Source: a virus (lineage: Duplodnaviria; Heunggongvirae; Uroviricota; Caudoviricetes). From it: a stretch of 11,785 bases of DNA. Where the stretch lies: the IMG/VR virus record IMGVR_UViG_2695420482_000004. One strand, given 5' to 3'. The position numbers and the translations under genes are program-made. The number at the start of each line of letters is the position of its first letter. The first letter of the stretch is position 1. Positions 1-11,785 of the stretch are shown here, piece after piece. The notes beneath the pieces are model-generated. The model ran no database searches. It saw only the letters and a list, made by a program, of their open reading frames with translations, and was not told where the DNA came from.

Positions 1-106
<106 letters not shown>

Positions 107-237
107 GAGTCGGAATGAAGCCAGGGCATTTGAGGATATGAACCCGGTTGACGGTCTGGATGAAATGCTGGTCAGCGTAAATGCAGCAAATCCGTTGAAT
201 AACTTTAAAGATACGAAAGGCAAAGAGGAAAAGAACG

Positions 238-837
238 ATGAATGACCGTGAAACGCGCTGTTACAGCGGGGAGGTGCGGGCGGAACAATATGATAATGCC
301 CCGACCCACATTCTGGGGTATGGCTCGGTATTTAACAGTCGTTCAGAACCTCTGTGGGGATTTCGTGAAATCATCAAGCCGGGGGCTTTTGATGATGTAC
401 TGAATGATGATGTACGTGGCTTGTTTAATCATGATCCTAATTTCATTCTCGGACGAAGTTCTGCCGGCACGTTGTCATTGTCGGTGGATGAACGCGGTTT
501 ACGTTATGACATTGTTGCACCGGATACTCCGACTATTTGTGACCTGGTGCTGTCTCCAATGTTGCGTGGTGACATTAATCAGTCCTCGTTCGCGTTTCGT
601 GTCGCCCGTGACGGAGAGAGCTGGTATGAAGACGACGAGGGGATTGTTATCCGGGAAATCACGCGCATTTCTCGTCTGTATGACGTCAGCCCGGTGACAT
701 ATCCGGCCTATCAGGACGCAGACTCTGGTGTCCGCTCAATGAAAGCCTGGCAGGAAGCGCGGGCGAGTGGTGCGCTGAAGAAAGCTGTTAACGAACGAAT
801 GGCGCGTGAGCGTCTTTTGACCCTTCTTAATGCATAA
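238..837 (+). CDS. Prohead maturation protease, HK97 family (peptidase S78-like)
   Basis: 199-aa ORF with ATG start preceded by AGAGGA about 8 nt upstream. The frame is closed by TGA at 196-198, so 238 is the first possible start. Protein carries the conserved His-containing block (GLFNHDPNFILGRS) typical of HK97 gp4-type proteases, and sits immediately 5' of the major capsid gene. Family assignment is from motif recall, not a search. Confidence 0.85.
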   Translation: MNDRETRCYSGEVRAEQYDNAPTHILGYGSVFNSRSEPLWGFREIIKPGAFDDVLNDDVRGLFNHDPNFILGRSSAGTLSLSVDERGLRYDIVAPDTPTICDLVLSPMLRGDINQSSFAFRVARDGESWYEDDEGIVIREITRISRLYDVSPVTYPAYQDADSGVRSMKAWQEARASGALKKAVNERMARERLLTLLNA

Positions 838-851
838 GGATACTACTGACG

Positions 852-2069
852 ATGAAACTTCATGAGATGAAGCAAAAACGAAACACCATTGCAAAGGATA
901 TGCGTGCACTGCATGAAAAAATTGGTGATAACGCATGGACTGATGAGCAACGGGCAGAGTGGAACAGGGCGAAAGCTGAGCTGGATGCGCTGGATGAGCA
1001 AATCGCCCGTGAAGAAGAGTTGCGCCGTCAGGATCAGGCATATGTGGATGAGTCCGGGCCGGAAGAGCGCCAGAATAATGAGGCGGAGAACGGGAAAAAG
1101 GCGGTGGAAGAGAAGCGTGCTGCGGCATTTAACCGTTTTCTGCGTGCCGGATTTGCAGAACTGAATGCTGAAGAGCGTAATCTGATGCGTGAACTGCGGG
1201 CTCAGAGTGTAACAACGGATTCTCAGGGCGGATATACGGTGCCCACGCAGATGCGTAACAAAATCATTGACACCATGAAGGCTTATGGCGGGATTGCCAG
1301 TGTGGCGCAACTTCTGACCACATCAACCGGGCAGGATATCACCTGGTCAACGTCTGATGGCACGACTGAAGAGGGCGAACTGCTGGCGGAAAATACAGCC
1401 GCAACGGAACAGGATGTGACGTTCGGGACCGCTATTCTGGGGGCTAAAAAGCTGTCATCAAAAATAATTCGTGTGTCCAATGAGCTGCTCCAGGACAGTG
1501 GGGTGGATATTGAATCTTATCTGGCAAACCGTATTGCCCAGCGTATTGGTCGTGGAGAGGCAAAATATCTGGTTCAGGGGACCGGAACGGGATCACCGTT
1601 ACAGCCAAAAGGGCTGGCAGCGTCGGTGACGGGAACCATCCAGACTGCAGCCTCTGCCGCTTTCACCTGGAAAGAAATGAATGCCCTGAAACATGCCATT
1701 GATCCGGCATATCGTGGTGGGCCGAAATACCGCTGGGCATTCAATGATGCCACATTGCAGACTATTGAAGAGATGGAGGATGGACAGAAACGCCCGTTAT
1801 GGCTGCCGGATATTGCAGGCGGTACGCCGGCTACTGTGCTGGGGATCCCTTATGTTATTGATCAGGCTATTGACGGGATTGGTACCGGAAAAAAATTCAT
1901 TTTCCTGGGGGATTTCAACCGCTTTATCATTCGCCGCGTTACTTATATGGAACTGAAACGTCTGGTTGAGCGTTATGCTGAGTTTGATCAGGTGGCATTT
2001 CTGGCTTTCCATCGTTTTGACTGTGTGCTGGAAGATGTGGCAGCCATCAAGGCGCTCACTGGCAAATAA
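852..2069 (+). CDS. Major capsid protein, HK97 fold, with N-terminal delta (scaffolding) domain
   Basis: 405-aa ORF. Residues 1-120 are charged, K/E/R-rich and coiled-coil-like (delta domain), followed by the GGYTVP motif typical of the mature HK97-fold start. Position directly after the protease matches HK97-type head modules. The nearest upstream AGGA is about 11 nt from the ATG. Confidence 0.9.
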   Translation: MKLHEMKQKRNTIAKDMRALHEKIGDNAWTDEQRAEWNRAKAELDALDEQIAREEELRRQDQAYVDESGPEERQNNEAENGKKAVEEKRAAAFNRFLRAGFAELNAEERNLMRELRAQSVTTDSQGGYTVPTQMRNKIIDTMKAYGGIASVAQLLTTSTGQDITWSTSDGTTEEGELLAENTAATEQDVTFGTAILGAKKLSSKIIRVSNELLQDSGVDIESYLANRIAQRIGRGEAKYLVQGTGTGSPLQPKGLAASVTGTIQTAASAAFTWKEMNALKHAIDPAYRGGPKYRWAFNDATLQTIEEMEDGQKRPLWLPDIAGGTPATVLGIPYVIDQAIDGIGTGKKFIFLGDFNRFIIRRVTYMELKRLVERYAEFDQVAFLAFHRFDCVLEDVAAIKALTGK

Positions 2070-2090
2070 CCACTCGTTGTTCAGTTACAG

Positions 2091-2112
2091 ACCGCGCCGA
2101 CGCGGTTTTTTT
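2091..2112 (+). terminator. Intrinsic terminator-like hairpin plus T7 tract after the major capsid gene
   Basis: ACCGCG (2091-2096), loop CCGA, CGCGGT (2101-2106), then seven T (2106-2112), 22 nt after the capsid stop. A second 6-bp GC hairpin (GCCCGC 2115-2120 / GCGGGC 2129-2134) lies directly before the connector RBS. Confidence 0.55.
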
Positions 2113-2145
2113 ATGCCCGCACAGTGTTGCGGGCAGGAGTTTCTG

Positions 2146-2463
2146 ATGGCAGCAATAGTGGAAAAACTCAGGGCGCAGTGCCGTATTGATACAGATGATG
2201 CAACTGATGATGAGTTACTGATGCTGTATTTCCGGGCTGCCTGCCGCAAGGCAGAAAATTTTATCAACCGTAAGCTTTATGAGGAGACGGTGCCGGAAGG
2301 TGATCCTGAAGGGGTGCTTATAGCTGATGATGTTTTGCTGGCGCTCATGTTGCTGGTCGGGCACTGGTACGAAAACCGGGAAAATTCCTCAGATGTCAGC
2401 AAGGCACCAGTCCCGTTTGGTTTTTCTTCTCTGCTGGAGCCTTATCGTTTTATTCCTTTGTAG
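2146..2463 (+). CDS. Head-tail connector protein (HK97 gp6-like)
   Basis: Start chosen at ATG 2146 with AGGAG at 2135-2139 (6-nt spacer). The longer ORF from 1966 overlaps the capsid gene and the terminator, and the in-frame ATG at 2113 sits in the T-tract with no RBS. 105-aa acidic protein with the LLxLYxxAA / WYENRE pattern typical of gp6-like connectors. Confidence 0.7.
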   Translation: MAAIVEKLRAQCRIDTDDATDDELLMLYFRAACRKAENFINRKLYEETVPEGDPEGVLIADDVLLALMLLVGHWYENRENSSDVSKAPVPFGFSSLLEPYRFIPL

Positions 2464-2471
2464 GAGGAGGC

Positions 2472-2810
2472 ATGCAGGCGGGCAGATTACGTGATCGCGT
2501 AATTATTCTGAATGTCACCACCGCCCGCTCTCCGTCAGGGCATCCGGTGGAGACGGTGACGGAGGGAGCTACCGTATGGGCAGAAGTTAAGGGTATCAGC
2601 GGGAGGGAGATAATCTCAGGCGGAGCAGAAACCGCTCAGGCTACGGTCAGAGTCTGGATGAGATTCCGGCGAGATGTAACAGCAACTTCATGTCTAAAAG
2701 TGCTGACCGGTGCATTTAAAGGGGCCATTCTGGGTATAGAAGGTCCACCAATACCGGATGCACGCGCTACCCGGCTTGAAATACTCTGCAGCCTGAAGGG
2801 GAATGTGTGA
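2472..2810 (+). CDS. Head closure / head-tail joining protein
   Basis: 112-aa ORF with a strong RBS (AGGAGGAGG at 2462-2470) before ATG 2472. Size, position (second gene after capsid) and pattern (RxRVxI...VWAEV...GRE...VRVWMRFRRDV) fit the head-tail joining family. Confidence 0.7.
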   Translation: MQAGRLRDRVIILNVTTARSPSGHPVETVTEGATVWAEVKGISGREIISGGAETAQATVRVWMRFRRDVTATSCLKVLTGAFKGAILGIEGPPIPDARATRLEILCSLKGNV

Positions 2811-3256
2811 TGGATTTCAGTCTTGATTTTTCTGGCCTGGCGGATATTGCACGGGATTTGGAGACGCTCAGCAGGGCAGAAAACAATAAGGTTCTGCGCG
2901 ATGCCACCCGTGCCGGTGCTGAAGTTATGCGGGATGCAGTTGTTGAACGTGCGCCAGAGCGAACCGGGAAACTGAAGAAAAATGTGGTTGTTCTCACTCA
3001 GCGTTCAAAGCGTCGGGGGGAAATTATCTCGGGTGTCCACATTCGCGGACGGAACCTGCGAACCGGAAACAGTGATAACAGCATGAAAGCCAGCGATCCC
3101 CGAAATGCATTTTACTGGCGCTTTGTGGAGCTGGGAACGATAAACATGCCCGCGCATCCATTCATTCGCCCGGCTTTCGATACGACAGAGGAGCTGGCGG
3201 CGCAGGTTGCCATACAGCGAATGAATCAGGCTATTGATGAGGTCTTAAGTAAATGA
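2810..3256 (+). CDS. HK97 gp10-like tail component protein
   Basis: ORF opens at GTG 2807 and ATG 2810. The ATG overlaps the upstream stop (TGATG), suggesting translational coupling. About 148 aa with the ERAPERTGKLKK motif characteristic of the HK97 gp10 family. Start could be 2807 or 2810. Confidence 0.65.
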   Translation: MDFSLDFSGLADIARDLETLSRAENNKVLRDATRAGAEVMRDAVVERAPERTGKLKKNVVVLTQRSKRRGEIISGVHIRGRNLRTGNSDNSMKASDPRNAFYWRFVELGTINMPAHPFIRPAFDTTEELAAQVAIQRMNQAIDEVLSK

Positions 3257-3597
3257 GGGAGGCCACACTGTATTCCCTGTTGTCTCAGCTGGCCGGAGGA
3301 CAGGTTTATCCTTATGTGGTCCCGCTGACGGAGGGAAAGCCTGCGGTATCTCCGCCGTGGCTGGTGTTTTCTGTGGTGTCTGACACGGTATCTGATGTGC
3401 TTGATGGGCAGGCTGAATCCAGAATTACCGTGCAGATCGATGTCTGGGCGACAGTACCTGATGACGCAGATAATATTCGTGAGCAGGCGCTTGATGCGGT
3501 AAGAAAACTGGCACCCTCCGTTATTTCTAAAACGCAGGGTTATGATCCTGACTCCCGTCTGAGCAGAGCCACGCTTGAATTCCAGGTAATAGCCTGA
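3253..3597 (+). CDS. Tail completion / tail terminator-like protein (DUF3168-like)
   Basis: 114-aa ORF whose ATG overlaps the upstream stop (ATGA at 3253-3256). Last small gene before the major tail protein, which is the usual place for the tail terminator/completion protein. Family call is by position and composition only. Confidence 0.55.
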   Translation: MREATLYSLLSQLAGGQVYPYVVPLTEGKPAVSPPWLVFSVVSDTVSDVLDGQAESRITVQIDVWATVPDDADNIREQALDAVRKLAPSVISKTQGYDPDSRLSRATLEFQVIA

Positions 3598-3617
3598 GGT
3601 CATTAATGATTTTACCC

Positions 3618-3645
3618 ACCCGCCGCTGGCGGGTTTTTTTATTTT
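3618..3645 (+). terminator. Intrinsic terminator-like hairpin plus T-tract upstream of the major tail protein gene
   Basis: ACCCGCC (3618-3624), loop GCT, GGCGGGT (3628-3634), then T7 (3634-3640) and ATTTT. It is followed by AGGAG (3647-3651) and ATG 3658. Confidence 0.5.
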
Positions 3646-3657
3646 CAGGAGACGAGT

Positions 3658-4362
3658 ATGTCCTCTAATTTTGAGCGTTCGCAACTGACGAAAATTATGA
3701 TTTCGTCTGCACCGGTAACAGCAGAAACCCTGGATTCTGCCAGCTATCTTGGCCTGAGCTGTACAATCAAAGAGGTGCAGTTTACCGCAGGACAAAAGCA
3801 GGATATTGATGTCACCACGCTGTGTTCTGTTGAGCAGGAAAATATTAACGGTCTTGGGGCTGCTTCAGAGATTTCCATGTCAGGCAACTTTTATCTGAAT
3901 GCTGCCCAGAACGCGTTGCGCAGTGCCTATGACAATGACACCACGTATGGCTTTAAAGTTATTTTTCCGTCAGGCAACGGATTTACCTTTATGGCAGAGG
4001 TGCGTCAGCATACCTGGTCTGCAGGAACCAATGGTGTTGTGGCTGCAACGTTTTCTCTGCGCCTGAAAGGTAAGCCTGTGCTGACGACAGAGCCGCTGAA
4101 AGTGAAGGTCGATTTAAAAAGCACGCTGCGGGTTGCTTCCGGAGCGAAACTTGAAATGGCGGTTGAGGCTGTGGGTGGTGTGCCGCCTTATTCTTATGCC
4201 TGGAAAAAAGGTGGTTCTCCTGTTTCCGGACAGACGGCGGCAACGTTCAGTAAGGCATCAGCAGCATCCGGTGATGCCGGTGCGTATACCTGCGAGATTT
4301 CTGATTCAGCGAGCCCGGTTAACAAAGTGACCTCCACTTCCTGCACTGTAACCGTCAGTTAA
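3658..4362 (+). CDS. Major tail (tube) protein with C-terminal Ig-like domain
   Basis: 234-aa ORF with AGGAG 6 nt upstream of the ATG. It is the gene immediately 5' of the G/GT chaperone pair, the canonical position of the major tail protein. The C-terminal ~85 residues (GGVPPYSYAWKKGG...AGAYTCEISD...TVTVS) look like an Ig-like (I-set-type) domain, as seen on many siphovirus tail tube proteins. Confidence 0.85.
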   Translation: MSSNFERSQLTKIMISSAPVTAETLDSASYLGLSCTIKEVQFTAGQKQDIDVTTLCSVEQENINGLGAASEISMSGNFYLNAAQNALRSAYDNDTTYGFKVIFPSGNGFTFMAEVRQHTWSAGTNGVVAATFSLRLKGKPVLTTEPLKVKVDLKSTLRVASGAKLEMAVEAVGGVPPYSYAWKKGGSPVSGQTAATFSKASAASGDAGAYTCEISDSASPVNKVTSTSCTVTVS

Positions 4363-4376
4363 TGAGGATGGATGTG

Positions 4377-4748
4377 ATGACTAAAAATATCCGTAATCTG
4401 GCACTGGCAACGATGTCGGGGTTTCGCCATAAAACCGTTGATGTGCCTGAATGGGAGGGAGCAACGGTTGTGTTACGGGAACCTTCTGCAGAAGCCTGGT
4501 TGCGCTGGCAGGAGATCGTTAAAGCAAAAGATGATGAGACACCGTTATCCGTTGCGGAGCGCGCCCGCCGAAATCTGGAGGCAGATGTTGAACTGTTCAT
4601 TGATGTTCTGTGTGATACCGGACTGCAACCCGTATTTTCAGAGGATGATCGTGAACAGGTGATTGCCGTGTATGGCCCGGTGCATGCGCGGCTTCTTCGG
4701 CAGTCTCTGGAACTGATCAGTGATGCCGGCGAGGTTAAAAAAAAGTAG
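4377..4748 (+). CDS. Tail assembly chaperone (lambda gpG analogue)
   Basis: ORF is open from ATG 4362, which overlaps the major tail protein stop (TAATG). I prefer ATG 4377 (or GTG 4374) because GAGGA at 4364-4368 gives an 8-nt spacer. It ends with KKK-stop on an A8G run that forms the slippery site, and sits between the major tail and tape measure genes. Confidence 0.75.
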   Translation: MTKNIRNLALATMSGFRHKTVDVPEWEGATVVLREPSAEAWLRWQEIVKAKDDETPLSVAERARRNLEADVELFIDVLCDTGLQPVFSEDDREQVIAVYGPVHARLLRQSLELISDAGEVKKK

Positions 4749-5050
4749 CGCTTCCGGGGATGCGTTTTCTGATGATGCTGGCGCTCAGGATGGGGCGCAC
4801 ATTGTCAGAGTTACGCCGGGAAATGTCCGCATCAGAAATCATGATGTGGGCAGAATTTGACAGGTTCAGCCCGCTGGGGGACGAACGGGCTGATTTCCGG
4901 GCTGCCCAGATTGTTTCAGCTGTTTACGGTGCGCAGGGGGTCAAAGTGTCACTGAATGATGCGCTTCTTCAGTGGGAGAAGGAGCAGACAGAAGGCGCTT
5001 CAGATCCATTTGCCGGACTGGAAAACGCGCTTTTAATAGTGTCTCAGTGA
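4377..5050 (+). CDS. Tail assembly chaperone G-T fusion (product of -1 frameshift at 4739-4745)
   Basis: Joining the G frame through the AAG codon (4743-4745) to the -1 frame from 4745 gives a fusion of about 224 aa, ending at TGA 5048-5050. The conserved G/GT arrangement upstream of the tape measure gene in siphoviruses supports this. Confidence 0.6.
4739..4745 (+). other. Programmed -1 ribosomal frameshift slippery heptamer A AAA AAG
   Basis: X XXY YYZ heptamer in the G zero frame, 1 nt before the G stop (TAG 4746-4748). The -1 frame is closed by TAA at 4736-4738 and opens exactly at the slip site, then runs to 5050. Confidence 0.65.
4745..5050 (+). CDS. T-frame segment of the GT fusion (lambda gpT-like extension); probably not independently initiated
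   Basis: The -1 frame is open from 4739. The ORF track reports it from ATG 4760 (96 aa), but there is no convincing RBS before 4760. It is best read as the frameshift extension of G. Confidence 0.5.
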   Translation, partial: VALPGMRFLMMLALRMGRTLSELRREMSASEIMMWAEFDRFSPLGDERADFRAAQIVSAVYGAQGVKVSLNDALLQWEKEQTEGASDPFAGLENALLIVSQ

Positions 5051-5058
5051 GTCAACAT

Positions 5059-5080
5059 AACCGCTTCGGCGGTTTTTTTT
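5059..5080 (+). terminator. Intrinsic terminator-like hairpin plus T8 tract between GT and the tape measure gene
   Basis: AACCGC (5059-5064), loop TTCG, GCGGTT (5069-5074), with a T8 run at 5073-5080, directly before the tape measure RBS. Confidence 0.5.
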
Positions 5081-5090
5081 CGTCCGGAGA

Positions 5091-8000
5091 ATGAGTGTGG
5101 CGACATTACGTGAACTGATTATTAAAATCTCGGCAAATTCCCGGTCATTCCAGTCAGAGATCTCCCGGGCTTCGCGTATGGGGCAGGATTACTACCGTAC
5201 CATGCAGAACGGAGGCCGGCAGTCCGCTGCTGCATCCCGTGAAATGCGGCGTGCACTGGCAGAAGTGACGGATCAGATAAATACAGCTAAATCTTCGGCA
5301 CTGAATATGGCGGGGGCATTTGCCGGGGCTTTTGCTACCGGTCATCTTATTTCTCTCGCCGATGAGTGGAATTCAGTAAATGCCCGTCTGAAGCAGGCCT
5401 CACAGTCCAGTGATGATTTTCAGGTATCACAACGTGAATTAATGGCGATCAGCCAGAGAACGGGGACGGCGTTTTCTGATAACGCCAGCCTTTTTGCCCG
5501 TTCTGCAGCTTCCATGCGGGAGTATGGTTACAGTTCTGAGGAGGTACTGAAAGTCACCGAGGCGATCTCCACGGGCCTGAAATTATCCGGTGCCAGTACA
5601 GCAGAAGCCAGTTCGGTGATCACGCAGTTCAGTCAGGCACTGGCGCAGGGAGTGCTGCGCGGTGAAGAGTTTAACTCGGTGAATGAGAGCGGTGATCGTG
5701 TTATTCGTGCGCTGGCTGCGGGAATGGGCGTTGCCCGTAAGGATCTGAAGGCCATGGCGGATAACGGAAAACTAACCGCCGATAAGGTTGTTCCTGCACT
5801 GATTAGTCAGCTTGGGGCGTTGCGTGATGAATATGCAGCAATGCCTGATACGGTTTCATCCTCTGCAACCAAAGTTGAAAACGCCTTTATGGCCTGGGTT
5901 GGTGGTGCGAACGAGGCAAGCGGAGTGACGAAGACGCTCTCCGGGGTGCTGAATGGTCTTGCAGGCAATATTGATACCGTGGCAACCGCTGCCGGTGCTC
6001 TGGTTGCCGTCGGGGTAGCCCGATATTTTGGCAATATGGCGTCTTCTGCTGGATCTGCAACTGCCGGATTAATTACTGCAGCCAGAAACGAAGTGGCTCT
6101 TGCTGAAGCGCAACTTCGGGGGACACAGATAGCAACCGCCAGGGCGCGTGCGGCGGTTTATCGTGCGCAACAGGCGGTTGTTGCTGCTCGCGGTACCGAA
6201 AGGCAGGCCGCAGCAGAAGCGAAGCTGACAGCTGCTCAGGCGTCACTTACCCGTAATATTGCGGCCAGAACAGCGGCACAGACAACGCTGAATACTGTCA
6301 CGTCAGTGGGGAGTCGTCTGTTAAGTGGTGCGCTGGGGTTGGTTGGTGGTGTGCCGGGACTCGTCATGCTGGGGGCGACGGCCTGGTACACGATGTATCA
6401 GAATCAGGAGCAGGCCAGAGAATCTGCACGCCAGTATGCCGCAACAATCGACGAAATTCGCCAGAAAACGTCGGCAATGTCGCTTCCTGAAGCGTCAGAT
6501 AATGAGGAAAAGACGCGGCAGGCACTTGATGAGCAAAACAGGTTAATTGACGAGCAGAAAAGTAAGATTAAATCCTTACAGGAAAAAATTGCTGGCTATC
6601 AGTATGTGCTGGCAAACCCGGGCTGGACAACCGATAACGGTTTTATGATTAACCACATGACGTCGGTAAAAACTGTCACAGAAGGGCTTGCAGAAGCAAC
6701 AAATCAACTGGCAGTTGAACAGTCCCGTCTCACACAAATGCAGGGCAAAGCGCAATCCATTCAGGATGTGCTTGCCGGGCTGGAGGAGCGACGGGTAGCG
6801 TTGATCCGTCAACAGGCCGCGGAACAAAACAAAGCGTATCAGTCCCTGTTGATCATGAATGGGCAGCATACCGAGTTTAATCGCCTTCTCGGGCTCGGTA
6901 ATGAATTACTTCAGCAGCGACAGGGGCTGGTGAATGTACCGTTACGGCTACCACAGGCAACCCTGGATGATAAACAGCAGACTGCACTGAATAACAGCGA
7001 GCGCGAACTGGCTCTGTCCCGCCTGAAGGGGGAAGCCCGTGAGCGTGCCCGCCTGGGTTATGCTGCGGATGATCTCGGCTTTGTGGGAGAGGCGTATCAG
7101 ACAGCCAGACAGAATTATATCAATAACTCACTGGATGCCTGGCGAAATAACCAGGCAAATAAACCCAAAGCGCATAAAAAGACCGAAGCGGAAAAAACAG
7201 AAGATATTTATAAACGGCTGATTAAACAGCAAAAAGAACAAATAGCACTGGCAGGGCAGAATACTGAACTGGCTAAGATGAAATATCAGGTCAGTCAGGG
7301 CGAATTATCAACCCTGTCAGAAGCGCAGAAAAAAACGCTTTTGCAGAATGCAGCACTCATCGACCAGAAAAAGATTCGTGAGCAGCTTGCTGCGTATGAA
7401 AGCAGCCTGGCGGACAGTAATGCCAGTGCCCGGGCATCTGACGACGCGCAGTTACTGGGATATGGTGAAGGCTCACGGATGCGTGAACGACTCCAGGAAA
7501 TGTGGAGTATCCGGCATGAGTTTGAGCAGAAAAATAACGAGCTTCTGAGACAGTATCAGGCCGGAGAAATTGAAGAAGCCCTGTGGAAACAGGAGAAAGA
7601 ACTGAATAAAAAATATCTGGAAGAGCGTCTCAGCGATCAGCAGGATTATTATGCAAAGGCCGATGCTTTACGTAATAACTGGAATGCAGGACTCCAGGAG
7701 GGGCTGACCAACTGGGCAGACAGTGCCACCGATTATGCTTCGCAGGCGGCAGATGCTGTCGTTTCCACTATGGACGGACTGGTATCAAATATTTCCGATG
7801 CACTGGCCGGAAATGTTGTGGACTGGAGAAACTGGGGGAGTTCAGTTCTCCGGGAAGTTTCAAAAATTCTGATGAATGCGGCCATTGTTAACGGACTGAA
7901 GTCACTCTCCGGTGCCGGAGGGTGGCTTGGTACGGTCGGCGGATGGATTTCGGGGGCGGTGGCAAACGCAAAAGGTGGTGTTTACACATCGGCAAATCTG

Positions 8001-8324
8001 AGTGCTTACAGTAACACTATTGTGGATACACCGACGTATTTTGCTTTTGCGAAAGGTGCCGGGCTGATGGGCGAGGCCGGGCCTGAAGCTATCATGCCAC
8101 TGACACGGGCAGCGGACGGCTCTCTTGGGGTCAGAGCCATTGGCAATGTGAATAGTGGCGGGGGGGTTGTTTATTCTCCCGTGTATCACATCAGCATTCA
8201 GAATCAAGGGAGCAATGGCGAGATAGATGCGCGCTCAGCCAGGGGATTGGTGGATCTGATCGACAGCAGGGTTGTGTCAATTATGCAGTCATCGCGTCGG
8301 GATGGAGGATTGTACAGTGCCTGA
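5091..8324 (+). CDS. H: Tail tape measure protein (lambda gpH family C-terminus)
   Basis: 1077-aa ORF immediately after G/GT. Long alpha-helical, Ala/Gln/Glu/Lys-rich coiled-coil composition with internal hydrophobic segments. The C-terminal region (NWRNWGSSVLREVSKILMNAAIVNGL ... RRDGGLYSA) resembles my recollection of the lambda gpH C-terminal domain. Start may be ATG 5091 (GGAG only 1 nt upstream) or GTG 5097 (7-nt spacer). Confidence 0.9.
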   Translation: MSVATLRELIIKISANSRSFQSEISRASRMGQDYYRTMQNGGRQSAAASREMRRALAEVTDQINTAKSSALNMAGAFAGAFATGHLISLADEWNSVNARLKQASQSSDDFQVSQRELMAISQRTGTAFSDNASLFARSAASMREYGYSSEEVLKVTEAISTGLKLSGASTAEASSVITQFSQALAQGVLRGEEFNSVNESGDRVIRALAAGMGVARKDLKAMADNGKLTADKVVPALISQLGALRDEYAAMPDTVSSSATKVENAFMAWVGGANEASGVTKTLSGVLNGLAGNIDTVATAAGALVAVGVARYFGNMASSAGSATAGLITAARNEVALAEAQLRGTQIATARARAAVYRAQQAVVAARGTERQAAAEAKLTAAQASLTRNIAARTAAQTTLNTVTSVGSRLLSGALGLVGGVPGLVMLGATAWYTMYQNQEQARESARQYAATIDEIRQKTSAMSLPEASDNEEKTRQALDEQNRLIDEQKSKIKSLQEKIAGYQYVLANPGWTTDNGFMINHMTSVKTVTEGLAEATNQLAVEQSRLTQMQGKAQSIQDVLAGLEERRVALIRQQAAEQNKAYQSLLIMNGQHTEFNRLLGLGNELLQQRQGLVNVPLRLPQATLDDKQQTALNNSERELALSRLKGEARERARLGYAADDLGFVGEAYQTARQNYINNSLDAWRNNQANKPKAHKKTEAEKTEDIYKRLIKQQKEQIALAGQNTELAKMKYQVSQGELSTLSEAQKKTLLQNAALIDQKKIREQLAAYESSLADSNASARASDDAQLLGYGEGSRMRERLQEMWSIRHEFEQKNNELLRQYQAGEIEEALWKQEKELNKKYLEERLSDQQDYYAKADALRNNWNAGLQEGLTNWADSATDYASQAADAVVSTMDGLVSNISDALAGNVVDWRNWGSSVLREVSKILMNAAIVNGLKSLSGAGGWLGTVGGWISGAVANAKGGVYTSANLSAYSNTIVDTPTYFAFAKGAGLMGEAGPEAIMPLTRAADGSLGVRAIGNVNSGGGVVYSPVYHISIQNQGSNGEIDARSARGLVDLIDSRVVSIMQSSRRDGGLYSA

Positions 8325-8658
8325 GCCTGAAGTTTTTAACTGGATCCCCCGTGAGGGGATGGAGACGACACGAAAGCCATCAGTTATTACGGTAAAGTTT
8401 GGTGACGGATATGAACAGCGACGGGCTGGTGGTCTGAATGCGGATCTGAAAACGTTTAAACCGGTATTTCGTGTCACAGATGAATATTCCCGTGCCGCGC
8501 TGGACAGTTTTTTATCCCGTCATGCCGGGATTCGTGCTTTTTTGTGGCGTCCGCCAAAACACAACAGGACTGTCCGGGTTGTCTGCAGGGAGTGGAGCAT
8601 TTCGGATAATGCCATGTATACCGATTTTAACTGTACCTTTGAAGAGGTCACTCACTGA
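8317..8658 (+). CDS. M: Minor tail protein M (tail tip)
   Basis: Frame is open from TTG 8272, but that would overlap the tape measure gene by about 50 nt. In-frame ATG 8302 and GTG 8317 are better candidates; GGAGG at 8304-8308 gives an 8-nt spacer to 8317. Contains the KFGDGYEQR...GLNADLKT block recalled from lambda gpM. Stop overlaps the L start (TGATG). Confidence 0.8.
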   Translation: MPEPEVFNWIPREGMETTRKPSVITVKFGDGYEQRRAGGLNADLKTFKPVFRVTDEYSRAALDSFLSRHAGIRAFLWRPPKHNRTVRVVCREWSISDNAMYTDFNCTFEEVTH

Positions 8659-9356
8659 TGCAGGATATACAGCAGGAAACACTCAATGAGTGCACTAAAA
8701 CGGAGCAATCCGCGCTGATCGTGCTCTGGGAAGTCGATCTGACAGAGGTCGGCGGAGAACGTTATTTTTTCTGTAATGAGCAGAACGAAAAAGGTGAGTC
8801 GGTCACCTGGCAGGGGCGACAGTATCAGGCGTACCCTATTCAGGGAAGCGGCTTTGAGATGAACGGCAAAGGAGCCAGTGCAAGACCAACGCTGAAAGTC
8901 TCTAACCTGCACGGCATGGTCACCGGGATGGCGGAAGACCTGCAGAGTCTGGTCGGCGGAACGGTGGTCAGGCGTAAGGTTTACGCCCGTTTTCTGGATG
9001 CGGTGAACTTCGTCAACGGAAACAGTGACGCCGATCCGGAGCAGGAGGTGATCAGCCGCTGGCGCATCGAGCAGTGCAGCGAACTGAGCGCGGTCAGTGC
9101 CTCCTTTGTGTTGTCCACACCGACGGAAACGGATGGTGCCGTTTTTCCGGGGCGCATCATGCTGGCCAACACCTGCACCTGGATCTACCGCGGCGATGAG
9201 TGCGGTTATGATGGCCCGGCTGTCGCGGATGAATATGACCAGCCAACGTCCGATATCACGAAGGATAAGTGCAGCAAATGCCTGAGTGGTTGCAAGTTCC
9301 GCAATAACGTCGGCAATTTTGGCGGCTACCTTTCCATTAACAAACTTTCGCAGTAA
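8658..9356 (+). CDS. L: Minor tail protein L (tail tip, Fe-S cluster-binding Cys motif)
   Basis: 232-aa ORF, the same length as lambda gpL, and near-identical to it along its length by recall. C-terminal cysteines at residues 173, 182, 205, 208 and 212. Confidence 0.9.
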   Translation: MQDIQQETLNECTKTEQSALIVLWEVDLTEVGGERYFFCNEQNEKGESVTWQGRQYQAYPIQGSGFEMNGKGASARPTLKVSNLHGMVTGMAEDLQSLVGGTVVRRKVYARFLDAVNFVNGNSDADPEQEVISRWRIEQCSELSAVSASFVLSTPTETDGAVFPGRIMLANTCTWIYRGDECGYDGPAVADEYDQPTSDITKDKCSKCLSGCKFRNNVGNFGGYLSINKLSQ

Positions 9357-9361
9357 ATCCC

Positions 9362-10105
9362 ATGACAGAGACAGAATCAGCGATTCTGGCGCACGCCCGG
9401 CGATGTGCGCCAGCGGAGTCGTGCGGCTTCGTGGTGAGAACGCCGGAAGGGGAAAGATATTTTCCCTGCGTGAATATCTCTGGTGAGCCGGAGGAGTATT
9501 TCCGGATGTCGCCGGAGGACTGGCTGAGTGCAGAAATGCAGGGAGAGATTGTGGCGCTGGTCCACAGCCACCCCGGTGGTCTGCCCTGGCTGAGTGAGGC
9601 CGACCGGCGGCTGCAGGTGCAGAGTGATTTGCCGTGGTGGCTGGTCTGCCGGGGGGCGATTCATAAATTCCGCTGTGTGCCGCATCTCACCGGGCGGCGC
9701 TTTGAGCACGGGGTGACGGACTGTTACACGCTGTTCCGGGACGCTTACCATCTGGCGGGAATTGAGATGCCGGATTTTCATCGCGGGGATGACTGGTGGC
9801 GTCACGGCCAGAATCTCTATCTGGATAATATGGAGGCAACGGGGTTGTATCAGGTGCCGTTGTCAGCGGCCCAGCCGGGCGATGTGCTGCTGTGCTGTTT
9901 TGGTTCATCGGTGCCGAATCATGCCGCCATTTACTGTGGCGACGGCGAGCTGCTGCACCATATTCCTGAACAACTGAGTAAACGAGAGAGGTACACCGAC
10001 AAATGGCAGCGACGCACACACTCCCTCTGGCGTCACCGGGCATGGCACGCATCTGCCTTTACGGGGATTTGCAACGATTTGGTCGCCGTATCGACCTTCG
10101 TGTGA
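9362..10105 (+). CDS. K: Tail assembly protein K (N-terminal MPN/JAB metallopeptidase-like plus C-terminal NlpC/P60 cysteine peptidase-like)
   Basis: 247-aa ORF. JAMM-type motif HSHPGG...SEAD at residues 68-81 with an upstream AESCG element at 18-22. A Cys (GVTDCYTLF) and His (PNHAAIY) pair in the C-terminal half is consistent with NlpC/P60. From the internal Met (ATG 9506, GAGGAG 9 nt upstream) the sequence matches the 199-aa lambda K by recall. The longer form from ATG 9362 includes the N-terminal MPN elements and is preferred. Confidence 0.85.
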   Translation: MTETESAILAHARRCAPAESCGFVVRTPEGERYFPCVNISGEPEEYFRMSPEDWLSAEMQGEIVALVHSHPGGLPWLSEADRRLQVQSDLPWWLVCRGAIHKFRCVPHLTGRRFEHGVTDCYTLFRDAYHLAGIEMPDFHRGDDWWRHGQNLYLDNMEATGLYQVPLSAAQPGDVLLCCFGSSVPNHAAIYCGDGELLHHIPEQLSKRERYTDKWQRRTHSLWRHRAWHASAFTGICNDLVAVSTFV

Positions 10106-10650
10106 AAACGGGGGCTGAAGCCATCCGGGCACTGGCCACACAGCTCCCGGTGTTTCGTCAGAAACTGAATGAGGGCTGGTATCAGGTGCGCATTGCCGGG
10201 CGTGATGCAGGCGAAAATGAATTATCTGCCCGTCTTAATGAGCCGCTGGCAAATGGTGCCGTGATCCACATCGTGCCGCGTCTGGCGGGAGCTAAAAGTG
10301 GCGGTGTGTTTCAGGTGGTGCTTGGGGCGGCGCTGATTGCGGTGGCATGGTGGAACCCTGTGGGCTGGCTGGGGGCCGCGGCTGTATCGGGCATGTATGC
10401 GGCAGGGGCCAGTATGATCCTGGGCGGAGTGGCGCAGATGCTGGCACCGAAAGCCAGGACGCCCACGGCAGCCAGTACAGATAACGGCAAACAGAACACC
10501 TATTTCTCCTCACTGGATAACATGGTTGCCCAGGGCAATGTTCTGCCTGTTCTGTACGGTGAAATGCGCGTGGGGTCACGTGTGGTTTCTCAGGAGATCA
10601 GCACGGCAGACGAAGGGGATGGTGGTCAGGTTGTGGTGATTGGTCGCTGA
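10003..10650 (+). CDS. I: Tail assembly protein I (N-terminal ubiquitin-like domain, hydrophobic C-terminal region)
   Basis: 215-aa ORF. The N-terminus MAATHTLPLASPGMARICLYGDLQRFGRRIDLRVKTGAEAIRALATQLP matches lambda gpI as I recall it. Overlaps the 3' end of K by 103 nt in a different frame, as in lambda. Gly-Gly at residues 100-101 followed by a hydrophobic stretch. Confidence 0.9.
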   Translation: MAATHTLPLASPGMARICLYGDLQRFGRRIDLRVKTGAEAIRALATQLPVFRQKLNEGWYQVRIAGRDAGENELSARLNEPLANGAVIHIVPRLAGAKSGGVFQVVLGAALIAVAWWNPVGWLGAAAVSGMYAAGASMILGGVAQMLAPKARTPTAASTDNGKQNTYFSSLDNMVAQGNVLPVLYGEMRVGSRVVSQEISTADEGDGGQVVVIGR

Positions 10651-10668
10651 TGCAAAATGTTTTATGTG

Positions 10669-10700
10669 AAACCGCCTCCGGGCGGTTTTATCGTTTATGG
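10669..10700 (+). terminator. GC hairpin with weak T-tract between I and J (terminator-like or RNA processing/stability element)
   Basis: AAACCGCC (10669-10676), loop TCCG, GGCGGTTT (10681-10688), followed by TTTTATCGTTT. The T-tract is interrupted, so it is weaker than the other three. Confidence 0.35.
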
Positions 10701-10710
10701 AGCGTGAGGA

Positions 10711-11785
10711 ATGGGTAAAGGCAGCAGTAAGGGGCATACCCCGCGCGAAGCGAAGGACAACCTGAAGTCCACGCAGCTGCTGAGTGTGATCGATGCCATC
10801 AGCGAAGGGCCGGTTGAAGGTCCGGTGGATGGATTAAAAAGCGTGCTGCTGAACAGTACGCCGGTGCTGGACAGTGAGGGGAATACCAATATATCCGGCG
10901 TCACGGTGGTGTTCCGGGCCGGTGAGCAGGAGCAGACACCGCCGGAGGGATTTGAATCCTCCGGCTCCGAGACGGTGCTCGGTACAGAAGTGAAATATGA
11001 CACGCCGATCACCCGCGCCATCACGTCGGCAAACATCGACCGACTGCGCTTTACCTTCGGTGTGCAGGCACTGGTGGAAACCACCTCAAAGGGGGACCGG
11101 AATCCGTCGGAAGTTCGCCTGCTGGTTCAGATACAGCGTAATGGTGGCTGGGTGACGGAAAAAGACATCACCATTAAGGGCAAAACCACCTCGCAGTATC
11201 TGGCCTCGGTGGTGGTGGATAACCTGCCGCCGCGCCCGTTTAATATCCGGATGCGCAGAATGACGCCGGACAGCACCACAGACCAGCTGCAGAACAAAAC
11301 GCTCTGGTCGTCATACACCGAAATCATCGATGTGAAACAGGGCTACCCGAACACGGCACTGGTCGGCGTAAAGGTGGATTCGGAGCAGTTCGGCAGCCAG
11401 CAGGTGAGCCGTAATTATCATCTTCGCGGGCGTATTCTGCAGGTGCCGTCGAACTATAACCCGCAGACGCGGCAATACAGCGGTATCTGGGACGGAACGT
11501 TAAAACCGGCATACAGCAACAACCCGGCCTGGTGTCTGTGGGATATGCTGACCCACCCGCGCTACGGCATGGGGAAACGTCTTGGTGCGGCGGATGTGGA
11601 TAAATGGGCGCTGTATGTCATCGGCCAGTACTGCGACCAGTCGGTGCCGGACGGCTTTGGCGGCACGGAGCCGCGCATTACCTGTAATGCGTACCTGACC
11701 ACACAGCGTAAGGCGTGGGATGTGCTCAGTGATTTCTGCTCGGCGATGCGCTGTATGCCGGTATGGAACGGGCAGACGCTGACGT
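10711..11785 (+). CDS. J: Host specificity / central tail fibre protein J (5' partial; continues beyond window end)
   Basis: ATG 10711 with GGAG 8 nt upstream; open to the window end (358 codons, no stop). N-terminus MGKGSSKGHTPREAKDNLKSTQLLSVIDAISEGP... matches lambda gpJ by recall. It is not in the ORF track because it lacks a stop in the window. Confidence 0.9.
   Translation, partial: MGKGSSKGHTPREAKDNLKSTQLLSVIDAISEGPVEGPVDGLKSVLLNSTPVLDSEGNTNISGVTVVFRAGEQEQTPPEGFESSGSETVLGTEVKYDTPITRAITSANIDRLRFTFGVQALVETTSKGDRNPSEVRLLVQIQRNGGWVTEKDITIKGKTTSQYLASVVVDNLPPRPFNIRMRRMTPDSTTDQLQNKTLWSSYTEIIDVKQGYPNTALVGVKVDSEQFGSQQVSRNYHLRGRILQVPSNYNPQTRQYSGIWDGTLKPAYSNNPAWCLWDMLTHPRYGMGKRLGAADVDKWALYVIGQYCDQSVPDGFGGTEPRITCNAYLTTQRKAWDVLSDFCSAMRCMPVWNGQTLT

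Follow-up and report, generated by a model that had tools for sequence, protein, structure and literature searches.

The window, a stretch of 11,785 nucleotides, covers the late structural region of a lambda/HK97-like E. coli prophage, and its gene map was established with the aid of the phage ON470612, to which it is 97.9% identical. Only four gaps on the + strand of the window are longer than 15 nt, namely those between MCP and Ad1 (76 nt), Tc1 and MTP (60 nt), T and TMP (46 nt), and I and J (60 nt); the remaining + strand junctions are at most 14 nt long or overlap. Each of the four gaps holds one element consisting of a hairpin followed by a T-run on the coding (sense) strand (Table 1). 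The coordinates and sequences that a previous sequence-only reading had given for the four hairpins and T-runs were borne out by direct reading of the letters. The hairpins start 20, 21, 9 and 19 nt past the stop codons at sites 1 to 4, respectively, and thus lie outside translated sequence and beyond the footprint of a terminating ribosome. The stop codon at site 3 is that of the rare G-T frameshift product. Neither an ORF nor a promoter-like site was found within the four gaps (46–76 nt). Q and pR' are outside the window; upstream on the same strand, ON470612 carries an annotated antitermination protein Q followed by a tRNA, holin, lysozyme, Rz and terminase.

Table 1. Hairpin and T-run elements in the four intergenic gaps of the window, with the flanking gene features.
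Element	Positions	Strand	Sequence	Upstream gene	Downstream gene
Site 1, hairpin 1 and T-run	2089–2112 (2091–2112 in the sequence-only reading); core CCGCG/CGCGG at 2092–2096 and 2101–2105, T-run 2106–2112	+	ACCGCG-CCGA-CGCGGT, then T7	MCP (major capsid)	
Site 1, hairpin 2	2114–2135	+	TGCCCGCA-CAGTGT-TGCGGGCA		Ad1 (Shine-Dalgarno AGGAG 2135–2139, ATG 2146)
Site 2	3618–3645	+	ACCCGCC-GCT-GGCGGGT (3618–3634), T7 (3634–3640), then ATTTT	Tc1, tail completion (stop 3595–3597)	Major tail gene (SD 3647–3651, ATG 3658)
Site 3	5059–5080	+	AACCGC-TTCG-GCGGTT, then T8	G-T frameshift product (stop 5048–5050)	Tape-measure gene (SD 5086–5089, GTG 5097)
Site 4	10669–10700	+	AAACCGCC-TCCG-GGCGGTTT (10669–10688), then TATCGTTTAT	I (stop 10648–10650)	J (ATG 10711)

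Terminator anatomy and chance expectation

All four sites have GC-rich stem-loops with stems of 6–8 bp, 4–6 GC pairs and loops of 3–4 nt, and the loops are of stable, tetraloop-like types (UUCG and UCCG in the window, GNRA in relatives). The U-tract is uninterrupted at sites 1–3 (T7, T7 and T8) and only partly so at site 4 (TTTTATCGTTTAT), the corresponding run being T8 in a close relative (L014) and T7–8 in distant ones. RNA folding and terminator prediction, both proposed as checks by the sequence-only reading, gave −11.2 kcal/mol for site 1, −12.6 kcal/mol for site 2 and about −8 kcal/mol for the site 3 hairpin, and placed these three sites among the top matches of a lax terminator scan. 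Site 4 folds at −22.8 kcal/mol (z −4.0) with a helix that extends and takes in part of the T-run, and because of this stem extension the lax scan missed it.

Single-site z-scores against composition-preserving shuffles are modest for sites 1–3 (−0.9 to −2.0), and the lax scan shows no overall enrichment of terminators in the window (16 found against 11.2 ± 3.7 expected). A strict scan, which demanded at least five perfect pairs, at least four GC pairs and at least six T among the 8 nt that follow the final GC pair, returned exactly sites 1–3 against 0.16 matches expected from 300 first-order Markov simulations, none of which reached three. With the T threshold relaxed to at least five, five matches were obtained against 0.72 expected, site 4 included, and the four matches on the + strand are all intergenic. 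Bidirectional terminators were rejected, as the minus strand has one weak match only, at site 3.

A search of Rfam 15 returned no family at the gathering threshold, the best matches being isrK with 21 bits (threshold 50) and Esr41 with 16.4 bits (threshold 102); membership in a known RNA family was therefore rejected, since the isrK, Esr41 and potC matches are sub-threshold and the first two are confined to the terminator-like part. An RNase III site was rejected by judgement, hairpins of 6–12 bp being too short for a canonical substrate. An Hfq-dependent sRNA at the lambda I/J junction was likewise rejected on the basis of a lambda RIL-seq preprint, in which the only sRNAs reported come from the early-left operon and the vicinity of pR', and of an EHEC Hfq-CRAC paper, which is about the pR' moron site. 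A literature search found neither in vitro release of transcripts nor mapped in vivo 3' ends reported for these sites.

Conservation in relatives and origin of the elements

The elements persist at the same junctions in prophages of many Enterobacterales genera, in which the stems often differ and the loops vary while the T-runs are kept, a pattern that points to selected structures. At sites 2–4, the hairpin and T-run are retained with different stems even where the flanking proteins are just 31–70% identical. Site 2, for example, is kept in Symbiopectobacterium and Serratia with CCCGC stems and in Proteus with a CCACC stem, and distant I and J homologues (31–39% amino acid identity) have other stems at site 4 and retain T7–8. 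Conservation of the stems was a point on which the sequence-only reading had staked its claim, and the hairpins are indeed retained in distant relatives, if with different stems. The T/TMP and I/J elements are absent in some relatives (Proteus, Morganella). Judged by their sequences, the four elements are real and conserved signals of the terminator type.

By the GenBank annotation on which our comparison with HK97 rests (NC_002167), “putative terminator” features, each a sense-strand hairpin with a T-run, stand at the same four junctions, that is after the major head gene, between tail terminator and major tail gene, directly before the tape-measure gene and directly before J. The HK97 orthologue of site 2 (6692–6719, annotated as “putative terminator”) is nearly identical in sequence (AACCCGCC-AGAT-GGCGGGTT, then TTCTTTTTCCAGGAGAC), and the counterpart of site 3 is the hairpin annotated as a terminator after the gp15 moron (8398–8422). 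Moron terminators, of which HK97 gp15 is the type example, share with site 3 both the location between tail chaperone and tape measure and the hairpin design. HK97 has additional elements after the portal gene, after MTP and between K and I, and its TMP and J elements are preceded by morons, whereas the window is without them. In lambda, the I/J hairpin at 15463–15482 (GAAACCGCC-TGCG-GGCGGTTTT), which bears no feature annotation in the RefSeq record, is orthologous to site 4 and differs from it in loop and tail alone; counterparts of sites 2 and 3 are missing. Intra-operon terminators are thus not a new feature, being already marked at the same junctions in the HK97 record, and the finding of the sequence-only reading, as written, is nothing fundamentally new.

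The placement of the elements at gene-module boundaries, which the sequence-only reading had also pointed out, proved sound, and in relatives the same places are real mosaic joints and moron insertion points. In relatives, the stretch from the T stop codon to the site 3 hairpin is where low-GC moron genes of 250–570 nt lie; six different morons (GC 31–38% against 51–53% in the flanks), one being a YebO-like member of the HK97 gp15 family, were found directly 5' of this hairpin. Morons are described as having a promoter and a terminator of their own, which lets them be expressed from repressed prophages (PMC3594210); a simple sigma-70 scan upstream of two of these morons (L006 and L013) yielded nothing convincing. 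In the window, no extra gene of deviant GC with its own promoter precedes any hairpin. As all four sites have hairpins without a moron or recognisable promoter, the elements exist independently of the moron.

One might take the elements for evolutionary leftovers or recombination linkers without present function, either terminators of lost morons or short conserved joints for module exchange. Mosaic joints do fall exactly at the elements: one relative (L036) matches exactly as far as the end of hairpin 2 of site 1, beyond which its Ad1 allele is 46% identical; an unchanged I/J hairpin and a 97–98% identical J adjoin I alleles of 74% identity; and ahead of a site 3 hairpin that is itself identical, the sequences differ solely in whether a moron is there. 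We nevertheless consider this explanation very improbable. Among 21 variants of site 4, none of the 16 stem positions varies, compared with 4/4 in the loop and 11/40 in the flanks, and such invariant stems, together with a structure kept across genera with different stem sequences and a conserved T-run, argue for ongoing purifying selection on the folded element.

The sequence-only reading had further proposed a shared design of common origin or common function. The layout of hairpin plus T-run does recur at all four sites, but the likeness in sequence is weak, with an ACCGC/GCGGT core of just 4–5 bp and an alignment of the four gaps in which CCGC, GG and the T-run alone are invariant. Terminator-like hairpins from 200 kb of E. 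coli K-12 have CCGC as their most frequent core (7/22 in the strict and 8/48 in the lax set), and other stems are found at the same junctions in HK97 and others (GGGGGCGGG, CCCGCT, CCACC, GCCACC and CCTCGCG). Common function, which fits, is thus favoured over common origin, and a mobile repeat (REP/MITE-like) was rejected on the same observations. If the sites were independent draws from the K-12 sample, all four sharing CCGC would have a nominal p of about 0.001–0.01, for a motif chosen post hoc and a sample of 22–48 hairpins; phage terminators might prefer a CCGC core.

Proposed conditional termination in the late operon

On the sequence evidence, we consider it fairly probable that each of the four elements is a functional Rho-independent terminator module in its own right within a Q-antiterminated lambdoid late operon and that they act conditionally. 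Polymerase without Q, whether from spurious or read-in transcription in the lysogen or, in relatives, from upstream morons, would be released at the hairpins, so that virion genes would stay silent and moron transcripts would obtain a 3' end. During lytic growth, Q-loaded polymerase would pass the hairpins with little loss, Q being described as a nozzle that prevents formation of terminator hairpins (PMC9388147, PMC6606751). The hairpins would then fold in the finished mRNA and could serve as barriers to 3' exonucleases. This conditional reading is supported by the anatomy and placement of the elements, by the conservation of structure and T-run, by their link to morons and mosaic joints and by the Q gene upstream in the 97.9% identical phage. 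Conservation of the T-run favours termination over a plain stability hairpin. What we infer from these observations is that transcription does end at the sites, that this depends on Q and that RNA stability may be affected.

Several observations weigh against conditional termination. Sites 1–3 have short stems (−8 to −13 kcal/mol) and site 4 has a broken T-run; the window has no moron, and the relatives named above do without T/TMP and I/J elements. Promoter-like sites that would need insulation are not in excess in the window (7 found against 8.1 expected).

If the hairpins were partial terminators, some of the late transcripts would stop at every one of them even in the lytic cycle, and the stepwise fall in downstream mRNA dosage would set virion stoichiometry, as the sequence-only reading had suggested. 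Site 1 is placed suitably, after the most abundant protein (MCP) and before low-copy connector genes, the short stems resemble those of leaky terminators, and capsid genes in lambda (D/E and E/FI) and HK97 also have hairpins after them. Site 2, however, follows low-copy genes and directly precedes the very abundant major tail gene, which is the wrong order for polarity, and lambda has no hairpin at U/V or T/H although its virion needs the same ratios; sites 3 and 4 are, moreover, missing in the Proteus and Morganella relatives. Relative expression rates of lambda late genes were reportedly ascribed to translation initiation by Sampson et al. in PNAS in 1988, which also counts against this explanation. 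Given in addition that Q-loaded polymerase is structurally barred from forming terminator hairpins (PMC9388147, PMC6606751), we regard a role in stoichiometry, though one of the possibilities named in print (PMC8022706), as doubtful and quite unlikely.

Comparable arrangements are described for other systems. Phage L, a P22-like phage, has a predicted Rho-independent terminator after its procapsid gene module, at a module boundary inside a single-promoter antiterminated late operon (PMC8022706); the phage belongs to a different group with non-homologous genes, and the likeness is one of position and design and not of compared sequence. The same genome paper of 2020 calls such intra-operon terminators common, says of them that “their roles are not known”, and already offers both functional guesses, conditional termination and stoichiometry (PMC8022706). 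Tn916 and other Gram-positive conjugative elements offer an analogy only, the elements and antitermination mechanisms being unrelated: terminators are described there as blocking premature expression and dedicated antitermination as overriding them (PMC11658703, PMC8191782).

The persistence of intrinsic terminators between structural-gene modules in Q-antiterminated late operons is a small puzzle for which the window is a clean test case: it has four elements in only four real gaps and no confounding morons, natural variants are plentiful, and morons of its relatives make use of the same hairpins. A decision among insulation of the lysogen, late attenuation and mRNA processing would bear on how prophages silence virion genes while expressing morons and would clarify the origin of structural-protein ratios.

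A tandem hairpin at the capsid–adaptor junction

Site 1 contains a second hairpin that the sequence-only reading did not describe; it starts 1 nt past the T-run and ends at the Ad1 Shine-Dalgarno sequence (Table 1), and insulation does not account for its strong conservation. Folded together, the two hairpins reach −30.8 kcal/mol (z −5.15), with none of 200 shuffles as good. In hairpin 1, the CCGC/GCGG core and the T6–8 run are invariant in 30 diverse relatives, whose loops vary (GNRA, UUCG or 6 nt). Hairpin 2 is represented by 19 distinct stems, in which 96.7% of alignment cells pair against 89.9% in shuffles (reached by 0/500) and four of eight pairs change on both sides (23 cells, 0/500 shuffles), compared with 24–44% pairing in slid controls; these statistics come from a stem-anchored pseudo-alignment that is biased towards structure, MAFFT having misplaced the 3' arm. 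The tandem layout with a second, covarying hairpin is a new detail of the capsid–adaptor junction and a candidate new RNA motif. The post-capsid hairpin of HK97 differs in having another stem (GGGGGCGGG/CCCGCCC), four T only and no second hairpin.

As a tentative proposal, which we hold to be possible and no more probable than that, the capsid–adaptor element may be more than a terminator, namely a cis-regulatory RNA motif, so far undescribed and widely conserved in HK97-like Enterobacterales prophages, that sets the capsid-to-connector expression ratio post-transcriptionally, its invariant 4-bp core reflecting a sequence-specific partner or a fitness valley. Such a motif would comprise the minimal CCGC/GCGG hairpin, a U7 linker and the covarying hairpin of 7–12 bp abutting the Ad1 Shine-Dalgarno sequence, and it could act in either of two ways: the U linker is cut and the hairpins protect the resulting ends, or the U-tract pairs with the Shine-Dalgarno sequence.

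For the elements in general, a role in RNA processing and stability appears unlikely. In this view an enzyme such as RNase E would cleave the read-through mRNA in its single-stranded, U-rich linker, leaving the 3' end of the capsid or other upstream segment guarded by the hairpin before the cut, and the segments would acquire half-lives of their own; at site 1, hairpin 2 would guard the new 5' end of the adaptor message or control access to the Shine-Dalgarno sequence. An exonuclease barrier needs no T-run, yet site 1 keeps its T6–8 without exception and sites 2–4 retain T-runs in distant relatives, and the lack of conservation in the loops of hairpin 2 makes a sequence-specific binding partner improbable. 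On the other side stand the conserved hairpin–U7–hairpin tandem with its covarying second hairpin, and the poor or absent T-runs after capsid genes (TTTT in HK97, none after lambda E), which make the hairpin and not the T-run the common denominator there. An analogous control of operon stoichiometry by stem-loops is described in PMC10311766. Finally, the mean unpaired probability of the Ad1 Shine-Dalgarno sequence rises from 0.22 in the full-length context to 0.45 without hairpin 1 and the U-tract, a weak, model-based effect that is consistent with such processing.

Four terminator-like elements in the late operon

The window (11.8 kb) comes from an E. coli lambdoid prophage, of which it is the late structural region; the head is of the HK97 type and the tail tip of the lambda type. 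The near-identical Escherichia phage vB_EcoS-640R1 (ON470612) matches it at 97.9% identity across 99% of the window length, and the gene map, in which every gene lies on the + strand, is based on the annotation of this phage and the ORF list. As the genes preceding these on the same strand of ON470612 are annotated as antitermination protein Q, tRNA, holin, lysozyme, Rz and terminase, a Q-antiterminated late operon is a reasonable context for the window, Q and pR' themselves lying outside it. Eight A followed by G (GGTTAAAAAAAAGTAG, 4733-4748) at the end of G are likely the -1 slippery site of the G-T tail-chaperone frameshift; the lambda slippery site is GGGAAAG, unlike this run.

Coordinates of genes (ON470612 annotation and ORF list) and elements (read directly from the sequence) in the window, of putative terminators in the HK97 GenBank record, and of moron insertions (extra genes) in relatives' loci (L-numbers)
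Feature	Sequence	Position	Strand	Description
Protease	window	238-837	+	
Major capsid protein (MCP)	window	852-2069	+	
Site 1 (hairpin 1)	window	2091-2112	+	ACCGCG-CCGA-CGCGGT + T7
Hairpin 2	window	2114-2135	+	TGCCCGCA-CAGTGT-TGCGGGCA
Adaptor Ad1	window	2146-2463	+	
Ad2	window	2472-2810	+	
Ne1	window	2807-3256	+	
Tail completion Tc1	window	3253-3597	+	
Site 2	window	3618-3640	+	ACCCGCC-GCT-GGCGGGT + T7, then ATTTT
Major tail protein (MTP)	window	3658-4362	+	
G	window	4377-4748	+	G-T frameshift extension ends at 5050
Site 3	window	5059-5080	+	AACCGC-TTCG-GCGGTT + T8
Tape measure (TMP)	window	5097-8324	+	
M, L, K, then I	window	I ends at 10650	+	
Site 4	window	10669-10700	+	AAACCGCC-TCCG-GGCGGTTT + TATCGTTTAT
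J	window	starts at 10711	+	
Putative terminator	HK97	5192-5213		after major head gene
Putative terminator	HK97	6692-6719		between tail terminator and major tail genes
Putative terminator	HK97	8398-8422		after gp15 moron, just before tape-measure gene
Putative terminator	HK97	15107-15129		just before J
Moron insertion	L006	14196-14646		
Moron insertion	L013	14188-14649		
Moron insertion	L070	14218-14675		
Moron insertion	L072	14216-14502		
Moron insertion	L088	14166-14754		
Moron insertion	L113	14095-14529		

An earlier, sequence-only reading had placed four hairpin and T-run elements (sites 1-4) in this region, and direct reading of the sequence agrees with its coordinates exactly. Only four + strand gaps in the window exceed 15 nt (76, 60, 46 and 60 nt), each with one element, and the remaining junctions measure at most 14 nt or overlap. 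The hairpins start 9-21 nt past the upstream stop codon and end 10-35 nt before the next start.

Taken singly, the short segments are unremarkable against composition-preserving shuffles (z -0.9 to -2.0; predicted energies -11.2 kcal/mol for site 1, -12.6 for site 2 and about -8 for the site 3 hairpin), and a lax terminator scan of the window gave no overall enrichment (16 vs 11.2 +/- 3.7). Under a strict rule (at least five perfect pairs, at least four GC pairs and at least six T in the 8 nt past the last GC pair), by contrast, the window contains exactly three matches, which are sites 1-3, where 0.16 are expected; 0 of 300 Markov simulations reached three. Relaxing the rule to at least five T adds site 4 and yields five matches (0.72 expected), of which the four on the + strand are all intergenic. 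The joint pattern is far beyond chance, and the observation is confirmed.

At site 4 (10657-10707; predicted fold -22.8 kcal/mol, z -4.0), RNAfold adds an outer helix that extends the hairpin, takes up part of the T-run and pairs the U-rich AUGUUUUAU (10657-10665) with the GGAG-containing AUGGAGCGU (10697-10705), just upstream of the J ribosome-binding site. The leaders 3' of sites 2-4 (3647-3660, 5085-5099 and 10702-10713; CAGGAGACGAGTATG, CCGGAGAATGAGTGTG and ATGGAGCGTGAGGAATG) have GGAG-N3-GAG(T/G) before the start codon in common, which may be a double Shine-Dalgarno-like motif or reflect shared ancestry of the leaders.

Conservation of the design and its precedents

For comparison, we collected 80 IMG/VR loci via the MCP and 32 loci from species-representative genomes (MCP identity 61-79%; Symbiopectobacterium, Mangrovibacter, Citrobacter, Kosakonia, Atlantibacter, Kluyvera, Buttiauxella, Rosenbergiella, Serratia, Proteus, Xenorhabdus, Morganella, Providencia, Rouxiella and Marinobacter). 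A lack of conserved stems in homologous phages was one outcome that the sequence-only reading had named as refuting; the stems are conserved, and the finding survives this check. Across 30 diverse sequences, site 1 always has the CCGC/GCGG core and a T6-8 run, with a 5' flank that cannot be aligned and loops that vary (GAAA, GTAA, GTGA, GAGA, TTCG, TTAG, TTAATT and others). All five distinct distant sequences keep site 2, the stems being CCCGC or, in Proteus, CCACC, and the HK97 Tc|MTP element is nearly identical to it; site 3 is kept in three of four distant sequences. Among 21 equal-length variants of site 4, which is the same element as the lambda I|J hairpin, variable positions number 0/16 in the stem arms, 4/4 in the loop and 11/40 in the flanks. 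With I and J sharing only 31-39% identity with their window counterparts, a different hairpin with T7-8 occupies the same place in five of seven cases, a counterpart being absent in Proteus L099 and Morganella L103. These signatures of selection contradict the idea that the elements are pure relics or linkers, which we regard as very improbable.

The similarity among the four elements had been read as a sign of common origin or common function. When the four gaps are aligned, only CCGC, GG and the T-run are invariant; the loops, the flanks and the lengths of the stems are not the same. A scan of 200 kb of E. coli K-12 by the same rules shows CCGC to be the commonest 5'-arm 4-mer of terminator-like hairpins (7/22 under the strict and 8/48 under the lax rule, mostly as CCCGC); the nominal probability that four of four share it is about 0.001-0.01, a post hoc figure from a small K-12 sample that carries little weight. 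At the orthologous junctions the stems of other phages differ: in HK97, GGGGGCGGG follows the capsid gene, CCCGCT precedes the TMP gene, CCACC lies at K|I and GCCACC precedes J; in lambda, D|E has GCCGC and E|FI has GGCCC; in IMG/VR relatives, T|TMP has CCTCGCG and CCTCGC; and Proteus has its CCACC stem at Tc|MTP. What persists across phages is the design and not the sequence. Common function is supported; common origin is not, the stems at orthologous junctions being different and CCGC being generic in K-12.

The 18-mer GCGG-T7-RTGCCYG is widespread in viral contigs, and 17 of the 80 fetched matches (L120-L199) follow this MCP family. Many others consist of a terminator hairpin, T7, ATGCCTGGAG, about 6 nt and ATG, and precede J-like, TMP-like and other late genes in many unrelated phage contigs, so that a terminator flush against the Shine-Dalgarno sequence of the next gene looks like a widespread phage design. 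ATGCCYG recurs past the T-run in the contigs with 18-mer matches.

The observation of the four elements is correct and careful; such elements are ordinary in lambdoid late operons and had been annotated before. The HK97 GenBank record lists 'regulatory: terminator, putative' at four places matching the window sites, with three additional putative terminators elsewhere in the late operon. In phage L, a terminator was predicted at the end of the procapsid module within a single-promoter late operon, with partial termination or the halting of transcription begun without antitermination offered as possibilities (PMC8022706). Both the finding and its functional speculation are therefore already in the literature.

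Two minor observations concern the collected loci. A 539-bp contig of an Actinoallomurus acaciae assembly (NZ_JBHLZP010001294.1, L114) encodes a fragment 100% identical to the capsid protein of the window and is most likely contamination of this actinomycete assembly. The Symbiopectobacterium purcellii chromosome NZ_CP189882.1 carries at least five prophage-region copies with this MCP family at 79% identity (L088, L089, L090, L111 and L117), some with rearranged or truncated tail modules.

Module boundaries and possible function

The elements do sit at module boundaries, as the sequence-only reading had claimed, and these are real evolutionary joints, marked by mosaic joints and moron insertions in relatives. 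Several loci pair an I allele of 74% identity with a site 4 hairpin that is unchanged and a J of 97-98% identity. In six relatives, the stop codon of T and the site 3 hairpin are separated by insertions of 250-570 nt. Their GC content is 31-38% (flanks 51-53%), and the small protein encoded differs from one insertion to the next; among them are a protein with TM and zinc-ribbon parts (PF13248), a pair of related lipoproteins that share a DPDSAKF motif and a YebO-like protein (PF13974). HK97 gp15, the founding moron, is also of the YebO family, and its gene stands between those for the tail chaperone and the tape measure. In L006, one of the six, the site 3 hairpin and all downstream sequence are identical to the moron-less window; the same hairpin is thus used whether or not a moron is present. 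Morons are described as bringing a promoter and a terminator of their own, so that repressed prophages can express them (PMC3594210); a simple scan for sigma-70 promoters upstream of the L006 and L013 morons gave no convincing candidate.

We favour conditional termination, with slightly better than even confidence. A Q-loaded polymerase has a nozzle on its RNA exit channel that precludes formation of terminator hairpins (PMC9388147, PMC6606751); late transcription would pass sites 1-4, and unmodified polymerase in the lysogen, be it spurious, read-in or moron-derived, would stop there. The full terminator anatomy on the sense strand, the persistence of hairpin and T-run alike in divergent relatives, the association with morons and the Q gene upstream in ON470612 all argue for this reading, while the short stems, the interrupted T-run of site 4, the lack of promoter excess within the window and the second hairpin at site 1, which it leaves unexplained, argue against it. 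The earlier proposal that the terminators set the ratios of structural proteins is doubtful: it fits site 1, but not site 2, where the next gene is that of the abundant major tail protein, nor lambda, which is without hairpins at U|V and T|H.

A covarying second hairpin after the capsid gene

Hairpin 2, which the sequence-only reading had not listed, begins 1 nt past the site 1 T-run and ends at the Ad1 Shine-Dalgarno sequence (2135-2139; ATG at 2146). The joint fold of hairpins 1 and 2 has -30.8 kcal/mol (z -5.15), which none of 200 shuffles matched, and the tandem comes after this MCP family in all relatives examined, across many Enterobacterales genera, Marinobacter being the one exception. 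Hairpin 2 occurs with 19 distinct stems of 6-12 bp. In a stem-anchored alignment, which was built from structure and is thus biased towards it, although the variety of stems is also visible in the raw sequences, 96.7% of cells pair, compared with 89.9% in shuffles (0/500 reach this value) and only 24-44% in slid controls. Changes on both sides affect four of the eight pairs (23 cells; 0/500 shuffles), for instance as C-G, U-G and U-A at two depths of the stem and as A-U, G-C and C-G at another.

Processing and stabilisation of the RNA is an attractive role for the hairpin-U7-hairpin tandem; in HK97 and lambda, the T-run of the post-capsid hairpin is weak or absent. As weak evidence, predicted Ad1 Shine-Dalgarno accessibility also rises from 0.22 to 0.45 on removal of hairpin 1 and the U-tract. 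This role, which we consider rather improbable, leaves the strict conservation of the T-run unexplained. Conditional termination, processing, control of stoichiometry and relic status are not mutually exclusive.

Two Rfam searches gave no significant match, and hairpin 2 has no Rfam family. Sub-threshold similarities at 3577-3639 and 2091-2144 to the prophage and EHEC sRNAs isrK (21 bits, threshold 50) and Esr41 (16.4 bits, threshold 102) are confined to the terminator-like part and were judged not meaningful. The covarying hairpin 2 after the capsid gene is the sole new element of the finding and merits a proper covariance-model survey and experiment.

In prophages of the L036 type, the MCP is 100% identical to that of the window and hairpins 1 and 2 are unchanged; divergence sets in directly after GCGGGCA and leads into an Ad1 allele of only 46% identity. 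The mosaic joint in L036 (11233-11330) and two further loci of this type falls exactly at the 3' end of hairpin 2.

Follow-up and report, generated by a model that had tools for sequence, protein, structure and literature searches.

Tandem hairpins between the capsid and head-tail adaptor genes of enterobacterial prophages: conservation, covariation, and a candidate role in differential expression

The DNA analyzed here, a stretch of 11,785 nucleotides that we call the window, is part of a lambdoid prophage that encodes the antiterminator Q. It is 99.9% identical to Escherichia phage Evi, and the same holds for many E. coli prophages. The locus under study (350 nt) was present in 714 of 5426 complete E. 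coli genomes (about 13%), and it was chromosomal in every case. The Evi genome contains the Q antiterminator, the S/R/Rz lysis genes, an HK97-type head module, and lambda-type tail genes. Within the late operon, the gene for the abundant major capsid protein is followed by that for the adaptor Ad1, the first among the low-copy neck genes, which starts at the ATG at 2146 (Table 1). A preliminary description of this DNA had called the latter a connector gene, which holds in the sense of a gp6-like head-tail adaptor (PF05135) and not in that of a portal protein.

Table 1. Features of the window on either side of the capsid-adaptor junction and further along the late operon.
Feature	Positions	Strand	Description
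Major capsid protein gene, HK97 fold	852..2069	+	405-aa ORF; Pfam PF05065 Phage_capsid, E = 2e-70; major capsid protein in the Evi annotation
Hairpin 1, intrinsic-terminator stem	2090..2107	+	7 bp (6 Watson-Crick + G2090.U2107), CCGA tetraloop
Terminator U-tract (T7)	2106..2112	+	Sole single-stranded stretch between hairpins 1 and 2
Hairpin 2	2114..2135	+	8-bp stem UGCCCGCA/UGCGGGCA; loop CAGUGU 2122-2127; -18.5 kcal/mol
Shine-Dalgarno (SD) AGGAG of the adaptor gene	2135..2139	+	Abuts the hairpin 2 stem
Head-tail adaptor Ad1 (gp6-like) gene	2146..2463	+	Pfam PF05135, E = 5.7e-14; "Ad1 adapter protein" in the Evi annotation
Second terminator-like hairpin + T7, before the major tail gene	3616..3640	+	Terminator scan; no second hairpin; covariance model 18.5 bits
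Third terminator-like hairpin + T8, before the tape-measure gene	5059..5082	+	Terminator scan; no second hairpin; covariance model 20.5 bits

The capsid gene ends with a TAA codon (2067-2069), and 20 nt downstream begins hairpin 1, which has the canonical anatomy of an intrinsic terminator at 2090-2112: a GC-rich stem, a 4-nt loop, and a U run, lying on the plus strand 3' of a stop codon. The stem is built from the pairs G2090-U2107, A2091-U2106, C2092-G2105, C2093-G2104, G2094-C2103, C2095-G2102, and G2096-C2101, 5 of the 7 being G-C, and it closes on the loop at 2097-2100 with a folding energy of -8.7 to -10.7 kcal/mol. A consensus terminator scan of the window ranked this hairpin second. 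The presence of a terminator-like hairpin with a T7 tract after the capsid gene, as given in the preliminary description, is thereby borne out. Among the relatives described below, the CCGC/GCGG core of the stem is invariant, and covariation is therefore uninformative about hairpin 1 either way. Its loops are of the GNRA or UNCG type (GAAA, GUAA, UUCG, or UCCG) or slightly longer (5-6 nt), and the U-tract counts 6-8 U in all 45 distinct sequences. The spacer between the capsid stop codon and hairpin 1 measures 20-45 nt and shows no conservation.

Because its stem is short, hairpin 1 together with the U7 tract is probably a leaky (partial) intrinsic terminator. Intrinsic terminators are ignored by Q-modified polymerase in lambda, and because the Evi genome is lambdoid and carries Q, the late transcription of an Evi-type prophage is presumably Q-antiterminated, if lambda biology is a guide. 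With Q encoded, read-through may be the lytic rule rather than a regulated event; hairpin 1 may then terminate little under Q-modified polymerase and matter chiefly in the prophage state, or as a structure at the 3' end. The late operon as a whole carries 3 terminator-like hairpins with T7-T8 runs on the plus strand, each of them intergenic, and a second hairpin is found only at the first. A comparable set is annotated in the HK97 record.

A single unpaired A separates the U7 tract of the window from the stem of hairpin 2. The preliminary description reported here a 6-bp GC stem that ended 1 nt before the AGGAG. Its coordinates are correct, in that GCCCGC (2115-2120) pairs with GCGGGC (2129-2134), and this GC core is extended to 8 bp by the pairs U2114-A2135 and A2121-U2128. 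The gap to the AGGAG is 0 nt rather than 1, the first A of the SD being the nucleotide that closes the stem. A2135 is also the only SD nucleotide inside the strong stem, while the remaining GGAG can form no more than weak pairs with the U-tract. At -18.5 versus -8.7 to -10.7 kcal/mol, the stability of hairpin 2 is roughly double that of hairpin 1.

In the 0-2 nt 3' of the stem of hairpin 2, no U run is found, and hairpin 2 is therefore not considered a terminator. It has been taken for one: the SfV GenBank record gives the label "putative rho-independent terminator" to 5547-5584 (2431-2468 in our locus L007), a region that comprises the SfV hairpin 2 with the SD and the downstream GGUUUUAU, and misses the canonical hairpin 1 with its U7 just upstream. 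Some unrelated phages (L133, L135, and L152) indeed have a true U run after the second of 2 stems. That the junction consists of tandem terminators, with hairpin 2 as the second intrinsic terminator, is nevertheless scarcely credible, given that the stem of the window is followed by AGGAGUUUCUG, that the terminator scan makes no call there, and that in all relatives the stem is followed by the SD and not by a U-tract. Tandems of a terminator plus a GCCCGC-stem hairpin were seen at other structural-gene junctions (L133, L135, L152, L174, L197, and L198), such as upstream of a major tail gene or in the gap that separates the prohead protease and capsid genes of other phage lineages. The second stem at those sites usually has its own U run, which makes them true tandem terminators.

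Folding of a 101-nt region gave a z-score of -3.3, and none of 200 shuffles folded as well. The 11.8-kb window has only 2 sites (hairpin 2 and the terminator at 3618) at which a perfect stem reaches 7 bp or more, includes 6 or more G-C pairs, and closes on a loop of 3-8 nt, while dinucleotide shuffles contain a mean of 0.49 such perfect GC-rich stems per window. This excess on one sequence is only modestly above chance, and the decisive support comes from conservation and covariation in relatives. Two other features of the region were considered and rejected. In the single-sequence minimum free energy fold, the 5' flank of hairpin 1 forms a long-range helix with the adaptor start region, yet this helix is absent from the alignment consensus, and the flanks are unconserved; no promoter was called near 2070-2146.

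Relatives were gathered by their capsid protein alone, blind to the motif, which yielded 45 distinct sequences with 66-100% amino acid identity. Tandem hairpins were present in 87 of 87 loci from IMG/VR and a phage collection whose capsid protein is at least 69% identical. A scan of GTDB with one genome per species returned 32 loci, and the same layout was found in all 24 that stem from Enterobacterales, across genera that include Mangrovibacter, Citrobacter, Kosakonia, Atlantibacter, Kluyvera, Buttiauxella, Edwardsiella, Lonsdalea, Serratia, Phytobacter, Proteus, Morganella, Providencia, Mixta, Rouxiella, and Symbiopectobacterium. The order is common to all: a short hairpin with the CCGC/GCGG core, 6-8 U, the stable hairpin 2, the SD, and the ATG. 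Hairpin 2 sets in 0-2 nt past the U run, and the SD follows its stem within 0-3 nt in all relatives but one (5 nt, in a Morganella psychrotolerans prophage). Conservation of the stems, which had been put forward as a test of the preliminary description, was thus observed in every enterobacterial relative sampled by capsid, and hairpin 2 moreover shows the compensatory changes described below.

Outside the Enterobacterales, the tandem is absent. Relatives from Halomonas, Achromobacter, Cupriavidus, Endozoicomonas, and Aeromonas, as well as Ralstonia phage Dina and a phage recorded as a Synechococcus phage, have either no spacer at this position or one GC hairpin without a U-tract. Among more distant enteric phages, a lone canonical terminator is present in Klebsiella KLB28 (39% identity) and in Serratia Stoker (33%). 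We built a covariance model on the 45-sequence alignment, and it found exactly one strong match per phage locus, with scores of 46-78 bits. The whole Evi genome likewise contained one strong match, and strong matches in phages always lay at the capsid-to-adaptor junction. This occurrence, one match in Evi and one per related locus, speaks against membership in a dispersed repeat family of the REP/BIME type.

Covariation was counted on the 45 distinct sequences aligned blind to the motif. The cells of hairpin 2 are paired in 94.9% of cases, and those of the whole structure in 95.6%, versus 29-52% when the partner column is slid. Five pairs of hairpin 2 change on both sides, in 21 cells, and none of 500 column shuffles reached either the covariation score or the percentage paired. 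Changes include C-G to U-A or U.G, with compensatory examples at columns 34/55 and 36/53 (C-G to U-A) and at columns 29/60 (A-U to G-C). Besides GCCCGC/GCGGGC, the stem occurs as GCCCGUC/GACGGGC, and the stems of Proteus (GCCUGCGAUCA/UGGUCGCAGG), Morganella (GCCUGUGGUC/GGCCACAGG), and Kluyvera (GCCCGUCA/UGACGGGC) are unlike that of the window and fold equally well. Across the relatives, the loop measures 3-13 nt, the stem 7-15 bp, and the folding energy lies between -14 and -23 kcal/mol, with loop sequence and stem length varying freely. The alignment thus identifies hairpin 2 as a conserved structured RNA, under selection for its structure rather than its sequence.

The pattern of substitutions also points to the strand. 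Hairpin 2 contains 43 G.U or U.G cells, each of which would read as an A.C mismatch on the minus strand; selection therefore acts on the plus-strand RNA rather than on a palindrome in the DNA or an antisense transcript. A DNA palindrome serving as an operator was rejected because the spacing of the arms and the length of the stem vary, and because G.U pairs work on the plus strand only. For a minus-strand RNA, there is no T run after either stem on that strand, and the G.U cells favor the plus strand.

A pattern scan of IMG/VR detected the same element behind a second capsid lineage, that of phiP27, whose capsid protein is about 24% identical to that of the window. This raises a different explanation, in which the blocks are mainly a module boundary, kept for the recombinational swapping of head and neck-tail modules, and the hairpins have no regulatory role. 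In phages that combine a phiP27-type capsid with a window-type adaptor, homology to the window sets in precisely at 2102 or 2107, which places it in the 3' arm of hairpin 1 or in the U-tract (examples are L097, L127, L131, L139, L170, and L185), and one E. coli genome (strain 06-00048, hit H108) has the same start, at about 2107. On the other side, window-type sequence in L042, L045, and L052 (at about 2755-2800) ends after ...UGCGGGCA, at the equivalent of 2135, and continues with an SfV-type SD and adaptor. From these breakpoints at 2102/2107 and 2135, the conserved blocks flanking hairpin 2 are therefore sites of past head/neck module exchange. As the main reason for the existence of the element, we nevertheless deem this quite improbable. 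The compensatory and G.U-only substitutions in hairpin 2 argue for selection on RNA pairing and not on sequence identity, the Proteus and Morganella stems keep their structure despite sharing little sequence, and recombination at a conserved functional site would be an expected by-product rather than an alternative.

In the phiP27-type loci themselves (L092, L126, L147, which is phiP27, L166, and L200), the TAA of the capsid gene lies within the loop of hairpin 1, in the sequence ...GCC GCU GCG UAA UGCGG U8 (for instance, around 1690-1730 in L147). A ribosome finishing the capsid gene would therefore melt the terminator stem, and read-through in these phages could be dependent on capsid translation.

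The foot of hairpin 2 also holds an ATG at 2113 that shares its frame with the adaptor start (2146), and no stop codon interrupts this frame as far back as a TTG at 1966. Gene callers could consequently extend the adaptor by 11 or more residues, and many relatives present the same miscalling hazard through an in-frame ATG within ...GGGCAUGGAG. A genuine small ORF or N-terminal extension starting from the RUG at the hairpin foot was rejected: its frame relative to the adaptor is 0, 1, or 2 across relatives, and the resulting product would be a peptide of 3-35 amino acids or an in-frame fusion, with a stop codon in the loop in one variant. The conserved sequence at 2102-2116, G(U7)RU|G with its tract of 7 U, fits the consensus elemental pause signal (G-10 Y-1 G+1), and such a signal might be the reason why the RUG at the foot is invariant.

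The geometry of the junction invites comparison with standby sites, the single-stranded surfaces offered to the 30S subunit upstream of an SD. These have been modeled by the relation As = 15 + P + D - H with a quadratic penalty, fitted to experiments, and in synthetic 5' UTRs smaller values of P + D - H went with lower measured translation (Espah Borujeni et al. 2014, PMC3936740). The junction has the parts of such a standby-site module, namely a hairpin that lies 5' of the SD and excludes the 16S-binding site, with distal and proximal single-stranded flanks. Applied to the window (H = 11, D = 8, P = 0), the formula of PMC3936740 gives As = 12 and a penalty of 3.3 kcal/mol, corresponding to a predicted 4.4-fold reduction of initiation. 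Across the relatives, the predicted reduction has a median of 6-fold and a range of 2-34-fold.

From these structures, we infer termination and read-through at the first hairpin, and translational and stabilizing effects at the second. The sequence between 2089 and 2139 would be a two-part cis-acting element of the late mRNA that sets the step in expression from the capsid protein (hundreds of copies per virion) to the neck genes (about a dozen). In the first part, hairpin 1 with its U7 would end a share of the transcripts just past the capsid gene and leave them with a protected 3' end. In the second, hairpin 2 fills the region between the U-tract and the adaptor SD with no spacer, which would leave the 30S subunit almost without a single-stranded standby surface upstream of the SD. 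Hairpin 2 would also set the U-tract opposite the purines of the SD, where weak U-A and U.G pairs can lengthen the helix. On transcripts that continue, initiation at the adaptor gene would be reduced several-fold. Finally, hairpin 2 would halt 3'-to-5' exonucleases, and the capsid segment would outlive the segment downstream. The most likely effect of the hairpin pair is to hold the adaptor at a far lower level than the capsid protein. The more specific proposal, that it is a bipartite differential-expression element made of a leaky terminator and a hairpin flush with the ribosome-binding site that serves as clamp and barrier, is put forward tentatively, as we would place it just short of an even chance.

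Several points count against this proposal. The SDs concerned are strong (GGAG, GGAGG), and a weaker SD would be a simpler route to less translation. The flush spacing could stem from the compaction of phage genomes, and the tape-measure gene, which is also low-copy, is preceded by a terminator and has no clamp hairpin. By analogy with lambda, the first part may hardly terminate during lytic growth with Q present.

Whether the U-tract is itself part of the clamp was approached by folding. An RNAalifold consensus extended hairpin 2 by 5 pairs between the U-tract and the SD (U-A or U.G) that were present in 11-12 of 12 diverse sequences, and in partition-function (ensemble) folds the SD is paired to the U-tract in most relatives. 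In the window, this extension is broken by an A.G mismatch. The probability that the SD is unpaired was computed as 0.45 in the window, and it is similarly low at control junctions without hairpin 2, so that this computation does not discriminate. The predicted pairing is a weak signal, as a U run opposite a purine-rich SD always looks pairable. It is doubtful that the junction forms a previously undescribed, dual-use riboregulator, in which the U-tract of the terminator doubles as an anti-SD (or as a landing site for S1 or Hfq) and the clamp of hairpin 2 joins the two. If it did, a single module of 50 nt would set both the share of transcripts that continue and the translation of each, and would constitute a portable "stoichiometry step" exchanged by phages along with head or neck modules.

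A protein could also read the element in trans, with hairpin 2 and the U-tract forming the site for a phage translational repressor of the adaptor, or with host Hfq or S1 binding the U-tract. A stem, a U-rich linker, and a stem beside an SD resemble known Hfq sites, and the 4 pairs at the foot of the stem (U-A, G-C, C-G, and C-G), together with the preceding U run, are nearly invariant in sequence. The free variation of the loop (3-13 nt) and of the stem length (7-15 bp) is unlike a sequence-specific operator, and no candidate protein was identified, which makes a site of this type very improbable.

The proposed clamp has to be weighed most carefully against a pure nuclease barrier, in which hairpin 2 has no direct effect on translation and the operon, under Q, is a single transcript. 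Here, the strong hairpin would stop 3'-to-5' exonucleases, so that the capsid segment accumulates, or would cap the 5' end of the downstream fragment after RNase E cleavage in the U-tract; a U-rich single strand between two stems is a classic context for RNase E sites. Cleavage by RNase III was rejected, as the stem is too short at 8-9 bp. A barrier would account for the roughly twofold stability of hairpin 2 over hairpin 1 and for the conservation of stability and position alone, without loop sequence or stem length, and Q is present in the genome. It also agrees with the situation in Achromobacter, Cupriavidus, Aeromonas, and HK97, which keep one strong post-capsid hairpin without a canonical U-tract (HK97 has UUUU only); from these non-enteric relatives and HK97, the strong stem would therefore be the more ancient feature. 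What a barrier does not require is the invariant contact with the SD, at 0-3 nt in all relatives but one, and in its 5'-cap version it would stabilize the low-copy segment, which seems needless. Taken as the sole role of hairpin 2, a barrier is possible but on the whole unlikely, even though the nuclease-barrier and translational roles appear to fit the sequence and model data about as well as each other. The suggestion in the preliminary description that the hairpins tune a low-copy gene on read-through transcripts therefore stands in part: it fits the geometry and the predictions of the standby-site model, and the barrier fits about as well.

The large difference in output between capsid (hundreds) and neck proteins (a dozen) from one operon is usually put down, loosely, to a "terminator after the capsid gene." At this step, a compact, structure-selected module of two hairpins can now be defined, which about 13% of complete E. 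coli genomes carry and which recurs in prophages across the Enterobacterales. Should it work as proposed, with hairpin 1 as a leaky terminator and hairpin 2 as a clamp and barrier, it would provide a natural, transferable part for setting expression ratios inside operons, and it would mark, in mosaic phage genomes, where head and neck modules meet. A literature search found no transcript, 3'-end, half-life, or translation measurements for Evi-type or related phages.

The same junction, from capsid to gp6-like adaptor in an HK97-type head module, occurs in HK97 (genes 5/6), SfV (orf5/6), and Klebsiella KLB28. SfV carries the same tandem element as the window, and HK97 resembles the window in that terminator-like hairpins also lie around its major tail gene. 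A single post-capsid hairpin, where the window has 2, sets HK97, KLB28, and Serratia phage Stoker apart. In GenBank, putative terminators are marked at this junction for HK97, SfV, and KLB28, and none of the 3 records shows 2 hairpins or a conserved second stem. Existing records are thus inconsistent in their annotation of this junction, and that of SfV marks the wrong hairpin as the terminator. Our literature search returned no description of a conserved, covarying second hairpin; the original HK97, SfV, and phiP27 papers were outside its reach, and an earlier mention there is possible. On the present evidence, post-capsid terminator-like hairpins are familiar, while a conserved, covarying stem between U-tract and SD, recurring behind 2 capsid lineages, was not found described.

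In HK97 (L214, 1186-1222) and in the Achromobacter and Cupriavidus loci (L238, L240, and L245), the single hairpin lies between a G-rich, SD-like run (GGAGG, GGGG) and the ATG of the adaptor, which follows 8-10 nt past the stem with no SD after it. This placement resembles that in T4 genes 25 and 38, where a hairpin occupies the spacer between SD and AUG.

A near-identical sequence, ...GCGG U7 GUGCCCGYGUUAUGGCGGGC..., is found at the junction of the isrK terminator and C4 in P1-like immunity loci (Rfam RF01394 and RF01695), and these isrK/C4 junctions score 42-44 bits with the covariance model built here. Loci of this kind (RF01394, RF01695, and RF03163) were encountered in L112 (3238-3407) and in L090, L100, L103, L120, L122, L124, L125, L144, L150, L157, and L186. 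The context and fold of the window differ, in that the GGCGGG strand of the C4 model pairs with the distant 3' end of C4. An Rfam 15 covariance search of 1800-2500 on both strands gave nothing relevant at E <= 10, and even at that threshold the window has no isrK or C4 match. We therefore rejected a C4/isrK-like antisense RNA: the similarity is local, the C4 fold depends on pairing with a distant strand, and the remainder of the RNA is missing from the window.

Among better-studied systems, phages T7 and T3 have an intrinsic-type terminator, T-phi, after capsid gene 10, and their tail genes are expressed by read-through, in a graded manner. T-phi differs from the element of the window in that it acts on a phage RNA polymerase, consists of a single hairpin, and has no second stem abutting a ribosome-binding site. 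Intercistronic stem-loops that follow a major-subunit gene and make the upstream mRNA segment more abundant or more stable than the one downstream are known from the papA and fimA pilus operons and from the REP sequences of malE-malF. REP sequences form a repeated host family with its own consensus and hundreds of copies, and pap has a defined RNase E cut; the element described here is single-copy per phage and appears to differ from REP in sequence. The plan of the junction is the same as that of the standby-site modules (Espah Borujeni et al. 2014, PMC3936740), with the U7 tract as the distal strand and a proximal strand of 0 nt. Those modules were synthetic 5' UTRs, whereas the window presents a natural intercistronic site, in which the distal strand is the U-tract of a terminator.

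What the first reader, a model, noticed from the sequence alone, without database searches (positions are those of the whole stretch)
4731..5050. Canonical -1 programmed ribosomal frameshift producing G and GT tail chaperones
The heptamer A AAA AAG (4739-4745) sits 1 nt before the G stop. The -1 frame is closed right up to the site (TAA 4736-4738) and then stays open for 101 codons, giving a G product of about 123 aa and a GT fusion of about 224 aa. This matches the conserved tail-chaperone frameshift of lambda-like phages, but uses the dnaX-type A AAA AAG site rather than lambda's G GGA AAG. I did not see an obvious strong downstream stimulatory structure.
Basis: partly seen in the sequence, partly recalled or inferred. 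Interest (0 to 1): 0.5.

Follow-up and report, generated by a model that had tools for sequence, protein, structure and literature searches.

The report
Phage tail chaperone G/GT frameshift site
This is the well-known programmed -1 frameshift that lets an HK97-like E. coli prophage make a short tail-assembly chaperone (G) and a rarer extended form (GT) from one gene pair; it is real but ordinary, and a close homologue with the same signal has already been measured at about 7% shifting.

Summary
The G gene (4377-4748) ends GTT AAA AAA AAG TAG. The heptamer A_AAA_AAG (4739-4745) is flanked by a -1-frame TAA (4736-4738) and by the G stop (4746-4748), which follows directly rather than 1 nt later. 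The -1 frame then runs 101 codons to TGA 5048-5050, giving G of 123 aa and GT of 224 aa.

G belongs to Pfam Phage_TAC_1, the HK97 gp13 family. The -1 segment belongs to Phage_tail_T, the same family as lambda T. The pair lies between the major tail gene and the tape-measure gene.

- T lies in the -1 frame in 71 of 73 related genome loci.
- Of 79 usable homologous loci, 50 carry A_AAA_AAG and 6 carry G_GGA_AAG.
- 78 of 79 keep an in-frame AAG preceded by A.
- In 48 of those 78, the stop follows the AAG directly.

HK97 gp13/gp14 is annotated as a -1 frameshift. An O157-prophage homologue with the same A_AAA_AAG_TAG layout gave 7% shifting in an E. coli reporter (Antonov 2013). I found no downstream RNA structure and no conserved separate start for T.

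The dnaX-type heptamer is the majority state of this family, not a departure from it. Verdict: interpretation supported, already known, low interest. The A8 run leaves a minor contribution from RNA-polymerase slippage untested.

The parts
4377..4748 (+). Gene G: tail assembly chaperone, 123 aa, stop TAG at 4746-4748. The start is ATG 4377, preceded by an SD-like GAGGA at 4365-4369.
   Evidence: Pfam PF06222 Phage_TAC_1, E 2.4e-58; PHROG 344 tail assembly chaperone. The same start is annotated in GenBank and RefSeq records. SD energy is -8.5 kcal/mol for ATG 4377 against +0.9 for ATG 4362.
4739..4745 (+). Slippery heptamer A_AAA_AAG, the last two codons of G plus the preceding A. It lies within an A8 run at 4737-4744.
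   Evidence: Read directly from the sequence. The same heptamer occurs at the homologous position in 50 of 79 loci, and an in-frame AAG preceded by A occurs in 78 of 79. An identical heptamer-plus-TAG layout in a homologue gave 7% frameshifting.
4736..4738 (+). TAA in the -1 frame, directly 5' of the heptamer. Together with the G stop it confines any productive -1 shift to this one heptamer (7-nt overlap).
   Evidence: The same minimal 7-nt overlap is seen in several homologues (L008, L023, L027, L053, L084-L086, L088).
4745..5050 (+). T segment: 101 codons in the -1 frame read after the slip, plus the stop TGA at 5048-5050. It is expressed only as the C-terminal part of the 224-aa GT fusion (4377-4745 joined to 4745-5050).
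   Evidence: Pfam PF06223 Phage_tail_T, E 2.5e-19. PHROG 14766 is a 224-position profile whose first half matches G and second half matches T. T homologues lie in the -1 frame in 71 of 73 genome loci.
4760..4762 (+). ATG used by GenBank/RefSeq annotation as the start of a separate 96-aa 'T' CDS. It is probably not a real start.
   Evidence: Annotated as a separate CDS. There is no SD (-1.0 kcal/mol, against -6 to -10 for most of the gene starts checked in the window). The aligned codon is ATG in only 22 of 78 homologues and Thr in 44.
4731..4735 (+). SD-like GAGGT, ending 3 nt upstream of the heptamer. It is not expected to stimulate a -1 shift at this spacing.
   Evidence: Duplex energy with the anti-SD is about -7 kcal/mol. 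The stimulatory spacing for -1 shifts is 9-14 nt, and 3 nt for +1 shifts (PMC5009743). Strong SD-like motifs are not enriched in homologues.
3658..4362 (+). Context: major tail protein with a C-terminal Ig-like domain, immediately upstream of G.
   Evidence: PHROG 158 major tail protein, E 3.4e-109; Pfam Ig_2 and Phage_TTP_11.
5097..8324 (+). Context: tape-measure protein gene, immediately downstream of T, with a GTG start as in RefSeq.
   Evidence: Pfam PF06120, PF20155 and PF09718. The RefSeq start maps to 5097. SD energy is -6.6 kcal/mol.
5059..5082 (+). Terminator-like hairpin (AACCGC-TTCG-GCGGTT) followed by a T8 run, between T and the tape-measure gene.
   Evidence: HK97 and HK446 records annotate rho-independent terminators in the corresponding intergenic regions.

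Best explanation
Most ribosomes translating G from ATG 4377 terminate at TAG 4746 and release the 123-aa chaperone G. A few per cent slip back one nucleotide on A_AAA_AAG (4739-4745). E. coli has a single tRNA-Lys, which pairs better with AAA than with AAG. It re-pairs from AAA/AAG to AAA/AAA, either as a tandem P/A-site slip or as a P-site slip while the slow-to-decode TAG occupies the A site. Decoding then resumes at GTA (4745-4747) and continues for 101 codons to TGA 5048. The product is the 224-aa GT fusion, ...GEVKKK-VALPGMRF... By analogy with lambda, many G molecules and a few GT molecules coat the tape-measure protein. The T domain recruits the major tail protein, and neither G nor GT ends up in the virion. 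Shown here: the sequence anatomy, the domain identities and the conservation of the site. Taken from the literature: the about 7% efficiency, measured on a homologue. Inferred by homology: the assembly role and the fixed G:GT ratio. No dedicated RNA stimulator is needed or present; the immediately adjacent stop codon may contribute.
For: Anatomy. Domains: G is PF06222 and the -1 segment is PF06223, which lambda T also matches. A 224-position PHROG profile spans both halves. Synteny is major tail gene, G, T, tape-measure gene. HK97 gp14 is annotated 'translated due to a -1 frameshift', and HK446 and Bcep176 carry joined CDS. Comparative data: T lies in the -1 frame in 71 of 73 genome loci. Of 79 loci, 50 have A_AAA_AAG, 6 have G_GGA_AAG, and 78 have an in-frame AAG preceded by A. 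The slip codon is AAG in 78 of 79, against 32% AAG among the other Lys codons of the same genes. The stop follows directly in 48 of 78. The AAAG core is invariant or nearly so while flanking third positions vary. [quoted passage not shown] A_AAA_AAG is the most shift-prone heptamer in E. coli, which has only one tRNA-Lys (PMC5009743). No separate start for T. In-frame G-T fusions are very rare: 3 of 104 protein clusters, all singletons from short contigs, and at least P0001 shows a second, later frame error.
Against: Nothing was measured for this exact sequence. Its flanks differ from the tested homologue (GTT AAA before the core instead of GCC AGA, and CGC TTC after the stop). An SD-like GAGGT lies 3 nt upstream, a spacing associated with +1 rather than -1 stimulation, so it could lower efficiency. 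The A8 run means part of the GT product could come from RNA-polymerase slippage. The published reporter assay does not formally separate transcriptional from translational slippage.
Confidence: 0.9

Rival explanations
1. RNA-polymerase slippage is the main route. RNAP adds one extra A while transcribing the A8 run (4737-4744), so a subset of mRNAs carry A9. Standard translation of those mRNAs yields the identical GT protein, KKK then VALPG.
For: The run is 8 A long. A runs with n>7 are implicated in programmed transcriptional realignment, and reporter yield rose with run length in another gene family: 7 As gave 10%, 9 As 40%, 11 As 63% (PMC3711429). The product is indistinguishable at the protein level.
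Against: Efficient RNAP slippage in bacteria is documented for runs of 9 A or T (PMC5009743). In this family the conserved element is the heptamer, or just A_AAG, and not a long run. Run lengths are 3-4 in 28 loci, 6 in 5, 7 in 35, 8 in 9 and 9 in 1. The tested homologue has only A6 and still gives 7%. AAG, never AAA, is kept as the last codon, which matters for tRNA-Lys slippage but would shorten an RNAP slippage run.
Confidence: 0.06
2. T is made as a separate 96-aa protein, as annotated in RefSeq and GenBank. It would arise by independent initiation or by termination-reinitiation at ATG 4760, 11 nt after the G stop, and no fusion would be needed.
For: ATG 4760 is in the T frame, and annotators call it as a separate CDS. 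It lies close to the G stop, so reinitiation is physically possible. A weak SD-like GGGGA precedes the internal ATGs at 4772 and 4775 (-5.7 kcal/mol).
Against: ATG 4760 has no SD (-1.0 kcal/mol). The aligned codon is a start codon in only 22 of 78 homologues and Thr in 44. The conserved Met two residues before LALR has weak SD energy family-wide (mean -1.2). T-frame conservation begins directly after the heptamer (V-x-x-P-G/E...). The heptamer and frame relation are conserved, which independent initiation does not require. In lambda, T is made only as GT (PMC5009743).
Confidence: 0.03
3. The arrangement is a chance overlap or a decayed gene: a frameshift mutation in an ancestral single G-T gene of a defective prophage, with no programmed event.
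For: The locus is a prophage, and homopolymer runs are indel hot spots. A7 variants occur in 3 of 89 near-identical IMG/VR contigs, and a protein cluster shows the +1-frame read-through. The heptamer count in the window is not itself above chance.
Against: The same two-frame arrangement is present in 71 of 73 loci across Enterobacterales and in Burkholderia and Halomonas phages at 28-70% identity, including viable phages such as HK97, HK446, phi1026b and Bcep176. In-frame fusions are almost absent. The surrounding head and tail genes in the window are intact.
Confidence: 0.01

Closest known systems
Phage HK97 gp13/gp14 (tail assembly chaperone and its -1 frameshift extension)
   Same: Same Pfam families: PF06222 for G, with 64% identity, and a T segment of the same family. 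Both GT products are 224 aa. Both lie between the major tail gene and the tape-measure gene. T is in the -1 frame in both, and the record states 'translated due to a -1 frameshift'.
   Different: In HK97 the zero frame reads CGG GAA AAG, followed by five further sense codons (TCT CAA CCC CCG GCG) before the stop. The site is therefore G_GAA_AAG, not a perfect X_XXY_YYZ heptamer, and the overlap is 49 nt. The window has the perfect A_AAA_AAG, with the stop directly after it and a 7-nt overlap. HK97 also carries a moron (gp15) between T and the tape-measure gene; the window does not.
E. coli O157 / Stx-phage 'Phage_TAC' frameshift cluster (Antonov et al. 2013, NAR; for example Stx2 phage 1717)
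   Same: G is 67-68% identical. The layout is identical: A_AAA_AAG directly followed by TAG, with T in the -1 frame. It was measured at 7% in an E. coli GST-MBP reporter.
   Different: The preceding codon is AGA (A6 run) instead of AAA (A8 run). The flanks differ. At the position of ATG 4760 the homologue has ATT (Ile).
Phage lambda G / GT
   Same: Same function class, same gene position and a -1 shift near the end of G. The T part is in the same Pfam family, PF06223. The shift is low-level and sets the G:GT ratio at about 30:1 (PMC5009743).
   Different: Lambda uses G_GGA_AAG, located several codons before the G stop. Lambda G is in a different family, PF06894, and shows no detectable pairwise similarity.
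E. coli dnaX tau/gamma frameshift
   Same: Same heptamer, A_AAA_AAG, and the same tRNA-Lys slippage chemistry.
   Different: dnaX reaches about 50% with an SD stimulator upstream (9-14 nt is the stimulatory spacing for -1 shifts) and a downstream stem-loop, and its shifted frame terminates almost at once. Here there is no conserved downstream structure, no Rfam hit and only an SD-like motif at the wrong spacing. The shifted frame adds a 101-residue domain.

Membership tests
Conserved G/GT tail-assembly-chaperone frameshift of long-tailed phages (Xu, Hendrix & Duda 2004 class) | Two ORFs lie between the major tail protein gene and the tape-measure gene. | tested here: met
   Major tail gene 3658-4362, G 4377-4748, T to 5050, tape-measure gene 5097-8324.
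Conserved G/GT tail-assembly-chaperone frameshift of long-tailed phages (Xu, Hendrix & Duda 2004 class) | The second ORF overlaps the 3' end of the first in the -1 frame and lacks its own credible start. | tested here: met
   7-nt overlap with the -1 frame open over 4739-5047. ATG 4760 has no SD and is not conserved.
Conserved G/GT tail-assembly-chaperone frameshift of long-tailed phages (Xu, Hendrix & Duda 2004 class) | A slippery sequence in correct register lies inside the overlap and is conserved among relatives. | tested here: met
   A_AAA_AAG at 4739-4745. Of 79 loci, 50 carry the same heptamer, 6 carry G_GGA_AAG and 78 carry x_xxA_AAG.
Conserved G/GT tail-assembly-chaperone frameshift of long-tailed phages (Xu, Hendrix & Duda 2004 class) | A fusion protein is actually made at a low percentage and is required for tail assembly. 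| not testable with these tools
   Evidence is by proxy only: 7% in a reporter for a 67-68% identical homologue with the same site, and lambda genetics.
HK97 gp13/gp14 family (Pfam PF06222 + PF06223) | G matches Phage_TAC_1 above the gathering score. | tested here: met
   195.9 bits against a cutoff of 25, E 2.4e-58. HK97 gp13 scores 203 bits.
HK97 gp13/gp14 family (Pfam PF06222 + PF06223) | The -1 segment matches Phage_tail_T above the gathering score. | tested here: met
   69.9 bits against a cutoff of 25.9, E 2.5e-19. Lambda T scores 54.1 bits.
Lambda G family (Pfam PF06894 Phage_TAC_2) | G matches Phage_TAC_2 or shows pairwise similarity to lambda G. | tested here: not met
   The only Pfam hit for G is PF06222. 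BLASTP against lambda G gives E 4.9. The locus works like lambda G but is not a member of that sequence family.
dnaX-type frameshift cassette | A_AAA_AAG heptamer. | tested here: met
dnaX-type frameshift cassette | An SD-like stimulator 9-14 nt upstream and a stem-loop a few nt downstream. | tested here: not met
   GAGGT ends 3 nt upstream; the spacing rule is. Downstream folds are no better than shuffles, with z from +1.13 to -1.26. RNAalifold on 57 homologues predicts 0 pairs. There is no Rfam match at E<=1.

The most novel reading that the evidence does not exclude
In this lineage the shift site has grown from the family's usual A6-A7 run to an A8 run, with an SD-like GAGGU 3 nt upstream. 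GT output might therefore be set by a mixture of ribosomal -1 slippage, stop-codon-paused P-site slippage and some RNA-polymerase slippage, tuned down by the closely spaced SD. This would be a composite signal differing quantitatively from the tested homologues. More broadly, about a quarter of the family (22 of 79 loci, for example Klebsiella A_GCA_AAG_TAA and HK97 G_GAA_AAG) retains only A_AAG. That suggests single-tRNA-Lys slippage next to a stop codon is the ancestral core of the G/GT signal.
Probability: 0.12. Interest if true: 0.25.

Novelty: already known. Interest (0 to 1): 0.08.

Why it matters
The biological significance is small, because this is a textbook recoding event in a common E. 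coli prophage. The practical value lies in annotation. In every record with the window's own variant that I opened, RefSeq or GenBank, G and T are listed as two independent CDS, with T starting at a non-conserved ATG that lacks an SD. The real product is most likely a 224-aa GT fusion. This sequence matches 901 of 5,426 complete E. coli genomes, 898 of them over at least 80% of the query. The comparative table (50 A_AAA_AAG, 6 G_GGA_AAG and 22 A_AAG-only sites among 79 loci) is a compact illustration of how the shift signal drifts while the tRNA-Lys A_AAG core is kept.

Tried and rejected
1. Downstream stimulatory structure. I folded 42-131 nt around and after the site. Energies were no better than shuffles (z +1.13 to -1.26). 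A local hairpin, GCGCUC/GGGCGC at about 4781-4798, starts about 35 nt downstream, encodes the conserved LALRMGR motif, and is lost in the Serratia and Burkholderia homologues that keep A_AAA_AAG. RNAalifold on 57 homologues gave 0 pairs, and Rfam gave no hit at E<=1.

2. Upstream SD stimulator. Weak purine-rich 8-mers are enriched 3-8 nt upstream: mean -3.6 against -1.06 kcal/mol in the background, and 40% against 12% at or below -4. Strong SD-like motifs are not enriched, and the spacing is outside the 9-14 nt window. The conserved acidic residues (E/D-E/D-A) probably explain the enrichment.

3. Independent start for T. Rejected.

4. Direct similarity to lambda G and T by BLASTP. None was found; only the Pfam profile links the T parts.

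5. NCBIfam gave no hit for G, T or GT.

6. The search for related loci with the 9-sequence alignment failed because no stretch was conserved enough. A 6-sequence enteric alignment worked.

7. Search for natural in-frame GT fusions. Only three singleton predicted proteins turned up, all from short contigs; two carry frame or indel changes at the junction, and P0001 also shows a second, later frame error.

8. A-run length variation in near-identical IMG/VR contigs. A8 occurred in 86 and A7 in 3; no A9 was seen.

Full report
**Observation.** The sequence is as described. The ORF ending at 4748 reads ...GAG GTT AAA AAA AAG TAG, so A_AAA_AAG occupies 4739-4745 in X_XXY_YYZ register. In the -1 frame, TAA lies at 4736-4738, and the frame is then open to TGA 5048-5050. 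That is 103 codons from 4739, or 101 from the post-slip codon GTA at 4745-4747. From ATG 4377, G is 123 aa and the fusion is 224 aa, with the junction ...GEVKKKVALPGMRF.... ATG 4377 has an SD-like GAGGA (-8.5 kcal/mol with the anti-SD) and is the start used in the database records I opened. The in-frame ATG 4362 has none. The heptamer by itself is not improbable: the window has 3 copies on both strands against 1.81 expected. The copy at 4204-4210, inside the major tail gene, is in the wrong register (AAA_AAA_G). The significance comes from position and conservation.

**What the genes are.** The window is the head-tail module of an HK97-like siphovirus prophage. In order it carries:
- an S78 prohead protease and an HK97-fold capsid protein;
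- a head completion protein, a gp10-like protein and a gp17-like protein;
- an Ig-domain major tail protein (3658-4362);
- the G/T pair;
- a 1077-aa tape-measure protein;
- lambda M/L/K/I-like minor tail proteins.

G matches Pfam PF06222 Phage_TAC_1 (E 2.4e-58). The -1 segment matches PF06223 Phage_tail_T (E 2.5e-19). Lambda T matches the same PF06223, whereas lambda G belongs to PF06894, and BLASTP finds no pairwise similarity to lambda G or T. HK97 gp13 is PF06222 and 64% identical to this G. PHROG 14766 is a 224-position profile whose first half matches G and second half matches T, so fused annotations already exist. The 801-bp region has 898 matches covering at least 80% of the query among 5,426 complete E. 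coli genomes, 874 of the 901 matching genomes at 95-100% identity (the 15 listed are 100% identical), all chromosomal. It is 96.9-99.9% identical in 11 deposited Escherichia phage records. In those records G and T are annotated as separate CDS, with T starting at ATG 4760.

**Comparative evidence.** tblastn with G found 199 phage records. HK97's record carries a joined CDS 'translated due to a -1 frameshift', and HK446 and Burkholderia phage Bcep176 are annotated the same way ('lambda T equivalent'). I fetched 13 phage loci and 73 loci from one-genome-per-species bacterial contigs, mostly Enterobacterales, at 40-70% identity in G. T homologues (phmmer E<1e-3) lie in the -1 frame in 71 of the 73 genome loci. 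The other two have no T hit in the -1 frame: one (L042) has no shift site near the point where its G frame ends, and the other (L028) shows a frame disruption inside G. L071, counted among the 71, is also disrupted inside G. All three were left out of the shift-site tally.

Among the 79 usable loci, the site inside the overlap is distributed as follows:

| Site | Loci |
|---|---|
| A_AAA_AAG | 50 |
| G_GGA_AAG | 6 |
| Non-canonical, ending in an in-frame AAG preceded by A | 22 |
| A_AAA_AAC within an A9 run (Halomonas phage) | 1 |

The non-canonical group includes G_GAA_AAG in the HK97 type, A_GCA_AAG and G_GCA_AAG in the Klebsiella and Pantoea types, A_GAA_AAG and G_GTA_AAG.

- The slip codon is AAG in 78 of 79 loci, against 32% AAG (152 of 477) among the other Lys codons of the same G genes.
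- The stop codon follows the AAG directly in 48 of 78.
- In a 57-sequence alignment the G of AAG is invariant and the three preceding A are conserved in at least 90% of sequences, while the third position of the preceding GCn codon varies freely.
- A-run lengths are 3-4 in 28 loci, 6 in 5, 7 in 35, 8 in 9 (including the window) and 9 in 1.
- Within the window's own lineage, 86 of 89 IMG/VR contigs have A8 and 3 have A7.

**No separate start for T.** ATG 4760 has essentially no SD complementarity (-1.0 kcal/mol, against -6 to -10 for most of the gene starts checked in the window). The aligned codon is ATG in 22 of 78 homologues, Thr in 44, and Val, Leu, Ile or Asn in the rest. The conserved Met two residues before the LALR motif has weak SD energy family-wide (mean -1.2 kcal/mol). 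Conservation in the T frame begins immediately after the heptamer. Predicted single-ORF G-T fusions are nearly absent: 3 of 104 protein clusters, all singletons from short contigs. Two of them carry frame or indel changes at the junction, and P0001 also shows a second, later frame error.

**No stimulatory RNA.** Folds of 42-131 nt around and after the site are no more stable than dinucleotide shuffles (z +1.13 to -1.26). RNAalifold on 57 homologues predicts no pairs at all, and Rfam has no match at E<=1. An SD-like GAGGT (about -7 kcal/mol) ends 3 nt upstream of the heptamer. The documented stimulatory spacing is 9-14 nt for -1 shifts and 3 nt for +1 shifts (PMC5009743), so this motif is not expected to help. 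Strong SD-like motifs are not enriched at that position in homologues; only weak purine-rich ones are, and these are explicable by the conserved E/D-E/D-A residues.

**Published evidence.**
- Antonov et al. 2013 (PMC3711429) found a 'Phage_TAC' cluster of 41 frameshifted genes similar to an HK97 protein and tested two inserts in an E. coli GST-MBP reporter.
  - ...GCG_GGA_AAG_CCG_TAA... gave 6% +/-0.61.
  - The first insert matches the junction sequence of Stx2 phage 1717 (L006), which is 67-68% identical in G and has the same heptamer-plus-TAG layout as the window. The second is the HK542 type.
- The Atkins et al. 2016 review (PMC5009743) covers four relevant points.
  - It summarises lambda G/GT: a 30:1 ratio, the T domain binding the major tail protein, and neither product present in virions.
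  - A_AAA_AAG is far more shift-prone in E. coli than other A/U heptamers, owing to the single tRNA-Lys.
  - A_AAG alone supports low-level -1 shifting.
  - Efficient bacterial RNAP slippage is documented for runs of 9 A or T.

**Mechanism and rivals.** The best explanation, at about 0.9, is low-level -1 ribosomal frameshifting on A_AAA_AAG. It yields G (123 aa, the majority product) and GT (224 aa, a few per cent). The adjacent TAG may add a P-site slippage route.

- RNA-polymerase slippage on the A8 run would give the same protein and cannot be excluded as a minor contributor. As the main route it is unlikely (about 0.06). The family conserves the heptamer or A_AAG rather than run length, the A6 homologue already gives 7%, and AAG rather than AAA is always kept.
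- Independent translation of T (about 0.03) and a decayed gene or chance overlap (about 0.01) are contradicted by the comparative data.

**Comparison and novelty.** The locus is a member of the HK97 gp13/gp14 family and of the general G/GT frameshift class. It works like lambda G/GT, but its G part is not a member of the lambda G sequence family. It shares only the heptamer with dnaX and lacks both dnaX stimulators. Novelty: already known. Interest is low (0.08). The useful by-product is an annotation correction: GT should be annotated as a joined CDS, 4377..4745 plus 4745..5050.

Noticed in passing
window 4760-5050; L001, L002, L003: The GenBank and RefSeq (PGAP) records I opened for the window's own variant annotate T as a free-standing 96-aa CDS starting at ATG 4760 ('phage tail assembly protein T' or 'DUF4035'). 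None annotates it as a frameshifted GT fusion. The sequence matches 901 of 5,426 complete E. coli genomes, so this is a widespread annotation gap.
   Followed up: partly
L008, L032, L033, L036, L047, L051, L052, L055, L056, L076, L078, L083 (junctions); L015-L018, L021, L029: About a quarter of homologues lack a canonical X_XXY_YYZ heptamer and keep only an in-frame AAG preceded by A. Examples are Klebsiella GCT AAA GCA AAG TAA, with just a 7-nt overlap, and HK97 CGG GAA AAG. This implies single-tRNA-Lys slippage, often next to the stop codon, as the minimal conserved signal.
   Followed up: partly
window 5059-5082 and 3618-3644: Terminator-like hairpins with T runs lie between T and the tape-measure gene and just upstream of the major tail gene. 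HK97 and HK446 annotate rho-independent terminators at the corresponding places. HK97 has the moron gp15 between T and the tape-measure gene, but this window has no gene there.
   Followed up: partly
L094, L129, L178; proteins P0001, P0004: Rare A7 or A6 variants of the A8 run occur: 3 of 89 IMG/VR contigs, and a protein cluster of 54 members reading ...GEVKKSSASGDAF... in the +1 frame. These are either homopolymer sequencing errors or real indels that would abolish normal G termination.
   Followed up: partly
window 4204-4210: A second AAAAAAG lies inside the major tail protein gene but in AAA_AAA_G register (W-K-K-G), so it is not a canonical -1 site. Nothing suggests it is used.
   Followed up: partly
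window 3658-4362 (residues about 145-234): The major tail protein carries an in-frame C-terminal Ig-like domain (Pfam Ig_2/Ig_3/I-set; PHROG Hoc-like). PGAP therefore names it only 'immunoglobulin domain-containing protein'.
   Followed up: no
window 4731-4735 and the homologous positions in 70 loci: Weak SD-like, purine-rich motifs are enriched 3-8 nt upstream of the shift site across the family (40% at or below -4 kcal/mol, against 12% in the background). The window has a fairly strong GAGGT. The conserved acidic residues probably explain this, and the spacing is wrong for -1 stimulation.
   Followed up: yes
window 4767-4810: A local hairpin (core GCGCUC/GGGCGC at about 4781-4798) starts 20-35 nt after the site and recurs in the HK97 and Stx-phage homologues. 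It coincides with the conserved LALRMGR coding motif and is not kept in the Serratia or Burkholderia homologues. No covariation support was found.
   Followed up: yes
protein P0002 (JGI metagenome contig, 222 aa): This is an apparently natural in-frame G-T fusion of the Stx-phage type. It lacks the four junction residues (…ARKK|EIRFLM…), which implies a short deletion that removes the need for a frameshift. It is a single contig and I did not examine its DNA.
   Followed up: no
window 9362-10105 and 10003-10650: The K-like and I-like minor tail ORFs overlap by about 100 nt as listed. The true start of I is probably a later codon. I did not examine this.
   Followed up: no

Follow-up and report, generated by a model that had tools for sequence, protein, structure and literature searches.

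The window, by which we mean the whole stretch of 11,785 nucleotides analysed here, is most probably (roughly 90%) an operon of late structural genes from a lambdoid E. coli prophage that draws its virion genes from two lineages. An HK97-like tail shaft and a lambda-type tail tip (L, K, I and the start of J) are combined in one prophage, and this mosaic is real, ordinary and widespread. The arrangement is already known and corresponds to textbook lambdoid mosaicism, for which the general mechanism of module exchange has been described (PMC3945230; PMC9836094). The left module (107-8654) comprises the genes of an HK97-family head, of a connector and tube that are HK97-like, and of G/GT, tape measure and gpM ring. 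From 8655 onward follows the gpL, gpK, gpI and gpJ cassette, which lambda, mEp460/cdtI and thousands of E. coli prophages share with the window at ~91-96% DNA identity (Table 1). Recombination of lambdoid genomes would have joined the two modules, either at the M/L gene boundary or just within it. Three lines of sequence evidence, each independent of the others, speak for a recombination junction between the non-lambda head and shaft and the lambda-type tip: incongruent similarity, synonymous divergence and a step in GC3.

Table 1. Features of the window, in order of position.
Feature	Position	Strand	Evidence and remarks
Head module: prohead protease and major capsid protein	238-837, 852-2069	+	Pfam Peptidase_S78 1.6e-40, Phage_capsid 2e-70
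Ad1 connector	2146-2463	+	PF05135
Head closure	2472-2810	+	PF05521; 64% to HK97 counterpart
HK97-gp10-like	2807-3256	+	PF04883; 80% to HK97 counterpart
Tail completion/terminator	3253-3597	+	PF11367; 51% to HK97 counterpart
Major tail (tube) protein, 234 aa, HK97 gp12-like, C-terminal Ig domain	3658-4362	+	72% to HK97 gp12
Chaperones G (4362 or 4377 to 4748) and G-T fusion, predicted -1 frameshift	4362-5050	+	Phage_TAC_1 2.7e-58, Phage_tail_T 2e-19
Tape measure H, 1077 aa, HK97/Stx-phage type	5091-8324	+	Phage_HK97_TLTM 1e-93, TMP_3, Tape_meas_lam_C
gpM-type distal tail protein, last gene of the left (shaft) module	8317-8658	+	Phage_min_tail 1.5e-31
Junction, 14-nt CTGATGCAGGATAT	8655-8668	+	Spans overlap of M stop (TGA) and L start (ATG); left limit of detectable homology to lambda
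Transitional zone, 5' L (first ~300 nt)	8655-8950	+	Intermediate identity: lambda 85.5%, mEp460 81.4%; further on 94.7-96.6%
gpL hub protein, 232 aa, lambda-type	8658-9356	+	Phage_tail_L 5e-99; 92% aa to lambda
gpK, 247 aa, intact JAB/MPN and NlpC/P60	9362-10105	+	Prok-JAB 8e-14, NLPC_P60 1.6e-12
gpI, 215 aa	10003-10650	+	Lambda_tail_I 3e-24; 78-82% to lambda, 100% to mEp460
Gene I internal mosaic patch, mEp460-type allele (~aa 63-156, linker and hydrophobic segment)	10191-10470	+	59.2% nt to lambda with indels, 100% to mEp460
gpJ N-terminal 358 aa (central fibre/hub), cut by window end	10711-11785	+	FNIII-A_GpJ 2e-42; 97.5% aa to lambda

Comparison with lambda (NC_001416) by blastn yields a single block in which window positions 8638-11785 correspond to lambda 13409-16579 at 91.1% identity. 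Left of 8638, lambda similarity consists of a 58-nt, 76% nucleotide match within M and, at the protein level, of M and the H C-terminus (blastn/tblastn). No tblastn match to lambda was obtained for the protease, capsid, connector proteins, major tail protein, G or T, and the features defining the genus Lambdavirus (a C, nu3, D, E head, a V tube and genome-wide nucleotide similarity) are not those of the window. This agrees with a sequence-only reading of the same DNA, which had described the head, major tail protein and G/GT as not lambda-like, although T falls into the Pfam family of lambda T (PF06223; G is PF06222 vs PF06894 in lambda). The same reading had placed a lambda-type tip on an HK97-type head and non-lambda shaft, and the identity profile bears this out, with lambda DNA identity climbing from ~45%, a level of alignment noise, to 85-98% at the M/L boundary and reaching 91% overall. 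The nearest relatives accordingly differ by half: shaft proteins are 51-80% identical to those of HK97, and the tip proteins of HK97 are 34-40% identical to those of the window (L 34, K 35, I 35, J 40%).

The M stop and L start overlap at window positions 8655-8658. The 14-mer CTGATGCAGGATAT is the same in the window as in lambda, mEp460, 640R1, BP-4795 and EC32, whereas HK97 lacks it; in the junction alignment, unrelated M 3' ends converge on it. Megablast matches of lambda-like phages and of thousands of E. coli genomes have their left end at 8654-8655. In 100-nt sliding windows, lambda identity stays at 40-60% up to 8645, then takes values of 76, 84 and 95%, and lies at 90-100% thereafter (gene I excepted), which locates the rise from 40-60% to 76-98% at 8646-8750. 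A breakpoint near the 3' end of the tape measure gene or M had been proposed, to be sought with such a plot; the plot places it at the M/L boundary (8655-8658) and not in the tape measure gene. Across the 5' L zone the 100-nt scan gives 76, 84, 95, 84, 81 and 92%, and lambda nucleotide identity is 94.7% for 8951-10190 and 96.1% for 10471-11785. The zone resembles the flanking "homologous recombination traces" of an earlier study (PMC3945230) and suggests homeologous recombination as the joining route. The exact crossover point cannot be fixed, since the gradient over 8655-8950 may represent several overlapping events instead of one. It is improbable that CTGATGCAGGATAT, beyond a role as translational-coupling signal, is a conserved "linker" or preferred crossover site steering repeated exchange of the L-K-I-J cassette among unrelated shafts, with gpM as a universal adaptor tolerant of foreign hubs. 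The 14-mer is common to lineages whose M genes are 40-65% identical, and its conservation is explained equally well if random recombinants arise at a permissive gene boundary and are sorted by selection.

Composition and synonymous divergence change at the same place. GC content is 51.7% for 107-8654 vs 57.8% for 8655-11785, and GC3 ranges from 0.47 to 0.57 in each gene from the protease through M (M itself 0.47), followed by 0.67 in L, 0.68 in K, 0.60 in I and 0.73 in J. The shift in GC and codon usage that had been suggested as a check is thus found, GC3 stepping from ~0.50 to 0.60-0.73 exactly at the passage from M to L. Relative to lambda, dS is 0.35 for L, 0.145 for K, 0.114 for the J N-terminus and 0.59 for gene I, and 1.6 and 2.0 for M and H; the values of 0.11-0.35 in L, K and J vs 1.6-2.0 in M and H point to recent shared ancestry with lambda rather than constraint. 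Where recent ancestry is taken as at least 90% nucleotide identity together with low dS (a mosaic segment of >90% in the sense of PMC3945230), it is indicated for lambda L, K and J, the 5' part of L being lower (85.5%), and gene I as a whole lies below 90%. That the tip genes stayed lambda-like without any recombination, through stronger purifying selection and slow evolution from a common lambdoid ancestor, is very improbable. The tip proteins do form an interlocked complex (PMC10721106), and conservation of L, of the C-terminus of I and of J extends to BP-4795, a more distant phage (77-85% aa). But M and H exceed L, K and J 5-15 times in dS vs lambda, identity shifts within ~100 nt at a gene boundary where GC3 changes abruptly, and HK97, the closest named shaft relative, has so dissimilar a tip. 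The low dS of L, K and J and the GC3 step exclude a simple slow evolution of the tip genes.

The tip itself is of lambda type in its organization. M, L, K, I and J are collinear on one strand, I overlaps the K 3' end by 103 nt as in lambda, and every family tested exceeds its Pfam gathering score (bits/cut-off: Phage_min_tail 109.4/39, Phage_tail_L 330.1/25, JAB 51.9/25, NlpC/P60 47.8/23, Lambda_tail_I 85.6/23.8, GpJ FNIII-A 144.7/27). The gpL cysteines C173, C182, C205 and C212, which hold a [4Fe-4S] cluster in lambda (PMC10721106), are invariant in an alignment of the window, lambda, mEp460, BP-4795 and 640R1. gpK is 97% identical to mEp460 over 247 aa, 96% to lambda's annotated 199-aa K and 86% to lambda over 235 aa (tblastn); the lambda figures differ by length because a 1-nt deletion further upstream splits K in the lambda reference. 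The description of L, K, I and the J N-terminus as "near-identical" to lambda holds for J (97.5%), K (96%) and L (92%) and fails for I (78-82%), whose protein alignment reveals two allele types and whose central patch drops to 47-71% in the 100-nt lambda scan (~10190-10470).

The gene at the seam is M. Its product is 40% identical to lambda gpM (E = 4e-26), 39% to HK97, 46% to mEp460, 65% to BP-4795 and 100% to 640R1, and it keeps the M-type motifs GDGY.Q, GLN, FL..H.G and F.W.PP, which is in line with its earlier description as a clear yet diverged homologue of lambda gpM. A start at 8272 had been assigned to it; this position is where the longest ORF with a TTG start begins, within the H 3' end, and homologues and both database annotations favour 8302-8317 instead. 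M travels with H, as judged from its identity to 640R1 and from the BP-4795 values (M 65%, H 77%). In the lambda tail structure, gpL, gpI and the gpJ N-terminus build one interlocked conical hub, and the gpM hexamer serves as adaptor, with a beta-sandwich face on the tube and loops that stack electrostatically on the gpL/gpJ ring (PMC10721106). By transfer from this structure, the gpL/gpI/gpJ-N hub would move as a unit in the hybrid tail with gpM as adaptor, a geometry that would make the M/L boundary a permissive seam. From induced, sequenced phages with the same arrangement we infer that the hybrid tail is functional.

The non-lambda shaft is specifically HK97-like. Gene order and lengths are kept through closure, gp10-like protein, terminator, tube, G/GT and tape measure, with six proteins 51-80% identical and H 55%; the gene lengths of tube and G are identical to those of HK97. 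The tube protein, 72% identical also to that of BP-4795, has a Pfam profile that mirrors HK97 gp12, unlike lambda V (PF16461 and Big_2), to which tblastn finds no match. G and T are 64% and 61% identical to HK97 gp13/14, and a slippery heptamer A_AAA_AAG at 4739-4745, with the T ORF in the -1 frame to 5050, can be read from the sequence, the frameshift itself being predicted. H is 77% identical to BP-4795, 55% to HK97, 27% to lambda (C-terminal quarter only) and 29-32% to mEp460 (32% over the C-terminal third by tblastn; 28.5% in full-length alignment), and its C-terminal motifs that meet the tip are kept despite low identity (27-40% for H/M).

In the head, a Peptidase_S78 protease (139 bits) lies immediately upstream of a PF05065 Phage_capsid protein (238 bits), whose domain occupies aa 126-403 behind an N-terminal extension. 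HK97 gp4 and gp5 match these same families, whereas lambda C is S49 and lambda E is Phage_cap_E; heads of HK97 type pair a prohead protease with a delta-domain capsid protein and have no scaffold or decoration gene of their own. The head is therefore HK97-type, as had been read from the sequence, at the level of families and not as a close relation: capsid identity to HK97 gp5 amounts to 24% over 129 aa (tblastn, E = 2e-5), and tblastn of the protease against HK97 gives no match. Window positions 1-106 are an IS100 end that disrupts the portal gene, with the break between 106 and 107, and this disruption makes it doubtful that the present copy is functional. The IS100 end is absent from 640R1, PhiR49_2 and the EC32 prophage.

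The protease-to-J arrangement with the same M/L junction is found in phages vB_EcoS-640R1 (ON470612) and PhiR49_2 (PV340570), which are 97.9% and 97.4% identical to the window over 107-11785, and a prophage at the ydfJ (Qin) site of E. coli EC32 (NZ_CP085619) is 99.98% identical over the same range, junction included. Uniform similarity to one phage had been named beforehand as an observation that would speak against a mosaic, and 640R1 nominally provides it; the mosaic relation to lambda and HK97 stays, and the uniform match means that the mosaic is an established common lineage and not an event unique to this genome. The M/L junction is carried by 886 of 5,426 complete E. coli genomes, one of them 100% identical over 7400-9900. 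These occurrences, together with the EC32 chromosome, which is finished, and independent phage records from different laboratories, make it extremely improbable that the window is a chimeric contig of two co-resident prophages assembled through a multi-copy repeat, even though E. coli genomes have a median of 3 and a maximum of 15 copies of the L-J block, and several assemblies of induced prophages end exactly at window 8658 or at other points within L-J.

Less clear is the history of the cassette. Among the closest relatives, L-J is more diverged than the shaft (window vs 640R1: left part 98.96%, L-J block 95.0%; Fisher p = 6e-34), and later patch-wise exchange with other prophages probably accounts for this and for the mEp460-type patch in gene I. 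The same divergence, the patchiness of the cassette (L 5' zone, gene I patch) and its presence in three different shaft lineages would also fit a real mosaic of reversed or third-party direction, in which the cassette was native here or in an unsampled lineage and passed to lambda and mEp460, or else gene conversion homogenising co-resident prophages, which the multi-copy state favours; neither donor nor recipient could then be named. Such a history is rather unlikely, as the cassette GC3 of 0.60-0.73 fits lambda, which is uniformly high from E to J (0.58-0.69), and not the left module (~0.50) or the mEp460 shaft (0.54-0.60). By composition, a weak guide to transfer direction, the long-term home of the cassette would be a high-GC3 backbone like that of lambda or BP-4795. 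No parent that combines the same H and M, at high identity, with another tip was found in the phage collection, so the founding event of the two-lineage operon is old and not reconstructable.

The finding has little import beyond annotation. It is a clean, quantified case of modular exchange, the defining trait of lambdoid phages, and presents the L-K-I-J hub as a cassette common to at least three shaft lineages with gpM as the seam. Tail-tip genes are unusable for classifying these prophages, and short-read assemblies are prone to break at the M/L boundary. Host range is to be read from the J C-terminus and the side fibres, which are exchanged separately; the earlier view that it is unreadable in the window is sustained by EC32 J, which is 95-99% identical to lambda up to ~residue 985 and ~40% beyond.

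Among known systems, the lambda tip (NC_001416, 13100-18903) shares gene order, K/I overlap and Pfam families with the window at 91% DNA identity over 8655-11785, but differs in M (40%), in the central patch of I and in the split K of its reference, and everything upstream of L is unrelated or distant. HK97 (NC_002167) shows the converse, with gp7-gp16 in the same order and of near-identical gene lengths, the same head Pfam families, a dissimilar tip, and M-to-J genes interrupted by morons. The tails of BP-4795 and of Stx1a- and Stx2-converting phages (Marienburgvirus type) are homologous throughout from G to J (~77% nt; aa identities H 77, M 65, L 77, K 85, I 62, J 80%) and have the same M/L 14-mer; their divergence is roughly even across M/L, hence without discordance, and the head is different. 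mEp460 and cdtI combine a Gifsy-2-type head, with fused ClpP-type protease and capsid unlike those of the window, and a different shaft with a lambda-like tail (mEp460 vs lambda: V 55%, M 56% identical), and their L-J cassette is 95.6% identical to the window at the nucleotide level, with the same 14-mer as left boundary (mEp460 aa: I 100%, K 97%, J-N 98%, L 92%). A cassette with L at least 92% and K/J ~97% identical is thus joined at the same 14-mer in three shaft types, those of lambda, mEp460 and the lineage of the window.

The window carries an unbroken late structural operon with every gene on its + strand. Within it, the cassette (L, K, I and J, from 8655) and the left part (107-8654: head, tail shaft, H and M) are related to different phages. 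The start at 8272 given to the lambda-type module by the sequence-only reading is that of the longest TTG-initiated ORF and falls within H; according to homologues and to database annotations, M starts at 8302-8317.

Genes of the late operon and identity of the cassette segments to lambda and mEp460
Feature	Position	Strand	Remark	Lambda (%)	mEp460 (%)
Prohead protease	238-837	+	Peptidase_S78
Major capsid protein	852-2069	+	PF05065
Ad1 connector	2146-2463	+
Head closure	2472-2810	+
HK97-gp10-like	2807-3256	+
Tail completion	3253-3597	+
Tube protein	3658-4362	+	Ig domain at C-terminus
G	4362 or 4377 to 4748	+
T	to 5050	+	-1 frame relative to G
Tape measure H	5091-8324	+
M	8317-8658	+
L	8658-9356	+
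K	9362-10105	+
I	10003-10650	+
J	from 10711	+	358 codons, 5' end of gene only
Segment	8655-8950		5' part of L	85.5	81.4
Segment	8951-10190			94.7	96.6
Segment	10191-10470		Gene I patch	59.2	100
Segment	10471-11785			96.1	96.5

Against lambda (NC_001416), blastn returns a single main block, window 8638-11785 matching lambda 13409-16579 at 91.1%, and one further match of 58 nt at 76% in the core of M. In a global alignment scanned over 100 nt at a time, identity is 40-60% up to 8645, runs through 76, 84, 95, 84, 81 and 92%, and from there on lies between 90 and 100% as far as the window end, except for a dip to 47-71% with indels at about 10190-10470 in gene I. At the protein level, identity is 40% for M, 92% for L, 96% for K (over 199 aa), 78-82% for I and 97.5% for the J N-terminus (residues 1-358), while H reaches 27%, confined to its C-terminal quarter, and the head, connector, tube, G and T proteins find no match in lambda. 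The picture drawn from sequence alone, of a non-lambda head and tube, a homologous yet diverged M and a near-identical tip, is therefore correct, except that "near-identical" overstates the case for I. Its statement that G/GT is not lambda-like holds for G, whose Pfam family differs from that of lambda G, but not for T, which belongs to the same family as lambda T. A slippery heptamer, A_AAA_AAG, lies at 4739-4745 directly before the G stop, and the T frame is open in -1 up to its end; together they predict the expected frameshift of the G/GT chaperone, at a dnaX-like heptamer in place of the G_GGA_AAG of lambda.

The recombination junction proposed around the 3' end of the tape measure gene or M does exist, but its site is the M|L boundary. 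When the window, lambda, mEp460, vB_EcoS-640R1 (ON470612; hereafter 640R1) and BP-4795 are aligned, unrelated M 3' ends converge on an invariant CTGATGCAGGATAT at 8655-8668, in which the M TGA overlaps the L ATG and the first four L codons follow, and megablast alignments to lambda-type phages, like those to thousands of E. coli genomes, begin at 8654-8655. Both observations place the junction at M|L rather than in H. Identity to lambda remains at noise level throughout M, apart from its conserved 58-nt core. A junction inside the 3' end of the tape measure gene is ruled out, as H and M co-vary in all comparisons. The first ~300 nt of L show intermediate identity, matching what has been termed a "trace of homologous recombination" beside a mosaic (De Paepe et al., PMC3945230); alternatively, this stretch could be the sum of several events. 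Several deposited induced-prophage assemblies (ON470621, ON470586, ON470607, LR597642, LN997803, ON470619, ON470580 and ON470583) start or stop exactly at M|L or elsewhere within L-J, with matches ending at window 8658, 8975, 9440, 10650 and 11196. These ends are consistent with short-read breakage at a multi-copy cassette, which is a practical caution for prophage binning.

Three independent sequence-based tests, namely incongruence, dS and composition, argue for recombination behind the mosaic. The nearest named relative of the shaft is HK97 (NC_002167), with the same gene order and lengths and identities of 64% for head closure, 80% for the gp10-like protein, 51% for the terminator, 72% for the tube, 64% for G, 61% for T and 55% for H, whereas its M, L, K, I and J share just 34-40% identity with their counterparts in the window; lambda shows the reverse pattern. 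Relative to lambda, dS is 0.35 for L, 0.145 for K and 0.114 for the J N-terminus, versus 1.6 for M and 2.0 for H, a gap which stronger protein constraint could not produce. The shift in GC and codon usage that had been anticipated is likewise present: GC3 is 0.47-0.57 in each gene from the protease to M and rises to 0.67 in L, 0.68 in K, 0.60 in I and 0.73 in J, with overall GC going from 51.7% on the left to 57.8% on the right. As lambda's own GC3 from E to J is 0.58-0.69, the cassette suits a lambda-like backbone in composition and is out of place in the window, which is a weak hint at the direction of transfer, short of proof. Slow evolution without recombination is ruled out by the dS values, the HK97 incongruence and the GC3 step. 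The feature is thus real and was rightly interpreted as a mosaic; what changes is a more precise breakpoint and, in gene I, an additional patch.

This patch, covering the linker and a hydrophobic segment, occurs as two alleles, one in the window, mEp460 and 640R1 and the other in lambda and BP-4795, a grouping that conflicts with the relationships in the flanking sequence. The cassette (L at least 92%, K and J ~97%, preceded by the same 14-mer) is common to lambda, to mEp460/cdtI, which has a Gifsy-2-type head and V and M 55% and 56% identical to lambda's, and to the lineage of the window. Within this lineage, too, its history is separate from that of the left part, identity to 640R1 being 98.96% on the left and 95.0% on the right (Fisher p = 6e-34). 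The L-J block is present in E. coli genomes at a median of 3 copies, with a maximum of 15, and so offers ample substrate for recombination between prophages. A parent phage with H and M at high identity and another tip was not found in the phage collection, in which all records at least 96% identical to the left part and running past 8658 carry a lambda-type L. The nearest "unrecombined" cousin, at ~77%, is of the BP-4795/Stx type: BP-4795 and Stx-converting phages are non-discordant relative to the window (H 77, M 65, L 77, K 85, I 62 and J 80%).

The lambda virion has a single conical hub built from gpL, gpI and the N-terminus of gpJ, which jointly correspond to pb3, the one hub protein of T5. 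A hexamer of gpM separates this hub from the tube, its beta-sandwich stacking on gpV and its E-loops making electrostatic stacking contacts with the gpL/gpJ ring; the gpI tripod holds the gpH C-terminal helix, and gpK is absent from the virion (PMC10721106). Given this architecture, a cut between M and L would leave the interlocked hub whole, and the tube-facing adaptor gpM would remain paired with the tube and tape measure of its own lineage. The four conserved Fe-S cysteines of gpL, the C-terminal half of gpI, near-invariant between lineages, 17 positions of M invariant over five lineages and the short shared motifs retained at the H C-terminus fit such a hybrid tail. That these tails are functional is supported only indirectly, from induced and sequenced phages that carry this arrangement. 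K is intact in the window (247 aa, with complete JAB/MPN and NlpC/P60 domains), as in mEp460 and 640R1; relative to these, the K region of the lambda reference (14133-14875) has a 1-nt deletion near 14266 that breaks the frame in two, leaving a 76-aa ORF and the 199 aa annotated as K, in which the JAB domain is missing its N-terminal part. This deletion reflects either a mutation of the laboratory strain or a long-standing error of sequence or annotation.

The caution that host range cannot be read from the window was right. In the E. coli EC32 prophage (L006, from NZ_CP085619), the complete J (L006 23312-26710, beyond the window) is 95-99% identical to lambda J from residue 1 to ~985 and ~40% thereafter, and its C-terminal region is also unlike those of mEp460 and 640R1. 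Sequence comparison thus places a second mosaic junction, separate from M|L, at the J receptor-binding domain, and this end exchanges independently of the hub.

At its other end, window 1-106 matches the 3' end of the IS21-family element IS100kyp (the end of istB and the terminal repeat ending ...TTGACA) at 100% identity and, at 106|107, gives way to the C-terminal portion of the portal gene, a junction absent from all phage records and complete E. coli genomes searched. The source prophage is therefore probably defective, its portal gene disrupted and heads unlikely to be made.

The remainder, 107-11785, is covered by 640R1 at 97.9% and by PhiR49_2 (PV340570) at 97.4%, and the EC32 prophage is 99.98% identical. 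Uniform similarity to one reference phage had been taken to speak against a mosaic; it is nominally there with 640R1, yet the mosaic stands, since such a match says no more than that the lineage carrying it is old and successful. Window 7400-9900 with an intact junction occurs in 886 of 5,426 complete E. coli genomes, and the cassette in 4,373. An assembly chimera is ruled out by these 886 finished genomes and by independent phage isolates. The EC32 prophage (L006 1-32400) occupies the ydfJ site, held in K-12 by the cryptic Qin prophage, is flanked by pinQ, tfaQ, ydfK and ynfT, carries iss/bor, iraM, hokD and two tRNA genes, and looks like an intact relative of Qin. Mosaicism of the lambdoid late operon was reportedly described for HK97 and HK022 by Juhala et al. 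in 2000. The combination of an HK97-type shaft with a lambda tip is itself already known and common, and mosaic late operons in which head and tail genes are separately transferred modules are standard among lambdoid phages (PMC9836094; PMC3945230).

What the first reader, a model, noticed from the sequence alone, without database searches (positions are those of the whole stretch)
9362..10650. Ubiquitin-like / JAB / NlpC-P60 processing pair in the tail tip (I and K), with a Gly-Gly after the I Ubl domain
K combines a JAMM/MPN-type metalloprotease motif (HSHPGG...SEAD with upstream AESCG) with a C-terminal papain-like NlpC/P60-type Cys/His pair. The overlapping gene I begins with a beta-grasp ubiquitin-like region that ends in SGG (residues 99-101, nt 10297-10305) just before a hydrophobic segment. 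This is the arrangement predicted computationally to be a prokaryotic ubiquitin-like processing system, with JAB cleaving after the diglycine. The mechanism in tail assembly remains poorly characterised experimentally as far as I know. The full 247-aa K ORF, not the shorter lambda-style annotation from the internal Met at 9506, is needed for a complete MPN domain.
Basis: partly seen in the sequence, partly recalled or inferred. Interest (0 to 1): 0.55.

Follow-up and report, generated by a model that had tools for sequence, protein, structure and literature searches.

The report
Lambda gpK protease and gpI plug
These are ordinary copies of phage lambda's tail-tip genes K and I, a two-domain protease and a plug protein with a removable ubiquitin-like cap; the pairing was predicted in 2006, and the cleavage has recently been reported experimentally in a conference summary.

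Summary
K (9362-10105, 247 aa) matches Prok-JAB and NlpC/P60 above Pfam's cut-offs and has a complete JAMM motif (E19; H68-S-H70-x7-S78-x2-D81) and a Cys121/His187/His199 triad. I (10003-10650, 215 aa) matches lambda gpI of the solved tail-tip structures (E = 7e-107). It has an N-terminal MoaD/SAMP-type beta-grasp domain, SGG at residues 99-101, two hydrophobic helices and the C-terminal plug domain.

The window is an E. coli lambda-like prophage. RefSeq annotates both genes with the same boundaries. The interpretation repeats Iyer, Burroughs and Aravind (2006). [quoted passage not shown] The finding is therefore already known.

Two refinements:
- Across 68 proteins from a search of 50%-identity cluster representatives, the conserved end of the ubiquitin-like domain is P92-x3-G96-A/S97. 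This aligns with the terminal Gly-Gly of MoaD. G100 and G101 are much less conserved, so the scissile bond may lie after A97.
- The short 199-aa lambda K reflects one missing G in the 1982 reference record. Three other lambda records carry the G and give 247 aa.

The role of the NlpC/P60 domain remains open.

The parts
9362..10105 (+). Gene K: 247-aa tail-tip assembly protease with a JAB/MPN+ domain and an NlpC/P60 domain. It starts 6 nt after the stop of L.
   Evidence: ORF. Pfam Prok-JAB residues 4-98 and NLPC_P60 residues 111-224. RefSeq 'C40 family peptidase' with identical boundaries. Relatives are 242-249 aa long.
9371..9655 (+). JAB/MPN+ (JAMM) metalloprotease domain of K, residues 4-98. 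The glutamate E19 is at nt 9416-9418. The HxHx7Sx2D motif, residues 68-81, is at nt 9563-9604.
   Evidence: E19, H68, H70 and D81 are invariant and S78 is present in 73 of 74 sequences (window K plus 73 homologues of 32-53% identity). The AF2 model matches PfJAMM1, Rpn11, CSN5 and AMSH.
9692..10033 (+). NlpC/P60 (C40, papain-like) domain of K, residues 111-224. Cys121 is at nt 9722-9724, His187 at nt 9920-9922 and His199 at nt 9956-9958.
   Evidence: C121, H187 and H199 are invariant in the same 74 sequences. The model matches MepS/Spr and the Acd33800 catalytic domain.
10003..10650 (+). Gene I: 215-aa tail-tip protein made of a Ubl domain, a linker, a hydrophobic helical hairpin and a plug domain. 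The start may be Met1 (10003) or Met14 (10042).
   Evidence: ORF. Matches lambda gpI in PDB 8iyk at E = 7e-107. RefSeq uses the same boundaries. Distant homologues start at the Met14 equivalent.
10042..10293 (+). Ubiquitin-like (MoaD/ThiS/SAMP-type beta-grasp) domain of I, residues 14-97. It ends in the conserved P92-x3-G96-A97 tail.
   Evidence: Pfam Lambda_tail_I residues 14-97. AF2 block-mean pLDDT above 90 over residues 11-90, with strands at 14-19, 29-33, 60-64, 67-69 and 87-92. Foldseek top hits are SAMP1, MoaD, Urm1, CysO and ubiquitin.
10288..10293 (+). G96-A97, the position equivalent to the C-terminal Gly-Gly of MoaD/ubiquitin. This is the best-conserved candidate P2-P1 of the processing site (inferred).
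   Evidence: G96 is present in 66 of 68 and A/S97 in 63 of 68 aligned homologues. A profile of the Ubl part aligns G96 with residue 73 of 74 in MoaD 3rpf_C and residue 89 of 90 in 4n6e_B, at weak E-values of 0.3-0.6.
10297..10305 (+). It lies in the linker, at the start of predicted helix H1.
   Evidence: G100 is present in 25 of 68 and G101 in 51 of 68 homologues. The AF2 helix begins at residue 100.
10300..10443 (+). Two hydrophobic helices of I: H1 at residues 100-117 and H2 at residues 128-147. In lambda these surround the C-terminus of the tape measure and are proposed to insert into the outer membrane.
   Evidence: Lambda literature: PMC11101478 and PMC10721106.
10444..10647 (+). C-terminal plug/insertion domain of I, residues 148-215. 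It is the part seen in mature lambda tail tips.
   Evidence: This region is nearly identical to the 90-residue lambda gpI chains of PDB 9e7m (E = 7e-44). Lambda residues 135-223 are modelled as a trimeric plug (PMC10721106).
10003..10105 (+). Overlap of K and I in different frames. It is 103 nt if I starts at Met1 and 64 nt if it starts at Met14.
   Evidence: The same overlap exists in lambda. K and I overlap in about half of 91 distant loci.
8658..9356 (+). Context: gene L, the tail-tip hub protein, directly upstream of K.
   Evidence: Pfam Phage_tail_L at 5e-99. RefSeq annotation.
10711..11785 (+). Context: start of gene J, the central tail fibre and host-specificity protein. It runs off the window.
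   Evidence: RefSeq 'host specificity protein J' at the corresponding position. Sequence.

Best explanation
K and I are the lambda gpK/gpI tail-tip assembly pair in an E. coli lambda-like prophage.

I is made as a precursor. An N-terminal MoaD-type ubiquitin-like domain (residues 14-97) is joined by a short Gly-rich linker to two hydrophobic helices and a C-terminal domain. Three copies of the C-terminal part become the plug inside the tail-tip cone, formed with J and L. The plug holds the C-terminus of the tape measure protein.

K is a non-structural enzyme with two active-looking peptidase domains. Its JAB/JAMM zinc-protease domain is proposed to recognise the Ubl domain as Rpn11 or archaeal JAMM1 recognise ubiquitin or SAMP. 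It lays the Ubl's C-terminal tail in its catalytic groove and cuts the Ubl off once I has joined the tip complex.

Before cleavage, the Ubl probably keeps the hydrophobic precursor soluble. It probably also blocks later assembly steps until the tip is complete.

Status of each step:
- Shown here: family membership, catalytic motifs, fold, gene linkage and conservation.
- Taken from the literature on lambda and F-pyocin: the C-terminal part is in the virion, K is not, and the Ubl is cleaved off by gpK.
- Inferred: the JAB domain rather than the NlpC/P60 domain does the cutting, and the scissile bond is most likely after G96-A97 rather than after G100-G101.
- Not explained: the substrate of the NlpC/P60 domain.
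For: - K matches Prok-JAB (8.3e-14) and NLPC_P60 (1.6e-12). I matches Lambda_tail_I (3.1e-24).
- K has exact JAMM and Cys/His/His motifs. They are invariant or nearly so in 73 distinct K homologues of 32-53% identity and in closer relatives.
- I matches lambda gpI of PDB 8iyk/8iyl/8k35/8xcg at E = 7e-107.
- The AF2 model of I has a confident beta-grasp domain, whose best PDB matches are SAMP1, MoaD, Urm1, CysO and ubiquitin.
- The AF2 model of K matches PfJAMM1 in complex with SAMP2, Rpn11, CSN5 and AMSH, and also MepS-type NlpC/P60 enzymes.
- 90 of 91 viral loci carrying distant I homologues have a JAB+NlpC/P60 ORF just upstream.
- Iyer et al. 2006 made the same prediction.
- Lambda cryo-EM places only the C-terminal part of gpI in the tip and does not find gpK in virions.
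- The lambda virion mass-spectrometry table lists one gpI peptide at 9.87% coverage. That value fits only the C-terminal tryptic peptide 202-223.
- A conference summary reports that gpK cleaves the Ubl from gpI, and only after gpI binds other tip proteins.
- In F-pyocin, the N-terminal region of PA0640 is present in stalled tips and absent from mature particles.
- For the A97 site: conservation, the MoaD alignment, the Pfam domain end at residue 97, and the statement that lambda gpI is resolved 'from position 101 onward'.
Against: - Nothing here measures cleavage in this prophage. The prophage is probably defective, because an IS100-type element cuts its portal gene.
- The experimental claim for lambda is available only as a conference summary, not as data.
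- The F-pyocin authors state that the protease for PA0640 is unidentified. They also saw spontaneous loss of the N-terminal region in E. coli without the K homologue.
- The MoaD alignment that places GG at G96-A97 rests on weak E-values of 0.3-0.6.
- G101 is still fairly conserved (75%), so cleavage after G101 is not excluded.
- Both peptidase domains are equally conserved, so sequence alone cannot say which one cuts I.
Confidence: 0.85

Rival explanations
1. The papain-like NlpC/P60 domain of K, not the JAB domain, removes the Ubl from I, as papain-fold deubiquitinases do in eukaryotes. The JAB domain would then only bind the Ubl or have another substrate.
For: C121, H187 and H199 are as invariant as the JAMM residues in 74 sequences. 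Iyer et al. [quoted passage not shown]
Against: The conference summary attributes cleavage to a gpK that 'has a deubiquitinating domain'. The JAB clade of K groups with JAB proteins linked to other prokaryotic Ubls. The closest fold matches of the NlpC/P60 part are peptidoglycan endopeptidases (MepS, Acd33800), not deubiquitinases.
Confidence: 0.1
2. The Ubl domain of I is not cleaved. It stays attached but is flexible and therefore invisible in cryo-EM maps, and K acts on something else.
For: Cryo-EM papers describe the N-terminal domain only as 'unresolved'. One of them speculates that it might be the missing cell-wall enzyme.
Against: The only gpI peptide seen in lambda virions is the C-terminal one, although the Ubl domain has several good tryptic peptides. 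The PA0640 N-terminal region is detected in stalled tips but not in mature F-pyocin. The conference summary reports cleavage. The tail-tip lumen has little room for three additional 10-kDa domains (my inference).
Confidence: 0.04
3. K is mainly a virion-associated peptidoglycan hydrolase that helps DNA entry, and its link with I is incidental.
For: The NlpC/P60 profile and fold match murein endopeptidases. The lambda enzyme that crosses the cell wall is unidentified.
Against: gpK was not detected in lambda virions by mass spectrometry or in maps. The K homologue PA0639 is absent from mature F-pyocin, and its deletion gives tip-less tubes. The JAB domain and the near-universal K-I adjacency (90 of 91 loci) would be left unexplained.
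Confidence: 0.03

Closest known systems
Phage lambda gpK / gpI (tail tip assembly proteins K and I)
   Same: Same gene order (L-K-I-J) and the same K/I overlap. I matches lambda gpI at E = 7e-107. K is closely similar to the corrected 247-aa lambda K and is 96% identical to the largest 247-aa K clusters. The domain architecture and all catalytic residues are the same.
   Different: I is 8 residues shorter, within the hydrophobic H1-H2 region. The head genes are HK97-type, not lambda-type. The lambda reference record annotates only 199 aa of K because it lacks one G.
F-type pyocin PA0639 / PA0640 (P. aeruginosa) and PDB 25vf chain 9, a gpI homologue
   Same: The I homologue has the same Ubl-linker-helices-plug layout and the motif 'IVPLVIGSKQSGLFQ'. 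The N-terminal region of PA0640 is removed before the tip joins the tube. The K homologue PA0639 is needed for the tip and is absent from mature particles.
   Different: It is a tailocin, not a phage. Similarity to the window's I is distant (E = 1e-20). The responsible protease was not identified there.
Archaeal SAMP / JAMM1 pairs (PfJAMM1-SAMP2, PDB 5lda; HvJAMM1-SAMP1)
   Same: A MoaD-type beta-grasp modifier is recognised and cut at its C-terminal tail by a minimal JAMM protease. These are the top fold matches of both window proteins.
   Different: There the Ubl is conjugated by an E1 and ends in a free Gly-Gly. Here it is translated in cis with its 'substrate', no E1 is encoded nearby, and the equivalent tail is Gly-Ala.
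Eukaryotic Rpn11 / CSN5 / AMSH with ubiquitin or NEDD8
   Same: Same JAMM motif (E, HxH, S, D) and MPN fold. The function is removal of a beta-grasp domain.
   Different: The eukaryotic enzymes cleave isopeptide bonds in large complexes. K would cleave a main-chain peptide bond once, during assembly, and it carries an extra NlpC/P60 domain.
Phage T5 pb3 plug domain
   Same: It occupies the same position in the tail-tip lumen as the C-terminal part of gpI and closes the tube (PMC10721106).
   Different: It is an insertion within the hub protein itself. That source does not describe a Ubl cap or a dedicated protease for it.

Membership tests
JAMM/MPN+ metalloproteases (Pfam Prok-JAB, PF14464) | Profile match above the curated cut-off | tested here: met
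   51.9 bits against a cut-off of 25, E = 8.3e-14, residues 4-98. A family profile also hits PDB JAMM proteins 2kks, 2kcq and 5lda.
JAMM/MPN+ metalloproteases (Pfam Prok-JAB, PF14464) | Catalytic motif: upstream Glu plus HxHx7Sx2D | tested here: met
   E19 and H68-S-H70-PGGLPWL-S78-EA-D81. E19, H68, H70 and D81 are invariant and S78 is present in 73 of 74 sequences.
JAMM/MPN+ metalloproteases (Pfam Prok-JAB, PF14464) | MPN fold | tested here: met
   The AF2 model (block-mean pLDDT about 85-93 over residues 1-40 and 89-91 over 51-70) matches PfJAMM1, Rpn11, CSN5 and AMSH at Foldseek probability 0.99-1.00. This is a predicted structure only.
JAMM/MPN+ metalloproteases (Pfam Prok-JAB, PF14464) | Zinc-dependent cleavage at the C-terminus of a beta-grasp domain | not testable with these tools
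   Reported for lambda gpK only in a conference summary (PMC12908700).
NlpC/P60 (MEROPS C40) papain-like peptidases | Profile match above the curated cut-off | tested here: met
   47.8 bits against a cut-off of 23, E = 1.6e-12, residues 111-224, covering the full profile 1-105.
NlpC/P60 (MEROPS C40) papain-like peptidases | Cys-His-(His/polar) catalytic triad | tested here: met
   C121, H187 and H199 are invariant in 74 sequences.
NlpC/P60 (MEROPS C40) papain-like peptidases | Known substrate (cell-wall peptide, or another) | not testable with these tools
   No substrate is known for gpK's C40 domain. K is absent from virions.
Lambda tail assembly protein I (Pfam PF06805; gpI) | Profile match, full-length similarity to lambda gpI, and a position between K and J | tested here: met
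   85.6 bits against a cut-off of 23.8. E = 7e-107 over residues 1-215 against PDB 8iyk_I. Gene order L-K-I-J.
ThiS/MoaD/SAMP-type ubiquitin-like beta-grasp domains | Beta-grasp fold | tested here: met
   The AF2 model has block-mean pLDDT above 90 for residues 11-90. Foldseek matches SAMP1, MoaD, Urm1, CysO and ubiquitin with target-normalised TM-scores of 0.67-0.75.
ThiS/MoaD/SAMP-type ubiquitin-like beta-grasp domains | Gly-Gly at the C-terminal end of the domain | tested here: inconclusive
   The homologous positions hold G96-A97 (Gly-Ala/Ser family-wide). A Gly-Gly occurs four residues later at 100-101 but is poorly conserved. The domain is not C-terminal; it continues into the rest of I.
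ThiS/MoaD/SAMP-type ubiquitin-like beta-grasp domains | Partner E1-like adenylating enzyme (ThiF/MoeB/UbaA) | tested here: not met
   RefSeq annotation of the identical 12-kb region lists only head and tail genes. I is therefore a structural relative of these carriers, not a sulfur carrier or conjugated modifier.
Phage-tail Ubl/JAB processing unit (Iyer et al. 2006, Table 1 row 5) | Ubl-containing I next to a K with JAB plus NlpC/P60 domains, and to J | tested here: met
   Seen in the window. Seen in 90 of 91 viral loci with distant I homologues.

The most novel reading that the evidence does not exclude
The strictly conserved NlpC/P60 domain of K has its own proteolytic target in tail assembly. 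It could be the unidentified protease that cuts the tape measure protein (gpH to gpH* plus gpHC) in its Gly-rich region, or it could make a second cut in I. K would then be a two-step maturation protease for the tail tip. Nothing here tests this. It rests on the invariance of C121, H187 and H199 and on the statement that the gpH protease is unknown (PMC12617516).
Probability: 0.08. Interest if true: 0.55.

Novelty: already known. Interest (0 to 1): 0.15.

Why it matters
It matters little as a discovery. The window holds a routine copy of a pair found in thousands of E. coli prophages: the I cluster has 6374 members and the K clusters have up to about 12,900. The pair was described computationally in 2006 and is now under experimental study in lambda and F-pyocins.

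Three practical points follow:
- The K-I pair is a clean bacterial example of a ubiquitin-like domain used as a removable assembly cap.
- Anyone mapping the processing site should consider the conserved Gly-Ala (residues 96-97) as well as the more eye-catching Gly-Gly.
- Annotations copied from the lambda reference truncate K and lose the catalytic glutamate. This can make the JAB domain look incomplete.

Tried and rejected
- **Locus searches with alignments.** The search for related loci with alignments of diverse I homologues (A4, A7) failed because no stretch was conserved enough. I used three single distant I proteins instead.
- **K-I complex model.** The structure tool takes a single chain and returns no coordinates, so I could not model the complex.
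- **Natural K-I fusions.** The K-I fusion proteins in the database (P0017, P0007, P0066, P0153, P0207, P0135) look like products of frameshifts or deletions in or near the K/I overlap. Several lack the JAB N-terminus. I did not fold them.
- **Literature.** I found no full paper or preprint behind the gpK/gpI cleavage talk and no open copy of the 8IYK paper. Papers on phages T1 and LSH1 say nothing useful about I or K homologues.
- **Lambda reference error.** I found no published note of the missing base in lambda K.
- **Solved K structure.** No K homologue has a solved structure, by single sequence or by family profile.
- **Sulfur carrier or conjugated modifier.** I rejected this reading of the Ubl because no E1 is encoded nearby and the domain is fused in cis to a structural protein.
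- **Short N-terminal-only I hits.** I considered them as natural 'free Ubl' genes and rejected them. Their C-termini are frameshifted junk or contig ends.
Full report
**What the window is**

The ORF map and Pfam scans show a lambda-type tail module:
- tape measure, 5091-8324
- M, ending at 8658
- L, 8658-9356
- K, 9362-10105
- I, 10003-10650
- J, starting at 10711

Bases 107-11785 are 100% identical to a prophage in E. coli EC32. The K-I stretch is 90-98% identical to many lambdoid phages such as mEp460.

**Checking the observation**

A script confirmed every coordinate:
- AESCG starts at K residue 18, so the glutamate is E19.
- HSHPGGLPWLSEAD spans residues 68-81, an exact HxHx7Sx2D motif.
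- Met49 is at nt 9506.
- C121 lies in DCY, H187 in NHAAIY and H199 in LLHHIP.
- SGG is I residues 99-101, nt 10297-10305.

The segment after SGG is hydrophobic. AlphaFold2 predicts helices at 100-117 and 128-147.

The profile matches are well above the curated cut-offs:
- Prok-JAB: 51.9 bits against 25
- NLPC_P60: 47.8 bits against 23
- Lambda_tail_I: 85.6 bits against 23.8

**Protein I**

I aligns over its whole length with lambda gpI from the solved tail-tip structures 8iyk, 8iyl, 8k35 and 8xcg (E = 7e-107). It also aligns with the 90-residue C-terminal chains of 9e7m.

I predicted its structure with an alignment of 60 homologues. The model has a confident N-terminal domain, with block-mean pLDDT above 90 over residues 11-90. 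Its best PDB matches are SAMP1, MoaD, Urm1, CysO and ubiquitin. The ubiquitin-like assignment therefore holds, and the domain is of the MoaD/ThiS branch.

**Protein K**

The AlphaFold2 model matches two groups of solved structures:
- JAMM proteases: PfJAMM1 bound to SAMP2, Rpn11, CSN5 and AMSH
- NlpC/P60 endopeptidases: MepS and Acd33800

No K homologue has a solved structure, whether searched by single sequence or by family profile.

Residues 1-40 of K are modelled with mean pLDDT of about 85-93 per 10-residue block and include E19. Full-length relatives are 242-249 aa long. The long ORF is the real gene.

**Why lambda's K is annotated short**

In NC_001416/J02459, K is 199 aa and starts at the internal Met, 148 nt after the end of L. 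Aligning the DNA shows that the reference lacks one G: GGAGGC-TAT in the reference against GGAGGCGTAT elsewhere. Three other deposited lambda genomes (PV340536, LC730321, KT232076) carry the G. So, judging by match length, do DE3, HK629, HK630 and the imm21/imm434 hybrids. With the G, lambda K is 247 aa and starts MTQTES.

Only four records share the deletion. Two are the reference pair J02459 and NC_001416. The other two are OR474059 and OR974322. The 'lambda-style' short K therefore comes from the old record, either as a reading error or as a stock-specific mutation. I found no published note of this.

**Linkage and conservation beyond close relatives**

I used three distant I homologues (34-44% identical to the window's I) to fetch 97 viral loci. 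Of the 91 loci with at least 900 nt upstream, 90 have an ORF with both JAB and NlpC/P60 domains just upstream of I. The remaining one has JAB only.

These loci gave 73 distinct K homologues of 32-53% identity. With the window K included (74 sequences), E19, H68, H70, D81, C121, H187 and H199 are invariant, and S78 is present in 73 of 74. Both peptidase domains therefore look active and selected.

**Where the Ubl domain ends**

I aligned 68 I-family proteins drawn from a search of cluster representatives. The conserved tail after the last strand is P92 (68/68), three variable residues, G96 (66/68) and A/S97 (63/68). Position 98 is then Gly or Lys, followed by a linker of variable length before the hydrophobic helix.

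G101 is present in 51 of 68 sequences and G100 in only 25 of 68.

Several other lines point the same way:
- Pfam's domain ends at residue 97.
- A profile of the Ubl part aligns G96 with the penultimate residue of MoaD 3rpf_C (73 of 74) and of the ThiS/MoaD protein 4n6e_B (89 of 90). The E-values are weak (0.3-0.6), but they agree with the fold matches.
- 'IVPRLAGA' parallels the MoaD-type ending, which I recall as 'FPPVxGG'.
- One lambda paper states that gpI is resolved 'from position 101 onward' in the closed tail (PMC11101478). That would not fit a cut after G101.

I conclude that the Gly-Gly equivalent is G96-A97 and that A97|K98 is the better candidate scissile bond. This is an inference, not a measurement.

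**What is already known**

- Iyer, Burroughs and Aravind (2006, PMC1779556) described the Ubl domain of 'TAPI' and the JAB plus NlpC/P60 domains of 'TAPK'. They noted the conserved adjacency with J, the Gly-rich linker and a conserved C-terminal glycine. They predicted that JAB releases the Ubl by cutting there.
- Lambda cryo-EM studies place residues 134/135-223 of gpI (or 101-223) as a trimeric plug holding the C-terminus of the tape measure. They did not find gpK in virions.
- The lambda virion mass-spectrometry table lists one gpI peptide at 9.87% coverage. Only the C-terminal tryptic peptide 202-223 gives that value. No Ubl peptide was seen.
- A summary of an October 2025 conference talk by A. 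Davidson says that gpK cleaves the Ubl from gpI's structural domain, and only after gpI binds other tip proteins. This enforces the order of assembly (PMC12908700).
[quoted passage not shown] Deleting the gpK homologue PA0639 gives tip-less tubes. The protease itself was left unidentified.

**Mechanism and rivals**

The best-supported account is the known one. I is made with a Ubl cap that keeps the hydrophobic precursor soluble and blocks later steps. Once I sits in the J-L tip, K's JAB domain removes the cap and K leaves.

The rivals are much less likely, for the reasons given in their entries:
- the NlpC/P60 domain does the cutting
- there is no cleavage, only a flexible domain
- K is a virion lysin

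The substrate of the NlpC/P60 domain is the real open point. One unexcluded idea is that it cuts the tape measure protein, whose protease is unknown.

**Verdict**

Two small corrections may help others: the Gly-Ala at 96-97 as the conserved Ubl end, and the missing base behind lambda's short K. Interest is low.

Noticed in passing
L002:867/868 (NC_001416 between 14266 and 14267); equivalent to window 9495-9496: The lambda reference record (J02459/NC_001416) lacks one G in gene K that is present in three other lambda genome records; DE3, HK629, HK630 and the imm21/imm434 hybrids show the same one-base-longer match. The deletion splits K into a 76-aa ORF and the annotated 199-aa K. With the G, lambda K is 247 aa.
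   Followed up: partly
window 10003, 10042, 10102: Three start codons are used for I in public annotations: Met1 (215/223 aa; RefSeq, UniProt, PDB), Met14 (200-aa entries) and Val34 (190 aa in PV340536). Distant homologues all begin at the Met14 equivalent (MxTVxLYG). A Val34 start would delete the first strand of the Ubl. The Met1 ATG is fixed anyway by K's conserved Lys-Trp in the overlapping frame.
   Followed up: partly
window 1-106: The first 106 bases are not phage DNA. They are identical to the end of an IS21-family IS100kyp element (istB end), present in many copies in E. coli chromosomes and plasmids. Related prophages carry the portal gene at this position, so this prophage is probably defective.
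   Followed up: yes
window 4739-4745 (G 4377-4748; T 4772-5050): The tail chaperone pair has the classic -1 slippery heptamer A AAA AAG just before the stop of the G-like gene. The DUF4035 (T-like) ORF continues in the -1 frame. This is the conserved G/GT programmed frameshift.
   Followed up: partly
proteins P0017, P0002, P0007, P0066, P0135, P0153, P0207, P0236: Public databases hold many K-I 'fusion' proteins of 335-430 aa. They switch from the K frame to the I frame in or near the K/I overlap, or carry deletions. They look like products of indels or assembly errors, not real fusions.
   Followed up: partly
L021, L024, L090, L091, L093, L096-L098, L100 (gap of about 570-750 nt); L025: In one lineage of distant relatives, K and I are separated by about 570-750 nt, room for another gene. 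In L025 the upstream ORF has only a JAB domain.
   Followed up: no
protein P0326 (2783 aa): A very long repetitive protein gives 23 separate matches to I residues 10-45 (motif like FGDFENLSRRMDLKVFADVIRA). It looks like a translated tandem repeat, and its relation to the Ubl domain is unexplained.
   Followed up: no
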